Origin: an uncultured Actinomycetes bacterium
GTDB lineage: Bacteria; Actinomycetota; Thermoleophilia; Gaiellales; Gaiellaceae
Assembly: GCA_963717475.1 (NCBI GenBank)
Contig: OY970337.1
Span: 2,629,653-2,693,652 of the forward strand
Length of the DNA: 64,000 nucleotides
Reading direction: 5' to 3'
Shown: positions 1 to 64,000 of the stretch, piece after piece
Numbering within the stretch: the stretch's first letter is position 1
How the letters are laid out: each line of letters starts with the position of its first letter
Program-made: the position numbers and the translations under genes
Notes under the pieces: generated by a model
Databases searched by the model: none
The model's input: the letters and a program-made list of their open reading frames with translations, nothing else
Told to the model about the DNA's origin: nothing

Positions 1-1488
1 GCGTTCGGCTGGTAGCCCGCGAACGGGCCCATCCGCGCCGCGATCTCGGCCGACTTGCGGTAGGCGCGGCCGGTCATCAGCGCCGTGATCGCCGCCGCGT
101 AGGCGCGGCCCTCGTCGGAGTCGTACGGCAGCCCGCGCGCCATCAGGAGCGCGCCGAGGTTCGCGTAGCCGAGCCCGAGCTGGCGGTAGGCCTTCGCGTT
201 GCGCTCGATCTCGGGCGTCGGGTACGACGAGTAGCCGACCGCGATCTCCTGCGCGAGGAAGACGACGTCGACCGCGTGCTCGAACGCCTCGACGTCGAGC
301 TCGCCGTCCTCGCGGCGGAACTTGAGCAGGTTCAGCGAGGCCAGGTTGCAGGCGGAGTCGTCGATCGACATGTACTCCGAGCACGGGTTGGACGCGTTGA
401 TCCGGCCCGTGTTCGGGAGCGTGTGCCACTTGTTGATCGTCGTGTCGTACTGGACGCCCGGGTCGGCCGACTTCCACGCGGCCTCGGCGATCTGGCGCAG
501 CAGCTCCTTCGCGTCCTTCGTGTCGACGACGGCGCCGTCGGTTCGCGCGGTCAGGTTCCACTCGGCGCCCGCGTCGGCCGCCTCCATGAACCCGTCCGTG
601 ACGCGTACCGAGTTGTTCGCGTTCTGGTACTGGATCGAGGCCCAGTCGCCCGAGTCGAGCGACATGTCGTAGCCGGCGGCCTCGAGAACGCGCGCCTTCT
701 CCTCTTCCTTCGCCTTGCACCAGATGAACTCTTCGACGTCCGGGTGGTCGACGTCGAGGACGACCATCTTGGCCGCGCGCCGCGTCTTGCCGCCGGACTT
801 GATCGTGCCGGCGCTGGCGTCGGCGCCGCGCATGAACGAGACCGGGCCGGAGGCGTAGCCGCCCTTGGAGAGCTGCTCCTTCGACGAGCGCAGGCGCGAG
901 AGGTTGACGCCCGAGCCGGAGCCGCCGCGGAAGATGACGCCCTCGCGCCGGATCCAGTCGAGGATCGAATCCATCGAGTCCTCGATCGAGAGGATGAAGC
1001 ACGCCGAGCACTGCGGCTTCTCCTCGAAGCCGACGTTGAACCAGACGGGGCTGTTGAAGGCCGCGTACTGATTCACGAGGATCGCCTTCAGCTCGGCCTC
1101 GAAGGTCTCGGCCTCTTCCTCGTTCGCGAAGTAGCTTCCCTGCCGGCCCCAGGCGCCGATCGTGTCGACGACCCGGCCGATCATCTGGCGCACGCTGGTC
1201 TCGCGCTCGGGCGATGACATGCGGCCGCGGAAGTACTTCTGCGCGACGATGTTGGTCGCGGTCTGCGACCAGAACTTCGGGAACTCGACGTCCTTCTGCT
1301 CGAAGGCGGGGCCGTCCTTGCCGGGGATCAGCGCGTCACGCGTCTCCCACTCGATCTCCTCGAACGGATCGCGGCCGGGGATGGTGAAAAAACGCTTGAC
1401 TCCGACGTTCGCGCTTGCCTGCGCGACCGCGTTCTCGAGCTGCTCGTCGGTGATTTCGACGGTCTCCACTGCCTTTGCTGACGCCATC
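1..1488 (-). CDS. nrdJ: Class II (adenosylcobalamin-dependent) ribonucleotide reductase, N-terminal ~496 codons; C-terminus lies beyond window start
   Basis: Own translation of the minus strand from ATG 1488..1486: MASAKAVETVEITDEQ..FWSQTATNIVAQKYFRG..NSPVWFNVGFEEKPQCSACFILSIEDSMDSI..GGSGSGVNLSRLRSSKE..NPCSEYMSIDDSACNLASLNL. These are typical RNR catalytic-core motifs. SD GGGAGG lies upstream. The ORF is open to position 1, so it is absent from the ORF track. Confidence 0.85.
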
Positions 1489-1611
1489 TCTCGACCTCCC
1501 ACGCCTATCCCGAATGCTATGTCCTGCGCCCTGGCTCGCGCGGACGGCGCGGGTCGAGCGGACCGCCCATGATGGAGAGGGGGTCGGACGGAATCTCTGA
1601 GCAGGCGGGAG

Positions 1612-2607
1612 TCAGGACGCGGCGGGCTCGTGCGCGTGCCGATGGGTGCTCTTCGAGAGCAGGTCGCGCATCTGAGTCCAGCCGAACGCCCAGAGCATGA
1701 CGACGATTCCGAGCACGACGTTCCAGATCGTCAGGATCGAGTCCTGGGTGATCGAGAACGCCGCCACGCTCTTGGTCGACGCGTACTGGCTCAGCGTGGC
1801 GACGTCGAGCGCCTGCGTCTGGCCGACTCCCCCCGGGGTGATCGCGAAGATCCCGGAGAGCATGTGCGACGACGCTACGAGGAAGACGGTGAACGCGGTG
1901 ATCGGCAGGTGGAAGGCCGCCATGAAGATGATGTTCACGCCGATGCGGCAGGCGTACGAGGCTGCGGACGGGGCCGCGACAGTCCGCGCGTAGCCGCGCC
2001 AGTCGCTGAAGATGGCGGCGCCCTGCTTGGCCTTACGCCACTCCGTGATGAGCCGCGGCTTGATCCGGGGCCAGACGACGACGAGGAGAACGACGATCGC
2101 GACGACGATGAGGGGAATCAGCACGGGGTGCGAGGAGAAGAAGTTGCCCGACTCGTCGGCGGGGGAGCCCTTCGAGACCGTGTGCGGCTTCGAGACCGCG
2201 ACGCCGATCACCATCAGCACGCTCAGCGCGAGGAAGAAGACCGACTGGACGAATGCGGCCGTGGTCACGCCGCTGACGGTGGCGCCGCGGATGCTCGTGC
2301 GGAAGATTCCGATCATCGCGGCCGTCCCGGCCTGGGCGGGCGCCAGCGCGTTGATCGCCGTTCCGCCCTGGGAGGCGCCCCACGCGGTCTTGAACGAGAG
2401 GCCGCCTTTCGGATAAGCGGCGCGCAGGATGTTCCGCCAGGTGAGGCCCAGGAAAGCGGACTCGCAGGTCTTCAGCGCCAGCGCCAGGACGAGCCAGTAC
2501 GGCGAGACGTCGCCGATCCGCGTGAACACACCGGCGACCCAGTTCCAGAGATCGCCCAAGACGCTTGCTAGCACCACGGTCTCCATGGGTGATCTTATGA
2601 CCGACAC
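1612..2607 (-). CDS. Polytopic membrane protein, lysylphosphatidylglycerol-synthase-TM-region / flippase-like (UPF0104) family
   Basis: 331-aa ORF with about 8 hydrophobic helices. Pattern LKTCESAFLGLTWRNIL..GIFAITPGGVGQTQAL resembles UPF0104/MprF TM-region proteins. Start uncertain (GTG 2607 or ATG 2586). Confidence 0.55.
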   Translation of the reverse strand: MSVIRSPMETVVLASVLGDLWNWVAGVFTRIGDVSPYWLVLALALKTCESAFLGLTWRNILRAAYPKGGLSFKTAWGASQGGTAINALAPAQAGTAAMIGIFRTSIRGATVSGVTTAAFVQSVFFLALSVLMVIGVAVSKPHTVSKGSPADESGNFFSSHPVLIPLIVVAIVVLLVVVWPRIKPRLITEWRKAKQGAAIFSDWRGYARTVAAPSAASYACRIGVNIIFMAAFHLPITAFTVFLVASSHMLSGIFAITPGGVGQTQALDVATLSQYASTKSVAAFSITQDSILTIWNVVLGIVVMLWAFGWTQMRDLLSKSTHRHAHEPAAS

Positions 2608-2628
2608 CCCTCCCGAAAGGCGGCCGAG

Positions 2629-3055
2629 ATGGACCAGTCAGATCTACACGAGCGCCTGTCGCATCTTCCGATCCAGGTGAACCCGGCTCTCGTCGAGCAC
2701 GGCCGAGCAGCGCGCGCAGAGCGTCCAGAACCGGATCGCCGACGAAATCACGGCCTTCGCCGGCTCGATGCGGTTCGTGTACCTCCACGTGGTCTGGTTC
2801 GGGCTCTGGATCGGCCTGGGTGCGGAGAAGTACCCGTACGGCCTGCTGACCATGATCGTCTCGCTCGAGGCGATCTTCCTCTCGACGTTCGTGATGATCA
2901 GTCAGAACCGGGCCGACGCCAAGCGCCAGGTGATCGCGAACCTGGAGTGGAGGACGGTCCGGGAAGAGGACAAGCAGAACCGGGAGCTGCTCAAGCTCTC
3001 GAATCAGATCCTCGAGCTGACCAAGGCCATTCACCAGCGCACGAGCGCCGGCTGA
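2629..3055 (+). pseudogene. DUF1003 family membrane protein, reading frame broken by an apparent +1 shift between about 2681 and 2767
   Basis: The C-terminal part (2768..3055) reads ..ITAFAGSMRFVYLHVVWFGLWI..LLTMIVSLEAIFLSTFVMISQNR, a DUF1003 signature. In-frame codons upstream (TAEQRAQSVQNRIADEITAFAGS) still look coding, but there is no ATG/GTG/TTG after the stop at 2678. An ATG at 2629 with SD (GAAAGG) is in the -1 frame (MDQSDLHERLSHLPIQ..). The 427-nt span minus 1 is divisible by 3. Confidence 0.6.
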
Positions 3056-3080
3056 CACTTGCTGGTGCGCTGGACGGGCT

Positions 3081-6000
3081 CTAGGGCGCGCCTAGCTCGG
3101 CGAGGAGCTCACGCACACGCTCGGTCATGACCTCGTTGCCCTTCTGCTCGTAGAGGGCGAGCGCCTGCTCCAGCTGCGATCTCGCATCGTCGGCGCGGCC
3201 GGCCAGCTCGAGAACCTCCGCGAAGCTTGCCCGCACCTGCGCCTGGTGGTTGATCTCGTCGCTGCGGTTGATGATCTCGACCGCCTCACGCGCGAGCTCC
3301 TCGGCCGCCGTGAGGTCGCCCCGTCTCGCGAGGACTTTCGCCTGGGTCTCGCGCCAGAAGGCCTGGGCGTTGTAGTCGTCGCTCGTCGCCGTCTCGCGGC
3401 TGCGGCCGGCGGCGGCCTCGGCCTCATCGAGCCGGTCGAGCGCGTAGAGCGCCTGGGCGTGCAGGCCCGACATCGTCGAGAGCCAGCCGCGCTCGCCGGC
3501 GGCGTCGAGCGCGTCGCACGCCTCGCGTAGGTCGTGCTCTGCGGCCGCCGCGTCCCCTGCCAGCAGCTCGAGCGGTCCGGTCCAGAACGCCATCGTGCTC
3601 ACGTCGAGGGGTCTGGCCAGGTTTGCGAGCGAAGCACGTGCCTCCGCCATCAGCTGCCGCGCCTCGTCGAATCTTCCCTGCAGCGCGTAGAAACCGCCGA
3701 GGACCCGCGTCAGCCACCCCTGCATCCAGGTCTGGGTCTCGGTGCTCTCGGCGAGACGCTCGACTCGCGGGAGCGCCGTGGAGACCGGCGTGGGGCCCCA
3801 GAACATGCTGACCGCAAGGAAAACGATCGCGTCCCGCTCGCGCGCGAGGTCCCCCGCACGGCGCGCGTGGTCGAGCGCAGGCTCGAGCGCGCTCGAGACG
3901 CCGTTCCAGACGCCGTGCAGGTTGTTGCCCATCGCGATGAGGTGCCAGGCCGCGGCGAGCGAGGCGTCGTCTCCCAGGGGCTCGAGCTGCGCGACGGCGT
4001 CCTGCCCCAGCTCGATCGCCTGCTCGGCAGTGAACGACGGGTCGGTCACCACGCGGTGGAGGGCGAGCTCGCAACTGGCCCGCAGCTCCGCAGCTGTGTC
4101 GCCGGCTTCACGCGCCACGGCGACCGCCTGCTCGAGCCGCCCGCGCGCCGCCTCCAGGTCGCCGGCGTTGAAGAGCGAGTCGCCGAGGACGATCAGGAGG
4201 TCCACACCGCTCCGTCCCTGCGGCGGGACGAGGGACACCGCTCGCTGAAGGAGCTTCGCCGACGCGCTCACGTCTCCGATCGCCCGCGAGTGGCTGCCCG
4301 CCGCCGCCAGTCTCCGCGCCGCCTGCCGCGCGAGCTCTTCGTCGCGGTCGCCGGTCGCGCCGAGCTCATCGCGATAGCGGTAGGCCTGCTCGAGGTGGTA
4401 GCCGACGATCTCGTCCAGCTCGACGACCTCGGCCCCGTGCTCGTCGAGCCAGCCGGCGAACCGCTCGTGCAGGTCCGCGCGCGTCGCCTTCGGCAGGGCC
4501 TCGTAGGCGGCGTCACGGATCAGCAGGTGGCGAAAGCGGTAGGCGTCCTCGCCCGGGAGCTGCGTCTTGTCGGGCCGCACGAGCTCCTTTCGCACGAGGC
4601 CGTTGAGGCGCGTCTCGACCTGGGTCTCCTCGGGCGCGAGGGCCTGGACGGCGCCGCGGTGGAAGATCCGGCCTTCGACCGAGCCCCGTTCGAGGACGCC
4701 GCGCTCGGCCGGCTCGAGCTGGTCGAGCCTCGCCGCGAGCAGCGCCTGGATCGTTCCCGGCACGGCGATCTCGCCGTCGCCCGAGTCTTCGACGAGCGCG
4801 ACCATCTCCTCGACGAAGAGCGGGTTTCCCTCGGCTGCATCGCGGATCCGCTGCTGGAGATCCGGCTCGAGCGCGGACTCGCCGAGCAGCCGTTCGAGCA
4901 GCTCGTCGGTCTCGGTCGCGCTCAGCGGCTCGAGGAGGATCGTCGTCGCGTTGACCTTGCCGCCGCCCCAGTCCCGGCGCGTGTCCAGGAGCTCCGGCCG
5001 CGCGAGGCAGACGAGTAGCAGCGGCGCATCTCGCGAGAGATCGGCGATGTGCTCGAGGAGGTCGAGCAAGGTCGGCTCCCCCCAGTGGATGTCGTCGACG
5101 ACGGCGACGAGCGGGTTCGACTGCGCATTTGCCTCGAGCAGCTTCCTGGCGGCCCACTGGATCTGCTCGCGGCTGCTGAGGGATTCCTCCTCGCCGAGCA
5201 GCAGCTCGATCGTCGCGACTGCCGCAGGGTCCAGCCCGAGCTCCGCGGCCGGCGGCAGCTGCTTCAGGATCTCGACGAGCGGCCAGTAGGTGATGCCCTC
5301 GCCGTAGGGGAGGCAGCGGCCGCGGACGACGGTTGCCCCGTCAAGCGAGGCGAGCAGCTCGGCCGTGAGGCGCGATTTGCCGACGCCCGCGACGCCGAGG
5401 ATCGTGAACAGCTGGCAGGAGCGGTCGTGGACCGCCTGCGCGAACGCTTCCTGGAGCCTGCGCAGCTCCCGTTCGCGGCCGACGAGGGGAGCGTCGAGGC
5501 GGCGGGTGAAGGCTGGTGCCTCTTGGTGCAGGGCGAGCAGGCGCTGCGCGACGATCGGCTCGCTCTTGCCCTTCAGCTCGAGGGTCACCGGCTCGGTCTC
5601 GACAGCGTCGCGGACGAGCTGCGCAGTCTCGGCGCCGAGCAACACCTCGCCGGCGCCCGCGGCCTGCTCGAGGCGCGCCGCGACGTTGACGGCGTCGCCG
5701 GTGGCGAGGCGCTCGCCGGTGCCCACGACCACCTCGCCCGTGTTGACGCCGATCCGCGCCTGCACGCCGAGCTCGGGGAGGGCGTCGCGCATCTCGACGG
5801 CGGCTCTGACTGCGCGTAGGGCATCGTCCTCGTGCAGCTGGGGCACGCCGAAGACCGCCATGACCGCGTCGCCGATGAACTTCTCGACCGCAGCCGCCGT
5901 GGCGCTCGACGATCGCCTTCATCTGGTCGAAGTAGCGGCCGAGCAGCGCGCGCAGTGCCTCCGGGTCGGTCGACTCGCCGAGGGCCGTCGAACCGACGAC

Positions 6001-6135
6001 GTCGCAGAAGAGGACCGTGACGACCTTGCGGTACTCGCGCGCTGCGGGCTCGGAGGCGGCCAGGTCTGCGCCACACGAGTTGCAGAACCGCGACCCTGCC
6101 GGGTTCTCCTGTCCACAGCTCGCGCAGACGACCAC
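3081..6135 (-). pseudogene. Zinc-ribbon + class III adenylate/guanylate cyclase + AAA/STAND NTPase + TPR signalling protein, split by an apparent +1 frameshift near 5892
   Basis: The N-terminal fragment (ORF ending 6135) reads MVVCASCGQENPAGSRFCNSCG..KVVTVLFCDVVGSTALGE..MKAIVERHGG, then becomes garbage. The downstream frame continues AVEKFIGDAVMAVFGVPQLHEDDALRAV..IGVNTGEVV..GDAVNVAARLE, followed by Walker A GVAGVGKSRL and C-terminal TPR-like repeats. Junction on the coding strand: cac ggc ggc T gcg gtc gag aag. Confidence 0.8.
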
Positions 6136-6179
6136 GCGGAAAGCCTACGGCGAGACGCGACACGTTCATACTGGACGCG

Positions 6180-8337
6180 ATGGGCGTGACGGAGCGCCTA
6201 GCACGCGTGTCGAGCCGCCATCCGTGGCGGGTCATCCTCGGCTGGGTCGCGGCGATCGTGCTCGCGCTCGCCTCGGCGGCCATCCTGCTGCCCGGGAACC
6301 TGACGACGAACGGCCACGTGACGGGGAACCCGCCGTCGAAGCAGGCTGAGGATCTCTTCGGGCAGCGCTTCCCGCCGGACAAGAACGGCGTCGACGAGCT
6401 GATCGTCGTCCACTCCGCGGCCCACACCGCGGGCGATCAGGCGTTCACCTCCTTCCTCGCCGGCCTCCGGGACCAGGCGAACGCGACCGGCGTGGTCTAC
6501 CGGTACCTGCCGCCGGCCGTCTCGCACGACGGGCACACCATCCTGGTCGGCGTCCAGCGAAAGGCGGACGTCGACAAGCTCCTCGCCCTCGTCCAGGGCG
6601 TCGACGGGCAGGACGGCTTCAGCGTCGTGATGACGGGAGAGGGAACGCTCGACCACGACTTCAACGAGCTCTCGCAGCACGACCTGAAGTCGGGCGAGCT
6701 CGAGTTCGGCCTGCCCGCCGCGCTGATCATCCTCGTCCTCGTCTTCGGCGCGGTGGTCGCGGGCCTCGTGCCTCTGGTGATGGCGATCGTCGCGATCATC
6801 GTCGCGCTGGGGCTCTGCGGGCCGATCGCGGCGACGCTGTCGCTCTCGGTCTTCTTCGTGAACATGCTCACGGGGATGGGGCTGGCGCTCGGGATCGACT
6901 ATTCACTCTTCGTCGTCTCGCGCTACCGGGAGGAGCGGGCCGGCGGCCTGCCGCAGCTCGACGCGATCGCCGCGTCCGGCGCGACCGCGAGCCGCGCGGT
7001 GCTGTTCAGCGGCTCGATGTTCGTGATCGCGCTGAGCGGGATGCTGCTCGTGCCGTCCAACGTGATGAAGAGCCTTGCGACCGGCGCGATCGTGGTCGGG
7101 ATCGTCTCGGTGCTCGCGGCGCTCACGCTCCTGCCGGCGCTGCTCGGCGTCCTCGGAGACCGCGTGAACTCGCTTCGGGTTCCGTTCATGGGAAGCGGCG
7201 GCGGGGACAGCCGCTTCTGGGGCGCCGATCGTCCGCTACGTGATGCGCCGGCCGGTCCTGCCGCTGGTCGCGTTCACGGCGCTCCTGGTCGCCGTCGCGG
7301 TGCCGGTCCTCGGCCTCAACCTCGGGGCGAGCGGAGTGAGCACGCTTCCCGACAGGCTCGAGTCGAAGCAGGGCTTCGAGGCGCTCAACCGATACTTCCC
7401 GCAGGCGAGCTCGAGCCCGGCGCTGGTCGCGGTCGAGGGGAACGTGCGCTCGCCCGAAGTGCGCGCTGCGATCGGGCGGCTGCGGAACGAGTTCCGCGGC
7501 GACCCCGTCTTCGGGCGCAGCGACGTGCGTTTCGACAAGACGGGCGGGCTGGCCGCGATCGGAGTTCAGATCGGCGGCGACAAGACCGGGGAGCCCGCGC
7601 TCGACGCGGTTCGGCGTCTGCGATCGACGCTGATCCCGGAGGCGTTCCGTGGGACGGACGCGCAAGTGGTGGTCGGCGGCGACACGGCCGACAACGTCGA
7701 CTTCATCGACGCCATGAACGAGTGGCTGCCGTTCGTGTTCCTGTTCGTGCTGGGCCTGAGCTTCGTGCTGCTGACGATCGTCTTCCGCTCGATCGTGATC
7801 GCCGCGACGTCGATCGTGCTCAACCTGCTCTCGGTGACTGCGGCCTACGGGCTCGTGATCCTCGTCTTCCGGCACGGGGTCGGGAACGGGCTGCTCGGCT
7901 TCCAGCGCGTGCACGCGATCGAGGCCTGGGTGCCGCTGTTTTTGTTCTCGGTGCTGTTCGGGCTGTCGATGGACTACCAGGTGTTCCTGCTCAGCCGGAT
8001 CAAGGAGCGCTACGACCAGACCGGCTCGACCGTCGAGGCGGTCACGCACGGCGTCTCCTCGACCGCGCGCCTGATCACCGGCGCGGCGCTGATCATCGTC
8101 GCGGTCTTCGGCGGCTTCGCGATGGGCGACCTGGTCATGTTCCAGCAGATGGGCTTCGGGGTCGCGATCGCGCTGCTGATCGACGCGACGATCATCCGCT
8201 CGGTGCTCATGCCCGCGGCGATGCGGATCCTGGACCGCTGGAACTGGTACCTGCCGAGCTGGCTCGAGTGGCTGCCGCGCGTCGAGGTCGAGCGCGAGCG
8301 GCCGGAGGGCGTCGCGGTCCCGAGCGCCGGTTCCTGA
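6180..8337 (+). pseudogene. MMPL/RND-superfamily membrane transporter, split by an apparent +1 frameshift near 7227
   Basis: The 6180 frame gives ..GMGLALGIDYSLFVVSRYREE..LLPALLGVLGDRVNSLRVPFMGSGGGDSRFWGA, then Arg/Pro garbage. The frame of 7240 continues IVRYVMRRPVLPLVAF..FGLSMDYQVFLLSRIKERY..LMPAAMRILDRWNWYLP. These are the two repeated MMPL halves. Junction: ggc gcc G atc gtc cgc tac. Confidence 0.8.
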
Positions 8338-8363
8338 GGCGCGAGGTGTCGCTGGTCTTTTCT

Positions 8364-8894
8364 TTAGCCCGAAGGCGAGTTCGTGTGCAGATCCAAGCGC
8401 CAGTCATTGCAGCGCATGGGATGACCGGGCGGAAACTCGAAGTCGCACTCCTCCAGTAGCTCGAACCCGAGCTTGCGGCAGATCGCGTTCGAAGGCGCGT
8501 TCGCGACCGACGGAAACGCGTGGAGGTAGCGGTGCTTCCCTTCGGCGCGAACTGCGTCGATCGCCTGCTGGGTTGCCGTCCTCGCGATCCCGCGGCCCTG
8601 GAACTCGGGCAGGACCATCCACCCGGTCTCCCAGACGGTCAGGTCGCGCCAGTCCTTCTCCCAGTAGCCGACCGAGCCGGCGGACTCGCCGCTCGCCTCG
8701 TCGACGATCTTGAACATACGGCCCGTCCCGGTGTCGCCGATCCGCTCGTAGCGGCCCTGGCGCTCGGCGAGCTTCTCTTCGCTCTCCGGCCCGCCGAGGT
8801 GCTCGGTCATGACCGGGTCGCCCATCAGCCGGCGGAGCAAGGGGAGGTCGCCCTCGGCCCAGGCCTCGAGCCGTACGCGTGCCAGTTCGGCCAT
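8364..8894 (-). CDS. GNAT family N-acetyltransferase
   Basis: 176-aa ORF. The acetyl-CoA binding region WMVLPEFQGRGIARTATQQAID..NAPSNAICRKLGFE is typical of the GNAT fold. Confidence 0.75.
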   Translation of the reverse strand: MAELARVRLEAWAEGDLPLLRRLMGDPVMTEHLGGPESEEKLAERQGRYERIGDTGTGRMFKIVDEASGESAGSVGYWEKDWRDLTVWETGWMVLPEFQGRGIARTATQQAIDAVRAEGKHRYLHAFPSVANAPSNAICRKLGFELLEECDFEFPPGHPMRCNDWRLDLHTNSPSG

Positions 8895-8980
8895 CGGGAT
8901 TGGATACCAGGTGAGAGGCGGCGCGCTACGACCGGCTCGCTCCCAGGTCCTCCAGTCTTTAGCGCGACCCTACAACCGGT

Positions 8981-9394
8981 ATGAATGGGCGCATGGTTGC
9001 GGGCCGACAACTACGAGGACGCTGCGAGTGCCGGGCGGTTCGTTACCGCGTCACCGACGAGTTCCTCTACGCGGCCAACTGCCATTGCTCCAACTGCCGC
9101 GCCGGGACGGGATCGGCGTTCAAGGCGTTCGCGGGGATCGAGCGGGCGAAGCTCGAGGTAGTCGAGGGAGCGGACAGGCTGCTCGTCTGGGGCGAGGACG
9201 ACGCGAACCACACGCGCTGCGGCGTCTGCGGCTCGCTGCTCTACTCGGTGGTGCGCGAGGGCGAGTACGTGCACGTCGCGCTCGGGTCGCTCGTCGACCC
9301 CCCGTCGATCCGGCCGAGCGAGCACATCTTCGTCGGCTCGAAGGCGCCCTGGTTCGAGATCACGGACGACCTGCCGCAGAACGACGAGTACTAG
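8981..9394 (+). CDS. GFA (glutathione-dependent formaldehyde-activating / CENP-V-like) family zinc protein
   Basis: 137 aa. The Cys pattern CECRAVRY..CHCSNCR..CGVCGS is characteristic of the GFA domain. Confidence 0.75.
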   Translation: MNGRMVAGRQLRGRCECRAVRYRVTDEFLYAANCHCSNCRAGTGSAFKAFAGIERAKLEVVEGADRLLVWGEDDANHTRCGVCGSLLYSVVREGEYVHVALGSLVDPPSIRPSEHIFVGSKAPWFEITDDLPQNDEY

Positions 9395-9727
9395 CTAGCG
9401 GCGCGTCGCCACGCGAAGCCTGTTCCCGTCCGGATCTTCAAGCGCGCATTCCCGTCCCGCAAGGCCCTCTTCGTCGACCGAGACGCCGTATTCCTCCGCG
9501 ACAGCGTCGACGTCGCGGACGTAGAGATGGATGAGCGTGTTCGGTCGGGCATCGCCCTTGTGCTCGGAGAGGTACAGCCGGACGTCCCCGCGAGCCACCG
9601 AGACGAACCACGGAAAGCCGGGCTCGAACTGATGCTCCCACTCCTTGTCGAATCCGAGGCGCCCGTACCACGCGACGGCGCGCAGTGCGTCCTCGACGTA
9701 TAGGACAGGGACGACCTCCTCTTCCAC
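9395..9727 (-). CDS. VOC / glyoxalase-bleomycin-resistance family protein
   Basis: The 3' end of a long GC-artefact ORF looks coding: VEEEVVPVLYVEDALRAVAWYGRLGFDKEWEH..VRLYLSEHKGD..ALEDPDGNRLRV. Start assigned to GTG 9727 and is uncertain. Confidence 0.6.
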   Translation of the reverse strand: MEEEVVPVLYVEDALRAVAWYGRLGFDKEWEHQFEPGFPWFVSVARGDVRLYLSEHKGDARPNTLIHLYVRDVDAVAEEYGVSVDEEGLAGRECALEDPDGNRLRVATRR

Positions 9728-9795
9728 GCGCGCGAGGCTACCGCCCCGCGAGCGGCCGGGAGGGCTTGCGCCTAGGAACGCGTGTGCTGGATGCC

Positions 9796-10728
9796 CTAAA
9801 CGATCTCGACGGTGTCGCCGTCGGCGAGGACGTGCTCCCGGCCGACGCGCTGGCGGTCGAACTTCGCCGACGGGCCGGTGACGTGCGCCCCCGTGCAGGT
9901 CTCGGCGAGGGCGTGGTGAACGAGCCGCGCGGCGTCGACGACGGTCGCTCCCGGCTCGAGCGCGTGCGGTTCCGCCTCGTCCAGCCCGGGGCTGCGCAGG
10001 TAGATGCGGATCAGCCCGGTGAGCTGCCAGACGGCATCGCGGAAGCGGTCGAGGCTCGCGTCGTCGAGGACCGAGACGCCGATCGCCGGCAGGGCGAGCT
10101 GCTCCGAGATCTCTTCGACGCGCTGCGGTGCGGCCTCGTCGAGCTTGGTGACCGCGACGAGCGCCGGCTTGTCGATGCCGGCGGTCTCGAGCTCCACGCG
10201 CACCGCGCGCAGGCCGTCGAGCGACGCGGTCGCGTCCTGGCAGAGCACCATCGCGTCCGCGCCGCGCAGGACGCCGAGCAGCGCCCGCCCGCCGCCGCGG
10301 TCGTCTGTCGCGCCTTCGATCAGGCCCGGGATCTCGACGAGCTGCACGAGCACGCCGCGGATCCGCGTCACGGCCGGCACCGGCCGCGTCGTCGTGAACG
10401 CGTAGTCGCCCGTCTTGATCTGGATGCTCGAGAGCGCCTGGAGCAGCGACGACTTGCCGGCGTTCGGCGGCCCGACGAGCGCGATCTGCGCGACGCCCTC
10501 CCGCCGGACCGCGATCGAGTCGCGGTGCACCGCCTTCTTGCGCACGTGCGCTTCCTCGATCTGGCCGGCCACCCACTTGCGGATGTCGGCGTAGGGGCCG
10601 CTCTTGTAGCCGGGCAGCTCCGTCAGGATCGTGCGGAGCTCCTTGATCCGCTCGCCGCCTTCCTTGCCGACGAGCCGGCGCTTGATCACCTGCATCTGCG
10701 TGCGATGCGGCATCGGCATCGCGATCAC
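9796..10728 (-). CDS. OBG/DRG-type GTP-binding protein with C-terminal TGS domain
   Basis: 310 aa. G1 is GPPNAGKSSLL, followed by YAFTT, G3 EIPGLIEGA and TKLD. The C-terminal TGS-like segment is ..HVTGPSAKFDRQRVGREHVLADGDTVEIV. Confidence 0.75.
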   Translation of the reverse strand: MIAMPMPHRTQMQVIKRRLVGKEGGERIKELRTILTELPGYKSGPYADIRKWVAGQIEEAHVRKKAVHRDSIAVRREGVAQIALVGPPNAGKSSLLQALSSIQIKTGDYAFTTTRPVPAVTRIRGVLVQLVEIPGLIEGATDDRGGGRALLGVLRGADAMVLCQDATASLDGLRAVRVELETAGIDKPALVAVTKLDEAAPQRVEEISEQLALPAIGVSVLDDASLDRFRDAVWQLTGLIRIYLRSPGLDEAEPHALEPGATVVDAARLVHHALAETCTGAHVTGPSAKFDRQRVGREHVLADGDTVEIV

Positions 10729-10929
10729 CTTCCTCTCAAGTCATGCGGGAAGGCGCGCGCCTGCGGCGGCCGTCAGCGGCCGCGCGAGCGCGTCCCTGTC
10801 CCGCCGCTTCCTCGGACGCTGAGCTGGAAGCGGCGGATCAGCCGTTTTGGCGCAGTGCGATGGCGAACCAGCGGGCCATGGCGGAAAGTGTACTCAGGCT
10901 CGCCGCGGATTAACGGCGAGAATCGAGGG

Positions 10930-13515
10930 ATGCGCGAGCTCCCCTCCGGCACCGTCACCTTTCTCTTCACCGACATCGAGGGCTCGACCAAGCTGCTGCA
11001 CGAGCTCGGAGACGCCTACGCGGAGGCGCTGGCCGAGCACCGGCGTGGGTTGCGGGCCGCCTTCGAGGCACACGGCGGCGTCGAGGTAGACACGCAGGGA
11101 GACGCATTCTTCGTCGCCTTCGCGCGGGCGCGCGATGCGCTTGCGGCCGCGCGCGAGGGACAGCAGGCGCTTGCCGACGGGCCGATTCGCGTGCGGATGG
11201 GCCTCCACACCGGCGAGCCGATCGTCACCGAGGAGGGCTACGTCGGCATCGACGTCCACCGCGCCGCGCGAATCGCGGCGGTTGGGCACGGCGGCCAGGT
11301 GCTCGTCTCGCAGTCGACGCGTGAGCTCGCGGGTGCGGACGGCCTGCACGACCTCGGCAAGCACCGGCTCAAGGACTTCGACGACCCGGTCGCGCTCTTC
11401 CAGCTCGGCGAACTGGCCTTTCCGCCGCTCAAGACGATCTCCAACACCAATCTCCCGCGGCCCGCGAGCTCGTTCGTGGGCCGGGCGCGTGAAACGGCCG
11501 AGATAGTCGCGCAGCTCCAGAACGGAGCCCGTCTGCTGACGCTCACAGGCCCCGGGGGCTCAGGGAAGACGCGCCTCGCCATCGAAGCCGCGGCCGAGCT
11601 CGTCCCGGAGTTCAAGGCCGGAGTCTTCTGGATCGCCCTGTCCCCCGTTCGCGACCCCGAGCTCGTGTCGCCGGCGATCGCGCAAACGGTCGGCCTCAGT
11701 GCGAGCCTGGCCGAGTCGATCGGCGACCGCGAGCTGCTCTTGCTGCTCGACAACCTCGAGCAAGTCGTCGAGGCCGGGCCCGAGCTCGCCTCACTCGTCG
11801 AGTTGTGTCCGAATCTCAGGCTGCTCATGACCAGTCGCGAGGCGCTGCGAGTGCGGGGCGAGGTGGAGTACCCCGTCGAGTCGCTCGCGGATCCCGATGC
11901 CGTCGAGCTCTTCCGCACCCGGGCGCGTACCGACTCGGATGAAGCGGTTGCTGAGCTTTGCCATGCACTCGACAACCTCCCTCTCGCGCTCGAGCTCGCC
12001 GCTGCGCGGACGACCGTGCTCGCCCCGCGGCAGATTCTCGAGCGCCTCTCCGACCGGCTCGACCTCCTGCGGGGCGGGCGCGATGCCGATCCGCGGCAGC
12101 AGACGCTCCGGGCCACGATCGAGTGGTCCTACGAGCTGCTCTCGCCCGAGGAACGACGGCTCTTCGCGCGCCTGGCGGTCTTCAGCCGCGGCTCAACGCT
12201 CGAGGCGGCCGAGCAGGTGGCCGGCGCCGATCTCGACACACTGCAGTCGCTCGTCGAGAAGAACCTCGTCCGCCACACCGAAGAGCGCTTCTGGCTGTTG
12301 GAGTCGATCCGCGAGCTCGCGGCGGAGCGCCTTCGCGACTCGGGCGAGCTCCCCGATCTGGCGGGCCGGCACGCTGCCTATTTCCGCGCTTTCGCCGAAG
12401 AGGCCGAGGGCGAGCTGCTCGGGCCGGGCTCGAGCGACGCGCTCGACCGCGTCGACGGCGACCTGGACAATGTGCGACAGGCCTTTCGGTGGGGCGTGGA
12501 GCAAGGCGGCTGCGAGCAGGCCTTGGCGACGGTCGTCTCGCTCGAGCGGTTCTGGTCGAATAGAGGGCTGCCGCGCGACCTGCTCGGCATGCTCGAGGCG
12601 GCCTTGCAGGGACGCTGCGCTTCGGTGACGGGCGAGCTTCGTGCCCGGGCCGCCTGGCTCGCCGGCTTCCAGTGGGTGCGCGCGGAAGAACCAAGGCGCG
12701 CGGAAGGGCTTTACCGGGAGGCTCTCGAGCTATTCCTCGAGCTCGGCCAGCGCTACCGGGCTGTGCGTTGCCTCGGCGAGCTCGCCATCGTCGCCCAGGA
12801 GCATGGGCGCGAGGCCGAGGCGGCCGAGCAGGCGGAGCGGGCGCTCGCGATCGCGCGCGACCTCGGCGACCCGCGCGCGCTGGCTGTAGCCACCACGGGC
12901 CTCGCAACAGTCGCCTATTTCCAGCGGGATTTCACCGCGGCGGCGGGTCTCTACGAGGAGTCGCTCCGTTTCAACCGGGAGGCCGAGAATGCTCCCGGCC
13001 CGATTGCAAGTTGCCTCTACAACATCGGGCTTTCGGCTCGGGAGCTAGGAGACTACGACCGGGCGGAGGCCGCCCTGCGCGAAGCCCTCGAGTTGGCCAC
13101 GGGTGCGCGGCACGGCGTCTTGATCGGCAACTCGGCGAACACCCTCGGCTACGTGCTGCTCGCCCGCGGTGACGTGGAGGGCGCCCGTTCGCTGTTCCTG
13201 CACGGAATCGAGGCGTTGAAGGAGCTCGACAATCCCGTGTGGATCTGTTCCGCGCTGAACCTGATGGCGTTGATCAGCGCCGAGCGCGGCGACGATCGTG
13301 ACGCCGCGCTGCTTTGGGGAGCCGTCGACGCTCTGCTGGAGCATGCCGGGAGGACGCAGCTCCCCGAGGACCTCGAGGTCCAGGCGCGTGCGCAGGAAGA
13401 GCCGCGTGTGTGGGCCTCGCTGGGGCAGGTCGAGCGCGCTGCAGCTACGGGGGAGGGTCGGGGCCTGGCGCGGGAGCAGGCAATCGAGCTGGCGATCGCG
13501 CTGGCCGAGCGATGA
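10930..13515 (+). CDS. Class III adenylate/guanylate cyclase + NB-ARC/STAND NTPase + TPR signalling protein
   Basis: ATG 10930 with SD GAGGGA. MRELPSGTVTFLFTDIEGSTKL..VDTQGDAFFVAF..GLHTGEP..GIDVHRAARIA; Walker A GPGGSGKTRLA; LLLLDNLEQV; C-terminal TPR-like repeats. The ORF-track entry 9685..13515 includes a 5' GC-artefact extension. Confidence 0.85.
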   Translation: MRELPSGTVTFLFTDIEGSTKLLHELGDAYAEALAEHRRGLRAAFEAHGGVEVDTQGDAFFVAFARARDALAAAREGQQALADGPIRVRMGLHTGEPIVTEEGYVGIDVHRAARIAAVGHGGQVLVSQSTRELAGADGLHDLGKHRLKDFDDPVALFQLGELAFPPLKTISNTNLPRPASSFVGRARETAEIVAQLQNGARLLTLTGPGGSGKTRLAIEAAAELVPEFKAGVFWIALSPVRDPELVSPAIAQTVGLSASLAESIGDRELLLLLDNLEQVVEAGPELASLVELCPNLRLLMTSREALRVRGEVEYPVESLADPDAVELFRTRARTDSDEAVAELCHALDNLPLALELAAARTTVLAPRQILERLSDRLDLLRGGRDADPRQQTLRATIEWSYELLSPEERRLFARLAVFSRGSTLEAAEQVAGADLDTLQSLVEKNLVRHTEERFWLLESIRELAAERLRDSGELPDLAGRHAAYFRAFAEEAEGELLGPGSSDALDRVDGDLDNVRQAFRWGVEQGGCEQALATVVSLERFWSNRGLPRDLLGMLEAALQGRCASVTGELRARAAWLAGFQWVRAEEPRRAEGLYREALELFLELGQRYRAVRCLGELAIVAQEHGREAEAAEQAERALAIARDLGDPRALAVATTGLATVAYFQRDFTAAAGLYEESLRFNREAENAPGPIASCLYNIGLSARELGDYDRAEAALREALELATGARHGVLIGNSANTLGYVLLARGDVEGARSLFLHGIEALKELDNPVWICSALNLMALISAERGDDRDAALLWGAVDALLEHAGRTQLPEDLEVQARAQEEPRVWASLGQVERAAATGEGRGLAREQAIELAIALAER

Positions 13516-13567
13516 TTCGCGGCGTGCGCGAGCTCCCTACAGGCGCCAACGCGGAGGGGCTGGCCGG

Positions 13568-14173
13568 CTAGGCCTGCGGCGGAGGGCCGCGGCGGGCGGC
13601 TCGGACGGCGCGCACCCGCTTCGTCGTCCCGAGAGCCGCAGCAGCGGCGAGCAGGAGGGCGCCGACAGAGGCGAGGACGAGGAGCGGAATCGGGAGGGAG
13701 TCCGCGTTGCTCGTCCCGAGGCTGTCGATCGTCCTGCGGTAGGCGGAGCGGTCGGGGCCTGCGTTGGCGCGGGTCGCGGTCGGGCCCGATCCGCCGCCGG
13801 AGCTGCCGTTGCTGCCGGAGCCGCCGCTGTTGTGGTCGTTCCCGTTCGAGGAGCTCGAGCTGCCGACCGACTGCGGGCTGCGCGTGCCGCGCTTCGCGAT
13901 CTGGGCCTGCATCGCCGCGTTGATGTCGTCGGAGGCGCTCGAGTAGTCGCGCAGGTCCTCCGGCAGGTGCCGGATCGCGTCGCGGTAGCAATGGAGCGGG
14001 TACGAGCCGATCGCGCGGCCGTTCGACCAGTCGTTCAGAACCTTCTTCCAGCACGGAGTCGACGCGGCTGCCTGGCCCGGAAGGAAGAGGGCCACGAGCA
14101 GGCCCGCTGCGAGGGCTGCGAAAATTGGGATGAGCGCTACGGCTGGGCGCTTAGGCAGTGGACGTTTAGGCAT
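13568..14173 (-). CDS. Hypothetical secreted protein with N-terminal signal/anchor, Ser/Gly/Asn-rich linker and C-terminal TM helix plus basic tail
   Basis: 201 aa. N-terminal AVALIPIFAALAAGLLVALFL; low-complexity SSSSSNGNDHNSGGSGSNGSSGGGSG; C-terminal LPIPLLVLASVGALLLAAAAALG-TTKRVRAVRAARR. Confidence 0.5.
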   Translation of the reverse strand: MPKRPLPKRPAVALIPIFAALAAGLLVALFLPGQAAASTPCWKKVLNDWSNGRAIGSYPLHCYRDAIRHLPEDLRDYSSASDDINAAMQAQIAKRGTRSPQSVGSSSSSNGNDHNSGGSGSNGSSGGGSGPTATRANAGPDRSAYRRTIDSLGTSNADSLPIPLLVLASVGALLLAAAAALGTTKRVRAVRAARRGPPPQA

Positions 14174-14301
14174 AGGTGTAGTGGTGCCCGGAAGACCGGT
14201 CCCGACAGTCTGCCCTGGCTGCGTGATTGGTGCGTGATCCCCAGGTTATCTCTTTGTAAACAAGGGGGCGGACGGGGCCCGATGTTAGCCTCACACCTCT
14301 G

Positions 14302-16227
14302 ATGGGGAGCGCCCTGGAGCGCCGCGCGGCGCTGTTTCCGCTCGCGGCCGCTGGAGCGCTCGTGGGCGTCTCGGCGCTCTTCTCCGGAGGCTCTTCGAAC
14401 GGCCGGTTGACGTGGATCGGGCTTGCCGCGCTGGCCGTTGCGGCCGGTGTCGCGACGGTTGCGCTCGTCTCAGCGCCGCGGCCGGTGCTGCGCCGCGAGG
14501 CGGTGGTCGCGCTTGCGCTGCTGGTCGCCTTCGTGTGCTGGTGCGGACTCACGGTGCTCTGGTCGATCGAGCCTGACCGCTCGTGGGACTACCTCAACCG
14601 CGGGCTCGTGTACGTGGCGTTCGCTGTGATCGGGCTGGCTCTCGGTGCGTACGTGCCGCGGGCGGAGCGCGGGTGGGCTTTCGCGCTCTCCGTGATCGTC
14701 GCGCTCACGCTCGGCTGGGCGCTGCTCGGCAAGGCGGTTCCGGCCCTCGGGTCGTCCGGACGCATTGCGCGGCTCAGCTCGCCGATCGGCTACTGGAACG
14801 CCCTCGCGCTGCTCTTCGACTTCGCTCTGCCACTGGCGTTGTGGCTCGCGTCTCGGCGCGCGCATCCGCACTGGCTTCGCGCCGCCGGAACCGTTTTCCT
14901 CTACGGGCTCGTCGTCGGCGTGCTGATGACGTACTCACGCGGCGGGGTCGTGGTCGCGATCGTGCTGCTCGTCGCCTGGCTGCTCGCCGATCGTGCCCGG
15001 TGGCTGGAGAGTGGTGCAGCGCTCTTGCTCGGCGGGGGCCTGGGCGCGGCGGTCGGCGCCTGGACGTTCACGCGGGCCGGGCTCGCGCACGACCTGCAGC
15101 CGCACTCGGTGCGGGTGCACGACGGGGCCTGGTTCGCGCTCGTGTTCCTGCTCGGGGCTTGCCTGGTGGGCTCGGTTGCGTATCTCGGCTCGCTCGCCGA
15201 GGAGCGGCAGGAGCTCTCCGGGCGGGCTCGCCGGCTCGCGACCCGGGCGGCGGTGTGCGCGCTGGCGCTGTGTCTCGTCGCCGGGATCGCGGTGATCGGG
15301 GCGACCACGTCGCCGTCGAGCTGGGCGCGCGACTTCACGCAGCAGCCGGCGAATGCGGGGGCGGCAAGCGGGCCCGCTCGGCTCACGACGATCAGCTCGA
15401 CGAGCCGCTGGCAGTGGTGGCAGGAGGCGTGGCAGGCGTTCGAGGATCAGCCGCTGCGCGGAACGGGCGCGGCGACCTTCGACCTGACGCACCGGCTGCT
15501 GCGGACGAACCCGGTCGTCGCGACCGAGCCGCACGACCTGCCGCTGCAGCTTCTGAGCGAAACCGGAATCGTCGGGGCGCTGCTGGCGGCCGGGTCACTC
15601 GCGGCCGCGGGGATAGGGATCGTCCGGCGCGTTCGGCGGCTCGGCGGGGAGGAGCGGCCGGTCGCGCTCGCGCTCGCGCTCGGGGTGCTCGGCTTCGTCC
15701 TGCACGCGCTCGTCGACTTCGACTGGGACTTCGTCGCCGTCTGCGCGCCGTTCCTGGTCTCGGCCGGGGTCTTGCTCGGCAGTGGGTCTCCTCTCGTGCG
15801 GGAGCGGCGCTGGGCGCTCGCGCCGCTTCCGGCCGCGCTGGCGGTCGTGGTTGCGTTCTCGCTCCTCACCCCCTGGTTCGCGCAGCGGTCGACCGACTCG
15901 GCGCTCGCGTCGCTCGAGGCCGGGCGACCGGCCCAGGCGGCCCGGCGGGCGCACGACGCGCGCTCGCTCAATCCGCTTGCCTTGGAGCCGCTGTTCGTCG
16001 AGGCGGCCGCCGCGGAGCAGCTCGGCGACCTCGGCGCGGCGCGCGACCTCTACGTCAAGGCGGTCGACCTGCAGCCGCTGAACTGGATGGCGTGGTACGA
16101 GCTCGGGGCGTTCTGGGTCAGCGTCAAGAACCACGAGGCCGCGGTCGCGCCTCTGGAGCGGGCGGTCGAGCTCGACCCGCACGGGACGCTTGCGCCCGCG
16201 TTGCTGCAGCAGGTCAGGCCGCGGTAG
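14302..16227 (+). CDS. O-antigen ligase (Wzy_C) family membrane protein with C-terminal TPR repeats
   Basis: 641 aa and more than 10 TM helices. The ..LMTYSRGGVVVAIVLL.. region is typical of Wzy_C. The C-terminal soluble part has TPR-like AARDLYVKAVDLQPLNWMAWYELGAFW. Confidence 0.7.
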   Translation: MGSALERRAALFPLAAAGALVGVSALFSGGSSNGRLTWIGLAALAVAAGVATVALVSAPRPVLRREAVVALALLVAFVCWCGLTVLWSIEPDRSWDYLNRGLVYVAFAVIGLALGAYVPRAERGWAFALSVIVALTLGWALLGKAVPALGSSGRIARLSSPIGYWNALALLFDFALPLALWLASRRAHPHWLRAAGTVFLYGLVVGVLMTYSRGGVVVAIVLLVAWLLADRARWLESGAALLLGGGLGAAVGAWTFTRAGLAHDLQPHSVRVHDGAWFALVFLLGACLVGSVAYLGSLAEERQELSGRARRLATRAAVCALALCLVAGIAVIGATTSPSSWARDFTQQPANAGAASGPARLTTISSTSRWQWWQEAWQAFEDQPLRGTGAATFDLTHRLLRTNPVVATEPHDLPLQLLSETGIVGALLAAGSLAAAGIGIVRRVRRLGGEERPVALALALGVLGFVLHALVDFDWDFVAVCAPFLVSAGVLLGSGSPLVRERRWALAPLPAALAVVVAFSLLTPWFAQRSTDSALASLEAGRPAQAARRAHDARSLNPLALEPLFVEAAAAEQLGDLGAARDLYVKAVDLQPLNWMAWYELGAFWVSVKNHEAAVAPLERAVELDPHGTLAPALLQQVRPR

Positions 16228-16987
16228 CCCGGAGCCAGATCTGCGTCCAGAACGGGCCGAGCGCACGGTAGACCAGCGGCTCGGCGAAGTGCTCCAACAC
16301 GTCCCTGGGCGCGTTCGAGTAGAGGCGCTTGCGCGTGTTGTGGAAGCGGCGGATGTCGGTGAAGCCCTCGGCGCGGAGGAGCTGCTTGAGGCGCCGCGGC
16401 GTGTAGCCGAGCTCGGTCACGCCGTACTCGCCGGCGGCGTCGCGGCCCTGGAAGCGGTGCTTCCAGTTCGGCTCGGCGAGGAGGAGGCGGCCGCCCGGCT
16501 TGAGCGCGCGGCGGGCGGTCGCGAAGACGAGGTCGGCCCGGGGAGAGTGGTGGAGGGCGTCGTAGAGCAGGCAGGCGTCGAAGCGGCGGCCGAGGTCGAG
16601 CTCCTCGTAGTCGGCGGCCTCGAAGCGGACGTCGAGGCCCTCCTCGCGCGCCAGCTCGCGGGCGATCTCGATCATGTCGGGCGAGATGTCGTAGCCCTCG
16701 GCCTGGAGGCCGTGGCGCGCGGCGAAGCGGGTCATCCAGCCGGAGCCGCAGCCGAGCTCGCAGAGGCTCATCCCCTCACGCAGTTCGAGGAGCTGCAAGA
16801 CGTAGCCGAAGTCGACGAGCAGCCGCGCCGATTCGCGCGGCGTGTTCCGGAACGGCTTCGATCGCAGCCAGACGCGACCGGCCTCACCGATCGCGGCCGG
16901 GTAGTCGATCTCGGCCTGTTTGCGTTTGTCCACGGTGCCAGACACCGTGACGAGAGTGTCACGCAAACGGCGCTCCGCCGCTTGCAT
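16214..16987 (-). CDS. Class I SAM-dependent methyltransferase
   Basis: 257 aa. SAM motif I is LCELGCGSGWMTRFAARHG; post-I is EGYDISPDMIEIARE; then LKPGGRLLLAEP. The 3' end overlaps the convergent 14302..16227 gene by 14 nt. Confidence 0.8.
   Translation of the reverse strand: MQAAERRLRDTLVTVSGTVDKRKQAEIDYPAAIGEAGRVWLRSKPFRNTPRESARLLVDFGYVLQLLELREGMSLCELGCGSGWMTRFAARHGLQAEGYDISPDMIEIARELAREEGLDVRFEAADYEELDLGRRFDACLLYDALHHSPRADLVFATARRALKPGGRLLLAEPNWKHRFQGRDAAGEYGVTELGYTPRRLKQLLRAEGFTDIRRFHNTRKRLYSNAPRDVLEHFAEPLVYRALGPFWTQIWLRATAA
16933..16964. repeat. Copy A of a 32-nt direct repeat with internal dyad symmetry (inside codons ~8-18 of the methyltransferase)
   Basis: cggtgccagacaccgtgacgagagtgtcacgc matches 17001..17032 at 29/32 positions. 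It contains GGTG-N5-CACC and CGTGAC-N6-GTCACG dyads. Confidence 0.7.
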
Positions 16988-17000
16988 CGGCGGTTCGCGG

Positions 17001-17032
17001 CGGTGCCAGGCACCGTGACGGAAGTGTCACGC
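17001..17032. repeat. Copy B of the 32-nt direct repeat, in the divergent methyltransferase / cytochrome c intergenic region
   Basis: cggtgccaggcaccgtgacggaagtgtcacgc lies 14-45 nt upstream of the methyltransferase ATG (16987). Start-to-start spacing to copy A is 68 nt. Confidence 0.7.
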
Positions 17033-17111
17033 GATCTGCCATAGTCCGGCCGCGGTGCGCAGGCCTAAAAGACCCGGCCGCCTCTCCGAGGCCGCTGCAG
17101 AGGCAGCGATC

Positions 17112-17566
17112 ATGCTGATCGTTCTCGGGCTGATGACGGCCGCCGGCTTCGTCGGGATGGGTGATCGGCAACTACGCGGGCGAGGAGACGAAGACGGTCA
17201 CGGTCGCGACGAGCGGCCAGTCCACGACCGGCGAGTCGACGAGCGCGGAGACGACGACCGCCGCGGCGACGACCCAGGCCACGACGACCGCGCCGACGCA
17301 CGACCGGGGGCAACGCCGGGAACCCGGCCGCCGGCAAGGCGGTCTTCACCAGCGCCGGCTGCGCGTCCTGCCACACGCTCAAAGCCGCAGGCTCCCACGG
17401 CACCATCGGCCCCAACCTCGACGAGCGGCGGCCGAGCATGGACAAGGTCGTCGAGCGCGTCACCGAGGGAAAGGGCGTGATGCCCTCGTTCAAAGGCCAG
17501 CTGACCGCGTCTCAGATCAGCAGCGTGGCCGCGTTCGTCTCTTCGTCGACGGGGGGCTCGGACTAA
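17112..17566 (+). pseudogene. Membrane-anchored class I c-type cytochrome, interrupted by two apparent +1 frameshifts (~17157 and ~17306)
   Basis: Three consecutive frames each carry one sensible part. First the anchor MLIVLGLMTAAGFVG (ATG 17112, SD AGAGG). Then the Thr/Ala linker WVIGNYAGEETKTVTVATSGQSTTGESTSAETTTAAATTQATTTAPT. Then the haem domain GNAGNPAAGKAVFTSAGCASCHTLKAAGSHGTIGPNLD..GKGVMPSFKGQLTASQISSVAAFV, with CxxCH and a distal Met, and a stop at 17564..17566. The second shift is at a GGGGG run. 455 nt minus 2 is divisible by 3. Confidence 0.7.
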
Positions 17567-17569
17567 CCG

Positions 17570-18085
17570 CTAGCCCAGGATGACCGCGACCTGCGCGTGG
17601 TGCAGCGCGCGCGGGCGGAGACCGTCGAGCGGCCAGACGAGCCGGATGCCGACGTCGCGGGCGAGCCGGAGCGCCTCGGGGCGGAATCCCGGCCGGTACA
17701 TGACCATCGTCTGGGAGAAGTCGCCGCCGCTCGGCGCGTTGCCGACGACGCGGATCCGGTAGCCGCGGGCCCGCACCTGCGAAGCCTCCGCCGCCGCGGC
17801 GCCTGCGACCCCGTTCGCGTTCAAGACGGTCACGCCCACGGAGCGGCGCGGGAGAATCGCCCTCGCCGGAGGAGCCTTGTGCGCCGCGGCCGCCGGGCGC
17901 TTCACCGCAGCGCGAGCGGCCTTCTCGGCGACCGGCTTGCCAAAGATGGCGGCTCCCGCGATGACGAGCCCGATGAGCTCGAGCGTCGCGATGCCCGCCG
18001 CCACGACGGCGATCGTGCGCCAGGGATGGTGGCTCTGCTGCGGCGTCGGCAAGGCGTGCTCCAAGGCGTGCTCCATGGGGAGCAT
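17570..18085 (-). CDS. LytR_C (LytR cell-envelope-related C-terminal) domain membrane protein
   Basis: 171 aa. One TM helix (IAVVAAGIATLELIGLVIAGAAIF), then VTVLNANGVAGAAAAEASQVRARGYRI..GNAP...TMVMYRPG, typical of LytR_C. Confidence 0.65.
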   Translation of the reverse strand: MLPMEHALEHALPTPQQSHHPWRTIAVVAAGIATLELIGLVIAGAAIFGKPVAEKAARAAVKRPAAAAHKAPPARAILPRRSVGVTVLNANGVAGAAAAEASQVRARGYRIRVVGNAPSGGDFSQTMVMYRPGFRPEALRLARDVGIRLVWPLDGLRPRALHHAQVAVILG

Positions 18086-18118
18086 CGGTTTCGCCGCCGC
18101 CGGGCTTGATCCTTCCTG

Positions 18119-19009
18119 CTAACCCTCCAGCGTGAGGCGCAGGCCGTCCTCGAGGCCGACCTCCGGGCTCCAGCCGAGCTCGCGCGCCGCGAGGGAGACG
18201 TCGAGCACCGAGCGGCGCACGTCGCCCAGGCGAGCCGCCTCGAACCGCGGCTCCGAGCCGACGCCCGCGACCCCGGCGCAGGCGCGGTGCAGGTCGAGCA
18301 CCGACGTCTCGAGGCCGGTTCCGACGTTGAAGACTCCGCCCTCGCGCCCGGCCGCCGCGAGCAGCGCCCGCACGACGTCGCCGACGTAGACGAAGTCGCG
18401 AGTCTGCCCGCCGTCGCCGAAGACGACCGCCTCTTCGCCGCGGGCCATCCGCTCGAGGAAGATCGCCACCACGCCGCCCTCGAGCCCCGCTTCCTGGCGC
18501 GGCCCGTAGACGTTCGCCAGCCGCAGGACGACGTTCCGCATCCCGTGCGTCCGGCCCCAGCCGCGCACGTACTCCTCTCCGCAGAGCTTCGCGATCCCGT
18601 ACGGCGAGATCGGATTGCGCGGCGCCTCCTCCGAAGCAGGCCCGTCGCACTCGCCGTAGATCGCACCGCCGGTGGAGGTGAAGACGACCGGCGCGCCCAC
18701 CTCGCGCGCGGCTTCGAGCACGCTGATCGTGCCGACGACGTTGATCTCGGCGTCGTGGGCGGGGCGGCGCATCGAGACCTGCACGTCGGCCTGCGCGGCG
18801 AGGTGGAAGACGGCGTCCGCGCCGAGCGCGTCGAAGCCGGCGCGGATGTCGCGCTGCTCGAGCCGCGCGGCCGGGTTCACGTTCTCGCGCCTGCCCGAGG
18901 AGAGGTCGTCGACGACCACGACCTCGTCGCCCCGCTCGACGAGTGCGTCGACCAGATGCGAGCCGATGAACCCGGCGCCCCCTGTCACGATCGCCCGCAA
19001 GGCAGGCAT
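18119..19009 (-). CDS. NAD-dependent epimerase/dehydratase (UDP-glucose 4-epimerase-like SDR)
   Basis: 296 aa. Rossmann motif [17 protein letters not shown]; catalytic YGIAK (YxxxK). Confidence 0.8.
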   Translation of the reverse strand: MPALRAIVTGGAGFIGSHLVDALVERGDEVVVVDDLSSGRRENVNPAARLEQRDIRAGFDALGADAVFHLAAQADVQVSMRRPAHDAEINVVGTISVLEAAREVGAPVVFTSTGGAIYGECDGPASEEAPRNPISPYGIAKLCGEEYVRGWGRTHGMRNVVLRLANVYGPRQEAGLEGGVVAIFLERMARGEEAVVFGDGGQTRDFVYVGDVVRALLAAAGREGGVFNVGTGLETSVLDLHRACAGVAGVGSEPRFEAARLGDVRRSVLDVSLAARELGWSPEVGLEDGLRLTLEG

Positions 19010-19082
19010 ATCCTAGGCAGGTGCTCCTCCCCGCACAGACCGCCCGCCCTCGCCCGAGCGGCTGCACTGGAAGGAGCACTAG

Positions 19083-19679
19083 GTGTTCGTGACCTTCGAA
19101 GGGATCGACGGCTCGGGCAAGTCGACCCAGGCCAAGCTGCTCGCCGAGGCTCTCGCGGCGGACGGCCGTGAGGTCGTTCTCACGCGCGAGCCGGGCGGGA
19201 CCGAGCTCGGCGAACGCATCCGCGAAGTGCTCCTGCACGAGGGCGACGTGACCCCGTGGGCCGAGGCGACCCTCTTCGCCGCGGCCCGCGCGCAGCTCGT
19301 CGAGTCCGTGATCGCCCCGGCGCTCGCCCGCGGCGCGGACGTCGTCTGCGACCGCTACCTCGACTCCTCGCTCGCCTACCAGGGGATCGCGCGCGGCCTC
19401 GGCCTCGAGCGCGTGCTCGAGCTCAACCTGCACGCGACCGGCGGAGTGCTCCCGGATCGCACATACCTGCTCCTCGTCGACCCGCAGCTCGCCGCCGGTC
19501 GCATGCCGCCGAGCCGGGACCGGATCGAGCGCGAGGACGAGGACTTCCGCGCGCGCGTCGACCGCGCCTACCGCGAGCTCGCCGAGGTCTTCCCGAACCG
19601 GATCACCACCATCGACGGCAACCGCCCCCCGGACGAGATCGGGCGCGAGATCCTTGACGGCCTTCGACAGCCTTCCTGA
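19083..19679 (+). CDS. tmk: dTMP (thymidylate) kinase
   Basis: GTG start with SD GGAAGGAG. FVTFEGIDGSGKSTQAKLLAEAL..LTREPGGT..DRYLDSSLAYQG. Confidence 0.9.
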   Translation: MFVTFEGIDGSGKSTQAKLLAEALAADGREVVLTREPGGTELGERIREVLLHEGDVTPWAEATLFAAARAQLVESVIAPALARGADVVCDRYLDSSLAYQGIARGLGLERVLELNLHATGGVLPDRTYLLLVDPQLAAGRMPPSRDRIEREDEDFRARVDRAYRELAEVFPNRITTIDGNRPPDEIGREILDGLRQPS

Positions 19680-20739
19680 GCAGGACGAGGCGAAGCGCCT
19701 GCTCGCGGCGGCGCTCGCCGAGGGGCCGGCGCACGCGTACCTCTTCCACGGCCCGGCGGGAGTGGGCAAGCGGGCGCTCGCGCTCGCCTTTGCCTCCGAG
19801 CTGCTCGGCGGCGACCCGCGAGTCGGACGCCGCACGCACCCCGACCTCTACGTGCTCGAGCCGCTCGGCGAGCAGATCCGGATCGACGCCGTGCGAGAGA
19901 TGCGACGCGACCTGCACATGCGCCCGTTCGAAGCCGACCGGCGCGTCTACCTCGTCACCGGCGCGCACCTGCTGAACGAGGAGGCCGCGGACGCGCTGCT
20001 CAAGGATCTCGAGGAGCCGCCGGAGTACGCCGTGATCGTCCTGGTCGCCGACGAGGTCGGGCCGCTCCCGGAGACGATCCGCTCGCGCTGCCAGGCCATT
20101 CCGTTCCGGCGGCTGTCGGAGCGCGCGGTGCGCGAGCACGTCCGGGCGCGAGCGCCCGAGCTCTCGGACGACGAGACGACATCCATCGCGCGCGTTGCAG
20201 GTGGCCGTCTCGACAGAGCAGCGCGCCTGCTCGACCCGGCCGCCGCCGAACGCCGCGCGGCGTTACTCGAGACAGCGCGAGCCGTCTACGCGGAAGCGGA
20301 GTTCGACCCGGGCGGGGCTGCGGAGCGGCTGCTCGAGGGGGCCCGGGCGCGTGCCGCGGAGGCAAAGGAGCGCGAGGAAGCGGCGGTCGAAGGGCTCGAG
20401 TTGACCGCCCGCGAGGCCGAGCAGCGCGTGCGCAGGGCCGCCCGCGGCGCCGAGCGCGAGGAACTGCTGGCGGCGCTCGAGGAGCTGGCCGCCTGGTACC
20501 GGGATCTCGTCGCGGCCGCCGCCGGCGCCGAGGGCGCGCTCGTCCACGCCGACCGGGCCGCGCAGCTGCTCGAGGACGGAACCGTGGACCGCCTCGAGGC
20601 CGCCGAGCGCGCCGCGGAGCTCGTCCGCGAGACGTGGCGGAACTTCGAGGAGCTTCAGCTCTCTGCGCGCCTCGCTCTGGAGGCGCTCTTCGTCGAGCTG
20701 CGCCGAGCGTTCGCGGGAGTCCTGGCCGGAACCGGTTAG
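19654..20739 (+). CDS. holB: DNA polymerase III subunit delta prime
   Basis: 361 aa. AHAYLFHGPAGVGKRALALAFA..; SRC motif IRSRCQAIPFRRLS. It follows tmk, which is the conserved tmk-holB arrangement. Confidence 0.85.
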   Translation: MTAFDSLPEQDEAKRLLAAALAEGPAHAYLFHGPAGVGKRALALAFASELLGGDPRVGRRTHPDLYVLEPLGEQIRIDAVREMRRDLHMRPFEADRRVYLVTGAHLLNEEAADALLKDLEEPPEYAVIVLVADEVGPLPETIRSRCQAIPFRRLSERAVREHVRARAPELSDDETTSIARVAGGRLDRAARLLDPAAAERRAALLETARAVYAEAEFDPGGAAERLLEGARARAAEAKEREEAAVEGLELTAREAEQRVRRAARGAEREELLAALEELAAWYRDLVAAAAGAEGALVHADRAAQLLEDGTVDRLEAAERAAELVRETWRNFEELQLSARLALEALFVELRRAFAGVLAGTG

Positions 20740-21116
20740 ATCGCCGGCCGGCGCTGCGGGAACCGGTCTTCGAAGTGGTCGATCAGGCGGTAAGCCGCCC
20801 AGTTGACGATCCAGATCAGCACTACGACGCCGACGTACGTCCAGAAGCCGTCGATCGAGAAGTTCGGCGCGATCCACTCGGCGAGCGCGACCATCGCGAT
20901 GTTGATCACGAGCAGGAACAGGCCGAGCGTGAGAATGATCAGAGGCAGCGTCAGGAGGGCGAGAATCGGCTTGAGAATCGCGTTCGCGATCCCGAGCACG
21001 GCGGCGCCGATGATGTAGGCCCAGGCGCCGTGGATCGAGACGCTGGAGAAGATCCCGTTGCAGATCCAGAGGGCCAGGGCGTTGACGGCCCACGCGATCA
21101 GGAGCCGGATGAGCAT
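20736..21116 (-). CDS. Small 4-TM membrane protein of the 'phage holin 4_2' (PF04020-like) family
   Basis: 126 aa: MLIRLLIAWAVNALALWI..ILKPILALLTLPLIILTLGLFLLVINIAMVALAEWI. There is no other phage gene nearby. Confidence 0.6.
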   Translation of the reverse strand: MLIRLLIAWAVNALALWICNGIFSSVSIHGAWAYIIGAAVLGIANAILKPILALLTLPLIILTLGLFLLVINIAMVALAEWIAPNFSIDGFWTYVGVVVLIWIVNWAAYRLIDHFEDRFPQRRPAI

Positions 21117-21182
21117 TGGGCGAGTCTACGGAAACCGCTGCGGGCAGTCATCCGTATGCCTTGTAGGAAGGGGGGTGAAGGC

Positions 21183-21302
21183 ATGAGCCTTTCCCGCAAA
21201 TCGCTCTGGATCGGCGTGGCGGTGGTCGCAATCGCCGCCATCGTCGTGCTGATCGCCGTCTACTCGGGCGGCGGCAGTGGCGGCGGCGGCGGCGGGTACT
21301 AG
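21183..21302 (+). CDS. 39-aa small membrane protein with poly-Gly tail
   Basis: ATG 21183 is preceded by a strong SD (GGAAGGGGGGTGAAGG). MSLSRKSLWIGVAVVAIAAIVVLIAVYSGGGSGGGGGGY. Confidence 0.45.
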   Translation: MSLSRKSLWIGVAVVAIAAIVVLIAVYSGGGSGGGGGGY

Positions 21303-21351
21303 CGCCGCGCTAGGCGTTTCACCGGCTCGGCCTGCGGACAACTAACGCTCG

Positions 21352-21537
21352 ATGCAGGACGCTGAGGAGGCGACCTCTCGCCTGACCCGGCTGCACGAGC
21401 TCCTCGAGCAGGAGGCCCGTGCGCTCAGAACGCTCGGAGACCGGCGCCTCCTGCCTGTGCTGGTCGAGATCGACGAGCTGAGCAGAGAGCTCAGGAGGAC
21501 GCGCGCCCAGCTCGAGCCGCAGGCCGAGGCCGGCTAG
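21352..21537 (+). CDS. Hypothetical 61-aa helical protein
   Basis: ORF MQDAEEATSRLTRLHELLEQEARALRTLGD.. has coding-like composition. No recognisable family. Confidence 0.35.
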   Translation: MQDAEEATSRLTRLHELLEQEARALRTLGDRRLLPVLVEIDELSRELRRTRAQLEPQAEAG

Positions 21538-21569
21538 CGCCGCCGGGAGAGCGCTACAGTAGGCAGCCC

Positions 21570-21642
21570 GCCGACGTAGCTCAGCTGGTAGAGCACTTCA
21601 CTCGTAATGAAGGGGTCCCCGGTTCGAGTCCGGGCGTCGGCT
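21570..21642 (+). tRNA. tRNA-Thr (anticodon CGU)
   Basis: GCCGACG acceptor stem pairs with CGTCGGC; D-arm TAGCTCAGCTGGTAGAGCA; anticodon stem CTTCA/TGAAG with loop CTCGTAA; T-arm CCCGGTTCGAGTCCGGG; discriminator T. No encoded CCA. Confidence 0.9.
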
Positions 21643-21729
21643 CTCCGGGATTTGCAGGCTCTCAACGCCCTCGCGGTGCTGGTCAGAGCCGGGGAGCTGA
21701 CCGATGGCCGGAGTTGCCCGAGCGCGTCG

Positions 21730-23745
21730 TCAGCCGTCGACCTTGACCCTCCCGCGCCCGAAGGCGTCGATGCGACCCCACCGGCCCGGGATGTCGAGAA
21801 GCTCCAGCCGGCCGATCGTTGTGGGGAGCGCGGGGTCGATGACGAGGTGCTCGCCCTCTGGCTCGAGCCCGAGCATCGTACGCAGGAAGAGGAGCGGGGC
21901 TCCAGTCGACCACGCCTGCGGGCTGCAGGCGGTCGGGTACTGGACCGGATACCTCGTCGCGGAGCGCTCGTAGCCGCCGAACGCCTCCGGCAGACGCCCG
22001 TCGAAGAACTCGGCCGCATCGAGGATCCCCGACGCGATTCGGGCAGCCTCCTCCTTGAACCCGTAACGGCGGAGACCCCAGGCGACGAACGAGTTGTCGA
22101 ACGGCCAGACGGTGCCGACGTGGTACCCGATCGGGTTATAGCGCCCCTCACCTTCGGCCAGCGTGCGCACGCCCCAGCCCGAGAACAGCCGCGGACCGAC
22201 CAGGTGACGCGCAACGGCCTTCGCCTTCGACTTGTCGACGATGCCGCTCCACAGCAAATGGCCGTTGTTCGACGTGAGCGCGTCAACCTGCTCCCCCTCG
22301 GCGTCGAGCGCGAGTGCGAAGTACTCGTCGTCCTCAACCCAGAAGTCCCGGTTGAAGCGCCGCTTCAGGGCGGCGGCCTGCTTCTCGAGCGCGTCCGCGA
22401 ACTCGGGGTCCTTCCACACGAGGCGCGCGAGCCGGGCGCCGCGCATCTTCGCGTCGTACGCGTATCCCTGAAGCTCGCAGGTGGCCCGCGGAAAGCCGGG
22501 GAGCTTGCCGTCCCGGAACGAGATGGAGTCCCACGAATCCTTCCAGCACTGGTTTTCGAGGCCGGTCTTCTCGTTGCGGCGCCTGTACCAGATGTAGCCG
22601 TCGCCCTGGAGGTCCGCGTAGTCGTCGATCCACGCGAGCGCCTTGCGCGCCTCGTACTCGACCGCGCGAACGAGCTTGCGGTCGCCCGTCCAGCGCTCGT
22701 ATTCGTCGAGCAACACGACGTAGAGCGGCGTCGCGTCGGCGGAGCCGTAATACGGCGAGTGCGGCCGCTCCTCGAAGGCCGTCATCTCGCCGTAGCGCAT
22801 CTCGTGGAGGATGCGCCCCGGATCCTCGTCGCGGAAGTCGTCCACACCGTTGCCCTGCCATTCGCCGAGCGCGGTGAGCGTGGTCGCCGCCAGCTCGGGC
22901 GCGAACGGCAAAGCCTGGAGGCTCGTGAAGATGCTGTCGCGGCCGAACATCGTCATGAACCAGGGCAGGCCGGCAGCAGGCAGGCTGTGTCCGCCCGCGA
23001 TCGGCGGCGAGAAGCGGAGCGCCGCTAGATCGACGAGGCTTCGATGGTAGGTCGCCTTCAGGGCGTCCGAGTCGCTCTCGAGCCGCGGAGCTACTTCGAG
23101 CCACTTCTCCAAATCGCGCTGCATGTTCCGCGGCGCGCGCCCGGTCACCGCGCTCGGGAGACCCGCGGCGACGGTCAGCTGCGTCGACCAGCTTCCATGC
23201 GGTGGAATCCGAATGCGGAAGGTCAGACCCTCCTTGTCAATCTTCGCACGGGTCGCGGCGGAGATCGTCGTCGTCCGCTTGTACGTCTCGCGCTCGTAGC
23301 CGAGCTCGAGGCTGCCGCTCCGAACGCGGGCCGAGTACGTTCCCTTCTTCTTCAGCGCGTCCTTGACCTCGAACAGGTCGGCGAAGTCGCTGGCAGCCTC
23401 GACGCGGACGATGATGCTCGCCGGCTTTTCATCGTGGTTGAGGATCGTGAGCTCCTCGGTGAAGCCCTCGCCGACGCTTCGCCGGCGAATCACCGAGAGC
23501 TTCGCGTCGATGTAGACCGTGCCGGTACCGGGCACGAGAAAGAACCGTGTCTCGAAGTACTGCAGGTCGTCGGTCGAAAGCGCGTTCATCCGCTGGCCGT
23601 TCAGCGTCAGCACCCAACGGGAAAGAAAGCGGGTGTCGAAGGAGAAGAGGCCCGTGGGATCGGTCAGCGACGCCTCGATGTCGCCGCGCTCGTCGCTGAC
23701 GACGAAGGTGTTGCCGTCCAAGATCTTGACGAGCCCGTCGCTCAT
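21730..23745 (-). CDS. Amylo-alpha-1,6-glucosidase / glycogen-debranching-enzyme family protein (GDE_N_bis + GDE_C)
   Basis: Start at ATG 23745 (SD GGAAGGAG): MSDGLVKILDGNTFVVSDERGDI.. then ..GLPWFMTMFGRDSIFTSLQ..HEMRYGEM..PYYGSADATPLYVVLL..GYHVGTVWPFDNSF. The ORF-track start at 23850 is probably an upstream extension. Confidence 0.8.
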   Translation of the reverse strand: MSDGLVKILDGNTFVVSDERGDIEASLTDPTGLFSFDTRFLSRWVLTLNGQRMNALSTDDLQYFETRFFLVPGTGTVYIDAKLSVIRRRSVGEGFTEELTILNHDEKPASIIVRVEAASDFADLFEVKDALKKKGTYSARVRSGSLELGYERETYKRTTTISAATRAKIDKEGLTFRIRIPPHGSWSTQLTVAAGLPSAVTGRAPRNMQRDLEKWLEVAPRLESDSDALKATYHRSLVDLAALRFSPPIAGGHSLPAAGLPWFMTMFGRDSIFTSLQALPFAPELAATTLTALGEWQGNGVDDFRDEDPGRILHEMRYGEMTAFEERPHSPYYGSADATPLYVVLLDEYERWTGDRKLVRAVEYEARKALAWIDDYADLQGDGYIWYRRRNEKTGLENQCWKDSWDSISFRDGKLPGFPRATCELQGYAYDAKMRGARLARLVWKDPEFADALEKQAAALKRRFNRDFWVEDDEYFALALDAEGEQVDALTSNNGHLLWSGIVDKSKAKAVARHLVGPRLFSGWGVRTLAEGEGRYNPIGYHVGTVWPFDNSFVAWGLRRYGFKEEAARIASGILDAAEFFDGRLPEAFGGYERSATRYPVQYPTACSPQAWSTGAPLLFLRTMLGLEPEGEHLVIDPALPTTIGRLELLDIPGRWGRIDAFGRGRVKVDG

Positions 23746-24131
23746 CGTCGGCTCCTTCCGGTCCGTGCGGGTGTGCGTGGCTTGGCTGTCCGCCGCTTGG
23801 CGGTCGCTGGGCCAGGGAGGATTCGACGGAAGAGGACGAGCAGCCGCCAATCCCCTTCGATCGTCAGCCTGCCACGCAGAACCTCGGCGACTGCGCTCGC
23901 CTTGCCGCTGGCGAGCCTGTCAAAGACCGCCTTACTGGCGACGAGCGTGGAGTCGGCGGCGCCGCTCGAACGCGAGACGCTGACATCGCCCTTGTCGATC
24001 ATGACGAGCCAAGTCTCGGTCTTCTTGCCGCCGGCGATGTCGAACCGCATCGTTCCGCTCGCGTTCCGGAGCAGAGGCTCATGTCCGCGTTGCGCGAGAT
24101 CGTCGAAGAACTCAGCCGTGAAATCGGTCAT
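23742..24131 (-). CDS. SCP2 sterol-binding domain protein
   Basis: ATG 24131 (SD GGGAGGAG): MTDFTAEFFDDLAQRGHEPLL..DSTLVASKAVFDRLASGKASAVAEVLRGRLTIEGD. ATGA overlap with the downstream glucosidase gene. Confidence 0.65.
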   Translation of the reverse strand: MTDFTAEFFDDLAQRGHEPLLRNASGTMRFDIAGGKKTETWLVMIDKGDVSVSRSSGAADSTLVASKAVFDRLASGKASAVAEVLRGRLTIEGDWRLLVLFRRILPGPATAKRRTAKPRTPARTGRSRR

Positions 24132-24535
24132 CGCTCCTCCCGTGAGTGGTCGCCGCACTCACCGTCGTCCGAGCGGGGCGCTGATGCAGCAGCGCTGCGC
24201 CGCTCGCCAGTCGACGCCCCAAGCATGGGGCGACACTAGACAGCGGCTCAACCGATGGACGTCATCCGGAGTGGGTGATCGTGCCCCGTCGGCGCAACCA
24301 AGCGGGTCTCGGGTCGAGACCGGCGGCCGTCGAAAGCATTGTGCGGTCTCAAGGGTGTCGTCTGAGGCTCCAGTCACGGCCACTCGGACGGGCAACTAGT
24401 AGGGTGCGAACGAGGGCGCCCCGGCGATGAGAGGGGGACGATGCGGGTCGAGGACAACTTTTCTCAACCCTTCAGCCACCTCATGCTGATCGGCGCGGCG
24501 GTGGCGATTGCCGAGGCGGGCTCGAAAGCCGCTGC

Positions 24536-25948
24536 GTGAGCGAAGGCTCTGCATCTGTGAGCGAGCTGATGACCCCGGATCGGCCGCTTGCGTCCGCGCG
24601 TCGGCTGATCCTGCCGCTCGCGCTCGCGCAGTTCATCTGCAGCTTCGCCGGATCGAATATGAACGTGATGATCGCCGACATCAGTGACGACCTGGACACG
24701 ACCGTCAAGGGCGTGCAGACCGCGATCACATTGTTCCTCTTGATCATGGCGATTCTGATGATCCCGTGCAGCAAGCTGACCGACCGGTGGGGCCGGAAGC
24801 GCTGCTTCCTGCTCGGCCTGACGCTGTACGGGATCGGCGCGCTGCTGAGCGCGGTGTCGCCGAACCTCGGCGTCCTGATCGTCGGCAACTCGGTCTTCGA
24901 GGGAGTCGGCACCGCGCTGCTGATCCCGCCGGTGTACATCCTGGCGACGCTCTGGTTCACCGGCACGACGTCCCGCGCCTGGGCATTCGGCGCGATCAGC
25001 GGGTTGGGAGGCATCGGCGCCGCCGCGGGCCCGTTGATCGGCGGCCTGATCACGACCGCGATCAGCTGGCGAGCCGCGTTTGTGTTCCAGGCGATCGTCG
25101 TCGCGGCGATCGTGCTCCTGAGCCGGAAGCTCGCCGACCCGCTGGCGGCCGACCCGAAGCGGCCGTTCGACGGAATCGGCGCGGTTCTGTCGGCGGTGGG
25201 GATGTTCTCCGTCGTCTTCGGGATCCTCCAGGCCGGCAGCAACAACACGCTCTTCTTCGGCTTCCTCGCGATCGGAGCCGCGTTCCTGGCTGGATTCTTC
25301 CTCTATATCCGGCGACGCGAGCGCGCAGGGAAGGAGGCGCTGCTCTCGACCGGGCTGTTCCGGAACCGCACCTGCAACCTCGCCTTGGTGACCCAGAACA
25401 TCCAGTGGCTGCTCCTCATGGGCATCTCGTTCGTCGTCTCCGTCTTCCTGCAGGAGGTACGTGGCTACAACGCGATCCAGACGGGCGTCGTATTCACCGC
25501 CGCGACGGTCGGCATCCTCCTCTCGTCCTTCGCCCAGCAGCGGCTCGCGAAGCGGTTCGCGCAGCGGACGCTGATCATCGCTGGGTTCGTCGTCACCCTT
25601 GCCGGCATCGGGCTCCTCCTCGGCTTCGTTCACACCTCTTCTCGGGTCGTCGCCTTCGTGCCGGGGCTGTTCCTGATCGGCTTGGGCGTCGGCGGGATGC
25701 TGACGCCGTCCGTCAACGTGGTGCAGTCGAGCTTCCCGGAGGAGCTCCAGGGCGAGATCTCCGGCCTGTCGCGCGCAATCTCGAACCTCGGCTCGTCCTT
25801 CGGGACTGCGATCGCGGGGACGATCCTCGTCTCCGTCGTCGCGCTCGGCACCCGCTCCTACGCGGTCGCGCTGATCGTCCTCGTCGGAATCGGCCTGCTC
25901 GGCCTCGTCGCCGCCCTGCGCCTGCCGGCCAGTATCGAACGCACGTAG
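24536..25948 (+). CDS. MFS transporter, DHA2 (EmrB/QacA-like, 14-TM) drug/H+ antiporter family
   Basis: 470 aa. KLTDRWGRKRCFLLGL (motif A-like), ..GALLSAVSPN..; about 14 hydrophobic helices. Start is GTG 24536 or ATG 24569. Confidence 0.8.
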   Translation: MSEGSASVSELMTPDRPLASARRLILPLALAQFICSFAGSNMNVMIADISDDLDTTVKGVQTAITLFLLIMAILMIPCSKLTDRWGRKRCFLLGLTLYGIGALLSAVSPNLGVLIVGNSVFEGVGTALLIPPVYILATLWFTGTTSRAWAFGAISGLGGIGAAAGPLIGGLITTAISWRAAFVFQAIVVAAIVLLSRKLADPLAADPKRPFDGIGAVLSAVGMFSVVFGILQAGSNNTLFFGFLAIGAAFLAGFFLYIRRRERAGKEALLSTGLFRNRTCNLALVTQNIQWLLLMGISFVVSVFLQEVRGYNAIQTGVVFTAATVGILLSSFAQQRLAKRFAQRTLIIAGFVVTLAGIGLLLGFVHTSSRVVAFVPGLFLIGLGVGGMLTPSVNVVQSSFPEELQGEISGLSRAISNLGSSFGTAIAGTILVSVVALGTRSYAVALIVLVGIGLLGLVAALRLPASIERT

Positions 25949-26010
25949 CCGTAGACCGGCGGTCTCACGGTCGCGGGAGCCTCACCTTCACCCGCATGCA
26001 CCGTTGGCGG

Positions 26011-26271
26011 TTAGTTGTCCGGGTCGACTTGCGCCGCCTGGGCCGCCGCCCTGTCGGCTTCCTTGCGCTCGACGGCCGCGCGGTCGGCGAGCTCCTGCGC
26101 CTGCACCTCGCGCTCCTTCGCGCTGCGGTGCCGCTCCGTCGCCTCCTGGCGGAGCTCCTGCGCCTGCTCGCGCTGCCGGCGCTTCTGTCGTGCCTGGCGG
26201 CTGCCGAGCACGATGACCGCGAGCACGACGACGGCTGCGATTGCGATCACGATCCAGATCCAAGTGGACAT
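26011..26271 (-). CDS. 86-aa membrane-anchored charged helical protein
   Basis: ATG 26271 with SD GAAGGAGAG. MSTWIWIVIAIAAVVVLAVIVLG followed by the K/R/E/Q-rich helix RQKRRQREQAQELRQEATERHRSAKEREVQAQEL... Confidence 0.55.
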   Translation of the reverse strand: MSTWIWIVIAIAAVVVLAVIVLGSRQARQKRRQREQAQELRQEATERHRSAKEREVQAQELADRAAVERKEADRAAAQAAQVDPDN

Positions 26272-26382
26272 TCCGACTCTCCTTCGTTGCTTGCCGGTGG
26301 GCCATGCCCGCCCGGGCGCGAGCGTAAGCCCGCCTGGGGCGGCTCCCGCCGCCGCGGCTTGAACCTGGAGGGCAGGACTGCG

Positions 26383-26976
26383 ATGCTTGCGCCTGGAGAG
26401 AGCGCGAGGGGGAGTTGCGTGTCGATTTTGGTGTTGACGCTTCGGTTCGCGGTGGCGACCGTGCTTGCGGTGGCCGCGAATGCGAAGGCTCGGGACTTCG
26501 AAACCTTCCAGAGGACGGTACGGGCGCTCGTGCCTCGAGGCGCCGGTCTCGTTTCGGCGGGGGTGATCGCGATCGAAGGCGCGCTCGCAGCGCTGCTGGT
26601 CTCGGGCCTCGCTCCCAGCGCCGTCGCGGCGGCGACCGTCGTCCTCTTCCTCGGCTTCTCCGCGCTTTCCGTCTGGGCCATGCGCAGCGGCGTGCACGTC
26701 AGCTGCAACTGCTTCGGCTCGAGCGACCGCGAGCTCGGTAGGGACAGCCTCGAGACATCGCTGCTGCTCGCGGCCGCCTCGCTCGCCTACCTGGCGCTGC
26801 TCCAGCGGACGCAGCCGTCACTGACCCTCGGCGAGGCGCCGCTCGCGGCGTTGCTGGGAGTCACCGCGGTCATGGGCGCGCGCTGGCTGCTCGCCCTTCG
26901 CGACCTGGTTCCGATCGTCCGCCAGCGCCGGTCGCTCGATCGCGAGCTCGCCGAGCCGGCGCGGAGCGCATCGTGA
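26383..26976 (+). CDS. MauE/DoxX-family redox-associated membrane protein
   Basis: The 3' part of GC-artefact ORF 24766..26976 reads ..ILVLTLRFAVATVLAVAANAKARDFETFQRTVRAL..VIAIEGALAALLV..VVLFLGFSALSVWAMRSGVHVSCNCFGS.. It has 4 TM helices and the CxCFG motif typical of MauE. Start is ATG 26383 or GTG ~26419. Confidence 0.65.
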   Translation: MLAPGESARGSCVSILVLTLRFAVATVLAVAANAKARDFETFQRTVRALVPRGAGLVSAGVIAIEGALAALLVSGLAPSAVAAATVVLFLGFSALSVWAMRSGVHVSCNCFGSSDRELGRDSLETSLLLAAASLAYLALLQRTQPSLTLGEAPLAALLGVTAVMGARWLLALRDLVPIVRQRRSLDRELAEPARSAS

Positions 26977-27566
26977 CCGTCCTGATCGTCGCCTGCCTCG
27001 TCGCGCTGGCGGTGATCGTCGTCGTCCAGGGGCTCGTGCTGCTCGAGATGGTCCGGCAGACGTCACAGATCAGGCGCGTGCTCGACCTCGACGACCGCCC
27101 CGTCCCGATCAGCCTCGGCGATCTTGCCGGCCGGCCCCTGCCGGAGCCCGCTCGCAGCATCTGGCCCGAGAACGCCGACGGCGTCTTCGTCTTGCTGAGC
27201 ACGGACTGCGCCACGTGCAGGCTCGTCGCGGCCGGCCTGCGGGACCTACTCGACCGGTTTGTCGACAAGAGGATCGTCACGGTGCTCCAGGCGTACCACG
27301 AGGAGGAGGCGGCGGAGCTGGTGGCCGCTTCCGGCCTGGCCGGCGACGAGGTCGTGATCGATCTCGACCGGAGCTACGGCGAGGCGTTCGGGATCGCGCT
27401 CCGCCCTGCCGCGGTCGTCGTCCGCGACGGGATCCTCAGCGAAGGCGCGGCCGTCCGGAACGCGCGCCAGCTCCAGCAGCTGCTCGAGGCGCTCGGACCC
27501 TCGAGCGACACAGATCTGTCCGAAGTCCCCCGCGTATCAGCCCTGACCACTGGAGGTGCCAGGTGA
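26973..27566 (+). CDS. Membrane-anchored thioredoxin-fold protein with CxxC (TlpA/MauD-like)
   Basis: 197 aa. N-terminal TM is MTVLIVACLVALAVIVVVQGLVLL. The redox motif is LLSTDCATCRLV, and a cis-Pro-type region is AFGIALRPAAVVV. GTGA start/stop overlap with the MauE-like gene. Confidence 0.65.
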   Translation: MTVLIVACLVALAVIVVVQGLVLLEMVRQTSQIRRVLDLDDRPVPISLGDLAGRPLPEPARSIWPENADGVFVLLSTDCATCRLVAAGLRDLLDRFVDKRIVTVLQAYHEEEAAELVAASGLAGDEVVIDLDRSYGEAFGIALRPAAVVVRDGILSEGAAVRNARQLQQLLEALGPSSDTDLSEVPRVSALTTGGAR

Positions 27567-27961
27567 CGCTCTACGAACGGTTCGAACGAGTAAGCGAGCT
27601 CGACATGACGAAGACGACCCGTGGCCGGCTCCTGGCGCGCGCGGGCAAGGTCTGCGTCGGAATCGCCGCCGGCGCGGCGGGGCTGGCAAGCGTCGGGCAA
27701 GCCCGCGCCCAGGACGGGACGCGGACGGTCGGCTGCTGTGCGCTCGCGTACAACAACGACTGCACGAACTGCTCGGGCCGCGGCTACGACTGCGGGTCCG
27801 GCTGCAACCGGTGGGCCTGGTACTGCGTCGACAGCGCACGTCGGGTCTGGCTCTGCGGCGAGTGCTACACGGGTGGAAGTTGCAGTGGCTGCTCGTGCGG
27901 GCGGATCGCAGTCACCCAGGGCAGCCACGCCGTGCCGCGAATCAAGGGCTGGCGCCAGTGA
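27563..27961 (+). CDS. Secreted Cys/Trp-rich small protein (132-aa precursor; predicted 83-aa mature part with 12 Cys, 4 Trp)
   Basis: GTG 27563 overlaps the upstream stop (GTGA), with GGAGG 6 nt upstream; the alternative start is ATG 27605. Signal-like segment MTKTTRGRLLARAGKVCVGIAAGAAGLASVGQARA|QDG. Mature part: VGCCALAYNNDCTNCSGRGYDCGSGCNRWAWYCVDSARRVWLCGECYTGGSCSGCSCGR... Confidence 0.6.
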   Translation: MTLYERFERVSELDMTKTTRGRLLARAGKVCVGIAAGAAGLASVGQARAQDGTRTVGCCALAYNNDCTNCSGRGYDCGSGCNRWAWYCVDSARRVWLCGECYTGGSCSGCSCGRIAVTQGSHAVPRIKGWRQ

Positions 27962-28032
27962 CGCTGGGCGCCGCCTGCGCGCTCGCGTTCCTCGCCGCAC
28001 TTCCGCAGCTCTGCAGCCCCTGAGGGGCGTCG

Positions 28033-28638
28033 ATGGTGGGGGTCATCGGTCCCCTCGTGCAGGGGAAACGTGAGTTACGAGGCTCGGGCAGGTCGATCGC
28101 GCTCTTCACGCTGGGCGCGATGACCGGCGCTGCGCTCACCGGCGTGGTGATCGGCGTGCTCGCCGGCGCCGTGCGCCTCGCGTGGGACGTGCCGGCGCTC
28201 GCCGTCGGAGCGGCCGGCTGCCTCCTGCTGCTCGCGGATCTCGGCCTCTTCGGCCTGCGCACGCCCACGCTTCTCCGGCAGACCTGCTCGACCTGGTACC
28301 GGGAAGAAGGCAGGCAGTCCGTCTGGGCGCTCTGGGGCTTCGATCTCGGACTCGGCTTCTCGACGATCCGGCTGAGCTCGCTCTACTGGCTGATGGTGCT
28401 GTTCGTCGCGGCGTTCGTCTCGCCGTGGCTCGCTCCGGTCGTCCTTGCCTGCTACGGGCTCGGGCTCGGCGTCGCCTTCGGAGCCGCGCTGGTCGCCCAG
28501 GCTCGGAGCACGCCGAAGCCGGGCGCCTCGCCGGGGCTCGGGTTGCTCCACGCGGCGAGCCGGGTCAGGCTCGCGTCGGTCGCGTTCCTCGGAGTCGTCT
28601 CGATCGCGATCGTCATCAGCGGGGCGTCGTGGTTCTAG
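28033..28638 (+). CDS. Polytopic (about 6 TM) membrane protein with two intramembrane Cys; possible CcdA/DsbD_2-like thiol-disulfide transporter
   Basis: 201 aa with helices ..ALFTLGAMTGAALTGVVIGVLAG.., ..VGAAGCLLLLADLGLFG.., ..LYWLMVLFVAAFV.., ..VVLACYGLGLGVAFGAAL.. Family assignment is only by general resemblance. Confidence 0.45.
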   Translation: MVGVIGPLVQGKRELRGSGRSIALFTLGAMTGAALTGVVIGVLAGAVRLAWDVPALAVGAAGCLLLLADLGLFGLRTPTLLRQTCSTWYREEGRQSVWALWGFDLGLGFSTIRLSSLYWLMVLFVAAFVSPWLAPVVLACYGLGLGVAFGAALVAQARSTPKPGASPGLGLLHAASRVRLASVAFLGVVSIAIVISGASWF

Positions 28639-29051
28639 ACAACGGAGCCGCTCCGGCGCTCTCGCCCGACGACCCGATCTGCGTCGTCACCAGGATCACG
28701 TTCGGCCGCTGGCGGTCGATCCCCGGCGCCCTGCTCACCTTCCGGCGGCTGCGGCGAGTCGGGCGGCGCGAGGTCCCGGGCCTGGTCGACGCGCACTTCC
28801 GCGTCTGCAAGGGCGCGACGCTGATGTTCTTCTCCGTCTGGAAGGACGAGCTCTCCCTCTTGCAGTTCACGACGCTCGAGGCGCACGTGAACGCCGTGCG
28901 CTGGACGATCCGGCACCGCGGGGAGGTCTGGTCCGGGGTCTTCCGGCTCACGGGAACCTCGTCGATGAGCAAGCCCTGGATCGGGAAGGTCCGGCAGTGG
29001 GTGCCCCTGCTTCCGGCCGACCCGACCGGGCCGCCGGCGCGTCTCCGTTGA
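28629..29051 (+). CDS. Small ABM/Dabb-fold-like protein (DUF3291/DUF4188-like)
   Basis: GTG 28629 overlaps the upstream gene by 10 nt. ..VVTRITFGRWRSIPGALLTFRRLRRVGRREVPGLVDAHFRV..LMFFSVWKDELSLLQFTTLEAHVNAVRW.. resembles monooxygenase-like DUF4188/DUF3291 proteins. Low certainty. Confidence 0.4.
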   Translation: MVLDNGAAPALSPDDPICVVTRITFGRWRSIPGALLTFRRLRRVGRREVPGLVDAHFRVCKGATLMFFSVWKDELSLLQFTTLEAHVNAVRWTIRHRGEVWSGVFRLTGTSSMSKPWIGKVRQWVPLLPADPTGPPARLR

Positions 29052-30532
29052 GCGCGGACTCTGCTCTCGCGAACCTGCGGCAGATCGACCACATCGTCGT
29101 CCTGATGATGGAGAACCGGTCGTTCGACCACATGCTCGGGTACCTGAAGCGCGACGGCCTGCCGGACGTGAACGGGCTGGACGGCGACGAGTGGAACGAG
29201 GACGACCGCGGGAAGCGGATCACGGTCTTTCCGTTCAGGCCCGACCAGACCGCGTTCCACCGGCCGGGGCAGCCGTTCGACGAGAGCCTCGACCCCCAGC
29301 ACGGGCCGTCATCGGTCGCCGAGCAGCTCGCAGACGGCAACGGCGGGTTCGTCAAGAACTTCATCCGCGAGAAGAGCCCGCCCGAGGAGTGGCGCTCGCT
29401 GCCGATGGGCCACTACACGGCCGAGCACCTCCCGGTCTACGACTTCCTCGCGCGCACGTACTGCGTGTGCGACGCCTGGCACAGCTCGATCCCCGGCGAC
29501 ACCTGGCCGAACCGCCTCTACTCGATCGCGGCACGGGCGGCCGATCCCGTCGGACGCAAGCTGAGGGTGTTCGAGCGCCTCGCCCGTCTCTTCCGCGGCG
29601 AGGGGCTGCTGCAGAAGCTCGAGAAGGAGCCGATCTACGCCGTCGAGGCGTTCACCCGGCACCTCGCGGACGACGACTGGCGCTGGTACTCGTACGACCC
29701 GGCGACGCTGCGCCTGGCGGACCGGCGTTACCGCGACTTCCGTCAGATCGGCGGCAAGAACTTCGCCTACTTCGACCGGAAGGCGATCCCGCGCGCGGAG
29801 CGAGCCCTGAAGGAGCTCGTCGAGCTGCGCGACAGCTTCCTCGACGACGCCGTCAAGAGCGGGTCGCACGGCCTGCGCGCCGTCTCCTGGATCGACCCGA
29901 ACTTCATCGACCACCGCGTCTTCGAGTCGACCTCGAACGACGACCATCCGCCGTCCGACATCCTCGCCGGACAGGAGCTCGTGCTCGAGCTCTACCACGC
30001 GCTCGTCAACAGCCCGAACTGGGAGAACACGCTGCTCGTCATCACCTACGACGAGCACGGCGGCTTCTACGACCACGTTGTGCCGCCCGCGGTCCCGGCC
30101 GGCGACCCGAGCCCCTTCCCGACCTTCGGCGTGCGCGTGCCGGCGCTGGTCGTCGGGCCGCGGGTGCGCAACTTCGTGTGCCACGACTTCTTCGACCACA
30201 CGTCGCTGATGAAGACGATCCTGCTCCGCTTCGCGCGTGACCCGCAGCAGGCGATCCGGAAGATGGGGCCGCGGGTCGAGCGGGCGCAGCATCTGGGCGC
30301 CGCGCTCGCCGATGTGCCGCGGGCCGACCTTCCTGACCACCGCGGGCTCTTCGATCGCTTCGAGGAGTGGCGCAAGGTCGCGCGGGCCGAGCGGCGCGCG
30401 GTCCAGCGCGGGGAAGCGTCCCCGGATCCCGACGGCGCCGGGCGGAACTGGGAGCCCACGGAGCTCCAGCGGGACCTCATCCGCGCCGCGGCCGCGCTGC
30501 GGAAGGAGGGCCTCCCGCCCGGGACGCCCTGA
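29048..30532 (+). CDS. Phosphoesterase family protein (phospholipase C / AcpA acid phosphatase family, PF04185-like)
   Basis: TTG 29048 (TTGA overlap with the upstream stop). ..IDHIVVLMMENRSFDHMLGYL..DPQHG..GDTWPNRLY..VITYDEHGGFYDHVVPP..FGVRVPALVVGP.. are canonical phosphoesterase motifs. No obvious signal peptide. Confidence 0.8.
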   Translation: MSADSALANLRQIDHIVVLMMENRSFDHMLGYLKRDGLPDVNGLDGDEWNEDDRGKRITVFPFRPDQTAFHRPGQPFDESLDPQHGPSSVAEQLADGNGGFVKNFIREKSPPEEWRSLPMGHYTAEHLPVYDFLARTYCVCDAWHSSIPGDTWPNRLYSIAARAADPVGRKLRVFERLARLFRGEGLLQKLEKEPIYAVEAFTRHLADDDWRWYSYDPATLRLADRRYRDFRQIGGKNFAYFDRKAIPRAERALKELVELRDSFLDDAVKSGSHGLRAVSWIDPNFIDHRVFESTSNDDHPPSDILAGQELVLELYHALVNSPNWENTLLVITYDEHGGFYDHVVPPAVPAGDPSPFPTFGVRVPALVVGPRVRNFVCHDFFDHTSLMKTILLRFARDPQQAIRKMGPRVERAQHLGAALADVPRADLPDHRGLFDRFEEWRKVARAERRAVQRGEASPDPDGAGRNWEPTELQRDLIRAAAALRKEGLPPGTP

Positions 30533-30744
30533 GCGACCCGCCGCCGGGTCTGCTACACGTGTAGTCCATCCGGGCCCCCCAGTCCCGTACGCGCCGGCTT
30601 CGCTTTGCCGTCGCCGGCCTCCTTATCGCCGCGTTCGCGGCTTTCCCCGCCTCGGCGGGCACCGGCTCGTCGCCGGGCCTCGCTGCGCTGCGCATCTGCG
30701 GGGGCGCCGGGCTCCCGCGCCCGGCTTCGGCGTTCCGCTACGTC

Positions 30745-31746
30745 GTGCTCTGGCCGTCGCAGTACCGCCGCATCGCCGCGATCAAGCGCCGCAGCCCGGG
30801 CGCGAAGGTGCTCGTCTACAAGGACATGGCCTCGACGCGCGACGACGCGCACGGGGCGCGGGACCTGCCGACCGGCGTCGGCTACTCCTACGCGAACCGC
30901 CGCCACCCCGAGTGGTTTCTCCGCGACACGCAGGGCCACCGCGTGAACTGGGCCGACTGGCCGCACTACTGGCAGATGGACGTCGGCAACCGCGCGTACC
31001 AGCGCGCGTGGACCCGGGGCGTCGCGCGCGACCTGCGCCGCCGCGCCTGGGACGGCGTCTTCGTCGACGGGATCTCGCGGACGATGCAGTACCCGTGGTA
31101 CCTGAACGGCCGGGTGCTCGCGAAGTACCCGGGGCCGAACGACTACGCGCGGGCGACGACGCGGTTCCTGCGCCGGGTCGCGCCGGCGCTGCGGCGGCGA
31201 CACCTCGTCGTCGGGAACGTGAACGACGCGACGCCGCGGCTCTGGCGCCGCTGGGTCGGGTACATGTCCGGCGCGGCGAAGGAGTGGTGGACGAAGGCGA
31301 GCGCCGCCGGCGGCAGCGGATTCCTCACCGGAAACGACTGGGCGTACCAGATGAGCCTCCTCCGCGAGGCGCAGGCCCGCCACAAGATCTTCCTCGCGTT
31401 CACCTACGGTCCGCCCGACGACGCTCGCGCGATGGACTACGCGCGGGCGAGCTTCCTGCTCTTCGCCAAGGGGAGCAGGAGCGCGTTCGGCTACGCGCCG
31501 CCGTGCGGGAGTGAGCCGCCGTCGCCCCTCTGGCGCGCGGACGTCGGCGCGCCGGCCGGGCCGGCCTCGCAGGTCGGCGGAGCCTGGCGGCGGGACTTCA
31601 GCGGCGGCGTCGCGGTCGTCAATCCGTCCGCCTCGGCGACCGTGACGCTTCCGCTCGGCGGCTCTTATCTCGACCCGAGCGGGTCGGTCGTGACGTCCGT
31701 GCTGCTGCCGCCTCACACCGGCCTGACGCTGCGCCGCGCTTCTTAG
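30745..31746 (+). CDS. Putative glycoside hydrolase, GHL15-like; true start probably upstream (signal peptide in frame from ~30565)
   Basis: YVVLWPSQYRRIAAIKRRSPGAKVLVYKDM..HPEWFLRDTQGHRVNW..YWQMDVGNRAYQRAW..WDGVFVDG resembles the hypothetical glycosyl hydrolase family 15 pattern. In-frame upstream codons encode RTRRLRFAVAGLLIAAFAAFPASA, but they are preceded by GTG(30559)-TAG(30562). Confidence 0.6.
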   Translation: MLWPSQYRRIAAIKRRSPGAKVLVYKDMASTRDDAHGARDLPTGVGYSYANRRHPEWFLRDTQGHRVNWADWPHYWQMDVGNRAYQRAWTRGVARDLRRRAWDGVFVDGISRTMQYPWYLNGRVLAKYPGPNDYARATTRFLRRVAPALRRRHLVVGNVNDATPRLWRRWVGYMSGAAKEWWTKASAAGGSGFLTGNDWAYQMSLLREAQARHKIFLAFTYGPPDDARAMDYARASFLLFAKGSRSAFGYAPPCGSEPPSPLWRADVGAPAGPASQVGGAWRRDFSGGVAVVNPSASATVTLPLGGSYLDPSGSVVTSVLLPPHTGLTLRRAS

Positions 31747-31843
31747 CGACTCCTTACGGCGGTCACAGGCTCTTCTCAGGTCCGGCTGCGACGGTGGATG
31801 CCGTGCCCGGTGTCGGGCGAAGCGACGGAAAGGAGAAGGACCG

Positions 31844-32272
31844 ATGGACAGGACGAAGCGAGGAGTCGTGATCGCAGCGACCGCGCTCGGAGTCGCGGCC
31901 GGGAGCTACGGCATCGCGAGTGCCGCGAGCGGCTCGGGCTCGAACGGCTCGAACGGCTCGACGGCTGCGCCGAGCTCGCAGCGGCCGTGGGGCCAGCAGC
32001 GGAGCGACGAGACCCCGCTGACGGGCGACACGGCCTCGAAGGTGCGGGCGCTCGCGCTCGCGAAGGTGCCCGGCGGCACGATCGTCCGGGTCGAGACGGA
32101 CGCCGACGGCAACGCCGCCTACGAGGCGCACATGACCAAGGCGGACGGCACGCCGGTCACGGTCTACGTGAGCAAGGCGCTCGACGTGGTCGGCGTGCAG
32201 TCGGGCATGCCCGGCCCACCAAACGGGCCGCCGAACGGCCGGGCGGCGCCGCCTAGCGGCTCGGGCGCGTAG
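31844..32272 (+). CDS. PepSY domain-containing secreted protein
   Basis: 142 aa. Signal VVIAATALGVAAGSYGIASA; PepSY-like ..KVRALALAKVPGGTIVRVETDADGNAAYEAHMTKADGTPVTVYV. Confidence 0.65.
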   Translation: MDRTKRGVVIAATALGVAAGSYGIASAASGSGSNGSNGSTAAPSSQRPWGQQRSDETPLTGDTASKVRALALAKVPGGTIVRVETDADGNAAYEAHMTKADGTPVTVYVSKALDVVGVQSGMPGPPNGPPNGRAAPPSGSGA

Positions 32273-32285
32273 CCCGCTCGACGGT

Positions 32286-32311
32286 CGCGGGAGGGGGACG
32301 CCCCTCCCGCG
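32286..32311. terminator. Perfect 11-bp GC-rich hairpin between convergent genes (putative bidirectional terminator)
   Basis: CGCGGGAGGGG-gacg-CCCCTCCCGCG. It lies 14 nt after the PepSY stop and 4 nt after the cyclophilin stop. No U-tract. Confidence 0.5.
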
Positions 32312-32314
32312 GCA

Positions 32315-32776
32315 TCACTGGACGGGGAGCTCGACGCGCTCGATGACGACCGGCTCGCGCGGCTTGTCGTTCGAGTCGGTGTCGACGCTCGAAATCTTGT
32401 CCACGACGTCCATCCCCTGCGTGACCTGGCCGAAGACGGTGTGCTTGCCGTCCAGCCACGGAGTCGCCTCGGCGGTGACGACGAAGAACTGGCTCCCGTT
32501 CGTGTTGGGCCCCGCGTTCGCCATCGCGAGGGCGCCGCGGACGACCTTGTGGTCGTTGAACTCGTCCTCGAAGGTGTAGCCCGGGCCGCCCATGCCGCTG
32601 CCGGTCGGGTCGCCGCCCTGGATCATGAAGTCCGGGATCACGCGGTGGAAGACGACGCCGTCGTAGAACCCGTCGCGGGCGAGCTTGACGAAGTTGTCGA
32701 CGGTCTTGGGCGCGTCGTCTTCGAAGAGCTCGATCTCGATCGGGCCGTGGTTCGTGTGCAGCGTTGCGTTGCTCAT
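32315..32776 (-). CDS. Cyclophilin-type peptidyl-prolyl cis-trans isomerase
   Basis: ATG 32776: [93 protein letters not shown]. Confidence 0.9.
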
Positions 32777-33870
32777 GCGGTCAGTCCTCTCTGGGCGAGC
32801 TCCTCGGCTGCCCGGTCGAAGCGGTCGATTGCGGGTTGGCTCTCGAGCCACGCGGCGAGCTCGTCGAGGCCGTGCTCGAGGGCGACCTCGGCTTCGAAGC
32901 CGAGCAGCTCGCGGGCAAGCGTGGCGTCAGCGAAGCAGTGGCGGATGTCGCCGGCCCGGAAGGTCCCGGGAAGCTCGGGCTCTATGTCCTTGCCGAGCAG
33001 GCGGGCGAGGGTCGCGGCGATCTCGAGCACCGTCGTCGCGCGGCCGCCGCCGACGTTGAGGGCCCGGCCGTCGGCTCCGTCGCGCTCGAGCGCCAGGCGG
33101 AAGGCGCGGGCGACGTCCGTCACGTGGACGAAGTCGCGGCTCTGGCGACCGTCCTCGTAGACGACCGGCGGGCGGTCGTTGAGCAGGCGTGCGGCGAAGA
33201 TCGCGAGCACGCCGGTGTACGGGTTGGAGAGCGCCTGGCGCGGGCCGTAGACGTTGAACAGACGCAGCGCGACCGCGGGGACGCCGAAGGACGCGCCGAA
33301 GAGCAGGCAGAGCAGCTCCTGGTCGTACTTCGTCAGCGCGTAGACCGACGTGAGGGCCGGCTGTTTCGTCTCCGGGGTCGGGACCGGCGTCAGCTCCTCG
33401 CCGCCGGGGCCGCGCGGCTCCCACTCGCGGCGCTCGAGCTGCTCGCGGGTCCTCTCCGCGGCCGGGACCGGCTCGTAGGCGCCCTCGCCGTAGATGCTCA
33501 TGCTCGACGCGGTGACGAGCTTCCGCACGGGGTGCTCGGCGAGCGCTGCCATCAGCACGGCCGTCCCGAGCGTGTTCGCGCCGGCGTATTCCGCCTGCTG
33601 GTACATGCTCTGCCCGACGCCCACGCGCGCGGCGAGGTGGACGACGGCGTCGACGCCCTCGAGCGCGCCGCGGACGACTTCCTCGTTGCGGACGTCGCCG
33701 GGAATCAGCTCGACGTCAGAGTTCAGGTAGTCGGGCCGCTGCGAGTCGCCGTGCACCTGGTCGACGAGGACGTCGAGCGCACGGACGGAGTAGCCGGCGC
33801 GGAGCAGCTCGTCGGCGACGTGCGAGCCGATGAACCCGGCGCCACCGGTGATCAGCACGCGGTCGGCCAC
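32773..33870 (-). CDS. NAD-dependent epimerase/dehydratase family protein
   Basis: 365 aa. [19 protein letters not shown]; YALTKYDQE (YxxxK). ATGA-type overlap with the downstream ppi gene. Confidence 0.8.
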
Positions 33871-33903
33871 GAGGGGACTCTAGGGGCGAGCTCTAAGGCT
33901 GGG

Positions 33904-34110
33904 CTACTGGTCGCGCTGCTTCAGCTCGAGCTTGATGAACTCGAGGTCGTCCTTGGTGACGACGAGGTTCGGGCCGACGATGCCGATCCCGTTCGACTTG
34001 AGCTGGCTCATCGCGTCGCGAAGCGCCTCACGCGCCTCGTCCTCGGTGTCGCCGATATCGGCCCGCGTCGTCGAGCCGGAGCGGAACCGTACGAATGCCT
34101 GCCAGGTCAC
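33904..34110 (-). CDS. Hypothetical 68-aa protein at the distal end of the Tad gene string
   Basis: MTWQAFVRFRSGSTTRADIGDTEDEAREALRDAMSQLKSNGIGIVGPNLVVTKDDLEFIKLELKQRDQ has coding-like composition. No family recognised. Confidence 0.4.
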   Translation of the reverse strand: MTWQAFVRFRSGSTTRADIGDTEDEAREALRDAMSQLKSNGIGIVGPNLVVTKDDLEFIKLELKQRDQ

Positions 34111-34148
34111 GCGGCGGATCCTATCTGGCGGCGGCTACGTCTTGTGCT

Positions 34149-35583
34149 CTACGCCGCCGGGACTTCGGCGTCGTCGGCCTGCTTCTGCCACCACTGCGAC
34201 TCGCGGCGCTGCAGCTCGGTCTGGGCGCTCGCGACGTACGCGGCGAGCTCGGCCTCCTGCTTCGACATCCGCTCCTCGAGCTCGGCGACCTTCTCCTCGC
34301 GCGCCTCGAGCTTATCGAGCCGGATCTCGTGGTCGGCCTCGAACTGGGCCTCGCGGAGCTCGAGCGCGCGCCTCGCGGTCGTCGAGCTCCCTCAGCCGCT
34401 CCTGGACGGAGGCCTCCAGCGTCGACACCCGCCGCTCGCGGCGCTCGGCGCGTTCCTTCTGCGAGGTGGTGGTGGACTCGAAGTTGTCGAGATCGGCCTC
34501 GCGCTGGGCCAGCGACCGCTCGCGCTCCTCGAGGCGCGTGGTCCACTCGTCGAGGTCGCGCCCGCGATTCTCCTCGCGCTCGGCGTGGGAGATCGTCGCC
34601 TGCAGCCGGTTCAGCTCGGCCTCGCGCGCGGCGAGCTCGTTCTCGCGCCGGTCGAGCTCCTCGGCCCTCGCGAGGGTGTCTTCGGCGAAGCGTCCCTTGT
34701 CGCTCAGCTCGCGCTCGACGCGCTCGGCGTCGGTGCGAAGCGCCTCCTGCCGGAGGAGCAGGTCTGCCTCGCGCTCGCCGATCGCCTCGTCCTTGGCGGC
34801 GATGCGCACGGCCTCCTTTTTCAGGTCGTCCTCGCGCGCGACCAGCCGGCGCTCGCGCTCCGCGACCTCCTTGTCGCGGCTGCGGAGCTCGGCCTCGCGC
34901 TTGTCGAGCGACCGCTCGCGGCCGTCGAGCCGCACATCCGCGGCGCGCTCGCGCGTCTCGAGCTCCTTCTCGCGGCGCTCGGTCTTCTTCTCACGGTCGG
35001 CCAGGGCGGCGAACTGCTTGGAGAGCTCGGTCTTTGCCTTCTCGCGGTCGCGGTCGGCGCCCTTCAGCTCGCGCAGCCGCGCCTCCGCCTGCTCCTCCCG
35101 CTCGAGCGCGAGCTGCTGCTCTGCGGCGGCCTCGGCCTGGAGCTCGGCGACTCGCGCGTGCTCGAGCTCGATCGCCTCGCGCTCGCCGAGCACCTTCCGC
35201 TCGCGCTCTTCGAGGGCCGTCTCGAACTCGGACAGCTTTGCCTCACGCTCGTCGAGCGTGGCCGCGCGGCGGGCGAGCTCCTGGTGGGAGCTGCCACCGT
35301 CGTCGAAAGCCTCGGTCTGCTTCTCCAGCCGGAGCCGGAGCGCCTCCTCGCGCCGCTGCGCCGCCTCGAGCTCCAGCTTGAGCGCGCTCAGATCGGCATT
35401 CACGGCGACCGGCTCGGCGTCGGCCGACGGACGGGCCGTCAGCTCGAAGCGCAGCTCGACGTTCGGCGTCCCCTGCGCGTCGGCCGGCTCGCTCTCCTCC
35501 TGCCGCCGCTGGAGCTGCGCGCGCAGCCCCGTTCCGAAGCCCTTTTCGGTCTCAGCTGACTTGTGTTCGGGAGTCTCGGCCAT
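34149..35583 (-). pseudogene. 478-codon highly charged coiled-coil protein directly downstream of tadC; apparent +1 frameshift near 34365
   Basis: ATG 35583. E/R/A/L-rich heptad-like sequence (..REAKLSEFETALEERERKVLGEREAIELEHARVAELQ..). The listed ORF ends in ..DDREARARAPRGPVRGRPRDPAR. The next frame continues cleanly: LELREAQFEADHEIRLDKLEAREEKVAELEERMSKQEAELAAYVASAQTELQRRESQWWQKQADDAEVPAA, with a stop at 34151..34149. The junction lies in a gcgcgcg run. Confidence 0.65.
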
Positions 35584-35603
35584 GGTCGTCGCCTCCGGTG
35601 AGG

Positions 35604-36512
35604 TCAGAAGATCTTCGAGAGGTTGAGGAACGCCGGCCCGAGGATGACCAGGAACATGGCCGGGAAGATGAAGAGCACCGTCGGGAAGAGCATCTTGATC
35701 GGCGCCTTCATCGCCTTCTCCTCGGCTGCGGCCTGGCGCTTGAGACGGCTGTCGTTCGCCTGCACGCGCAGGATGCGGCCGAGGGAGATGCCGAGCTGAT
35801 CGGCCTGGATGATCGACCGCACGAAGGAGGAGAGCTCCGGGGTGCCGGTGCGGTCGGCGAGCTTCTTGAGCGCGTCCGAGCGCGTCTCGCCGATCCGGAT
35901 CTCGCTGAGGGTCAGCGCGAACTCGTCCGCGAGCGGGCCCTCCATGTGCTCGGTCAGCTTCGAGATCGCGCCGTCGAAGCCCATGCCGGCTTCGACGCTG
36001 ACGGCCATGAGGTCGAGTGCGTCCGGCAGCTCCGCGCGAATCCGGTCCTTCCGCGCGCGGGCGCGGCTGGAGACGATGAAGTCGGGCGCGATGAAGCCGA
36101 AGCCCGCGAGGACGAGCGAGAAGAAGAGCACGCCTCGCGTCCCCACCGCCGCGCCGCCGAAGATCGCGCCGAGAGCGACGCCGACGATCGCCAATCCCGA
36201 TTTGAGCGCGAGGAACGTGTTAGCCGAGATCGACCGGCCCAGGCCCGCGGCGAGCAGGCGGGCGCTGACGCCCTCGACCGTCGTCTTCGGGTGCAGCTTC
36301 AGCGTCCAGCGTGCGAGCCGCTCGCCGAGCGGGTTGAGGACGCGCTCGCCGAACGGCCGTTGCAAGGCGGTGAGCGGCGCACGAACCGCGCCGTAGTTCG
36401 CGGCGCGCCGCACCGAGGTCTTGCGCTGGCGTGCCGGCAGCGTGACGGTCTCGCCGAAGAAGTACGCCGAGAGGGCGAGGCAGATGAGGCCGATGAAGAT
36501 CACGAACAGCAT
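35604..36512 (-). CDS. tadC: Tad pilus platform protein TadC (type II secretion system F family)
   Basis: 302 aa. N-terminal TM, then the T2SSF domain ..LPDALDLMAVSVEAGMGFDGAI..IQADQLGISLGRILRVQA.. and C-terminal TMs. Confidence 0.8.
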   Translation of the reverse strand: MLFVIFIGLICLALSAYFFGETVTLPARQRKTSVRRAANYGAVRAPLTALQRPFGERVLNPLGERLARWTLKLHPKTTVEGVSARLLAAGLGRSISANTFLALKSGLAIVGVALGAIFGGAAVGTRGVLFFSLVLAGFGFIAPDFIVSSRARARKDRIRAELPDALDLMAVSVEAGMGFDGAISKLTEHMEGPLADEFALTLSEIRIGETRSDALKKLADRTGTPELSSFVRSIIQADQLGISLGRILRVQANDSRLKRQAAAEEKAMKAPIKMLFPTVLFIFPAMFLVILGPAFLNLSKIF

Positions 36513-36516
36513 TCGC

Positions 36517-38385
36517 TCACCCCCGGAACGAGACGATTTTTCGCAGGAACAGGGTGCCGATCCCCATCATCACGAGGCCGACGATGATCAGCATGTGGCC
36601 CGTCGACGTATTGAAGAGCGGGGCCATGTAACTCGGGTTCAGCAGCGTCAGCGCGAAGGCGATGAAGAACGGCAGCGCGATCAGCACGTACGCCGAGGCG
36701 CGGCCCATGGCGGTCAGCCCGCGGATCTTGCGCGCGAACTGCTGCCGCTGACGGACAGTGTCGGCGATCATGTCGAACAGGCCGGCCATGCTGCCGCCGA
36801 CCTGGCGCTGGATCGTCACCGCCGTGATCACGAACGAGAAGTCCTTGGAGCCGATCCGGTCGGCCGTGTCGGCGAGCGCCTCGTCCATCGGGCGGCCGAG
36901 CCGGGTGTCGGTGATCACGCGGCTGAGCTCCTTGCTGGCCGGCTCGTGGCCCTCGTCGACGATGGTCTGGAGGCCCTGCTTGAAGCTGTGGCCCGCCTTG
37001 AGCGACGCCGCGAGGGTCACGAGCAGGTCGGGCAGCTGGTCGTCGAACTTCAGCACCCGGCGCTTTGCCTTCGTCGAGACCCAGATGTACGGGATCGCGG
37101 CGCCGACGGCGAGCGCGATCAGGATTCCGAGGGTCGAGCGCCCGGTCAGCGCGGCGAAGAACATGACCAGGAAGCCGCAGCCGCCCATCAGGTAGAAGAA
37201 CTCGACCGTGCGCAAAGGGACATCCGCGCGCTCGAGGCGGACCTGCTGCCTCTTCCAGATGGCGCGGTGGCCGAAGGTCTGCTCCGTGACGCGGAAGACG
37301 CCGGAGAAGGCCGCGAAGCGCTCGCCCTTCTTGCGGCTGCGCTGTGGCCCGCCCTCGACGTGCGGGGCGAGCCGGTTCTTGACCCAGGAGCCCTTGTCGC
37401 CCGCGAGCAGGAAGCCCGCGGCCATCAGGACGAGGAAGGCGATGATCAGGACGAGCACCAGCCCGCCGAGCGACGAGTAGAACGGGTCCGGCAGCGCGTT
37501 GCCGGGCTTGGTCGCGGGCTCGAGATTTCCGGGGACGGTGACGTTGGCAGACGCGGCGCCCTCCGGATCGATCGCGACGCGCAGGTGGAGCCTGTCGCCG
37601 GGCCGGGCCGAGGTCACGTACTGGAGCTCCCACGTGCGCCGGAGCTCTGCGCGGATCGACGCGTACACGCTCTTGAGCGAGCTGGTCGAAGCCACGGCGT
37701 GGTAGGTGCCGCCGGTTCGCTGCGCCATCTGCTGCAGCGGCCCCGCCGTGTCGGCGGAAGCGCCGATGCCGATCGGGTAGACGAGCGCCCCGACCTTGCC
37801 GGCGGAGGCCACCGCGCTGTCGAGCGAGTGGGTGCTGGAGACGTCCTTGCCGTCCGTGAGCAGGACGACGACGCCGGCGCGACCTTCCTGCTCTTTCAGC
37901 AGCCGGGTCGAAAGCGAAAGCGCGTCGTAGAGAGCGGTGCCCGACTTCGTGTCAGGCCCCATCGTCCGGAGCGCGTCGTCGGCGTCGATCGTGGACGACG
38001 AGAAGTCGGTCAGCTGCACGGGCTTCGAGCCGAAGACGACGACCGCGATCTGGTCGCTCGGCGCCTTCGCCTTGACGAAGGCCCGCGCGGCCGCGACCGC
38101 GTCGTCGAGCTTCTTGCCGGCCATCGAGCGCGAGCGGTCGATGGCGATGACGACGCTCTTGGCGGACGCGAGGTTCTGGGCGGTGAGGTCGAGGACCTTC
38201 TGCCCGTTCTCGGTCAGCGTCGGGGGCTGGTCGGAGGCGACCGGCGCGACGACCGTGGCGCGCACCGTCGGGTACCCGCTCGCGTCGACGTTGCGGAGCG
38301 AGACGCTCGCGGTCGCTGCCAGTGGCGCGAGCAGCGCCGCGACGGCGACGACCAGGAGGGACTGAATCAGCCTCCGGCGTCTCAC
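36517..38385 (-). CDS. tadB: Fusion protein: signal peptide + extracytoplasmic von Willebrand factor A domain + TadB-type T2SSF platform domain
   Basis: GTG 38385 overlaps the tadA stop (GTGA). LIQSLLVVAVAALLAPLAATA signal; MIDAS motif VVIAIDRSRSMAG (DxSxS) ..VVLLTDGKD; TM LGGLVLVLIIAFLVLMAAGFLL; then T2SSF LPDLLVTLAASLKAGHSFKQGL..VTIQRQVGGSMAGLF. Confidence 0.8.
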   Translation of the reverse strand: MRRRRLIQSLLVVAVAALLAPLAATASVSLRNVDASGYPTVRATVVAPVASDQPPTLTENGQKVLDLTAQNLASAKSVVIAIDRSRSMAGKKLDDAVAAARAFVKAKAPSDQIAVVVFGSKPVQLTDFSSSTIDADDALRTMGPDTKSGTALYDALSLSTRLLKEQEGRAGVVVLLTDGKDVSSTHSLDSAVASAGKVGALVYPIGIGASADTAGPLQQMAQRTGGTYHAVASTSSLKSVYASIRAELRRTWELQYVTSARPGDRLHLRVAIDPEGAASANVTVPGNLEPATKPGNALPDPFYSSLGGLVLVLIIAFLVLMAAGFLLAGDKGSWVKNRLAPHVEGGPQRSRKKGERFAAFSGVFRVTEQTFGHRAIWKRQQVRLERADVPLRTVEFFYLMGGCGFLVMFFAALTGRSTLGILIALAVGAAIPYIWVSTKAKRRVLKFDDQLPDLLVTLAASLKAGHSFKQGLQTIVDEGHEPASKELSRVITDTRLGRPMDEALADTADRIGSKDFSFVITAVTIQRQVGGSMAGLFDMIADTVRQRQQFARKIRGLTAMGRASAYVLIALPFFIAFALTLLNPSYMAPLFNTSTGHMLIIVGLVMMGIGTLFLRKIVSFRG

Positions 38386-39848
38386 TCGAACCCGCCGAAG
38401 CTCGCCGCCGAGTAGTTCGTGCCGTAGCCGTTCTGGCCGCCGAAGAAGCTCGGCGGCAGGATCACGCCGTTCGCGGCCATCTTCTCGAGGAAGCCCGGCT
38501 TGAGCCCGGTGCACTCGAGGGACCCGAGCAGGCGGGCCGATTTGTTTCCCTCGGCCGCCGCGGCTGCCGCGGACTCCTCGTCCGGCGGCCGGGCGATGAA
38601 GATGTCCTGGAGCGTGATCACGTCCGACTCCATCCGCGAGACCTCGGTGATGTGGGTCAGGCGGCGGGAGCCGTCGACGAGCCTCGAGATCTGGACGAGC
38701 ACGTCGAAGGCGCTCGAGATCTGCTCTCGGATCGCGCGGTGCGGGAGCTCGACGCCGGCCGTCATGACCAGCGTCTCGAGCCTCGCAAGCGCGTCGCGGG
38801 GGGTGTTGGCGTGGATCGTGGTCAGCGAGCCCTCATGGCCCGTGTTCATCGCCTGGAGCATGTCCAGGGTCTCGGCGCCGCGGACCTCGCCGACGATGAT
38901 CCGGTCGGGGCGCATGCGCAGGGCGTTTCGAACGAGCTCGCGGATCCGGACTTCGCCTTCGCCCTCGATGTTCGGCGGGCGCGCTTCGAGCGTGATCACG
39001 TGGCGCTGCTGGAGCTGGAGCTCGGCCGCGTCCTCGATCGTGACGACGCGCTCTTCGCCCGGGACGAAGGCCGAAAGGGCGTTCAGCGTCGTCGTCTTAC
39101 CGGTGCCGGTACCGCCCGAGATCAGCATGTTCAACTTGCCCTTGACGCAGGCCGCGAGGAACTGGGCGGCCTCCGGGCTGACCGTCCCGAACTCGATCAG
39201 GTCGTCCATCGTGTACGGGTCGCGCGAGAACTTTCGGATCGTGAGCGTCGGGCCGCGCAGCGACAGCGGCGGAATGATCGCGTTCACGCGGCTCCCGTCC
39301 GGGAGGCGCGCGTCGACCATCGGCGAGGCCTCGTCGACACGGCGGCCGACCTGCGAGACGATCTTGTCGATGATGCGCAGGAGGTGCGCGTTGTCGACGA
39401 AGGTCACCTCGGCGGGCTCGATCTTGCCCATCCGCTCGATGTAGACGCGGTCGTGGTTGTTGACCATGACTTCCGTGATCGTGTCGTCGCGGAGGAGCGG
39501 CTCGAGAGGCCCGTAGCCGAGGATGTCGTCGGTGATCTCGCGCGTGATCTGCCGGCGCTCCTCACGGGTGAGCGGCGTCCGGTCGAGCGCGAGCTGCTCG
39601 GTGACGACGCGGAGCACCTTTTCCTGCAGGTCCTCCTGCACGCCTTCCTGCGCCTTGCCCGCGGAGAAGAGCTGCGGTCCGAGCTTCGCGATGCAGGCGT
39701 GGTGGATGCGGGTCTTCAGCTCCGCATACGGGTCCGGCCTGCGCTCGGCCGGCTCGGCGTTCTGGTGCCCTGCGAGGGCGTCGAGCGCGTCGACGACCTG
39801 GCCGGGGGCCGAGCCGTTCTGGCGGTGGAGGCGGTCGTGGAGGCCCAC
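38382..39848 (-). CDS. tadA: Tad pilus secretion ATPase (CpaF/TadA family)
   Basis: 488 aa. Walker A is [16 protein letters not shown]; Asp box/Walker B is [10 protein letters not shown]; His box is [13 protein letters not shown]. Confidence 0.9.
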
Positions 39849-39850
39849 GG

Positions 39851-41062
39851 CTAGCTCCGTCCGAGCGTCGCCAGGAAGCTCTTCTTCTGCTTCTCTGCCG
39901 CCTGCGCCGCCACGAGGCTCTTCGCCATCGAGCGCAGCGCCCGGGAGAAGTCGGCCTTCGAGTCGGACAGGACGGCCGGGTTGCCCCGGTTGACCGCGAG
40001 CGGAACCGTGCGGTCGCTCGGGATCTCGAACGCGATCTCCCGGTCGAGCGCGGCCTCGACTTCCTTCGGCTTCATCCCGACCTTCGAGTTCGCGCGGTTG
40101 AGGACGAGCCTCACGCGCTCCTTCGGGAACGAGAGCAGCTCGAGGGTCTGCAGGCTCAGCCGGACGTTCTTCAGGGTCGGCACGTCGAGCCCGCAGAGCA
40201 GGAGCAGCTCGTCGGTTCGGTCGAGGGTGGCCAGCATCGGGCCGTGGAAGAACGGCGAGGTGTCGACGACGATCACGTCGTACGACTCGCGCGCGACCTC
40301 GAGCAGCCGGGCCAGCTTGGCCTCGGTGACGAGCTCGGCGTCCTCCGGGCGCAGCGGCGCCGGGAGCACGTCGAGGCCCGACGCGTGCCGGGTCGTGTAG
40401 CCGGCGAGCTTCTCGGAGTCGAGCTCACCCGGAGCGGTGACGAGGTCGTAGATCGTCTTCTCCGGCTCGATCCCGAGCATGATCGCCGCGTCGCCGAACT
40501 GGAGATCCAGGTCGAGCAGCAGCGTCCGCTTGCCCCAGTGCTTTGCGAGCGAGCTGCCGAGGTTGGTCGCGGTCACGGTCTTGCCGGTGCCGCCCTTGGG
40601 CGAGAACACCGTCACGAGCCGGCCGTGCCGCTGCTGCGATCCCGTGAGGCGCTTGCCGACGTGGCCGGCCTTGCGGATCGCGAAGACGACGTTGTCGGTC
40701 AGCTGCGGGAGGAGCAGGACGTCGGCGACGTCGTGCTCGAGCGCGTCCTCGAGCAGCTCCGGGGAGCCGTTCGAGGCGAGCAGCACGATCGGCGCACGCG
40801 TGTACTCGCGGATCGCCGCGATCTCGTTCACCGGCAGCGTGGCCGAGCGGGTGGCGTGCAGGACGACCTGCAGGTGCCCGCCGGTCAGGGTCGGGGCCGC
40901 CTCGGTGACGGCGCCTGCCGAGCCGACGAACTCGACCTCCGGGTGGTTGGCGAGCGCCTCGCTCAGGTCCGGCAGCCCGTCGCAGTCGCCCGTGATGTAG
41001 ACCCGGGCGCGTTCGCGGGTGGCGACCTGGCGGTCCTCGCTGAGTTGCCTCTCCTCGAGCAT
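39851..41062 (-). CDS. tadZ: TadZ/CpaE: atypical receiver-like domain + ParA/MinD-type ATPase
   Basis: 403 aa. Deviant Walker A is VFSPKGGTGKTVTATNLG; ..LLLDLDLQFGD..; N-terminal CheY-like fold without an obvious acceptor context. Confidence 0.8.
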   Translation of the reverse strand: MLEERQLSEDRQVATRERARVYITGDCDGLPDLSEALANHPEVEFVGSAGAVTEAAPTLTGGHLQVVLHATRSATLPVNEIAAIREYTRAPIVLLASNGSPELLEDALEHDVADVLLLPQLTDNVVFAIRKAGHVGKRLTGSQQRHGRLVTVFSPKGGTGKTVTATNLGSSLAKHWGKRTLLLDLDLQFGDAAIMLGIEPEKTIYDLVTAPGELDSEKLAGYTTRHASGLDVLPAPLRPEDAELVTEAKLARLLEVARESYDVIVVDTSPFFHGPMLATLDRTDELLLLCGLDVPTLKNVRLSLQTLELLSFPKERVRLVLNRANSKVGMKPKEVEAALDREIAFEIPSDRTVPLAVNRGNPAVLSDSKADFSRALRSMAKSLVAAQAAEKQKKSFLATLGRS

Positions 41063-41874
41063 TACTGGCCTCCTCCGAAGTCGGCGAAGAAGCGCTTGAG
41101 CTGCGACGCGCTGAGGCCGTCGCGAAGGATGGTGCCGAGCGTGGTCACGCTCTCCGGGCTGTCGGCGGCGTGGAGCACCGGCCTGAGCTGAAGCGCCCAG
41201 CCGACGCCGTTCGAGCCGCCGTTGCTGCCGCCCGTGGTCGTGACCGTGAAGTTCAGCTTCTGGGCCTGCTGGTCGGTGACCTCGAGCAGGACCGGGAAGG
41301 TGTTGTTGAGCCCGCTCGTCAGCTTCGTGCCGACGGCCGGGGCCGTTGGGGCCTTGAGCACATTGAGGTTGCGCAGGACAACCCGGGTGGCGGCGAAGTT
41401 CTGCGCCGTCTGGCCCTTCTGCTGGTACTTGAACGTGGCGACGAGGTCGACGTGGTCGCCGTCTTCGATCGTGCCGGCGAGCGTCTGGTTCGCGTCGCCC
41501 GTGATCTGCATCGCGCGCAGGGTGCCCTTGAGGTCGCCGCGGACGCCGTTCTGGGCGACCGGGCTGAAGCGGCGGGTCGTGACCTGCTCGCCTTCGAGGG
41601 TCTTCTGCGTCGCGATCAGAGTCGAGATCTGATCAGGGCTGGTGATCGCGCCCGGGACGATGCTGCGCCTCGGGACGTCGATCGACTTGAGCATGTGCGA
41701 CGCCTCGGCGCCGCTCGTGCCTTCCGGGATGTCCTGCTTGGCAACGAGCACCGTGACGTGGTCCTCGCTCCGCTGGACGTGCCGCTTGTAGCTCGTGACG
41801 TAAAAGCTCGTGAGCAGCGCGGCCACGGCCGCGAGGGCGACCGCGATCATGATGTTTCTAGCTCGATATGCCAT
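41062..41874 (-). CDS. cpaB: Flp pilus assembly protein CpaB/RcpC (SAF domain)
   Basis: 270 aa. N-terminal TM IMIAVALAAVAALLTSFYV; SAF-like VLVAKQDIPEGT..L; RcpC-like VVLRNLNVLKAP. Confidence 0.75.
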   Translation of the reverse strand: MAYRARNIMIAVALAAVAALLTSFYVTSYKRHVQRSEDHVTVLVAKQDIPEGTSGAEASHMLKSIDVPRRSIVPGAITSPDQISTLIATQKTLEGEQVTTRRFSPVAQNGVRGDLKGTLRAMQITGDANQTLAGTIEDGDHVDLVATFKYQQKGQTAQNFAATRVVLRNLNVLKAPTAPAVGTKLTSGLNNTFPVLLEVTDQQAQKLNFTVTTTGGSNGGSNGVGWALQLRPVLHAADSPESVTTLGTILRDGLSASQLKRFFADFGGGQ

Positions 41875-41919
41875 GGCTCCGTTTCTCTCTCGTTTCGGGG
41901 TTCTTCTGGTTTCGGCGGA

Positions 41920-42840
41920 TCAGTCCACCAACTTGACGACCCGTGCTCCCAGGTCTGGGTTGGTGCCGTCGGAAGACGTGCTCTCGATCCCGTCCCACAC
42001 GACCTGCGTGAAGTAGCCGGTGATCGAGCCGCTCGAGCCGTTCGCGGTGTGACCCGTCAGGTAGAAGCCGACCCAGCCGACGACGTGGTAGACGGCATTC
42101 GCGCCGCTGCCGGTGAGGATGTCGTAGACCGGGAAGAGCAGGGTCGTGTGCATCCGCTGCTCGAGCGCGTTCTGGACGAGCGAGTCGTTCCACTTGGCGC
42201 CCGTGTCGGACAGGTACGAGCCGATCGGCAGGTAGCCCGAGTAGCCCTTCAGGATCCAGTCGGCGAGCGTCTGGCCTCCGGTGCCGCCCTTGCTGCCGTC
42301 GATGTTCAGCAGGTCGAACGAACCGGGCGCGCCGTTCTTGCCCAGCGGGATCGTCGTCGAGTTGCCGACGCCGAAGCACGGGCAACCGGTCGTTCCCTTG
42401 AGCTTGTCGTGCTTCAGGTTGACGCCGATCGGCGCGACGTACTGCGCCGACTGCATCAGGCTCGCGCGGGCCGTCGCCTTCGAGCCGACGGTCACCGTGT
42501 TGACGCCGAAGAGCTTCGTGAAGACGCCGTTCGCGCCTTTCGAGACGTGAACCTGGATGGTGTCGTTGTCGCCGAGGCTCTTGGTGATGTGAATCTCGGA
42601 CGACGAGAGCCCGCCTCCGTTCTTGTTCGCGTACTGGAGGGCGAGCGAGCTCGCGTTCGCCGGGTCGTAGGGAAGTACCTGGGCGCCGGCGAGGGCCGCG
42701 GCGTCGGCGGTGGACTGTGTTGCGCGGTCGGCGCGGTACCAGGACCCGATGTCCAGGACGAGCGCTGCCATTCCCAGCAGCACCACAAGGAAGATCAGGG
42801 TCACGACCGTCGCCTGGCCGCTTTCTCTGCGAATTCTCAT
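41920..42840 (-). CDS. tadG: TadG-like / Tad_N pseudopilin-like protein
   Basis: ATG 42840 (ATGA overlap with tadE). MRIRRESGQATVVTLIFLVVLLGMAALVLDIGSWYRADRATQSTADAAALAGA has the typical Tad_N (PF13400-like) start. Confidence 0.7.
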   Translation of the reverse strand: MRIRRESGQATVVTLIFLVVLLGMAALVLDIGSWYRADRATQSTADAAALAGAQVLPYDPANASSLALQYANKNGGGLSSSEIHITKSLGDNDTIQVHVSKGANGVFTKLFGVNTVTVGSKATARASLMQSAQYVAPIGVNLKHDKLKGTTGCPCFGVGNSTTIPLGKNGAPGSFDLLNIDGSKGGTGGQTLADWILKGYSGYLPIGSYLSDTGAKWNDSLVQNALEQRMHTTLLFPVYDILTGSGANAVYHVVGWVGFYLTGHTANGSSGSITGYFTQVVWDGIESTSSDGTNPDLGARVVKLVD

Positions 42841-43241
42841 TCCACACGCTCCGTCGTCGTGCTCCTGAGGTTGCCGCTCTTCACGACCAGCCCAAGGAGG
42901 CTGATGCGGTAGGGGTACGTGGCCGTCACGGTCACGTCCGAAGAGGGCTGCCACGTGGAGCTCACGGTCACGCCGAGCTGACCCGGGTTGAGATCCTTCG
43001 CAGAGGCCTTGACCTCTGCGACGACGGCTCCCGAGGGGTTGCTCTGCTCGCGGCCGACGGCGCCCTTGCGGGCACCGGCTCGAGTTGCGTCAACCAGCGT
43101 GACGTAATTGTTGAAAACGATGCCGAACTGGATCACCGCGAACAGCAGCAGCGCGAGGATCGGCAAGGCGAGCGCAAACTCGGTCAGCGACTGGCCCTGC
43201 TCTGAACGAAGCTCGATTGTGCGGCTCTTGCGGTTGATCAC
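42837..43241 (-). CDS. tadE: TadE-like pseudopilin
   Basis: 134 aa. ..EQGQSLTEFALALPILALLLFAVIQFGIVFNNY.. is the TadE N-terminal motif. Confidence 0.8.
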   Translation of the reverse strand: MINRKSRTIELRSEQGQSLTEFALALPILALLLFAVIQFGIVFNNYVTLVDATRAGARKGAVGREQSNPSGAVVAEVKASAKDLNPGQLGVTVSSTWQPSSDVTVTATYPYRISLLGLVVKSGNLRSTTTERVE

Positions 43242-43271
43242 GGGAGTTCGGTTCCTCTGGTCGAAGGGAAT

Positions 43272-43296
43272 GGGCCCCTTCGCGCGGAAGGGGCCC
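43272..43296 (-). terminator. 10-bp GC hairpin between flp and tadE (putative attenuator/partial terminator)
   Basis: On the minus strand: aaaaGGGGCCCCTTC-cgcgc-GAAGGGGCCCattccctt. It lies 20 nt after the flp stop and 31 nt before the tadE start. Confidence 0.45.
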
Positions 43297-43315
43297 CTTT
43301 TCCGGAAGTGCCTGG

Positions 43316-43501
43316 TTACGGCAGGATTCCTGCCACGTTCTCGATGGCGCTGCGGACGTTGTCCGAGAGGAGAGTGATCGCGCCGACGACGGCGAGAGTG
43401 ATGACGGCGAGCACGACTCCGTACTCGGCCATCGTCTGCCCCTCCTCGCGCCGGCGCAACGAGTCGGCGGCGACCTGCACGAAGGTGAAGAGCTTCAGCA
43501 T
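43316..43501 (-). CDS. flp: Flp family type IVb pilin
   Basis: 61 aa. Flp motif ..REEG|QTMAEYGVVLAVITLAVVGAI (G/xxxxEY). Strong SD AAGGGAGGTG. Confidence 0.9.
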   Translation of the reverse strand: MLKLFTFVQVAADSLRRREEGQTMAEYGVVLAVITLAVVGAITLLSDNVRSAIENVAGILP

Positions 43502-43889
43502 TTGGGTTACACCTCCCTTCTTCTCAACTCGATGCGCACGAGACGGCGTGCGCCTTGGGCATGGGGACCGGGGGATGAAGGTGCTTGAGCCCTGCTCGGA
43601 GTCGGCTGTTGATCTTGCGGGCGATGCGTTTGGACACGCGAGCGAAAACCTCCGGTTCGTGTGGCGTGGCCGCGCCGCCTCCTTGGCTCAGTGACGCCAA
43701 CATCGGTTCCGCGTGGCCTCAGGGCTCATCCCTCGGAGGGGTGATCCGCACTGCGGTTCCCCTGAACGGGGGAGAGGGCGGCGGCAGGAAGGCCGATAGC
43801 TCTGCCAAGTCCGTAACGGCCAACGGACCTCAAATCGAGATCCGCGCCGATGTGGCGGCCTCGGCGCCCGACCAACGGGAGCAACGGCA

Positions 43890-45230
43890 ATGCCACGACC
43901 GAACTCTGTGATCAAGCGGCTTCTCTTCCTGGGCCGCGGATGGGATGAGTGGGACAGCAAGGCCCTGCGGGAAGCGCAGGCTCAGCCGGCGCCAAAGCCG
44001 AAGAGCGGCCGCCGTTTCGCGACGACCCTGTCCTTCTCGGCCCTCTTCTTCGCAGGGCTGGCCCTGTCTGCGGGCGCCGGCAACAGCATGCGCTCGCTGC
44101 TCGACGGGACCGACGCGACGTCGTCCTCGACGGCCCAGACCACGCTGACTGCAGCGGAGGTCACGCCGGCGCAGCCGGTGCACGCCGTCGTCCACGTCGG
44201 CAACCGCCAGACGGGCGTCCGCGCCGTCGCCGCGCATGTGTCGCACGGCTCGCAGCTGCACGCGGTCGCGAAGCCGTCGGGCGTTCGGAGCGCAGTTCCG
44301 ACTCCGGCCACCGCCGTCCGCGTCCGGGCCCGGCACACCGGCGGCCACTCGGTCGCAGGGACGGCTGCAGGGGCCCGGTCTCACGCGAAGAAGCCGGCGC
44401 ACAGCCGCGCCAAGCCCGGCCGGCCGGAGAAGTCGCAGCCGCTGGACTCAGAAGGATCCCTTCCGGGCGCGACGGTCTGGCTCTACCAGGCCGCACCCGA
44501 CCCGACTCCGCCCGCGGCCCGGCTCCGGATGCGCTTCGCGCGTGAGCTCGTTGCGCAGTCGCGGGCGGCTAATGTCGACTGGGCGCTCGTCCTCGCGGTT
44601 CTCCGCGCGGGCGGCCACGACGGGCGTTCTCCCGCGAGCATCGCGAACCTCCACTCGCTGTCGCTGCGCCTCGCCGGGCTCGGCGGACGCGCGAACGGCT
44701 GGCAGGCCGCGCTCTCGTACTCGAGCAAGACCGGTTTCGCCGATCGCGTCGTGGCGCTGCGCCACTACTACCGCGCGGTCGGGATGCCGAGCCTCGTGTA
44801 CGGGCTGCTCTCGCAGAAGCGCGACCTCGAGGATCGCGTCCTCCACGACTCGCGGGTCTCGATCTACCCCGGCGGCCGCAGCGATGTCGCGAACCACCGC
44901 GTCGACGTCCGCGTCCTGGCCGTCATGCTCTACCTGGCCGATACGTACCGCTCGGTCACGGCCACGTGCCTGATCAGCGGGCACCGGCTGTTCGCGCGCC
45001 CGGGCGTCGTCTCGGCGCACATCTACGGCCGTGCGGTGGACATCGCCGCCCTCGACGGCGTCTCGATCTACGGGCACCAGCAGCCCGGCGGCATCACGGA
45101 GCAGGCTGTGCGCTCGCTCCTGCTGCTTCCGCCGGAGATGCTGCCCGCGCAGATCATCTCGCTGCTCGGGCTCGGCGGACCGTCCTTCCCGCTGGCCAAC
45201 CACTACGACCACATCCACGTCGGGTACTAG
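43890..45230 (+). CDS. Secreted protein with C-terminal LAS-type (VanY/M15-like) zinc peptidase signature
   Basis: 446 aa. TM/signal FATTLSFSALFFAGLALSAGAG. The C-terminus has ..LISGHRLFARPGVVSAHIYGRAVDIAAL.. and ..HYDHIHVGY, i.e. the H-x(n)-D ... H-x-H metal ligand pattern. Confidence 0.55.
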   Translation: MPRPNSVIKRLLFLGRGWDEWDSKALREAQAQPAPKPKSGRRFATTLSFSALFFAGLALSAGAGNSMRSLLDGTDATSSSTAQTTLTAAEVTPAQPVHAVVHVGNRQTGVRAVAAHVSHGSQLHAVAKPSGVRSAVPTPATAVRVRARHTGGHSVAGTAAGARSHAKKPAHSRAKPGRPEKSQPLDSEGSLPGATVWLYQAAPDPTPPAARLRMRFARELVAQSRAANVDWALVLAVLRAGGHDGRSPASIANLHSLSLRLAGLGGRANGWQAALSYSSKTGFADRVVALRHYYRAVGMPSLVYGLLSQKRDLEDRVLHDSRVSIYPGGRSDVANHRVDVRVLAVMLYLADTYRSVTATCLISGHRLFARPGVVSAHIYGRAVDIAALDGVSIYGHQQPGGITEQAVRSLLLLPPEMLPAQIISLLGLGGPSFPLANHYDHIHVGY

Positions 45231-45628
45231 TGGGTCGACTTCCTGAGATCGCGCTTGCGAATGACGACGGAACGGTCGTCTGCGAGCGGTGCCTCCTCGC
45301 GGAGACACCGCTCGCCCGCATGCGCGGGCTGCTGGGCCGGAGCAGCTTTCCGGCTGGGGAGGGGCTGCTGCTCCGGCCGGCCGCTTCAGTCCACACGGCC
45401 TTCATGCGCTTCCCGATCGACGTCGTCTTCCTGGACTCGAGCGACCGCGTGCTCAAGGTCGTGGCGTCGCTTCCGCCGTGGCGGATGGCGGCCTGCCGCG
45501 GCTCGAGGGCCGTGCTGGAGCTGCCGGCGGGCGAGGCTTCGAGCCGCGGGCTCGCGGCCGGCACCTCGCTGACGCAGGTCTGGCGCACCGCGGGAGCTCA
45601 GCGCCCGCGGGTTCTGCCCTCCCTGTAG
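45230..45628 (+). CDS. DUF192 domain protein
   Basis: GTG 45230 (1-nt overlap with the upstream stop). ..CLLAETPLARMRGLLGRSSFPAGEGLLLRPAASVHTAFMRFPIDVVFLD..VLELPAG.. is typical of DUF192. Confidence 0.7.
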   Translation: MGRLPEIALANDDGTVVCERCLLAETPLARMRGLLGRSSFPAGEGLLLRPAASVHTAFMRFPIDVVFLDSSDRVLKVVASLPPWRMAACRGSRAVLELPAGEASSRGLAAGTSLTQVWRTAGAQRPRVLPSL

Positions 45629-45632
45629 CCGT

Positions 45633-46472
45633 TTGACGCGGATAGGCGCGGCGCGCCATCGTTTCCGCGTGGACCCGGCTTCGGTCGACGCAGTTGCCGC
45701 AAGAGCGCGGACGGAGAACTTCCCCGTCGCGTCGCTTCTCTTCCCGCGGGCGGTTCGCCCGCACCTGCGGGCGATCTACGGCTTTGCGCGTCTCGTCGAC
45801 ATCCTCGGTGACGAGTACGAAGGCAACCGGCCGGAGATCCTCGACGAGCTCGAGCGCGAGGTCGACGCTTGCTACGAGGGCGAGCCGACCTGGGCGGTGA
45901 TGCGCGTCCTGCAGCCGACGATCCGTGCCTGCTCGCTCCCGCGCGAGCCGTTTCTCCGCTTGATCGAGGCGAACCGGATGGACCAGCGGATCTCGCAGTA
46001 CGCGACCTGGGCCGACCTCAAGCACTACTGCGTCCACTCGGCCGATCCGGTCGGCCGGCTCGTGCTCGGCGTCCTCGGTCGCGCGGACGATCCCGAGCTG
46101 GTCGCGCTCTCGGACGACGTCTGCACCGGCTTGCAGCTGGTCAACTTCCTGCAGGACGTCCCGCGCGACCTCGCGCTCGGGCGGGTCTACCTGCCGGCCG
46201 AGGAGCGGGCGTGCTTCGGCGTGACGAAGCTCGACGAGCCGAGCCCGCAGCTCGAGGTGCTGTTGCGCCACGAGGCCGACCGGGCGAGGACGCTGCTCGG
46301 CTCGGGCGAGGAGCTCGGGCGCCGCCTCGGCGGCCGCGTGGGTCGCGCCGTCGCGCTCTTCGGCCGCGGCGGGCTGGCTGCGCTGGAGGCGCTCGAGCGC
46401 GCGGACTGGGACATCTTCAACGGCCGGCCGCGCCCCTCGCGCGCGCGACTCGTCATGGCGGCCATCAGATGA
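45633..46472 (+). CDS. hpnC: Squalene synthase HpnC (hydroxysqualene synthase)
   Basis: 279 aa. ..ENFPVASLLFPRAVRPHLRAIYGFARLVDILGDE..YCVHSADPVGRLVL..GLQLVNFLQDVPRDLALGRVYLP. Start uncertain (TTG 45633 or GTG 45669). Confidence 0.8.
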   Translation: MTRIGAARHRFRVDPASVDAVAARARTENFPVASLLFPRAVRPHLRAIYGFARLVDILGDEYEGNRPEILDELEREVDACYEGEPTWAVMRVLQPTIRACSLPREPFLRLIEANRMDQRISQYATWADLKHYCVHSADPVGRLVLGVLGRADDPELVALSDDVCTGLQLVNFLQDVPRDLALGRVYLPAEERACFGVTKLDEPSPQLEVLLRHEADRARTLLGSGEELGRRLGGRVGRAVALFGRGGLAALEALERADWDIFNGRPRPSRARLVMAAIR

Positions 46473-46518
46473 ATGAGCGTAGGCTCGACGGAGCTCATCA
46501 AAGAGCGGAGGCGCCGGC

Positions 46519-47349
46519 TTGGCCGGCGCCGGGAGCGGGATGAACGTGTACGCGGAGGTCGAGCGGATCACCAGGCGGGAGGCGCGGAACTTCGCGTACG
46601 GGATCATGGTCCTGCCGAAGCCGAAGCGGCAGGCGATCGCGGCCATCTACGCGTTCGCCCGGCGCGTGGACGACATCGCCGACGGCGAGCTCCCGGTCGC
46701 CGAGAAGCGGGTGCAACTCGAGCAGCTCCATGCAGCGCTCGACCAACGGGGGTCAGACCCCGTTCTGACCGCTCTCGCAGACGCACGCGGTCGCTATCCG
46801 ATTCCGGCCGAGGCGCTGCACGCGCTCGTCGACGGCGGCCTGCAGGACACCGAAAAGTCGCGCTACGACGACTTCGAGCAGCTGCACGGGTACTGCCGCA
46901 AGGTCGCCGGCGCGGTCGGCGTCGCGTGCGTCGGCGTCTACGGCTCGGACGACCGCGAGCACGCGGAGACGCTCGGCGTCGCGCTGCAGCTGATCAACAT
47001 CATTCGAGACGTGCGCGAGGACTGGGAGCTCGGCCGCGTCTACCTCCCGCAGGACGAGCTGGCCGCGTACGGCGTGAGCGAGGAGCTGATCGCGGCCGGG
47101 CGCGTCACCGCGGAGTGGCAGGCGCTGCTCTCGTTCCAGGCCACGCGGGCCCGCGCCTATCTGACGGAAGGTCTCGAGCTGCTGCCGAGGCTCGACGGCC
47201 GGAGCGCCGCCTGCGTCGGCACCTTCGCGGGCCTCTACCGTGCGACACTGGACCGCATCGAGGATCGTGGATTCGACGTGTTCGACGGCTCGCTCCGACT
47301 CTCCCCGCTGACGAAGCTGCGCACCGTGGGCGCGGCGCTGCTGCGATGA
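46519..47349 (+). CDS. hpnD: Presqualene diphosphate synthase HpnD
   Basis: ..RNFAYGIMVLPKPKRQAIAAIYAFARRVDDIADGE..YCRKVAGAVG..ALQLINIIRDVREDWELGRVYLP. Start is probably ATG 46540. Confidence 0.8.
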   Translation: MAGAGSGMNVYAEVERITRREARNFAYGIMVLPKPKRQAIAAIYAFARRVDDIADGELPVAEKRVQLEQLHAALDQRGSDPVLTALADARGRYPIPAEALHALVDGGLQDTEKSRYDDFEQLHGYCRKVAGAVGVACVGVYGSDDREHAETLGVALQLINIIRDVREDWELGRVYLPQDELAAYGVSEELIAAGRVTAEWQALLSFQATRARAYLTEGLELLPRLDGRSAACVGTFAGLYRATLDRIEDRGFDVFDGSLRLSPLTKLRTVGAALLR

Positions 47350-48566
47350 AGGTCGCCGTCGTCGGCGGGGGGCTCGCAGGCCTGACGGCGGCGCTCGACC
47401 TCGTGGACTGGGGCTTCGAGGTCGCGCTGTACGAGGCGCGCCCGACGCTCGGCGGGGCCGTCCAGACGCTGCCGCGCCGCGAGGGCGATCCCGAGCCGCC
47501 GCCCGACAACGGCCAGCACATCGCGCTCGGCTGCTTCACGGAGTACCTCCGCTTCCTCGACCGCATCGGCGAGGGCCGCTCGGTGCGGCGGCTTCGGCTC
47601 GCCTTGCCGGTGATCGACGAGCGGGGCCGTCGCGCCGAGATCAGGCGCTCTCCGACGGCGCTCCTCCGGTATCGCCATGTCTCCGTGCGTGAGCGTCTCG
47701 CGATCATGCGCGCCCTCGCTCGCTGGGGCGCAACGCCGCACGCTGAGAGCTTCGGCGACGAGCTGCGCGCCCGCGGCCAGTCCGACCGCGCCATCGAGCG
47801 CTTCTGGGACGTGTTCATCCGCCCGGCGCTGAACCTGCGCGCCGAAGAGGCGAGCGCGGAAGCCGGCCTCTTCACGGTGCGGACGGCGCTCCTCGGCGAG
47901 CCGGAGGACGCGGACGTCGTGCTGCCGACGAGGCCGCTCGGGGAGATGCACGGCGAGGCAGCGGGTCGCGCCCTCGCGGCGGCCGGCGCCTCGCTCGAGA
48001 CCGGCGTGCGTGTGGACGACCTCGACGCGCTCGAGGCCGACGCGGTCGTGGTCGCCGTGCCTCCCGAGGAGTCAGCGCGCCTTCTCGACGAGCCGGCGCC
48101 GGAGCTCGAGCACTCGCCGATCGTGAGCGTTCACCTCCTCTTCGACCGGCAGCTCCTGCAGACGCCGCTCGCGGCACTCCTCGGGAGCCCGGCGCACTGG
48201 GTCTTCAACCGGGGGCTCCTGACCGGGACGGATCCCCGCTACCTGACCGTCGTCTCCTCGGGCGCGCCCGAGCTGGAAGCCCTGCGCGGCCGCGAGCTCG
48301 TCGACCTGATCGCCGGCGCCGTCACCGAGCGGCTCGGCGAGGCGGAGCTGCTCTGGTCGCGGGTCAGCCGCGAGCCGCACGCCACGATCGCGGTCCGGCC
48401 CGGCAGCGAAGCGCAGCGCCTGGGTCCGGAGACCGGCCGGCCGAACGTCGTCCGCGCCGGCGCCTGGACCGCCACCGGCTGGCCGCCGACGATGGAGGGC
48501 GCCGTCCGCAGCGGCCACGTGGCCGCACGCGCTCTGGTCCGCGCACGCGAGGAAGTGGTCGCGTGA
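47346..48566 (+). CDS. hpnE: Hydroxysqualene dehydroxylase HpnE (FAD-dependent amine-oxidase fold)
   Basis: ATG 47346 (ATGA overlap with hpnD). MKVAVVGGGLAGLTAALDL..ALYEARPTLGG dinucleotide-binding motif. C-terminal ..AGAWTATGWPPTMEGAVRSG. Confidence 0.8.
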   Translation: MKVAVVGGGLAGLTAALDLVDWGFEVALYEARPTLGGAVQTLPRREGDPEPPPDNGQHIALGCFTEYLRFLDRIGEGRSVRRLRLALPVIDERGRRAEIRRSPTALLRYRHVSVRERLAIMRALARWGATPHAESFGDELRARGQSDRAIERFWDVFIRPALNLRAEEASAEAGLFTVRTALLGEPEDADVVLPTRPLGEMHGEAAGRALAAAGASLETGVRVDDLDALEADAVVVAVPPEESARLLDEPAPELEHSPIVSVHLLFDRQLLQTPLAALLGSPAHWVFNRGLLTGTDPRYLTVVSSGAPELEALRGRELVDLIAGAVTERLGEAELLWSRVSREPHATIAVRPGSEAQRLGPETGRPNVVRAGAWTATGWPPTMEGAVRSGHVAARALVRAREEVVA

Positions 48567-50351
48567 CCGTCGCGCCCGAGCGGATCGAGACGCGGCTCGA
48601 CGAGGCGATCGAGCGCGCGACCGGCCGCCTGCTCGAGCTCCAGCACCCGGGCGGTTGGTGGGTCGGCGAGCTCGAGTCGAACGCGACGATGATCGCGCAG
48701 CACCTCTTCTGGCACCACGTCCTCGGCCTGCGCACGCCCGACCTCGACCGGAAGATCGCGAACGAGCTGCTGGCGCGGCAGCGCGACGACGGCACCTGGT
48801 CGATCTGGTTCGAGGGGCCCGCCGATCTCTCGACCTCGGTCGAGGCCTACGCCGCGCTCGAAGCTCGCCGGCGTCGACCCGGGCGACAAGGCACGCGACT
48901 ACATCCGCAGCGAGGGCGGGATCCCGAAGACGCGCATCTTCACGAAGTGCTTCCTCGCGCTCCTCGGCCAGTGGCCCTGGCAGCGAATCGTCCCGATCCC
49001 CGTCGAGCTCGCGCTGCTCCCGCCGAGCGCGCCGCTCTCGATCTACAACTTCTCGTGCTGGGCCCGCGGCACCTTCGTCCCGCTCTCGGTCTGCCGGGCT
49101 CTCCAGCCCGTGCGCGGCGCCGAACTCGACCTGCGCGAGATCGGCTCGCGGCCGGCGCGAAGCCGGACGCCGCACGTCTCGCGGATGAGGCGGAGCGCGA
49201 TCAGGGAAGCCGAACGCTGGGTCCGGGAGCACCAGGAGGCCGACGGCTCGTGGGGCGGGATTCAGCCGCCGTGGGTCTGGTCGATCCTGATGCTCGTCGC
49301 CCTTGGCCACGGCTTCGAGGACGAGACCCTGCGCAAGGCGGTCGAGGGCTGGGAGGGCTTCACGATCGACGAGGGCGACCGGCTGCGCCCGGAGGCCTGC
49401 CAGTCGCCGGTCTGGGACACGGGCCTCGCCGTCCTCGCGCTCCGCGACTCGGGCCTCGGCCCGGAGCACCCGGCGCTCGTTCGCGCCGCCGACTGGCTGC
49501 TCGCCGAGGAGGTCACGGCCAAGGGCGACTGGGCCGTGCGCAAGCCCGACCTCGCGCCCGGCGGCTGGGCCTTCGAATTCGAGAACGACCTCTACCCGGA
49601 CGTCGACGACACCGCCGTCGTCGCGCTCGCGCTCAGACGCTGCCACCGCGGCCACGAGGCCGTCGAGCGCGGGCTCGCCTGGGCGGCCGGGATGCAGTCG
49701 AGAAGCGGCGGCTGGGGCGCCTTCGACGCCGACAACGAGGCGTTCTGGCTCTACAGGCTCCCGTTCTGCGACTTCGGCAAGGTCACCGACGAGCCGAGCG
49801 CCGACGTGACCGCGCACGCGATCGAGGCGCTGGCTCCCGAGGGCGGCTACGAGGACGAGCTGCGCCGCGGCCTCGACTGGCTTCTGGCGGAGCAGGAGGA
49901 CGACGGTTCCTGGTTCGGCCGCTGGGGGGTCAACCACGTCTACGGCACGGCCGCCGCGCTTCCCGCGCTCGAGGCATGCGGAATCGAGGCAGGCCATCCG
50001 GCGTTCAGGCGGGCAGTGGCCTGGCTCGACTCGGTGCAGAACCCGGACGGAGGCTTCGGCGAGGACATTCGCTCCTACGCCGACCCGTCGTGGCGCGGCC
50101 GCGGGGTCAGCACGCCTTCCCAAACAGCCTGGGCGCTATTAGCCTACGTCGCCGCAGACGAGGCGGACAGCCCCGCAGCCAGGCGCGCCGCCGAGTGGAT
50201 CTGCAACGCGCAACAATCGAATGGTGACTGGGACGAGAATCACTACACCGGAACAGGCTTTCCGCTTGACTTCATGATCCGCTATCACCTCTACCGGCTC
50301 CACTTCCCATTGCTCGCCCTAGGCCGTCTACGAGAAAGGCTCGCCAGATGA
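48563..50351 (+). pseudogene. shc: Squalene-hopene cyclase, reading frame broken by an apparent +1 insertion near 48860
   Basis: The 48563 frame reads ..LELQHPGGWWVGELESNATMIAQHLF..QRDDGTWSIWFEGPADLSTSVEAYAAL, then garbage. The next frame continues (K)LAGVDPGDKARDYIRSEGGIPKTRIFTKCFLALLGQWPW..SCWARGTFVPLSV..EADGSWGGIQPPWVW..DVDDTAVV..QSRSGGWGAFD..EQEDDGSWFGRWGVNHVYGT.. These are QW repeats and the DxDD motif. Junction: gcg ctc G aag ctc gcc. Confidence 0.85.
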
Positions 50352-51352
50352 AATTCCCCCTTGCTTCGACCGTCCAGATCGCCGGGTATGTCGCGAAGAA
50401 CCAGCGCAGCGGCAAGCGGTATCCGCTCGTCCTGATGCTCGAGCCGACGCTCGCCTGCAACATCGCTTGCATCGGCTGCGGGAAGATCCGGGAGTACGAG
50501 TCGAACAAGGCGCGGCTGTCGGTCGAGGAGTGCATCGACGCGGGCGTCCAGTGCCCGGCGCCGGTCGTCTCGATCTGCGGCGGCGAGCCGCTCGTCTTCA
50601 AGGGGATCGAGGACGTCGTCGCCGGCTTCATGGAGCTGAACAAGAACATCGAGCTCTGCACGAACGCGCTCCGGCTCGAGCAGTACCTCGACGTATTCGA
50701 GCCGAACAAGCGCCTGACCTTCGTCGTCCACCTCGACGGCATGCGCGAGATCCACGACTACATCTGCGACTACCCGGGTCTCTGGGATATCGCGGTCGGC
50801 GCCATCGTGAAGGCGCGCTCGAAGGGCTTCCGGGTCACGACCAACACCACGATCTTCAAGGAGACCGAGGTCGAGGACGTGATCGCGATGATGCACTACC
50901 TCACGCACGAGATCGGGATCGACGGGATGCTCGTCGCGCCGGGGTACCAGTACTCGCAGATCGACCCGAACCTGACGATGACGCGCGAGGAGCACGAGGA
51001 GAAGTTCCGCGCGATCCGCGCCGCGGCGCGCAAGAACAACTACCGCTGGCTCGCGAGCCCGATCTACCAGGACTTCCTCGCGGGCGACCGCAAGCTGCCG
51101 TGCGCGCCCTGGGGGTCGATCACCCGCAACCCCTACGGCTGGAAGGGCCCGTGCTACCTCTTGACCGACGGGATCTTCCCGACCTACGAGGCACTGCTGG
51201 ACGGGATCGAGTGGGACGACTACGGGCCCGGCAACGACGATCGCTGCGAGCACTGCGCGATCCACTCCGGCTTCGAGCCCTCCGCCGCGTTCGAGGCGAC
51301 GAAGAGCCTGCGCGACACCGTTCGCAGCACCGCATGGACGCTGACCGGTTGA
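50348..51352 (+). CDS. hpnH: Adenosyl-hopene transferase HpnH (radical SAM)
   Basis: 334 aa. EPTLACNIACIGCGK is the CxxxCxxC cluster. The sequence is highly conserved HpnH-like throughout (..ICGGEPLV..TNTTIFKETE..). Confidence 0.85.
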   Translation: MKFPLASTVQIAGYVAKNQRSGKRYPLVLMLEPTLACNIACIGCGKIREYESNKARLSVEECIDAGVQCPAPVVSICGGEPLVFKGIEDVVAGFMELNKNIELCTNALRLEQYLDVFEPNKRLTFVVHLDGMREIHDYICDYPGLWDIAVGAIVKARSKGFRVTTNTTIFKETEVEDVIAMMHYLTHEIGIDGMLVAPGYQYSQIDPNLTMTREEHEEKFRAIRAAARKNNYRWLASPIYQDFLAGDRKLPCAPWGSITRNPYGWKGPCYLLTDGIFPTYEALLDGIEWDDYGPGNDDRCEHCAIHSGFEPSAAFEATKSLRDTVRSTAWTLTG

Positions 51353-51909
51353 CCCTCGCCTGCGCCACCACGGCCGAGCTGCGCGCGGCGCGCCGCGCCG
51401 GCCGGCAGTCGGCGCTCGTCGGGCTCGGCGCCGCGAACGGCGTGCCCGACGGGCCTCTGGTGTCGTTCGGGCTGGCGGGCTCGTTGCGCGACGACCTGCC
51501 GGTGGGGACCGTGCTCGACGCGACCCGCGTGGTCGCCGCGGACGGGGCGGTGCTCTGGGAAGGAGAGGGACTTCGCGTCCCAGGCGGGAGGCCGGCGACC
51601 ATCCTCGCGGCCGAGCGGATAGTCGACTCCGCCGAGGAGCGTCGCCTGGCGCGCGAGGCGAGCGGCGCGGACGCCGCCGACCTCGAGAGCGGCCCGCTTG
51701 CCGGCACCGGCCGGCTGCAAGGAGTGCTGCGCGTGGTGAGCGACACGCCTGAGCGCCCGCTCGGCCCTCTGGCCGGCGCCGTCAGGCCCGACGGCCGCAA
51801 CGACTGGCTCGGCGTCGCACGCGGAGTGGTGCGGTCGCCGCGGGCGGCGGTGAACGCGGCCCGGGCGGTCGGCAAACTCGGGGCCGCGGCGAAGGGATGG
51901 TCTGCGTGA
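51334..51909 (+). CDS. hpnG: Hopanoid-associated phosphorylase HpnG (PNP/UDP phosphorylase family)
   Basis: ATG 51334. ..LVSFGLAGSLRDDLPVGTVL..ADLESGPLA..LRVVSDTPE. Position between hpnH and ispH. Confidence 0.65.
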   Translation: MDADRLTLACATTAELRAARRAGRQSALVGLGAANGVPDGPLVSFGLAGSLRDDLPVGTVLDATRVVAADGAVLWEGEGLRVPGGRPATILAAERIVDSAEERRLAREASGADAADLESGPLAGTGRLQGVLRVVSDTPERPLGPLAGAVRPDGRNDWLGVARGVVRSPRAAVNAARAVGKLGAAAKGWSA

Positions 51910-52838
51910 AGAGGGTCCTGCTTGCCGCTCCGCGATCGTTCTGCGCCGGGGTCGATCGCGCGATCGAGATCGTCGAGCGCCTGCTCGAACAGCACGGCCC
52001 GCCGGTTTACGTACGCCACCAGATCGTGCACAACGACCACGTGGTCAAGCGGCTCGAGCGGCTCGGTGCGGTCTTCGTCGACCACGAGGACGAGATCCCG
52101 GCCGGTGCGATCTGCGTGCTCTCGGCGCACGGCGTCGCGCCGTCGGTGAAGGAGAACTGCGAGCAGCGCGGGCTCGTCGTGGTGGACGCGGTCTGTCCGC
52201 TGGTCTCGAAGGTGCATGCCGAGGCCCGCCGCTACGCCGACAGCGGCCATCTGGTCGCGTTGGTCGGGCACGCCGACCACGTCGAGGTGATCGGAACGCG
52301 CGGCGAGCGGCCCGAGCAGACGGTCGTGATCGAGTCGCCCGAGGACGCGCGCGAGCTCGAGACGAACGGCAAGCCCGTCGCGGTGATCACGCAGACGACG
52401 CTCTCTCTCGACGACGTGGCCGAGACCGTTGACGCGCTCGGCGAGCGCTTCGGCGATCTGCGCCGGCCGGCCGCGGACGACATCTGCTACGCGACCCAGA
52501 ACCGGCAGGATGCGGTCAAGGCCATGGCCGCCGAGGGCGCGACGCTGATCCTCGTGATCGGCTCGGAGACGAGCTCGAACGCCCGCCGGCTGGTCGAGGT
52601 CGCGCAGCGGGGCTCGGCGGAGGCACTCCTGATCGACGGCGAGAGCGGCCTGGATCCGGACCTGCTCCAGGGTCATGAGGTGGTCGGGCTGACCGCGGGC
52701 GCGTCGACCCCGGAGGAGCTCGTCGCGCTCGTCCTGCGCAGCCTGGCCTCGCTGGGCTACGAGGAGCTGGTGGAGCTCGAGGTCGCCCGCGAGGACGTCC
52801 ACTTCCGGCTGCCGCGGGAGGTGGCCGCGAAGGCATGA
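51897..52838 (+). CDS. ispH: 4-hydroxy-3-methylbut-2-enyl diphosphate reductase
   Basis: 313 aa. ..LLAAPRSFCAGVDRAIEIVE..HQIVHN..SAHGV..VDAVCPLVSKVH..GHADHVEVIG..ICYATQNRQDAV..GSETSSNARRL. Confidence 0.9.
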   Translation: MVCVKRVLLAAPRSFCAGVDRAIEIVERLLEQHGPPVYVRHQIVHNDHVVKRLERLGAVFVDHEDEIPAGAICVLSAHGVAPSVKENCEQRGLVVVDAVCPLVSKVHAEARRYADSGHLVALVGHADHVEVIGTRGERPEQTVVIESPEDARELETNGKPVAVITQTTLSLDDVAETVDALGERFGDLRRPAADDICYATQNRQDAVKAMAAEGATLILVIGSETSSNARRLVEVAQRGSAEALLIDGESGLDPDLLQGHEVVGLTAGASTPEELVALVLRSLASLGYEELVELEVAREDVHFRLPREVAAKA

Positions 52839-53221
52839 CCTCCGTCGAGATCCCGTACTCGATCGCTTCGGCGCTGCCGTCGCTGACGGTGCTCGACATC
52901 ACGAACGAGGTCCGCCGCGAGCTGCGCGCGTCCGGCTGCGGGGACGGGATCGCCTACGTGTCGCCGCTGGACGAGATCGGCCTCGTCCGCGTGCAGGAGC
53001 GCGAGAGCGGGTTCTTCTGCGACCTCGAGGAGCTGCTGATGCGCCTCGTCCCCGAGGACGAGCGCGAGCGAGAGCGGCTCCTGTGCATGCTGCTCGGCCC
53101 GCGGACGGAGCAGATCCCCTTCGCCGCCGGCGACCTCTGCCTGGGCAGCTGGCAGCGCATTCTGCTGTTCGGCTTCGACCGCCCCACCGAGCCTCGCTGG
53201 GAGCTCACGCTTCTCGGGTAA
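52835..53221 (+). CDS. YjbQ/UPF0047 family (secondary thiamine-phosphate synthase-like) protein
   Basis: 128 aa. ..VLDITNEVRRELRASGCGDGIAYVS..HLLGP-like LLGPRTEQIPFAAGDLCLGSWQRILLFGFD. Confidence 0.65.
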   Translation: MTSVEIPYSIASALPSLTVLDITNEVRRELRASGCGDGIAYVSPLDEIGLVRVQERESGFFCDLEELLMRLVPEDERERERLLCMLLGPRTEQIPFAAGDLCLGSWQRILLFGFDRPTEPRWELTLLG

Positions 53222-53264
53222 CAACGCACGCGTCCAGAACGGACAGGTCCGCGAAGCGCCAAAA

Positions 53265-53330
53265 CCGGTGTCTGACACCGGGGTTCGTCAATGGGAAGTT
53301 GTGGCCAATGTGTGTCGGTTTGTCCACAAC
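53265..53330. promoter_or_regulatory. AT-richer region with two dyads: 17-nt perfect palindrome CCGGTGTCTGACACCGG (53265..53281) and GTTGTGG-N19-CCACAAC (53298..53330)
   Basis: Read directly from the sequence. The region lies between yjbQ-like and the downstream membrane/CopCD gene string. Function unknown. Confidence 0.3.
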
Positions 53331-53369
53331 CGTTTGAACGGGGCCCCTCTGGTCGGGCACACTGATGCT

Positions 53370-54035
53370 GTGCAGCGCGCGCGTCGGCACAACCGGATCT
53401 TCTCGGCTCTCGCGTTCGGGCTCCTTGCACTCGCGGCGGAGCTCGCCGGCCGCAGCCTGGCGCACCGGATCGACTTCGGACGGCATGTCAGCTCGCCGAG
53501 CTACTCCGGGGCCGACTACTACCCGTTCCTGCTCGGGGCGGTGAAACTCGGGGTTGCGCTACTGGCCGCGCGGGTCGTCTGGCGCTTCGTACGGGCACGA
53601 GCGGCCGCGCGCGCGGGACACCGCGTGCTCACCGCTCTCGGAAAGAGCTCCGGGCCCGCGCCGCGGGTCAAGCTCGAGCTCTCGCCGCGGCTTTGGCTGA
53701 TGGCCTTCACGGTCACGTCGACCTTCGCCCTCGTCCACTTCGAGACCGAGCAGGCCGCCGCAGGCCGCTGGGGGCTCCTCTGGCCCTGGCTGCACACCTC
53801 GGCGCTGCCCGTCTTCGCCGTGCTCTCGGTGCTCGTCGCGCTCGCCTGGAGCGCGGTGTCGCGCTGGCTGAACGAGTACGAGCGCTACGCACGAGACACC
53901 TGCGCGCGGGCCGAGCGCCTGTCCGCAGCCGCTGCTGAGCCGACGCTCGTCCAGCCCCAGGCGCGTCTCGACCTTCCGCCTCGCAAGCTCTTCGGCCTCG
54001 CCTTCGAGAGCCGGCCGCCTCCGCTGCCCGCCTAG
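53370..54035 (+). CDS. Hypothetical 4-TM membrane protein
   Basis: Start provisionally at GTG 53370 (VQRARRHNRIFSALAFGLLALAAELAG..). Helices include ..YYPFLLGAVKLGVALLAARVVW.., ..LWLMAFTVTSTFALVHF.., ..LPVFAVLSVLVALAWSAV.. The ORF-track start at 53268 is probably too far upstream. Confidence 0.45.
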   Translation: MQRARRHNRIFSALAFGLLALAAELAGRSLAHRIDFGRHVSSPSYSGADYYPFLLGAVKLGVALLAARVVWRFVRARAAARAGHRVLTALGKSSGPAPRVKLELSPRLWLMAFTVTSTFALVHFETEQAAAGRWGLLWPWLHTSALPVFAVLSVLVALAWSAVSRWLNEYERYARDTCARAERLSAAAAEPTLVQPQARLDLPPRKLFGLAFESRPPPLPA

Positions 54036-54089
54036 CCCGCGGTCACGCCCAGCGCCCGCGGGCCGTTCGTCGGCACCCACACGCGGGAG

Positions 54090-54371
54090 GTGGAATTGAG
54101 CACGCAACTTGCAACCGAGAGGGCGGCCGTCCGGCGCAGATCGGCTCGCGCCCACGCCGTCTATGTCCTGGGCCCGGCGACGATGCTCGGCGGGGTCCTC
54201 TGGGCGTTCCTGCAGCCCTACCGGGTAACGCTGCTGCACCCGCGTGGCCAGAGCTTCTGGTGGCTCGCGATCGAGCCGCCGCTGCTCGTGGTCCTCGCCG
54301 GGATCGTGTTCGCGTTCCTGGTGGCGCCGGGCGTGATCGAGGATCTAGAAGCTGCCGAGGCCGAGCGCTGA
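54090..54371 (+). CDS. Hypothetical 93-aa 2-TM membrane protein
   Basis: ..HAVYVLGPATMLGGVLWAFLQP.. and ..WWLAIEPPLLVVLAGIVFAFLVAPGV..; ATGA-type junction (TGATG) with the next gene. Confidence 0.45.
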   Translation: MELSTQLATERAAVRRRSARAHAVYVLGPATMLGGVLWAFLQPYRVTLLHPRGQSFWWLAIEPPLLVVLAGIVFAFLVAPGVIEDLEAAEAER

Positions 54372-54955
54372 TGCAGCCGCCCGCCGAGTTCGTCCACTGG
54401 ATGTTCGCGACCGGCGTCCTGCTCGTCGGCCTCTGCCTGCTCGCGCAGGCGATCGTCGGGGACGAGGTCTGGCGCCGGCGGGCGTGGCGGGCGTACCTGT
54501 GGCCGAGCCTCGCGTTCGCGATGGGCGTCCTGATGTGGCCGGTGATGGTCTTCTTCACGAACTCGACCATCCACATGCTCGCCCACGGCTCGTGGGCGCA
54601 GGTGCTGATGCTCGCGGGGGCGGCGGAGCTCGGCCTCGTGCGGGGGAAGCTGCACAGCCCCTACTGGCGCCTGACGATGCCGCTCATGTTCTTCGTCTCG
54701 GGCTCGGCTTTCCTGATCCACGAGCAGAACAGCTGGTTCTTCGCCCGCGCCGCGTTTCTGCACCACCTGATCGGCTGGACACTGGTTATCGGCGCGATCT
54801 TCCCGCTACTCGTGGTCTTCCGGCCGCGTTCGGCGGTCTGGCGGACCGGCTTCGCGCTGACCTTCGTCGTGCTCTCCGTGATGCTCTACAGCGACCGCGA
54901 CACGGCGCCGATCTTCGGCCACCTCTCTCCCGAGGCGGGAGCGCAGCACCGGTGA
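54371..54955 (+). CDS. 6-TM membrane protein with conserved-looking His/Trp motifs, upstream of copCD
   Basis: ATG 54371. MQPPAEFVHWMFATGVLLVG..; His motifs HMLAHGSW, FLIHEQNSW and FLHHLIGW sit at helix ends. GTGA overlap with the CopC/CopD gene. Confidence 0.5.
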   Translation: MQPPAEFVHWMFATGVLLVGLCLLAQAIVGDEVWRRRAWRAYLWPSLAFAMGVLMWPVMVFFTNSTIHMLAHGSWAQVLMLAGAAELGLVRGKLHSPYWRLTMPLMFFVSGSAFLIHEQNSWFFARAAFLHHLIGWTLVIGAIFPLLVVFRPRSAVWRTGFALTFVVLSVMLYSDRDTAPIFGHLSPEAGAQHR

Positions 54956-56260
54956 AGCGGGCTCTCCTGGCGATGACCGCGCTGGCGCTCGTCGCCCCGG
55001 CCTCGGCCTGGGCGCACGCGACGCTCGTCCAGACGAAGCCGGCGTTCGCGCAGCGGGTCGTGACCTCGCCCGGCCGGGTGCTGCTCCGCTTCGACCAGTC
55101 GGTCGAGGCGCTGCCGAACGCGATCACCGTCTACACGAGCAAGGGCCGCGTCGTCTCGGGCCAGACGAAGCCGAACGCCGATCCCCGGATCGTGACCGTG
55201 CCGCTGCAGAAGCTCGCGCGCGGCGGCTACACCGTCCGCTGGAGGGTGACCTCGGCCGACAGCCACACGGTCTCGGGCGTCTTCACGTTCGGGGTCAGGC
55301 ACCGCGCGCCGCCGGCGACCGAGGCCTTCGGATCCGCCGGGCCTGGGACGGCCGAGCACGTGGTGCGCTGGCTCTACTTCCTCGCGCTGGCGCTCGTCGC
55401 AGGGGGCCTCGGCTTCCGCCTGCTGATCGCGCGAGGGCCGCTGCCGCCGGCCGCGGAGCGGCGCTTCTACCGGCTCGCAGGGCTCGGCGCGGTCGGCGCG
55501 ATCGAGGTCGGGGTCGTCGCCTTCCTGCTCCGCGCCGAGGACGCTCTCCAGCTGCCGTTCGGGAACTTCCTCTACGGCGACCTCTCGCCGCTCGCGAAGA
55601 TGCGCTTCGGGGTCGCTTTCGTCGCGATGACGCTGGGGTTCGTGCTGGTGAGCGCGCTCATGTTCCTCGCGTGGCTGACCGACCGGCCCGTGCTGCTCTG
55701 GCCCGCCTTCGTGGTCTCGGTGGTGTTCGCCTCCGGGCTCTCGCTCTCGGGCCATTCGGCGAGCGACGCCGGTCATTCCTGGCTCTCGGAGCTCGCGGAC
55801 TGGGCGCACCTGTCCGCGGCGGCGCTCTGGGTCGGGGGGCTCGTGCAGCTCGCGTTCGTGGTCTGGCCGCTCGCGCCGGAGCTGCGGCGCGACGCGTTCC
55901 TGCGCTTCTCGAGGCTCGCGACGGTGCTGATCGCCGTCCTGCTCGACGGCCGGGATCTACCTGAGCGTCCTGCGGCTGCCGCGCGTCTCGGACCTCTGGA
56001 CGGCCGGCTACGGCCAGGTGCTGCTCGTGAAGCTCGGGCTCGTCTCGGTCGCCCTGCTCTGGGGCGCGGCGCACCACTTCGTCGTGCGGCCGGCGCTCGA
56101 GCGAGGCGCGCCGCTCTTCGCCGGGCTGCCGCGGAGCCTCATCGGCGAGAGCGCGGTCGGGATGGCGATCCTGCTCGTCGCCGCGGTCCTGGTGGAGTCG
56201 AATCCGCCGCCGCGGCCGCCGACCGCACCGCCGGTCGCGCTACACGCCCCGGCGCCGTAG
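54952..56260 (+). pseudogene. CopC-CopD fusion copper resistance/import protein (YcnJ-like), broken by an apparent +1 insertion near 55945
   Basis: GTG 54952. The signal is ALLAMTALALVAPASAWA followed by mature HATLVQTKP.. The CopC domain is ..YTVRWRVTSADSHTVSGVFTFGV. The CopD helices are ..SLSGHSASDAG..WAHLSAAALWVGGLV..RFSRLATVLIAVLL, then garbage. The next frame continues TAGIYLSVLRLPRVSDLWTAGYGQVLLVKLGLVSVALLWGAAHHFVVRP.. to a stop at 56260. Junction: ctg ctc G acg gcc ggg. Confidence 0.8.
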
Positions 56261-57142
56261 CGCGAGCACGTCGGCGACGAACGTTTTCGTCCCCGCGTGC
56301 ACGCCGTCGCGCCGCACGGAGGCCGGGCCCTGGTACCACGCCGCGAGCGCGAGCGACTCGTTGCCGTGGAACTCACGCAACACCTCCCGGAGGAAGACGA
56401 CGCCGATCCGGATCCCGCCCGACACGGTCCAGGGCACGTGCTTGCGAAGGAGCACCGTCTCGACGTACGCCTTCGTGCTCGGGAGCACCTGCATCACGCC
56501 GCGTGCGCCGGAAGGCGAGACGAGCCCCGGCTGGTTGCCGGACTCCATCCACGCGATCGCGCGCACGAGGCCCGGGTCGACGCGGTAGACGGCCGCCCAG
56601 TGCTGCAGCAGGCCGCGCACGCCGGTGGGCGCCGGTCCCGCCACGGCCTTGCCGATCGACAGCTCCGGGCGGCCGCGCGCGAGGGCGCTCAGCGTGTGCG
56701 GTCCCGCGATCCCGTCGACCGCGAGCCGGCGGGAGCGCTGGTATCGGCGCAGGGCCTTCGCCGTGGCGGCGTCGAAGTAGCCGTCGACGGGCACGAGCAG
56801 CCCGCGCCGCGCGAGCAGGAACTGGAGCACGGAGACGTCCCAGCCGAACCTGCCGACGCGTAGCGTCCGCCTCCCGAAGAGCGGCGCACCGAGCGGCCCG
56901 AGCGCGCGGCGTGTCTTCGGCCCCGGGAGCCCGTCCACGAAGATGCCGGTCCGGCGCTGAAAGGCCTTCGTCGCGCGGACCGTCATAGGGCCGGCGATCG
57001 CGTCGATCGAGCCGTTGTAGAGCCCGTACGCGCGCAGGGCGACCTGGAGCCCCGCGATCTGGGGGTTCGAGGCATGCGCGGCCGCCGCGAACGTGAATGC
57101 CATCAGCGACGCCGCGCAGAGGGCGGCGGCTCTGCGGGTCAC
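56240..57142 (-). CDS. Secreted peptidoglycan-binding (2x PG_binding_1) + lytic transglycosylase (SLT) domain protein
   Basis: 300 aa. Signal AALCAASLMAFTFAAAAHA. PG-binding repeats are ..LQVALRAYGLYNGSIDAIAGPMTVRATKAFQR.. and ..VLQFLLARRG..DGYFDAATAKALRRYQ.. SLT motifs are AIAWMESGNQPG..GARGVMQV..AAWYQG. Confidence 0.8.
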   Translation of the reverse strand: MTRRAAALCAASLMAFTFAAAAHASNPQIAGLQVALRAYGLYNGSIDAIAGPMTVRATKAFQRRTGIFVDGLPGPKTRRALGPLGAPLFGRRTLRVGRFGWDVSVLQFLLARRGLLVPVDGYFDAATAKALRRYQRSRRLAVDGIAGPHTLSALARGRPELSIGKAVAGPAPTGVRGLLQHWAAVYRVDPGLVRAIAWMESGNQPGLVSPSGARGVMQVLPSTKAYVETVLLRKHVPWTVSGGIRIGVVFLREVLREFHGNESLALAAWYQGPASVRRDGVHAGTKTFVADVLALRRRGV

Positions 57143-57192
57143 GAGCGGACCCCGTTCGCGAACGGCGCCGCGTTTCCTCTAACGTCGAGCCC

Positions 57193-58224
57193 GTGCGCTG
57201 GGCGATCTCAGGCGGCGCAGGCTTCCTCGGCCTGCACCTCGCGCGGCGGCTCGTCGCCGACGGCCACGAGGTGCGCACGCTCGACGTCGCGCCGCTCGAC
57301 GATCCCGACCTCGAGCGCGACGTCGAAGAGCTGCGCGGCGACGTTCGAGATCCGTCAGCCGCCGCCCGGCTCGTCGAGGGCGCCGACGTGCTCGTCCACG
57401 CGGCAGCCGCCCTGCCGATCCAGGCCTCGCGCGAGTCGATCCGCTCCGTGAACGTGGACGGCGCCGCAGTCACGCTGGTCGCGGCGCTCGAGGCGGGAGT
57501 CCGCCGCGCCGTCCTGATCTCCTCGACCGCGGTCTACGGCGTCCCGAAGCACCACCCGCTGCGCGAGGACGCGCCGCTCGTCGGGGTCGGCCACTACGGC
57601 GAGTCGAAGATCGAGGCCGAGCGCGTGGCGCGGCGGGTCGCCCGCCGCGGGCTCGAGGTCGTCGTCCTGCGCCCGAAGACCTTCGTCGGCCCGGAGCGCC
57701 TCGGCGTCTTCGAGATCCTGTTCGACTGGATTCGCGAGGGCCGGCGCATACCGATCCTCGGCGACGGCTCGAACCGCTACCAGCTGCTCGCGGTCGAGGA
57801 CCTCGTCGACGCGACCGTGAGCGCGGCGGAGGCCGACGTCGCCGGCGAGACCTTCAATATTGGCGCCGCCGAGTTCGGCACCGTCCGCTCCGATCTCGAA
57901 GGGCTGATCGCGCACGCGGGCTCCGGGAGCCGGCTGCGGCCGGTTCCTGCGAAGCCGGCCGAGCTCGCGCTGCGGACGCTCGAGGTGGCGCGGCTCTCAC
58001 CGCTCGCCGAGTGGCATTACCGCACCGCGCACCGCGACTCGTACGTCGACATCTCCAAGGCGCAGCGCGAGCTCGGCTACGCCCCGCGGCTCTCGAACGA
58101 GCGGGCGCTCTGCGAGACCTACGACTGGTACCTGGCCCACCGCGAGGAGCTGCGCGCGGCGGGCGTCACGCACAGGGTCCCGTGGGACCAGCGCGCGCTC
58201 GGTCTGCTGAAGAAAGTCTCCTAG
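57193..58224 (+). CDS. NAD-dependent epimerase/dehydratase family protein
   Basis: GTG 57193. VRWAISGGAGFLGLHLARRLVADGHEV..; YGESKIEAE (YxxxK). Confidence 0.75.
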   Translation: MRWAISGGAGFLGLHLARRLVADGHEVRTLDVAPLDDPDLERDVEELRGDVRDPSAAARLVEGADVLVHAAAALPIQASRESIRSVNVDGAAVTLVAALEAGVRRAVLISSTAVYGVPKHHPLREDAPLVGVGHYGESKIEAERVARRVARRGLEVVVLRPKTFVGPERLGVFEILFDWIREGRRIPILGDGSNRYQLLAVEDLVDATVSAAEADVAGETFNIGAAEFGTVRSDLEGLIAHAGSGSRLRPVPAKPAELALRTLEVARLSPLAEWHYRTAHRDSYVDISKAQRELGYAPRLSNERALCETYDWYLAHREELRAAGVTHRVPWDQRALGLLKKVS

Positions 58225-59969
58225 TCGCCGTCGCCGGAGTCGGCGAAGATCTTCCACCACGGCGCGTCGCTCCAGGAGACGTCCGACCAGGAGACATCGC
58301 TCCACGAGACGTCGCTCCAGGAGACATCCGACCACGAGACTGCGCTCCAGGAGACGAGCGACCACGCCGCGCCGGCCCAGCCGTCGCTCCAGGAGACGTC
58401 GTTCCAGGTGCGCGAGGCCTTCGCCTCCGCAAGCCAGGCCGCGTCGTCGAAGATCACGCCGTCGCCCGTCGGGTCGGCGACCAGGAAGCGGTCGAGCCCG
58501 CGGTTGGGGTTCGGCGGAACAGCGACCCCGACCGCCGCGGGAGCGGAGACCTCGCCGACGCCCGCGGCGAAGTTGCGCACCTTGCGCAGCGTCTGCGCGC
58601 TCAGCATCAGGGCGCCCTTGACCTGGTCCGGGCTCAGGTTCGGGCGCAATGCGAGCAGGTCGGAGACGATGCCGGAGACGATCGGCGCCGAGAGCGAGGT
58701 GCCCGACAGCGTCATGTACGTGCCGTCCGGGCCGTCGACGAGCTTGCCCTTGAGCGTCGGGTCGGTCGCCAGCGTGGAGCCGCTCGGGACCGGGCCCGTG
58801 ATCGTGCGGCCCGGCGCGCTCAGCTCGGGCTTCGCGAAGCCGTCGTACGTGAAGCCCCAGGCCGACCAGTTGGGCACGTCGGCGCGCTCGGTATTCGTCG
58901 AGTTGTGCACGTCGAGCGCTCCGACCGTGATCACGAACGGGTCGTTGGCAGGCGCATAGCCCATCCGCACCGACTTGCCGCCGTTGCCGTAGTTCCCTGC
59001 CGACGTGACGACGACCACTCCGGAGAGCCAGAGCTTCTCGACCGCCTTGTCGAGCGGGTCCCAGCGGAAGCTCGACGCGGTTCCGGAATGGAGCGAGAGG
59101 TTGGCCACGCGGATGCCGTACTGCTCGTGGTTCTGGAGGATCCACTGCGCCGCGCGAATGACGTCGCTCGTCTTCGCCATTCCCTGGTCGTCCATGACGT
59201 CGAGGGAGACGATCCCGGCAGTCGGGGCGGCGCCGGTGTAGCTGGGCGACGAGCCGGCCGCCAGCCCGGCCACGAGCGTGCCGTGCCCGAAGCCGTCGCC
59301 CGGTGAGTTGTTCGGAAGCGTCGTCAGGTCGACCTGCGCGAGCACGCGGTCGCCGAAATCGCTGCGGTCGGCCTCGATGCCCGAATCGATGAAGGCGATC
59401 GCCGGGGCGGGGCCGTCGACATGCGGGCCGCTGCCGCACCGGTTCCTCTGCCGGCAGTCTCCCGGCCAGAGCTGGTCGACCCCGACCGCCTTCGTCCAGA
59501 CCTGGTCGGAGCCGTACTGCGCGTTGTTGCGCCGCGCGTCGAGGACGACGGGGTTGTCGGGCGTGATCACGAGCCCCGGCTGGTCGGCGAGCTGCGTCAG
59601 GTCCTGCGCCTGCACGACGCCGGCCGCGGCGTCGACGATGCCGAGAGGCCGGGAAGAGTCGCCGAGCTGGTCGAGCGCGCTCTGCGCGTCCCCCGCGCCG
59701 TCGGCGCTCTGGACGATCACGTGGACCGAGGCGTTCGGCGTCTCCGCCGCGGCGCGCTCGAGGGACGGCGCGACGTAGCTCCTCGCTCCGTGCTCCCTGC
59801 TGCCGCGGGCGCCGGCTGCGAAAGGAGCGGCGAGCGCCAGGAGCAGGAGCACCACGAAGCCGCGCCTGAGGGAGCTGCGCCGGCCGTCCGAGCCCCGGCC
59901 TCCTCTGCGCGCGCCCCAGAGACCGCTTGCGCGCGACTCGCCCCCGGTTCCGCCCTTTTGCTCCTGCAA
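58221..59969 (-). CDS. Secreted subtilisin-like (S8) serine peptidase with C-terminal (V/L)SWS(D/A) pentapeptide repeat tail
   Basis: Catalytic triad contexts are AFIDSGIE (Asp), GHGTLVAGLAAG (His) and LSGTSLSAPIVSG (Ser). The signal is FVVLLLLALAAPFAAGA. The start is provisionally TTG 59969 (GGGGAAGGGGAA SD); the ORF-track start at 60182 is unlikely. Confidence 0.8.
   Translation of the reverse strand: MQEQKGGTGGESRASGLWGARRGGRGSDGRRSSLRRGFVVLLLLALAAPFAAGARGSREHGARSYVAPSLERAAAETPNASVHVIVQSADGAGDAQSALDQLGDSSRPLGIVDAAAGVVQAQDLTQLADQPGLVITPDNPVVLDARRNNAQYGSDQVWTKAVGVDQLWPGDCRQRNRCGSGPHVDGPAPAIAFIDSGIEADRSDFGDRVLAQVDLTTLPNNSPGDGFGHGTLVAGLAAGSSPSYTGAAPTAGIVSLDVMDDQGMAKTSDVIRAAQWILQNHEQYGIRVANLSLHSGTASSFRWDPLDKAVEKLWLSGVVVVTSAGNYGNGGKSVRMGYAPANDPFVITVGALDVHNSTNTERADVPNWSAWGFTYDGFAKPELSAPGRTITGPVPSGSTLATDPTLKGKLVDGPDGTYMTLSGTSLSAPIVSGIVSDLLALRPNLSPDQVKGALMLSAQTLRKVRNFAAGVGEVSAPAAVGVAVPPNPNRGLDRFLVADPTGDGVIFDDAAWLAEAKASRTWNDVSWSDGWAGAAWSLVSWSAVSWSDVSWSDVSWSDVSWSDVSWSDAPWWKIFADSGDGD
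58266..58400. repeat. Tandem 15-nt coding repeat (about 6 good units plus degenerate units) encoding VSWSD pentapeptides
   Basis: Plus-strand units are gtcgctccaggagac / gtccgaccaggagac / atcgctccacgagac / gtcgctccaggagac / atccgaccacgagac / tgcgctccaggagac. The protein reads ..WSLVSWSAVSWSDVSWSDVSWSDVSWSDVSWSDAPWW. Confidence 0.85.
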
Positions 59970-60113
59970 CCGATTCCCCTTCCCCGTGTCTCGGTGCGTT
60001 GCGCCGTTCAGAACTGCGCAGAACCTAGGCCGAAGGAGGAGTCGGCCCATCACCCTGATAGGGGATTCGCCGCCCGATTCACTCGATCGAGGGATCAGGA
60101 ATACTCGCTGCCC

Positions 60114-61250
60114 GTGCGCGACCTGCTCGACTACCGCGACGGCTTTCCGATCCTCGCGGAGACGACGTACCTGATCAACCACTCGCTCGGCGCGATGCCT
60201 GCCGAGGCCGAACAGCGGCTACTGGCCTATGCGCATGCCTGGAAGACACGCGGCGTGCTCGCCTGGGAGGAGGGCTGGTGGGAGCTCCCGCTCACGGTCG
60301 GCGACCAGATCGGGCGCCTGATCGGAGCGCCCGCCGGAAGCGTCTCGATGCACCAGAACGTGACGATTGCCGAAGCGGTCGTTCTCTCCTGCTTCGCGTT
60401 CGACGGCGCTCGTCGGCGCGTCGTCTACGAGGAAGGCAACTTTCCCTCGGTTCGCTATCTGTACCAGGCTGCCCGCGGCGCCGAGATCGTCGTCGCGCCG
60501 GACGACGAGGGCGTGGTGGAGGCGATCGACGAGCGCACCCTGCTCGTGCCGGTCACGCACGTTCTCTTCCGGACCGGGGGGATCCAGGACGTCGAGGCGA
60601 TCGTCGCCCGGGCGCACGAGGCGGGCGCTCTGGTCGTGCTCGACGCCTACCAGTCGGTCGGCACGGTTCCGCTGGACGTGACCGCGCTCGGAGTCGACTT
60701 CGCCGTCGGCGGGTCGGTCAAGTGGCTCTGCGGCGGGCCGGGGGCGGCGTGGCTCTACGTGCGGCCCGATCTGGCGCAGACCCTCGAGCCGGCCCTGACC
60801 GGCTGGCACGCGCACGCGCGGCCCTTCGCATTCGAGCCCGAGCACGAGTACGCGGAAGGAGCCTGGCGCTTCCTGACCGGGACGCCGAACGTGCCGGCGC
60901 TGTACGCGGCCACCGCCGGCTACGACGTGATCGAGGAGGTCGGCGTCGAGCGAATCCGCGCGCGCTCGCTCGAGCAGACGACTCTGCTCATCCGGCTCCT
61001 GGAGGAGGCCGGCCTCGAGATCGTCAGCCCACGCGAGCCTGCGGAGCGCGGCGGCACCGTGGTCGTCCGCGTCTCGGATCCCGACGGCGTCTGCGCGGAG
61101 CTCGCGGCGCGGGGAACCATCTGCGACAGCCGGCCCGAGGTCGGCCTGCGGCTCGGCCCGCACTTCTTCAACACCGACGACGAGCTGCGCTTCGCGGTCG
61201 AGCAGATCGCCGAATTAGCGAGGAGTAGGATCGCCGGGACCCCGAGTTAG
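60114..61250 (+). CDS. Kynureninase-like / class V aminotransferase-fold PLP enzyme
   Basis: ..TYLINHSLGAMPAEAEQRL..AWEEGWWELP..VLFRTGGIQDV..VLDAYQSVGTVPLDV..DFAVGGSVKWLCGGPG.. (the PLP-Lys context resembles the S-x-K-W of kynureninases). Start is GTG 60114 and uncertain. Confidence 0.6.
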   Translation: MRDLLDYRDGFPILAETTYLINHSLGAMPAEAEQRLLAYAHAWKTRGVLAWEEGWWELPLTVGDQIGRLIGAPAGSVSMHQNVTIAEAVVLSCFAFDGARRRVVYEEGNFPSVRYLYQAARGAEIVVAPDDEGVVEAIDERTLLVPVTHVLFRTGGIQDVEAIVARAHEAGALVVLDAYQSVGTVPLDVTALGVDFAVGGSVKWLCGGPGAAWLYVRPDLAQTLEPALTGWHAHARPFAFEPEHEYAEGAWRFLTGTPNVPALYAATAGYDVIEEVGVERIRARSLEQTTLLIRLLEEAGLEIVSPREPAERGGTVVVRVSDPDGVCAELAARGTICDSRPEVGLRLGPHFFNTDDELRFAVEQIAELARSRIAGTPS

Positions 61251-61260
61251 GAGGACCGGA

Positions 61261-61563
61261 ATGGCGAAGTACGTGGCGCTGACCGTGCGCAAGCTCAAGC
61301 CCGGCACCTACGACGACTGGCGCAAGGCGTGGGAGGGTGACCGCTCTGACTTTCCCGAGGGAGCGCACGCCTACGTGTGCAGGAACATGAAGGACGCCGA
61401 CGAGATCGTCGCGTTCGGGATGCTCGAGACCGACGACATCAGCCAGATGGGCTCGGACGAGATGCGCCAGGCCCAGGACGAGCGCGCGCAGGCGATGGCG
61501 CCGTACGTCGAGTCCGTCGGCGCGGACGCTGTCTACGAGGTCATCGACGAGGTCAGCAACTGA
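61261..61563 (+). CDS. Hypothetical 100-aa protein (possibly ABM/ferredoxin-like fold)
   Basis: MAKYVALTVRKLKPGTYDDWRKAWEG..VAFGMLETDD.. SD GGAGGA lies upstream. No confident family. Confidence 0.45.
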   Translation: MAKYVALTVRKLKPGTYDDWRKAWEGDRSDFPEGAHAYVCRNMKDADEIVAFGMLETDDISQMGSDEMRQAQDERAQAMAPYVESVGADAVYEVIDEVSN

Positions 61564-62207
61564 AGTAGACGCTCCGCGTAGGCCGGGCCGGTCGGCTCGT
61601 CCTCGTGCTTGAAGTAGCAGAAGACGCGAACGCCCTCGTCGAGCAGCGGCCGTAGCCGCTGCGCCAAGCCGGCGAGGGCGGCCTCGTCATACGGCGGGTC
61701 GCGGAAGCGCAGGTAGCGGAACCGCGCGCTCGCCTCGAGCTCGTTCACACGCACGGCGTTGTCCGGCAGCTCCGCCTCGACGCCCTCCCACGAGCCGTGC
61801 CGGAAGTCGAACGCGAGCTCCACGTCCGGGTCGAACGACCCGAGCACGAGGGTGAGCAGGCCCTGGTCGAGTGCCGAGCCGACGAGCACCCGGATCGGGC
61901 CGAGGCGGTCGCCGAGGAGCGAGACACGCTCCGCGAAGGTGGCGGCGTCTACGCGCCGGTGGGCGTTCAGCTTCGGCGCGAAGCGGAAGCCCGGAGGCAC
62001 CTGCGCCGCCCAGCGGGAGAACTGCTCTTCGGCGGGCAAGCGGTAGCCGGTCGTGTTCAGCTCGACCGACTGGAAACGCTCAGCGTAGAAGCCGAGGAAG
62101 TCGCGCGGCTGCGTTCCTGCCGGGTAGAAGCCGGGCCGCCAGGTCGGGTAGGACCAGCCGGAGGTGCCGACATACAGCCCCGGTACACTCGCCGCCGTGG
62201 CCGTCAT
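61533..62207 (-). CDS. DUF72 domain protein
   Basis: ATG 62207. MTATAASVPGLYVGTSGWSYPTWRPGFYP..FLGFYAERFQSVELNTTGYRLP..FRFAPKL..FCYFKHED are typical DUF72 motifs. Confidence 0.75.
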   Translation of the reverse strand: MTATAASVPGLYVGTSGWSYPTWRPGFYPAGTQPRDFLGFYAERFQSVELNTTGYRLPAEEQFSRWAAQVPPGFRFAPKLNAHRRVDAATFAERVSLLGDRLGPIRVLVGSALDQGLLTLVLGSFDPDVELAFDFRHGSWEGVEAELPDNAVRVNELEASARFRYLRFRDPPYDEAALAGLAQRLRPLLDEGVRVFCYFKHEDEPTGPAYAERLLQLLTSSMTS

Positions 62208-62904
62208 GCCCGAAGTGATACCCGAGAACACGATCCACGTTCTCGACCACGGGTTCGTGCGGCTCGACGACGCGATGGCGGACGACCTCTCCGTGGTCAA
62301 CGGCGCGCGCGTCAGCTTCGCGCGGCGCAAGGAGGAGATGGACGAGTCCGACGAGGGCCTGATCCGCTTTCTCATGCGCGACCGCCACGGGACGCCCTTC
62401 GAGCACAACTCGTTCCGGTTCCACATCCGCTGTCCGCTGTTCGTCGCGCGCGAATGGATGCGTCACCGGGTGGGTTCTTTCAACGAGTTCAGCCTCCGCT
62501 ACGCGAAGGCGACCGACGACTTCTACGTGCCGGCGCCCGAGGACGTGCGCAGCCAGGTGGGCAAGCCGGGCGCGTACTCCTTCGAGCCGGTCTCGGACGA
62601 GGTCGCCGAGGCCACGCGCGCGAAGCTGCAGGCGGTCTACGAGACGGCGTACCTGGCCTACGAGCAGCTCGTCGAGCTGGGAGTCGCGCGCGAGCTGGCC
62701 CGATGCGCGCTGCCCGTCGGGGCCTACACCGAGTTCTACTGGACGATCAATGCGCGCTCGCTGATGAACTTCCTCTCGCTCCGCAACGCGGAGACCGCGC
62801 AGCGCGAGATCCGGCGCTACGCCGAGGCGTGCGAGCGCTTCCTCGAGCAGCACATGCCCGTCACGTACGAGGCGTTCGTCGCCAACGGGCGCGTCGCGCC
62901 CTAG
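62206..62904 (+). CDS. thyX: FAD-dependent thymidylate synthase
   Basis: ATG 62206. MPEVIPENTIHVLDHGFVRLDD..VVNGARVSF..RHGTPFEH..; ThyX motif RHRVGSFNEFSLRY; ..WTINARSLMNFLSLR. Confidence 0.85.
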   Translation: MPEVIPENTIHVLDHGFVRLDDAMADDLSVVNGARVSFARRKEEMDESDEGLIRFLMRDRHGTPFEHNSFRFHIRCPLFVAREWMRHRVGSFNEFSLRYAKATDDFYVPAPEDVRSQVGKPGAYSFEPVSDEVAEATRAKLQAVYETAYLAYEQLVELGVARELARCALPVGAYTEFYWTINARSLMNFLSLRNAETAQREIRRYAEACERFLEQHMPVTYEAFVANGRVAP

Positions 62905-62908
62905 CGGG

Positions 62909-63421
62909 CTGCGCGCAGTCGTTCTCGTCGAGGGCACCAGCGACCGCGTGGCCGTGGAGGCGCTCGCGCGGCGGCGCGGCCGTGACCTCGAGGCCGAGGG
63001 GGTGGCGATCGTACCGATGGGCGGCTACGGGAACCTGCCGCGCGTCCTCGAGGAGTATCGCGACGTTCGTCTCGCCGGCCTCTACGACGTCGGGGAAGAG
63101 CGGCATTTCCTGCGCGCGCTCGGATGCCGCGACCGGGAGGAGCTCGAGCGCGCCGGGTTCTTCGCCTGCGCGCGCGACCTCGAGGACGAGCTGACGCGGG
63201 CGGTCGGGCCGGCCGGCATGGAGCGCGTGCTGGCCGAGCAGGGCGACCTCCGCGCGTTCCGGACGTACCAGAAGCAGCCCGCGCACCGGGCCGAGGCGCT
63301 CGAGGAGCAGCTGCACGGCTTCATGTGGAACCGCAAGCAGAAGTACGCCGAGCTACTCGTGGATGCGCTCGAGCTCGACCGGATGCCCCGGCCCCTCGAC
63401 CGCGTCCTCGCCTACGTCTAG
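62909..63421 (+). CDS. Small stand-alone Toprim (OLD-nuclease-type) domain protein; apparent CTG start
   Basis: LRAVVLVEGTSDRVAVEALARRRGRDLEAEGVAIVPMGG..FFACARDLEDELTRAVG..FRTYQKQPAHR..KYAELLVDALELDRMPRPLDRVL. The catalytic-Glu segment (VLVEG) lies upstream of the listed GTG 62948, and no ATG/GTG/TTG is available in frame. Confidence 0.6.
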   Translation: MRAVVLVEGTSDRVAVEALARRRGRDLEAEGVAIVPMGGYGNLPRVLEEYRDVRLAGLYDVGEERHFLRALGCRDREELERAGFFACARDLEDELTRAVGPAGMERVLAEQGDLRAFRTYQKQPAHRAEALEEQLHGFMWNRKQKYAELLVDALELDRMPRPLDRVLAYV

Positions 63422-64000
63422 GTGGTGAGCATCACCTGGTGGCCGGTGTTGCCCGGCCGCTCCAGGGTCACGACCCAGCCGTCGAAGCGCCCGAGGTTGT
63501 ACGGCGCGTTCAGCCGGACGGTGGCCGTGGAGCCGTGCACGTTGAACGTCCCGCAGGTGGCGGCGATCTTGCCGTGGCGCGTCAGGAACATCTCGTAGTA
63601 GCCGTTCCTGGGCGGGCTCGGCAGGTGGCTGACCTTGACCTGCAGCGGCCAGTTGCCCTGGCTGTCGAGCTGGCCGATGTCGATCGTCCCGGACGCGGTC
63701 TGCGCCGCGCCGACGCCGTGCATCGGCACCGCCTTGACGGAGCTGAAGTTGTCCCCGTTCGTGCGGCCGGCGATGAACCCGCCGAGGAACGCGGCCAGCG
63801 CGAGCGCCGCGGCGAGGGCGAGGACGGCGCCGGTGCGGCGGCGCGGAAGCCCGGTCGGCTCATCGTCGAGCTCCGTGGACGGCTCCGCCAGCGCAGGCGG
63901 AAGCTCCGGCGGCGGGCCGGCGGCGATCAGAAGATCGTGCACTTGCTCGAGGCGGTCGCGCTCCTCGGGGGTCAGGTCCTCGCCCACGAGGTCGCGAAAG
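63418..64000 (-). CDS. Anti-sigma factor with RskA-type C-terminal domain (ORF open to window end; N-terminus possibly outside)
   Basis: ..TGAVLALAAALALAAFLGGFIAG (TM), then ..GTIDIGQLDSQGNWPLQVKVSHLPSPPRNGYYEMFLTRHGKIAATCGTFNV..VTLE, typical of the anti-sigma-K RskA C-terminal domain. The frame stays open from 63987 to 64000. Confidence 0.6.
   Translation of the reverse strand, partial: FRDLVGEDLTPEERDRLEQVHDLLIAAGPPPELPPALAEPSTELDDEPTGLPRRRTGAVLALAAALALAAFLGGFIAGRTNGDNFSSVKAVPMHGVGAAQTASGTIDIGQLDSQGNWPLQVKVSHLPSPPRNGYYEMFLTRHGKIAATCGTFNVHGSTATVRLNAPYNLGRFDGWVVTLERPGNTGHQVMLTT

Follow-up and report, generated by a model that had tools for sequence, protein, structure and literature searches.

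What does a set of Mau-type maturation proteins do in a region that carries no methylamine dehydrogenase (MADH)? MADH clusters need MauF, MauE and MauD for their small subunit. Relatives of these proteins are encoded next to a small cysteine-rich gene in the window, the 64,000-nucleotide stretch of Gaiellaceae DNA that was analysed here. A first-pass annotation had stated that mauB, mauG and amicyanin are missing from it, and tblastn agrees: neither these nor mauA and mauJ were found in the 64 kb (all E>0.01). Moreover, mauB and mauG are also absent from 270 kb of related loci. Judged from sequence comparison, the locus is a five-gene unit of uncultured soil Gaiellaceae, in which relatives of MauE, MauD and MauF accompany a new family of small, putatively exported proteins with 12 cysteines.

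A Translationally Coupled Cassette

The genes of the window lie in the order P1-P2-P3-P4-P5-P6, all of them on the + strand:

26383–26976, + strand: P1, MauE-family membrane protein, 197 aa (Pfam PF07291)
26973–27566, + strand: P2, MauD-like membrane-anchored thioredoxin-fold protein, 197 aa (profile comparisons)
27563–27961, + strand: P3, precursor of a Cys-rich mini-protein, 132 aa, GTG start
27958–28638, + strand: P4, MauF-like polytopic membrane protein, 226 aa, GTG start, in-frame TGA at codon 22
28629–29051, + strand: P5, cytoplasmic ABM-like protein, 140 aa (family-level match to Pfam ABM)
29048–30532, + strand: P6, phospholipase C/acid phosphatase-type phosphoesterase, 494 aa (Pfam PF04185, 7.5e-65)
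26973–26976, + strand: P1/P2 junction, GTGA, P1 stop and P2 start
27563–27566, + strand: P2/P3 junction, GTGA, stop/start overlap
27958–27961, + strand: P3/P4 junction, GTGA, formed by GTG 27958 and the P3 stop 27959–27961, P4 start re-annotated
28629–28638, + strand: P4/P5 junction, GTG 28629 and TAG 28636–28638, 10-nt overlap
29048–29051, + strand: P5/P6 junction, TTGA, translational coupling

Stop and start codons thus overlap by GTGA or TTGA at four junctions, and P4 and P5 share a further 10 nt. The six reading frames and the junctions at 26973, 27563, 28629 and 29048 had been placed correctly in the first-pass annotation. The 71-nt gap that it had read as a spacer ahead of P4 (from the P3 stop at 27959–27961 to ATG 28033) is in fact coding, in the P4 frame, from GTG 27958.

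The conserved unit comprises P1–P5 and is seen at more than 90 related loci, so that the expected linkage of the Cys-rich gene to MauE/MauD homologues is borne out. The genes co-occur in 12 loci of Gaiellaceae metagenome-assembled genomes, 4 remote loci and 75 metagenome loci, with P1 present in 27/27 testable loci, P2 in 31/33, P3 in 44/49 and P5 in 56/58. Four of the five loci scored as P3-negative hold truncated copies, and the fifth (L093) has an intact copy missed by the HMM. Since the gene order is repeated at every related locus of sufficient length, the arrangement is not due to chance. The genomic surroundings differ between loci: the cassette adjoins tRNA-Thr in several of them, and it lies beside integrase or transposase genes in the remote relatives L027 (placed in Gaiellaceae by its EF-G) and L028. 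Divergent cassettes inside Gaiellaceae each have their own E/D/F set, a second precursor copy is found in L008, and decayed cassette copies also occur, the cassette being therefore dispensable.

P6 is of the phosphoesterase type originally assigned, yet it does not belong to the six-gene unit that had been proposed. Only L001/L011, L005 and L006, the closest relatives, carry it; most related cassettes lack it and have other genes after P5, the commonest being one that we call G7. P6 is a lineage-specific passenger outside the conserved cassette. P5, by comparison at family level, is ABM-like as had been claimed (31/32 members match Pfam ABM at E<=0.1, the best at 2.1e-5). Its C18 and H86 are invariant and it carries a TSSMSKPWIG motif, while its structure model is poor (pLDDT 45). 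P5 stays linked to the cassette despite moving, being upstream of P1 in 6 loci and between P2 and P3 in 1 locus.

MauE- and MauD-Like Membrane Proteins

The assignment of P1 as a MauE-like protein with a CNCFG motif is confirmed by Pfam MauE PF07291 (4.2e-19, 69.5 bits against a cut-off of 27) and by hhalign with MauE (97 %). The active-site-type motif C108-N-C110-F-G (nt 26704–26718) sits between helices 3 and 4, and the conserved Lys and Glu of MauE helices 1 and 2 are kept; GTG 26419 is an alternative start. In MauE, CXC-F-G is the demonstrated active site; DsbB of E. coli can be replaced by MauE, for which the CXC is essential (bioRxiv 10.64898/2026.03.05.709764).

P2 has the N-terminal transmembrane anchor and the CATC motif (C79-A-T-C82, nt 27207–27218) that had been reported, together with an invariant P145 at the position of the thioredoxin cis-proline. 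Its family profile matches thioredoxins in the PDB with the CxxC aligned (best E=2.3e-4), in agreement with the fold first proposed. The kinship with the MauD family extends over the full length (hhalign 98 %, P=2.6e-13, 170 columns), and there is no equivalog-level match to TIGR02661. Negative controls of the hhalign comparisons with MauD, MauE and MauF were clean, and plain hmmsearch recovered the same cross-matches in canonical mau clusters. By a simple positive-inside count, neither the P1 loop with the CXC nor the P2 thioredoxin domain could be placed clearly outside the membrane.

A New Superfamily of Cys-Rich Proteins

The GTG start of P3 is backed by a conserved N-terminus, MTLYERFEK. 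The protein consists of two parts:

27563–27709, + strand: P3 leader, aa 1–49, extended n-region and twin-arginine-type motif
27710–27958, + strand: P3 mature domain, 83 aa, 12 Cys, 4 Trp, cleavage after A47-R-A49

The homologues of P3 form 64 clusters of 52–93 % identity, none of them named, and P3 has no match in Pfam, NCBIfam or the PDB. By exhaustive HMM search, it founds a previously undescribed superfamily with 92 representative clusters.

The Tat motif of the leader (aa 19–24, nt 27617–27634) reads T-R-G-R-L-L in the window copy, i.e., R-G-R and not R-R, within a superfamily consensus of S/T-R-R-x-F-L. Arg is found at the two twin-arginine positions in 79/83 and 72/83 superfamily sequences, followed by F/L and then L. 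An Ala/Gly-rich h-region comes next, and then A47-R-A49, cleavage after which gives the mature size and the Cys and Trp counts of the earlier description. The leader resembles that of MauA (hhalign P=4e-10, where generic Tat leaders score 3e-5 to 6e-3; n-region alone, P=0.003), a likeness that appears to be mostly the generic Tat signal.

The cysteines of the mature domain are C58, C59, C67, C70, C77, C81, C88, C98, C101, C107, C110 and C112, and W84, W86 and W96 are invariant. Superfamily-wide residues are C58, C59, C67, C77, W86, C88, C98, C101 and C110, so that eight cysteines are universal. The extra ones come and go pairwise, e.g., C70 with C112 (r=0.72), which is the pattern expected for disulfides. 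AlphaFold2 models the core (residues 55–120) as beta-rich, with a pLDDT of ~80–85.

A Candidate Selenocysteine in a MauF Relative

P4 had been described as DsbD-like, with two cysteines inside the membrane. This has to be revised, as its Cys residues are not conserved in the family and the extended family matches MauF (hhalign 97.9 %, P=5.3e-13, 173 columns; control comparisons, P>=0.07). Furthermore, the P4 HMM recovers MauF ORFs from both Paracoccus (5e-8) and Methylobacterium (3e-6). The extended frame includes two elements of particular interest:

28021–28023, + strand: in-frame TGA, candidate selenocysteine codon in the motif C-S-P-U-G-A-S (CxxU)
28022–28056, + strand: hairpin directly 3' of the TGA, candidate bacterial SECIS

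The TGA is kept in 83/83 relevant loci and in 63/63 distinct versions, which come from contigs of 47–72 % GC, and is never replaced by TAA, TAG or a sense codon. Conservation is of the coding type on both sides of it: synonymous and non-synonymous codon differences stand in a ratio of 0.90 in the P4 frame, against 0.07–0.08 in the other two frames, and the three codons from the TGA to the old ATG vary synonymously. The position of that ATG is occupied by CUG, AUU, AUC or CUC in several lineages. The window copy has GAGGGG six nt upstream of ATG 28033, a possible ribosome-binding site, so that in this copy a 21-aa upstream ORF with re-initiation is conceivable. The TGA aligns with the invariant Cys of the MauF motif WSPCGYSS, and the Thermomicrobium roseum equivalent reads WSP-TGA-GYS; the site is thus seen in its Cys form in MauF and in its Sec form in T. 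roseum.

With the U of UGA taken as column 1 of the family alignment, the lower helix of the hairpin pairs columns 2–7 with 31–36, while columns 15–18 and 24–27 form the upper helix around an apical loop GGNGU (19–23). The paired cells amount to 87 %, against 42–58 % in slid controls, and all 4/4 upper-helix pairs show compensatory changes, a result equalled in 0/500 shuffles. The native hairpin is more stable than synonymous recodings in 25/25 loci (mean z -1.72 vs -0.14 in control windows). In the window itself, the upper helix takes a shifted register (positions 10–16 with 23–29, loop UGGGGG), which gave no covariation signal when tested alone. The hairpin has no match among the Rfam SECIS families, and no tRNA-Sec was found in the DNA examined. 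Because the TGA is invariant, its flanks are coding, the hairpin covaries, and the MauF Cys and the T. roseum TGA align with it, P4 is most likely a MauF-type protein with selenocysteine.

Proposed Maturation Pathway

We think that the locus is quite likely a self-contained maturation cassette, in which a thiol/selenol relay of MauF/E/D type would oxidatively fold the new Tat-exported mini-protein P3. P3 would be exported through Tat, as its long twin-arginine leader suggests. Outside the membrane, the anchored thioredoxin-fold P2 may oxidise its 12 cysteines by means of the CxxC, and P1 may re-oxidise P2 through CXC-F-G and pass the electrons to the quinone pool, by extension from the experiments on other MauE proteins. 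The Sec of P4, in (C)-S-P-U-G at or within the first membrane helix, would be a third redox centre, a role that we infer from the Sec/Cys pair. It would most likely serve for disulfide shuffling, proof-reading or reduction of the client, although its exact role is a guess. P5, with its putative ABM fold, might be either a modifying oxygenase or a chaperone for the leader or precursor, acting in the cytoplasm before export. The end product would be a folded mini-protein of ~8.6 kDa.

The first-pass interpretation is thus partly supported. Its core, the re-use of Mau-type machinery for a different Cys-rich protein, seems to hold and is now stronger, given the three Mau kinships and the recurrence of the cassette, whereas the idea of a cofactor or cross-link in the product gained no direct support. 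Nor is the orphan state exceptional: MauA occurs in only ~10 % of MauE-bearing species, orphan MauE being the norm (bioRxiv 10.64898/2026.03.05.709764), and Streptomyces cases of MauE(/MauD) beside a Cys-rich precursor had already been flagged as candidate clusters for RiPPs, ribosomally made and post-translationally modified peptides (PMC7794033).

Other readings should be weighed against this one. The same cassette might serve a P3 that is the precursor of a secreted bioactive peptide (bacteriocin- or RiPP-like), with P1, P2, P4 and P5 tailoring it, which we regard as rather unlikely. Streptomyces MauE(/MauD) genes with precursors of at least eight Cys have been proposed as new RiPP families (PMC7794033), and the varied genomic contexts, the integrase/transposase and tRNA-Thr neighbours, the second precursor copy and the decayed copies all speak for such a product. 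However, the conserved set lacks an immunity gene, an ABC exporter, a leader peptidase and a RiPP recognition element, and 83 aa is large for the mature part of a RiPP. The Streptomyces precursors, moreover, are without a Tat motif and unrelated in sequence to P3, and P3 is no more divergent than the accessory genes (45 % identity to locus L026, vs 36–46 %). This alternative concerns end function and hence overlaps with the maturation cassette that we favour. It is improbable that P3 is instead a metal or cluster protein (Fe-S, Zn, Cu), loaded in the cytoplasm and exported folded, with Cys motifs acting as ligands. Tat signals are typical for cofactor-containing proteins, and C67-x2-C70, C98-G-E-C101 and C107-x2-C110-x-C112 look like metal knuckles, but a dedicated oxidising MauE/MauD pair would make little sense for thiolate ligands, only eight Cys are universal, the variable ones change in pairs and not in fours, and about 1/3 of the superfamily members have an odd Cys count.

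The widespread occurrence of MauE as a generalist DsbB-like oxidase without MauA (bioRxiv 10.64898/2026.03.05.709764) would also suit a general disulfide-forming system made of P1 (for DsbB) and P2, to which the Cys-rich ORF is a mere neighbour or one of many clients. We find this quite improbable in view of five genes whose strict linkage and translational coupling persist over deep divergence and different GC contents, of the separate E/D/F set of each divergent Gaiellaceae cassette, and of a dispensability evident from the decayed copies. Finally, the E-D-'A' gene order, the long MauA-like Tat leader, the 12 Cys of P3, as many as in MauA, and a local C-P-x-G...W-x-C resemblance near the TTQ tryptophan position could point to a very divergent light chain of a TTQ-type amine dehydrogenase, belonging to a split MADH system with mauB and mauG elsewhere in the genome. 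This reading is very improbable and largely refuted. P3 matches neither PF02975 nor TIGR02659 (with which true MauA reaches 180 and 399 bits), hhalign of the mature domain with MauA gives P=0.1–0.38, inside the shuffled-control range, and Foldseek finds no match to MADH light chains. The region of the second TTQ tryptophan is missing from P3 and, besides the absence of mauB and mauG from the loci searched, mauB is adjacent in all canonical clusters compared. Beyond the Tat-type leader, no similarity of P3 to MADH light chains was thus detectable in sequence or model, as the first-pass annotation had suspected.

Comparison with Known Systems

The closest parallel is the mau cluster mauFBEDACJG(MN) of Paracoccus denitrificans and Methylobacterium, all three accessory proteins of which have homologues here. 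Both systems have the E-D-client order and a client rich in Cys (12 in the window P3, like MauA) behind a long twin-arginine leader, and S-P-C-G of MauF corresponds to S-P-U-G in P4. The cassette differs in having no heavy chain MauB, MauG, amicyanin or MauJ; the P3 mature domain is unrelated to MauA by sequence and fold search and ~50 aa shorter, P2 falls below the MauD equivalog model, and P4 is without the first ~60 residues of MauF, is encoded after the client and has a candidate Sec where MauF has Cys. In addition, an ABM-like gene is present here, and a sixth gene (G7) in most relatives.

The generalist MauE (bioRxiv 10.64898/2026.03.05.709764) is like P1 in its CXC-F-G, its Lys and Glu in helices 1 and 2, its thioredoxin-fold partner and the absence of MauA, whereas P1 belongs to a client-specific coupled cassette with MauD- and MauF-like partners. 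The decRiPPter candidates of Streptomyces (Kloosterman et al. 2020, PMC7794033) embody the same concept, in which a small precursor rich in Cys is accompanied by MauE(/MauD) where a mau cluster is lacking. Their precursors are of 57–66 aa, have no Tat motif and are not alignable to P3, and neither a MauF-like or ABM-like partner nor selenocysteine has been reported for those families.

As regards selenium, the thiol-oxidoreductase selenoproteins of Zhang et al. (2006, PMC1794560), such as DsbA-like and DsbG-like proteins and thioredoxin, are defined by Sec/Cys pairs. Like P4, they have a UGA in a redox-type CxxU motif, Cys homologues and a 3' hairpin, and Sec decoding is known from both host phyla, Actinobacteria and Chloroflexi. 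MauF is not among the 25 selenoprotein families of that study, and our literature search found no paper tying MauF to selenium. P4 differs from those selenoproteins in being a MauF-type polytopic membrane protein, and its candidate Sec suggests a role for the long-unexplained MauF protein.

Organisation and surroundings of the gene cluster

All six co-directional ORFs reported in the first-pass annotation are found at the same positions, in a window of about 70 % G+C, and their junctions are also as it had described them: GTGA at 26973, GTGA at 27563, a 10-nt overlap at 28629-28638 and TTGA at 29048. The products are called P1 to P6 in what follows.

Open reading frames of the cluster
26383-26976, plus strand: P1, MauE family, motif C108-N-C110-F-G
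26973-27566, plus strand: P2, MauD-like, N-terminal membrane anchor and C79-A-T-C82
27563-27961, plus strand: P3, Cys-rich client protein, without family match in Pfam and NCBIfam
28033-28638, plus strand: P4 as first read, without family match
27958 (GTG) to 28638, plus strand: P4 with its extension, in-frame TGA at 28021-28023
28629-29051, plus strand: P5, weak ABM matches only
29048-30532, plus strand: P6, PF04185 phosphoesterase

A scan for promoters and terminators gave no signal above chance, and an Rfam scan of the window returned a tRNA and no other family. Directly upstream of P1, a divergent minus-strand ORF (26011-26268, ~86 aa, MSTWIWIVIAIAAVVVLAVIVLG...) encodes a membrane-anchored product rich in Arg, Glu and Ala, which has a counterpart in the related locus L001 (8428-8688). 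A tRNA-Thr(CGT) lies at 21570-21643, 4.8 kb from the cluster, and in several relatives such a gene is located ~0.4 kb upstream (L001 8316-8388, L005 6390-6463, L017 6405-6478, L063 5028-5104, L074 6460-6532). The ORFs found between the two in the window, a 729-aa minus-strand ORF (21730-23919) and an MFS transporter (24536-25948), suggest an insertion at that spot.

Conservation and variants of the cassette

The expectation that the Cys-rich ORF would be conserved and linked to MauE and MauD homologues is borne out by related loci, in which the five-gene order is repeated: P1-P2-P3-P4-P5 is identical in 12/12 independent Gaiellaceae-type loci, and we refer to this unit as the cassette. P6 had been included in the operon as well; it is present in the closest relatives only, and other loci carry an S8 peptidase, a beta-propeller or other genes downstream of P5. 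The genomes with P3 represent ten species, all of them MAGs labelled Gaiellaceae or "uncultured Actinomycetes". All five genes are also carried by four loci of P3 representatives found by HMM search, in which P3 is only 32-45 % identical. With the conserved P4 motif as seed, a scan of metagenomes yielded 75 further loci. On contigs of sufficient length, P1 was found in 27/27, P2 in 31/33, P3 in 44/49 and P5 in 56/58. Four of the five loci lacking a P3 match form two near-identical pairs and represent truncated or decayed copies; in the fifth, L093, the Cys-rich ORF is intact and was missed by the HMM. In a plasmid collection, tblastn with P3, P4 and P5 gave no match.

The gene order is rearranged in remote loci, on contigs of 47-65 % G+C. 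P5 stands ahead of P1 in six of them, the order P5-P1-P2-P3-P4-G7 being listed for L090, L093, L096-L099 and L104, and in L092 it has moved between P2 and P3 and is still in the cassette (P1-P2-P5-P3-P4-G7). Some cassette contigs have only 47-51 % G+C, so that the cassette is not limited to one lineage. G7, a sixth recurrent gene, comes after P5 or P4 at about 36 related loci; it is absent from the window, where the phosphoesterase takes its place. Its product has the motif K-[IV]-L-W ... G-x-x-L-D-G ... P-S ... V-P-x-x-G-C-W-x-L, shows a signal- or lipoprotein-like N-terminus in remote loci, and is without Pfam or PDB match.

Representative G7 genes (110-190 aa)
L004, 2977-3306
L007, 5099-5497
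L096, 3504-4067
L026, 9613-9975

The window P5 scores 13.1 bits against Pfam ABM PF03992 (gathering threshold 23.1), and 31/32 of its relatives match this family at E<=0.1, the best at 2.1e-5. Its AlphaFold2 model, with a pLDDT of 45, was too poor for a fold search, and sequence searches of the PDB with profiles of P3, P4, P5 and G7 gave no useful match.

Several other observations were made around related cassettes. One Actinomycetes MAG has two Cys-rich precursor genes, the second of which directly follows P5 and shows 54 % identity with the window P3 (L008 9607-9981). The opposite strand downstream of the L093 cassette encodes a flavoprotein of PF02441 together with an HTH-TPR regulator. 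Cupredoxin-like sequences (tblastn with amicyanin, ~1e-10) and small cytochrome c genes occur within a few kb of some cassettes, at positions that are not conserved (L008 15794-16036; L010 98-292; L007 1461-2018; L001 3869-4369). Among the decayed copies, P3 has an internal deletion in L044 (~6790-6990; the same in L045), and in L074 (6400-7000; the same in L076) the truncations affect P1, P2 and P3 and surround a tRNA-Thr. P4 with its TGA is retained in all of them. From these decayed copies, the cassette seems dispensable.

P1, P2 and P4 as relatives of MauE, MauD and MauF

The canonical mau clusters used for comparison were taken from plasmids. The assignment of P1 as a MauE-like protein stands, with 69.5 bits against Pfam PF07291 (gathering threshold 27, E=4.2e-19) and a profile-profile match to MauE of 97 % (hhalign). 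The C108-N-C110-F-G motif, in the loop that connects helix 3 to helix 4, is kept in 12/12 orthologues, and K35 in helix 1 and E64 in helix 2 align with the conserved Lys and Glu of MauE; a CXC motif followed by Phe-Gly, with the conserved Lys/Glu, is the published definition of the MauE motif (bioRxiv 10.64898/2026.03.05.709764).

For P2, the proposed anchored thioredoxin fold with a CxxC motif was recovered, and the MauD equivalog model was not: TIGR02661, with a cut-off of 188.6 bits and 383.7 bits reached by true MauD, gave no match at E<=1. The membrane anchor of P2 covers aa 3-21, neither C79xxC82 nor P145 varies, and the gene comes directly after the mauE-like P1. In the PDB, the P2 family profile matches almost only thioredoxins, with the CxxC aligned and P145 at the position of the thioredoxin cis-proline. 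Its hhalign alignment with MauD (98 %, P=2.6e-13) covers the full length including the anchor.

For MauF there is no curated model, and membership was judged by profile similarity including the S-P-C-G motif. Without its extension, P4 matches MauF at 95 % (P=2.8e-8), compared with P>=0.07 for reversed or shuffled controls, 0.56 for P4 against MauE and 0.12 for P1 against MauF; with the extension the match rises up to 97.9 % (P=5.3e-13, 173 columns). Plain hmmsearch with the family HMMs matches both the MauF and the MauD ORFs of canonical mau clusters, the P4 HMM reaching 5e-8 and 3e-6 on MauF. Judged by these profile comparisons, P1, P2 and P4 are homologous to MauE, MauD and MauF, respectively. 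Two differences should be mentioned: the first ~60 residues of MauF are without counterpart in P4, and the P4 gene follows the client gene, whereas the MauF gene stands upstream of mauB in the MADH (methylamine dehydrogenase) cluster. The two intramembrane Cys of P4 pointed out earlier turned out not to be conserved. A DsbD/CcdA-type assignment of P4 was rejected for this reason and for the lack of a Pfam match.

An in-frame TGA codon in P4

The 71 nt between the P3 stop (27959-27961) and the ATG at 28033 had been taken as a gap; read in the frame of P4, they give the conserved peptide V-T-L-G-A-A-C-A-L-A-F-L-A-A-L-P-Q-L-C-S-P. Its first codon, GTG 27958, overlaps the P3 stop as GTGA, like other junctions of the cluster, and the peptide ends at a TGA (28021-28023) that is followed by G-A-S and then by the ATG. 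The codon at this position is TGA in 83/83 relevant loci and in 63/63 distinct nucleotide sequences of the 25-codon region around it. The residues Gln(-5), Ser(-2) and Gly(+1) never change, although they are written with 2, 3 and 4 different codons, respectively. Per non-synonymous codon difference there are 0.90 synonymous ones in the P4 frame, versus 0.07-0.08 in the other two. The three codons from the TGA to the former ATG keep their amino acids with synonymous variation, including Ser as AGC versus UCN. The former ATG itself is replaced by CUG, AUU, AUC or CUC in several remote lineages, which have no start codon at that place. In the protein alignment, the TGA coincides with the invariant Cys of the MauF motif W-S-P-C-G-Y-S-S (five species).

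Directly 3' of the TGA there is a hairpin, with a lower helix pairing 2-7 with 31-36, an upper helix pairing 15-18 with 24-27 (numbered from the U of UGA) and a GGNGU loop. Over 25 distinct sequences, 87 % of its cells are paired versus 42-58 % in slid controls. Compensatory changes are found at 4/4 pairs of the upper helix, and 0/500 shuffles reach the observed values. Native folds are stabler than synonymous recodings in 25/25 loci, with a mean z of -1.72 and values down to -5.8 in low-GC loci, against -0.14 for control windows of the same gene. An alternative register of the upper helix was rejected, showing no covariation signal. No SECIS (selenocysteine insertion sequence) family of Rfam matched the TGA region, and no tRNA-Sec was found in the window or in the short related loci.

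Taken together, the conservation around the TGA, its alignment with the MauF Cys and the hairpin are the comparative signs usually expected of a selenocysteine (Sec) codon, and P4, with this recoding signature, probably represents a new selenoprotein family of membrane proteins. Sec decoding is known in Actinobacteria and Chloroflexi (PMC1794560); the bacterial selenoprotein families given in that work do not include MauF. In our literature search, no paper was found that links MauF or Mau proteins to selenium. A MauF-like ORF of Thermomicrobium roseum DSM 5159 (L019, megaplasmid NC_011961, about 8690-9349) reads L-W-S-P-TGA-G-Y-S-M, and the stretch with the TGA is upstream of the annotated start of the hypothetical protein WP_012643071.1. 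In this cultured strain a selenoprotein has probably been mis-annotated. The ORF is clustered with MADH-light-chain-like genes and a gene for a 596-aa MauE fusion protein.

The client protein P3

Homologues of P3 form 64 clusters with 52-93 % identity, all unnamed and nearly all metagenomic, and an exhaustive HMM search with the family extended this to 92 representative clusters of 100-135 aa and the same architecture. The conserved N-terminus MTLYERFEK supports the GTG start at 27563. Leaders of the superfamily, as we call all these homologues, have a conserved n-region before a canonical twin-arginine motif, and an Ala/Gly-rich h-region and an AxA site after it. The motif reads, in 83 members, S/T, R (79/83), R (72/83), x, F/L, L, and the window P3 has the variant T-R-G-R-L-L. 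By its sequence, the leader is a Tat-type signal peptide. In the mature domain, of 83 aa in the window, C58, C59, C67, C77, W86, C88, C98, C101 and C110 are universal, which defines a conserved Cys/Trp scaffold at the sequence level. The remaining cysteines come and go in pairs, such as C70 with C112 (r=0.72), consistent with disulfides. The AlphaFold2 model has a beta-rich core with a pLDDT of 80-85, and Foldseek matched it to no PDB structure at E<1. Hitherto undescribed, the superfamily comprises putatively Tat-exported proteins of 8-16 Cys from Gaiellaceae, which is an uncultured lineage sampled here from many soil metagenomes.

P3 had been described as not readily alignable to the MADH light chain MauA, and this was confirmed: PF02975 and TIGR02659, the MADH/AADH light-chain models, gave no match at E<=1, and no PDB entry was matched in sequence or fold. 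In profile comparisons with MauA all the signal is in the leader, with P=3e-5 for the family profile and 4e-10 for the superfamily profile; the n-region alone gives P=0.003. A likeness specific to the MauA leader was rejected, since generic Tat leaders score nearly as well, and the P3 leader is counted here only as a "Tat leader with long n-region". Mature against mature domains give P=0.38 (family) and 0.1 (superfamily), within the range of shuffled controls, so that P3 cannot be demonstrated to be a MADH light chain. A resemblance of C-P-x-G...W-x-C to the TTQ-Trp region of MauA was likewise discarded, its P=0.1 falling within shuffled controls. Regarding the two tryptophans of TTQ, P3 has one universal Trp, W86, and the region of the second is absent.

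Possible function and relation to known systems

In the mechanism that we propose, P3 would be exported via Tat and oxidized by P2, which P1 would recycle to quinone. P4 may contribute a selenol-based redox centre, for shuffling or reduction, and P5 would act in the cytoplasm.

Four rival explanations, all less probable, have to be weighed against this proposal. P3 could be part of a split MADH, and the type of targeting signal is indeed common to P3 and the MADH light chain. mauB, mauG and amicyanin are, as already noted in the first-pass annotation, lacking in the window, where tblastn of the Paracoccus proteins was empty over 64 kb. Paracoccus MauA and MauJ gave no match there either, and neither mauB nor mauG was found in the related loci. 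P1 and P2 might instead be a housekeeping Dsb system; MauE proteins can replace DsbB of E. coli, for which the CXC motif is needed, and MauA occurs in only ~10 % of MauE-bearing species (bioRxiv 10.64898/2026.03.05.709764). In the present loci, the genes of P1 and P2 belong to a set of five that are linked and, as read from their junctions, translationally coupled. P3 itself may be a metalloprotein or a bacteriocin- or RiPP-like product.

A more far-reaching reading joins two claims, namely that MauF is a redox enzyme with the S-P-C-G Cys (Sec here) as catalytic residue, and that P3 carries a protein-derived modification on W86 of its W-x-C. We consider this combination improbable. If it were true, MauF, MauE and MauD would be a general three-centre membrane thiol/selenol relay, with the MADH light chain as only one client; the ABM-like P5 would install the W86 modification ahead of Tat export; and P3 would be a stand-alone mini-quinoprotein or a Cys-Trp cross-linked protein of a new kind.

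To our knowledge, all that has been established on MauF since the 1990s is that it is a membrane protein and that the MADH small subunit requires it. Sec/Cys pairs are a classic marker of a catalytic redox residue, so the putative pair in P4 and MauF points to one testable residue in MauF, C80 of the Paracoccus protein, and indicates a redox role for it. The probable selenoprotein family is found in aerobic soil Actinomycetota and in Chloroflexota, and is annotated as a shorter "hypothetical protein" even in T. roseum. We think that these results are relevant to oxidative folding, MADH biogenesis and selenoproteins.

Compared with Mau systems, the machinery of the cassette is of the Mau kind, and MauF, MauE and MauD appear as a co-travelling module with at least two unrelated clients. 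This fits the proposal of MauE as a widespread disulfide oxidase and extends it to MauD and MauF. MauE or MauD beside Cys-rich precursors has already been proposed in Streptomyces (PMC7794033), with precursors that are unrelated to P3. New in the present case are a complete F/E/D trio with a second family of clients, the superfamily that these clients form, an ABM-like gene (and also G7) in linkage with them, and the predicted Sec form of MauF.

Follow-up and report, generated by a model that had tools for sequence, protein, structure and literature searches.

MauA, the small subunit (light chain) of methylamine dehydrogenase (MADH), carries the quinone TTQ; it has an RR leader, is stabilised by disulfides, and is grouped in PF02975 with AauA, the light chain of aromatic amine dehydrogenase (AADH). 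QhpC, the gamma subunit of quinohemoprotein amine dehydrogenase (QHNDH), is a small Cys-rich protein of about 80 aa with the Trp-derived quinone CTQ. In other MauE proteins the active site is a CXC motif, through which MauE replaces DsbB experimentally; MauE is present in 6,470 species, only 10.2% of which possess MauA, and since MauE is far commoner than recognisable MauA, this 2026 preprint reads it as a generalist disulfide-forming enzyme (bioRxiv 10.64898/2026.03.05.709764). With decRiPPter, Streptomyces clusters containing mauE, one of them also mauD, beside small precursors with at least 8 Cys were flagged as candidate RiPPs (PMC7794033).

Analysis of the window, that is, the whole stretch of 64,000 nucleotides, showed the presence of a compact group of genes with the following features:

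26383..26976, plus strand: MauE-family membrane protein, 197 aa (PF07291, E 4e-19), with CNCFG at 26704-26718
26973..27566, plus strand: MauD-like thioredoxin-fold protein, 197 aa, with an N-terminal membrane anchor and C-A-T-C at 27207-27218
27552-27556, plus strand: Shine-Dalgarno sequence GGAGG, read directly from the sequence, 6 nt 5' of the GTG start
27563..27709, plus strand: leader of the Cys-rich protein, 49 aa, with the N-terminal extension MTLYERFERVSELD, TRGRLL, an h-region and the ARA site, conserved in all homologues
27710..27961 (residues 27710-27958), plus strand: mature Cys-rich domain, 83 aa and stop codon, 12 Cys (alignments A1, A2, A3 and A5)
28033..28638, plus strand: MauF-like polytopic membrane protein, 201 aa, with the motif WGxDLGLGFSTIRLSSLYW (28333-28389)
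28629..29051, plus strand: protein of the ABM superfamily (dimeric alpha+beta barrel), about 140 aa, without a signal peptide, the start of which overlaps the end of the MauF-like gene

With a probability of about 0.6, the product of the Cys-rich ORF is MauA-like, although diverged and truncated, and serves as the substrate of a dedicated oxidative-folding cassette of the MauE, MauD-like and MauF-like proteins.

The Cys-rich ORF is a real, conserved gene. The ORF 27563-27961 of the plus strand, from GTG 27563 to TGA 27959-27961, encodes a precursor of 132 aa, and its start codon shares bases with the TGA of the preceding gene (GTGA). The N-terminal stretch MTLYERFEK.SE.D is kept among homologues in the alignments; accordingly, the long-leader start at GTG 27563, which an earlier sequence-only reading had proposed with GGAGG 6 nt upstream, is the genuine one. 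The same reading had described a mature part of 83 residues with 12 Cys, a CC doublet and four Trp; on re-checking it was identical, and the Cys share, given as about 14%, is 14.5%. The doublet is C58-C59, the Trp residues are at positions 84, 86, 96 and 130, and a 13th Cys of the precursor, C31, lies within the signal peptide. The scan for an operon promoter and terminator gave nothing above background.

The homologue search and the Cys-pattern alignment revealed 64 close homologues (E 1e-15 to 1e-71; 53-93% identity to the window protein), all of which belong to Gaiellaceae or uncultured Actinomycetes MAGs and metagenomes and keep all 12 Cys, and the chance-ORF reading, which the sequence-only reading had tied to a lack of such homologues, was therefore rejected. 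The wider superfamily comprises 88 cluster representatives (50% identity clusters). Residues C59, C67, C77, W86, C98 and C101 are invariant in 97 aligned superfamily sequences, and C58, C88, E100 and C110 are conserved in at least 90% of them. In the alignment of 27 close homologues W84, W86 and W96 are invariant, while superfamily-wide W86 is the sole invariant Trp, without conservation of W130. Residues W86, C88, C98, E100 and C101 are all located in the core hairpin, R83-Y102 (27809-27868). The number of conserved Cys, 12, would fit six disulfides; however, an odd Cys count was obtained by a crude rule for 27 of the 97 members, and therefore the assumption that all Cys are in disulfides may fail family-wide.

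No named family had been recognised previously, and this was confirmed: searches of Pfam, NCBIfam and PDB with the protein and the profiles gave only Tat-signal matches, and no PF02975 or NCBIfam match at E up to 1 was found for the window protein and 40 superfamily members. The A3 profile word search of a 5.8-billion database recovered mostly the close family among the matches listed. Judging from these comparisons, the 88 clusters represent an uncurated protein family without a Pfam or NCBIfam model. The AF2 model of the mature domain is all-beta (pLDDT 86.3, pTM 0.71). Foldseek with this model gave no match in PDB (best E 0.96; MADH and AADH chains unlisted), a negative result that is not strong with respect to the MADH fold, as Foldseek is weak on small disulfide-rich folds. 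Another AF2 model, for which the alignment was narrow and still contained the leader, had pLDDT 53, and its Foldseek matches were discarded as noise.

The leader is, by its sequence, a MauA-type extended twin-arginine leader. The consensus across the superfamily is S/T-R-R-x-F-L, the canonical RR-x-hydrophobic-hydrophobic motif is found by a simple pattern rule in 78 of the 97 members, and the Tat signal model TIGR01409 matches 10 of 40. The window copy is T-R-G-R-L-L; TRGRLL at 27617-27634, previously described as resembling a Tat motif without matching it, is a degenerate, single-Arg variant of this family-wide RR motif. The AxA cleavage site (ARA|Q) named in the sequence-only reading is likewise retained, A47-x-A49 being conserved at 90% or more in the close-homologue alignment. 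In comparisons of leaders only, hhalign against MauA and AauA leaders gave E 1.6e-8 and 2.3e-8, the alignment beginning in the N-terminal extension. Leaders of 8 MauA proteins scored 24.6-38.2 versus 12.5-24.0 for 16 generic Tat leaders, with full separation. In addition to the extended RR leader, a helix of the F-[DE]-x-x-x-E type located 12-13 residues before RR is common to the family and MauA/AauA. Tat export of the window copy, the motif of which is R-G-R and not RR, is uncertain, and the leader likeness could stem from recognition by common accessory machinery and not from shared descent of the mature domain.

A leader of this type, together with the high Cys content, is also compatible with a Tat-exported metalloprotein, the 12 Cys of which would load Fe-S, Zn or Cu in the cytoplasm, with the thiol-redox neighbours guarding or repairing the sites. 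A Tat leader is usually a sign that the protein receives its cofactor while still in the cytoplasm. The domain combines 14.5% Cys with the CxxC-type spacings C67-x2-C70, C98-x2-C101 and C107-x2-C110-x-C112, and the A3 leader profile matches Tat leaders of PDB metalloenzymes, only at E 1-2. However, an RR leader and disulfides occur together in MauA too, no ferredoxin, HiPIP or metallothionein family was matched in Pfam and NCBIfam, the Cys spacing is not of the CxxCxxCxxxCP type, and a confident beta sheet is given by AF2 without a ligand. MauE and MauD, moreover, form disulfides and do not reduce them (bioRxiv 10.64898/2026.03.05.709764). A metalloprotein is therefore considered very unlikely, and the narrower Fe-S ferredoxin reading was rejected on motif spacing and conservation.

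The accessory proteins are represented by remote homologues of three Mau proteins. The MauE-family protein matches PF07291 with 69.5 bits versus a gathering cutoff of 27, its CxCFG motif is invariant across 10 loci, and the MauE profile is aligned by hhalign with MauE of Paracoccus denitrificans (91.5%, E 8.5e-7). By analogy, the window MauE is presumed to be a quinone-linked disulfide generator. The MauD-like gene begins with a GTG that overlaps the MauE stop codon. For the window protein alone, only a weak Redoxin match and none to TIGR02661 was detected, while the profile of its homologues matches P. denitrificans MauD over its full length (hhalign 97.2%, E 3.8e-11, 170 columns). The model TIGR02661 (MauD) matches the homologue from locus L024 with E 6e-11 and 42 bits (cutoff 188.6), and tblastn with MauD finds the same homologue with E 8e-12. 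The CxxC motif is invariant across loci. Sequence comparison indicates that the MauD-like protein is related to MauD, but is not an equivalog. The neighbouring MauE and thioredoxin genes, noted in the sequence-only reading, were thereby verified.

The window MauF-like protein has no Pfam or NCBIfam match, but the profile of its family matches P. denitrificans MauF (hhalign 94.8%, E 5.3e-8, 146 columns), residues 4-149 being aligned with residues 86-231 of MauF. The N-terminal segment of about 85 aa of MauF, including its single Cys (WSPCGYSS), is absent, and there is no invariant Cys in the family. In tblastn with Paracoccus MauF, the homologues from L024 and L025 were found with E 7e-8 and that from L023 with E 1.6e-5; the L023 homologue and the neighbour on the P0149 contig also match PF13386 (DsbD_2) weakly. 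The assignments are specific: the MauF-like profile versus MauE, MauD and MauJ gives 0.1-0.2%, and all hhalign cross-comparisons of the thioredoxin, membrane and MauE families with non-cognate Mau proteins are at or below 0.5%.

Genes of the MauE, MauD-like and MauF-like proteins accompany the Cys-rich gene at every locus with enough flanking DNA. The cassette is present in all 10 genome loci, its order constant as far as the loci reach, and, in variable order, in every distant member with enough flank (L020-22, L023, L024/25, L026, L028 and contig P0149); L027 and L029 are short contigs with one cassette neighbour each. In the Gaiellales clade the cassette additionally carries the ABM-like gene. 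MauB, MauG and amicyanin of P. denitrificans were used as tblastn queries against the window and 16 loci, and neither the window nor any of the cassettes gave a match. Only distant cupredoxin matches, about 8 kb away, were recorded in L001 and L003. By its gene content, the cassette corresponds to a pared-down operon for maturation of the MADH small subunit, without the large subunit or MauG.

Specific remote homologues of mauF, mauE and mauD of the P. denitrificans mau cluster (L011) are all located in the window, and the E-D-A gene order is common to the cassette and mauFBEDA. Characters of the accessory proteins that are kept include CxCFG of MauE, the transmembrane anchor and CxxC of MauD, and the central R-R-x-Q…W…G-L-x-L-G-L of MauF. 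The differences from the mau cluster are the MauF-like protein without the first 85 or so residues of MauF, the gain of the ABM-like gene, and the absence of MauJ, MauG, MauM and MauN.

The breadth of MauE distribution (MauA in only 10.2% of 6,470 MauE species) and the generalist role proposed on this basis (bioRxiv 10.64898/2026.03.05.709764) suggest another possibility, namely, that the MauE, thioredoxin and membrane genes provide general extracytoplasmic oxidative folding, the Cys-rich ORF being an incidental neighbour or one client among many. The window MauE does resemble the generalist, DsbB-like proteins in its CXC-F-G motif and in a genome context without recognisable MauA. However, the four genes are together at every examined locus despite reordering and 30% identity, in the window the MauE, MauD-like and Cys-rich genes are linked to one another through start codons that overlap stop codons, as are the MauF-like and ABM-like genes, and the MauA-type leader indicates a dedicated substrate, which makes a purely general system extremely unlikely. 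In contrast to the generalist proteins, the MauA-less MauE of the window is part of a dedicated cassette that also encodes a cryptic, MauA-like substrate; accordingly, a specialist and not a generalist role of MauE is suggested for this locus.

The mature domain is less straightforward to place. A full-length profile matches a set of 130 MauA sequences with 96.6% and E 6e-10 (hhalign), but the first reading of full-length matches of 94-97% as whole-protein homology to MauA did not stand once the alignments had been split: the leader carries nearly the whole full-length score, and the claim of mature-domain homology was therefore downgraded. The mature domain resembles MauA locally only (C-P/G-S-G…W86…C88 versus C46-P-P-G…Trp57…C61). 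The local profile match of C77-x-S-G…W86…C88 with C46-PPG…W57…C61 of MauA has P 0.0019-0.0022, and column shuffles reached the score in 1/300, 1/200 and 2/200 cases for three profiles. Global alignment to MauA places W86 on Trp57, E100 on Asp76 and C101 on C77. The mature domain alone, compared with MauA using a small profile, was not significant (P 0.058). In Smith-Waterman comparisons with composition-preserving shuffles the result against P. denitrificans MauA was not significant (z = -0.3), and among the three Thermomicrobium roseum paralogues compared the best had p ~0.013, the only one to reach this level. The A3 profile against PDB found Tat leaders only, and no MADH L chains.

Like the MADH/AADH light chain, the protein is small and exported, with 12 Cys including a CC doublet. 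A beta hairpin preceded by the local motif C-x(1,2)-C-S-G-x4-C-[PG]-[PS]-G…W…C is common to it and MauA/AauA, as is the position of the gene directly after mauE and mauD, with a mauF-like gene in the cassette. It differs from MauA/AauA in the absence of a PF02975 match and of a fold match for the window family. The mature domain of about 83 aa, versus about 131 aa in MauA, is without the C-terminal Trp108, Tyr119 and Thr122; the sequences of the Cys-rich family end before the betaTrp108 region. The MADH partners MauB, MauG, amicyanin or a cytochrome are missing from the cassette, and the system of the window is actinobacterial (Gaiellales), in contrast to proteobacterial MADH. Sequence features considered together, the mature domain is most likely related to the MADH/AADH light chain, but much diverged and truncated at the C-terminus, and the Cys-rich protein is probably a distant cousin, hitherto unrecognised, of MauA with its quinone.

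A non-proteobacterial case is the T. roseum plasmid (L019), where MauA-like paralogues, one of them annotated in RefSeq as methylamine dehydrogenase light chain, are located beside MauE and a homologue of the MauF-like protein (E 2e-12). The hairpin AWWACCRDSSGRLWL of a T. roseum MauA-like protein resembles RWAWYCVDSARRVWL of the window; however, the T. roseum paralogues keep DCC and the Trp108 'NWC' motif, whereas the window family keeps neither. By description, QHNDH, with CTQ and thioether crosslinks in QhpC, is similar in having a small Cys-rich subunit; domains of the radical-SAM protein QhpD, the protease QhpE and the flavoprotein QhpG were not found among the five cassette proteins (Pfam, NCBIfam).

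An actinobacterial mauE/mauD pair adjoining a small Cys-rich precursor is also characteristic of the Streptomyces candidates of decRiPPter. These clusters, with mauE near precursors of at least 8 Cys (PMC7794033), raise the possibility of a structural, antimicrobial or signalling disulfide-knotted secreted peptide, RiPP- or bacteriocin-like, without a cofactor and not descended from MauA, which borrows a MauE/MauD-type pair. The generalist view of MauE (bioRxiv 10.64898/2026.03.05.709764), the weak likeness of the mature domain to MauA without a fold match, and the second paralogue of the Cys-rich gene in L001, a frequent trait of bacteriocin loci, agree with such a peptide. However, the Streptomyces precursors are 57-66 aa long and have no RR leader, and kinship with them was rejected (hmmsearch E at least 0.03, hhalign at most 0.6%). 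The leader is specifically MauA-like and not generic, the Cys-rich gene is in every case accompanied by a MauF-like gene, a type known elsewhere from mau clusters alone, and no protease, ABC exporter or immunity gene is contained in the cassette. High conservation (53-93% identity, 12 Cys) is also unlike that of fast-evolving toxins. A knotted peptide of this kind is considered unlikely. Among the three functions offered in the sequence-only reading, a cofactor carrier is favoured indirectly, by the leader, the accessory genes and the W86/Trp57 correspondence; metal-binding and antimicrobial functions are less supported.

Under the preferred reading, with a MauA-like substrate, the ORF would be the structural gene within a compact cassette of the mau type, which encodes MauE, the MauD-like protein, the MauA-like precursor, the MauF-like protein and, in this clade, the ABM-like protein. 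The 132-aa precursor would be exported via the MauA-type extended twin-arginine leader and then cleaved past A-R-A. On the outward-facing side of the membrane, the CxC of MauE would make disulfides, the quinone link being assumed from DsbB, and these would pass to the membrane-anchored MauD-like thioredoxin (C-A-T-C), by which all 12 substrate Cys would be oxidised, giving six disulfides. The predicted product is an all-beta, disulfide-locked mini-protein of 83 residues. The MauF-like protein, without redox Cys, may act as an obligatory helper, as MauF does for the MADH small subunit. In this proposed MauA relative, the hairpin of the TTQ Trp would be retained, with W86 corresponding to betaTrp57 and the acidic E100 at the position of betaAsp76, while the Trp108 half, the large subunit and MauG would be missing. 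From the retained W86/E100 hairpin, the functional site is predicted at the W84/W86/C98/E100 face.

A Trp-derived cofactor on the Cys-rich protein, suggested by analogy with MADH, is speculative. It may be imagined as a self-contained mini-quinoprotein, in which W86 would be oxygenated, and perhaps cross-linked to a neighbouring Cys or Trp, without MauG or a large subunit, the ABM-like protein carrying out the hydroxylation; this version is distinctly unlikely. Even for MADH, no enzyme is known for this hydroxylation step. A mini-quinoprotein would be an 8-9 kDa redox-active surface protein of soil Actinobacteria, and a cofactor of this type would mean that tryptophylquinone biochemistry also occurs in Actinobacteria and on a standalone 8-kDa protein. 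Without a cofactor, the predicted structure would still be a new disulfide-rich fold, for which no related structure has been solved. In at least some cases, MauE genes without a recognisable MauA belong to a tight cassette with a MauD-like protein, a MauF-like protein and a cryptic substrate with a MauA-type leader. The cassette offers a minimal, genetically tractable system for the role of MauF and the oxidative maturation of the small-subunit fold, and allows one to ask whether a Trp57-type site is modifiable without MauG.

For the ABM-like protein, a function as Trp hydroxylase or leader-binding chaperone is speculative. Its profile against PDB matched only WD40 proteins, which were rejected as spurious, and no sequence relative was found there. 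The protein is 60-93% identical wherever the 10 Gaiellales loci extend beyond the MauF-like gene, with the exceptions of a short fragment in L006 and a stop codon or frameshift in L010; it is also present in L024 and absent from other distant cassettes. At E up to 0.1, PF03992 (ABM) is matched by 7 of 9 homologues and PF13826 (Monooxy_af470-like) by 6 of 9, the best homologue having E 6.6e-5, just above the gathering score, and the window copy E ~0.1.

The Cys-rich gene of the window and its neighbours probably make up a small-subunit maturation module of the mau type, in which the substrate is truncated and MauA-like and a dehydrogenase is missing; MauA/AauA is the small subunit of methylamine/aromatic amine dehydrogenase (MADH/AADH). 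Genes for MauB, MauG and amicyanin were found neither in the window nor in the cassettes of other loci. The cassette comprises the following features:

26383–26976, forward strand: MauE (PF07291, E 4e-19; CNCFG motif)
26973–27566, forward strand: membrane-anchored thioredoxin-like protein with C-A-T-C
27552–27556, forward strand: Shine–Dalgarno sequence GGAGG, 6 bases before the GTG of the Cys-rich ORF
27563–27961, forward strand: Cys-rich ORF, GTG 27563 to TGA 27959–27961, encoding 132 residues
27710–27958, forward strand: its mature domain Q50–Q132, 83 residues following A-R-A
28033–28638, forward strand: polytopic membrane protein of 201 aa, the gene directly 3' of the Cys-rich gene
28629–29051, forward strand: protein of about 140 aa, the fifth cassette gene, a probable member of the ABM / af470-like monooxygenase superfamily

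Start and stop codons overlap at three junctions, namely, MauE/thioredoxin-like, thioredoxin-like/Cys-rich (GTGA) and membrane protein/140-aa protein, and the gap 3' of the Cys-rich gene is 71 nt. The sequence-only reading had named MauE and thioredoxin genes as neighbours, and both are present. Its GTG start with GGAGG 6 nt upstream is established, since MTLYERFEK.SE.D is conserved N-terminally in homologues. Direct reading gave a mature sequence identical to the one proposed, and all 12 Cys (14.5%), the CC doublet C58–C59 and four Trp (84, 86, 96 and 130) were counted in Q50–Q132. One extra Cys of the precursor, C31 (27653–27655), lies in the h-region of the signal peptide in the motif K-x-C-[LV]-G, a feature of the Gaiellales clade that the wider superfamily does not share; its context is not a lipobox.

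Among 5.8 billion proteins, a word-indexed search identified 64 relatives of the Cys-rich protein (E 1e-15 to 1e-71), all unnamed or labelled only 'hypothetical protein'. Across 27 aligned sequences, six of the 12 Cys are invariant and the other six occur in at least 90%, and W84, W86 and W96 are also invariant; homologues with conserved Cys positions, sought as a check on the ORF, thus exist. The Cys-rich ORF is a real gene family, and a chance ORF is excluded. With each GTDB species represented by one genome, the gene was found in 10 genomes, all 10 being Gaiellaceae or 'uncultured Actinomycetes' MAGs. HMMER run over the complete set of 1.84 billion cluster representatives gave 88 with E up to 1e-3, most of them 100–135 aa long and matched over both leader and Cys-rich domain. 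Among 97 aligned superfamily sequences, C59, C77, W86, C98 and C101 are invariant, and C58, L61, C67, C88, E100 and C110 are conserved in at least 90%. Sequence searches of Pfam, NCBIfam and PDB matched only Tat-signal models, in agreement with the initial failure to recognize a named family, and no description of the family was found in the literature searched. When a crude rule for the cleavage site is applied, the mature part has an odd Cys count (9, 11 or 13) in 27 of the 97 members, notably in the 'CPSGY…W.CC' subfamily; if real, an odd number would leave one Cys free or in a non-disulfide bond. On a 2.77-Mb MAG contig, the ABM-like gene is immediately followed by a second paralogue with 54% identity to the window protein (L001:11607–11981).

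Cassette gene order is identical in 10/10 genome loci, within the DNA available for each; L006 ends in a short piece of the fifth gene, and a stop interrupts this gene in L010. Distant superfamily members, about 30% identical to the window protein, were traced to contigs L020–22, L023, L024/25, L026, L027, L028, L029 and the P0149 contig. Every distant Cys-rich gene with enough DNA around it has as neighbours, in variable order, a MauE, an anchored CxxC thioredoxin and a membrane protein homologous to the 201-aa one. HMM E-values of the distant thioredoxin-like and membrane-protein homologues range from 1e-4 to 1e-44; MauE homologues are weaker (to about 1e-2, the split L024 copy), yet match PF07291. 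A generalist folding operon with the Cys-rich gene as an incidental neighbour is contradicted by this strict co-occurrence across rearranged loci, and the cassette sets a limit to the recent picture of MauE as a pure generalist (bioRxiv 10.64898/2026.03.05.709764). The fifth gene is restricted to the Gaiellales clade and L024; 7/9 and 6/9 of its homologues match the ABM / af470-like Pfam models at E up to 0.1, the best just above the gathering score and the window copy only at E about 0.1.

Cassette-protein profiles were compared with the Paracoccus denitrificans mauFBEDA… cluster from a plasmid collection. The thioredoxin-like profile matched MauD (97.2%, E 3.8e-11, 170 columns), the membrane-protein profile matched MauF (94.8%, E 5.3e-8, 146 columns, MauF residues 86–231), hhalign E-values holding per comparison, and the MauE profile matched MauE (91.5%); all cross-comparisons among accessory profiles gave at most 0.5%. 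The cassette membrane protein shares the motif R-R-x-Q…W…G-L-x-L-G-L with MauF but lacks its N-terminal ~85 residues; it has no invariant Cys and is therefore not a thiol-transfer protein. In tblastn, Paracoccus MauF matched the membrane proteins of L024/L025 (E 7e-8) and L023 (E 1.6e-5), and MauD matched the L024 thioredoxin (E 8e-12), the sole NCBIfam match of which is TIGR02661 (MauD; E 6e-11, under the cutoff). A Thermomicrobium roseum plasmid locus contains several MauA-like paralogues, a MauE fusion and a homologue of the 201-aa membrane protein (E 2e-12), which independently ties this protein family to MauA-type substrates.

Similarity to MauA is concentrated in the leader. The narrow-family profile matched MauA in the leader only (P 6e-5). 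A wider superfamily profile matched an 8-sequence MauA/AauA alignment (94–95%, E 3e-8 to 9e-8) and a 130-sequence MauA alignment (96.6%, E 6e-10) over 91–115 columns, with most of the signal in the leader when the alignments were split (leader alone, E 1.6e-8 and 2.3e-8). Eight MauA/AauA leaders score 24.6–38.2, five aligning from the N-terminal extension, while 16 unrelated Tat leaders score 12.5–24.0 and align only around the RR motif; the likeness is not generic Tat similarity. Leaders of the Cys-rich family and of MauA both have a hydrophobic-F-[DE]…E helix 12–13 residues before RR. The Tat-like motif noted earlier has counterparts in the superfamily, 78/97 leaders having RR by a simple pattern rule, but the window copy reads R-G-R, so that its export route is less certain.

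The mature domain appears weakly similar to MauA. The small MauA profile gave P 0.058, not significant; the 130-sequence profile gave P 0.0019, with 1/300 column shuffles reaching the score, and the T. roseum paralogue profile was equalled by 1/200 and 2/200 shuffles, these tests being mutually non-independent. Pairwise Smith–Waterman comparison with shuffles was not significant for Paracoccus MauA and gave p about 0.013 for the best T. roseum paralogue. The same segment was aligned in three profile tests, the narrow-family comparison covering the W86 hairpin portion only: C77-G-S-G…W86…C88…W96-L97 is aligned with MauA C46-P-P-G…Trp57…C61…Tyr70-Leu71, and global alignments place E100 on Asp76, C101 on Cys77 and C110/C112 on Cys86/Cys88. 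In MADH, βTrp57 carries the TTQ quinone, βTrp108 is its cross-link partner, βAsp76 is an active-site base, and the small subunit has six disulfides; this numbering agrees with the recovered Paracoccus MauA sequence.

A confident AlphaFold2 model of the mature domain from the 97-sequence alignment is all-beta (pLDDT 86.3, pTM 0.71), with long strands at mature residues 33–40, 46–53 and 61–68, and the secondary structure of its W86 hairpin is as expected from the alignment with MauA. From strand register, W84, W86, C98 and E100 should lie on one hairpin face. Foldseek against 350,542 PDB chains gave a best E of 0.96 and did not retrieve the MADH light chain, leaving the fold with no detectable relative among solved structures; structural comparison thus gives no ground for MauA membership, the tool being poor for small disulfide-rich domains.

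The MauA-type leader would export the precursor, with cleavage after ARA, and MauE would use its CxC motif to make disulfides. Complementation of E. coli ΔdsbB has been shown for other MauE proteins and is lost when CXC is mutated (bioRxiv 10.64898/2026.03.05.709764). Disulfides would pass from MauE to the anchored MauD-like CxxC protein, oxidizing the 12 Cys of the substrate. Maturation of MADH requires mauF. By analogy with this and with the requirement for mauE and mauD in P. denitrificans, as cited in bioRxiv 10.64898/2026.03.05.709764 and PMC7794033, the MauF-like protein may be an essential helper. Hydroxylation of the substrate is a putative role of the ABM-like cytoplasmic protein. Alternatively, because NapD-type Tat chaperones have the ferredoxin-like fold of ABM-like proteins, it is a candidate leader-binding chaperone. 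A redox or catalytic site in the end product is plausible, because W86 is invariant and E100 highly conserved at Trp57/Asp76-equivalent positions; a Trp-derived quinone is a speculative possibility.

Another possibility is a disulfide-knot peptide of RiPP or bacteriocin type with no cofactor: Streptomyces clusters in which mauE/mauD accompany Cys-rich precursors were flagged by decRiPPter (PMC7794033), but these precursors are unrelated to the Cys-rich family, and the cassette contains no protease, exporter or immunity gene. That the product is a Tat substrate binding metal is less likely, because the partners are disulfide-forming and no metalloprotein motif is present. The preferred reading is the maturation module, in which the MauE, MauD-like and MauF-like components are of known kinds and the substrate family is uncurated.

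Further features of the window are:

21570–21643, forward strand: tRNA-Thr (anticodon CGT), the sole tRNA or Rfam match in the 64 kb
26011–26271, reverse strand: single-TM protein of 86 aa whose tail is charged and coiled, divergent, upstream of MauE; conserved in L002, L004 and L008
29048–30532, forward strand: phospholipase-C-type phosphoesterase (PF04185, E 7.5e-65), starting at a TTG that overlaps the ABM-like stop (TTGA)
30745–31746, forward strand: GHL15 putative glycosyl hydrolase (PF14885, E 1e-38); conserved in L002 and L004

The phosphoesterase is probably outside the cassette system, because L004, the closest relative, is the only one of the compared loci to have it after the cassette.

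In the T. roseum locus (L019, NC_011961.1; features of interest at 76–264, 717–1169, 5863–6315, 6344–8134 and 8756–9349), at least three MauA-like paralogues were found, one annotated in RefSeq as methylamine dehydrogenase light chain and two unannotated. Each of the two fully contained copies is followed by a 400–600-aa protein, one being MauE fused to a large N-terminal domain. With no MauB or MauG match in L019, the locus appears to be another non-canonical arrangement of the 'MauA without MADH' kind. In L020 (2509–4741), the Cys-rich gene is separated from MauE by four small genes (150–190 aa), with no Pfam match on record and several with hydrophobic N-termini, and selenocysteine machinery (SelA, SelB, SelD) adjoins the cassette.
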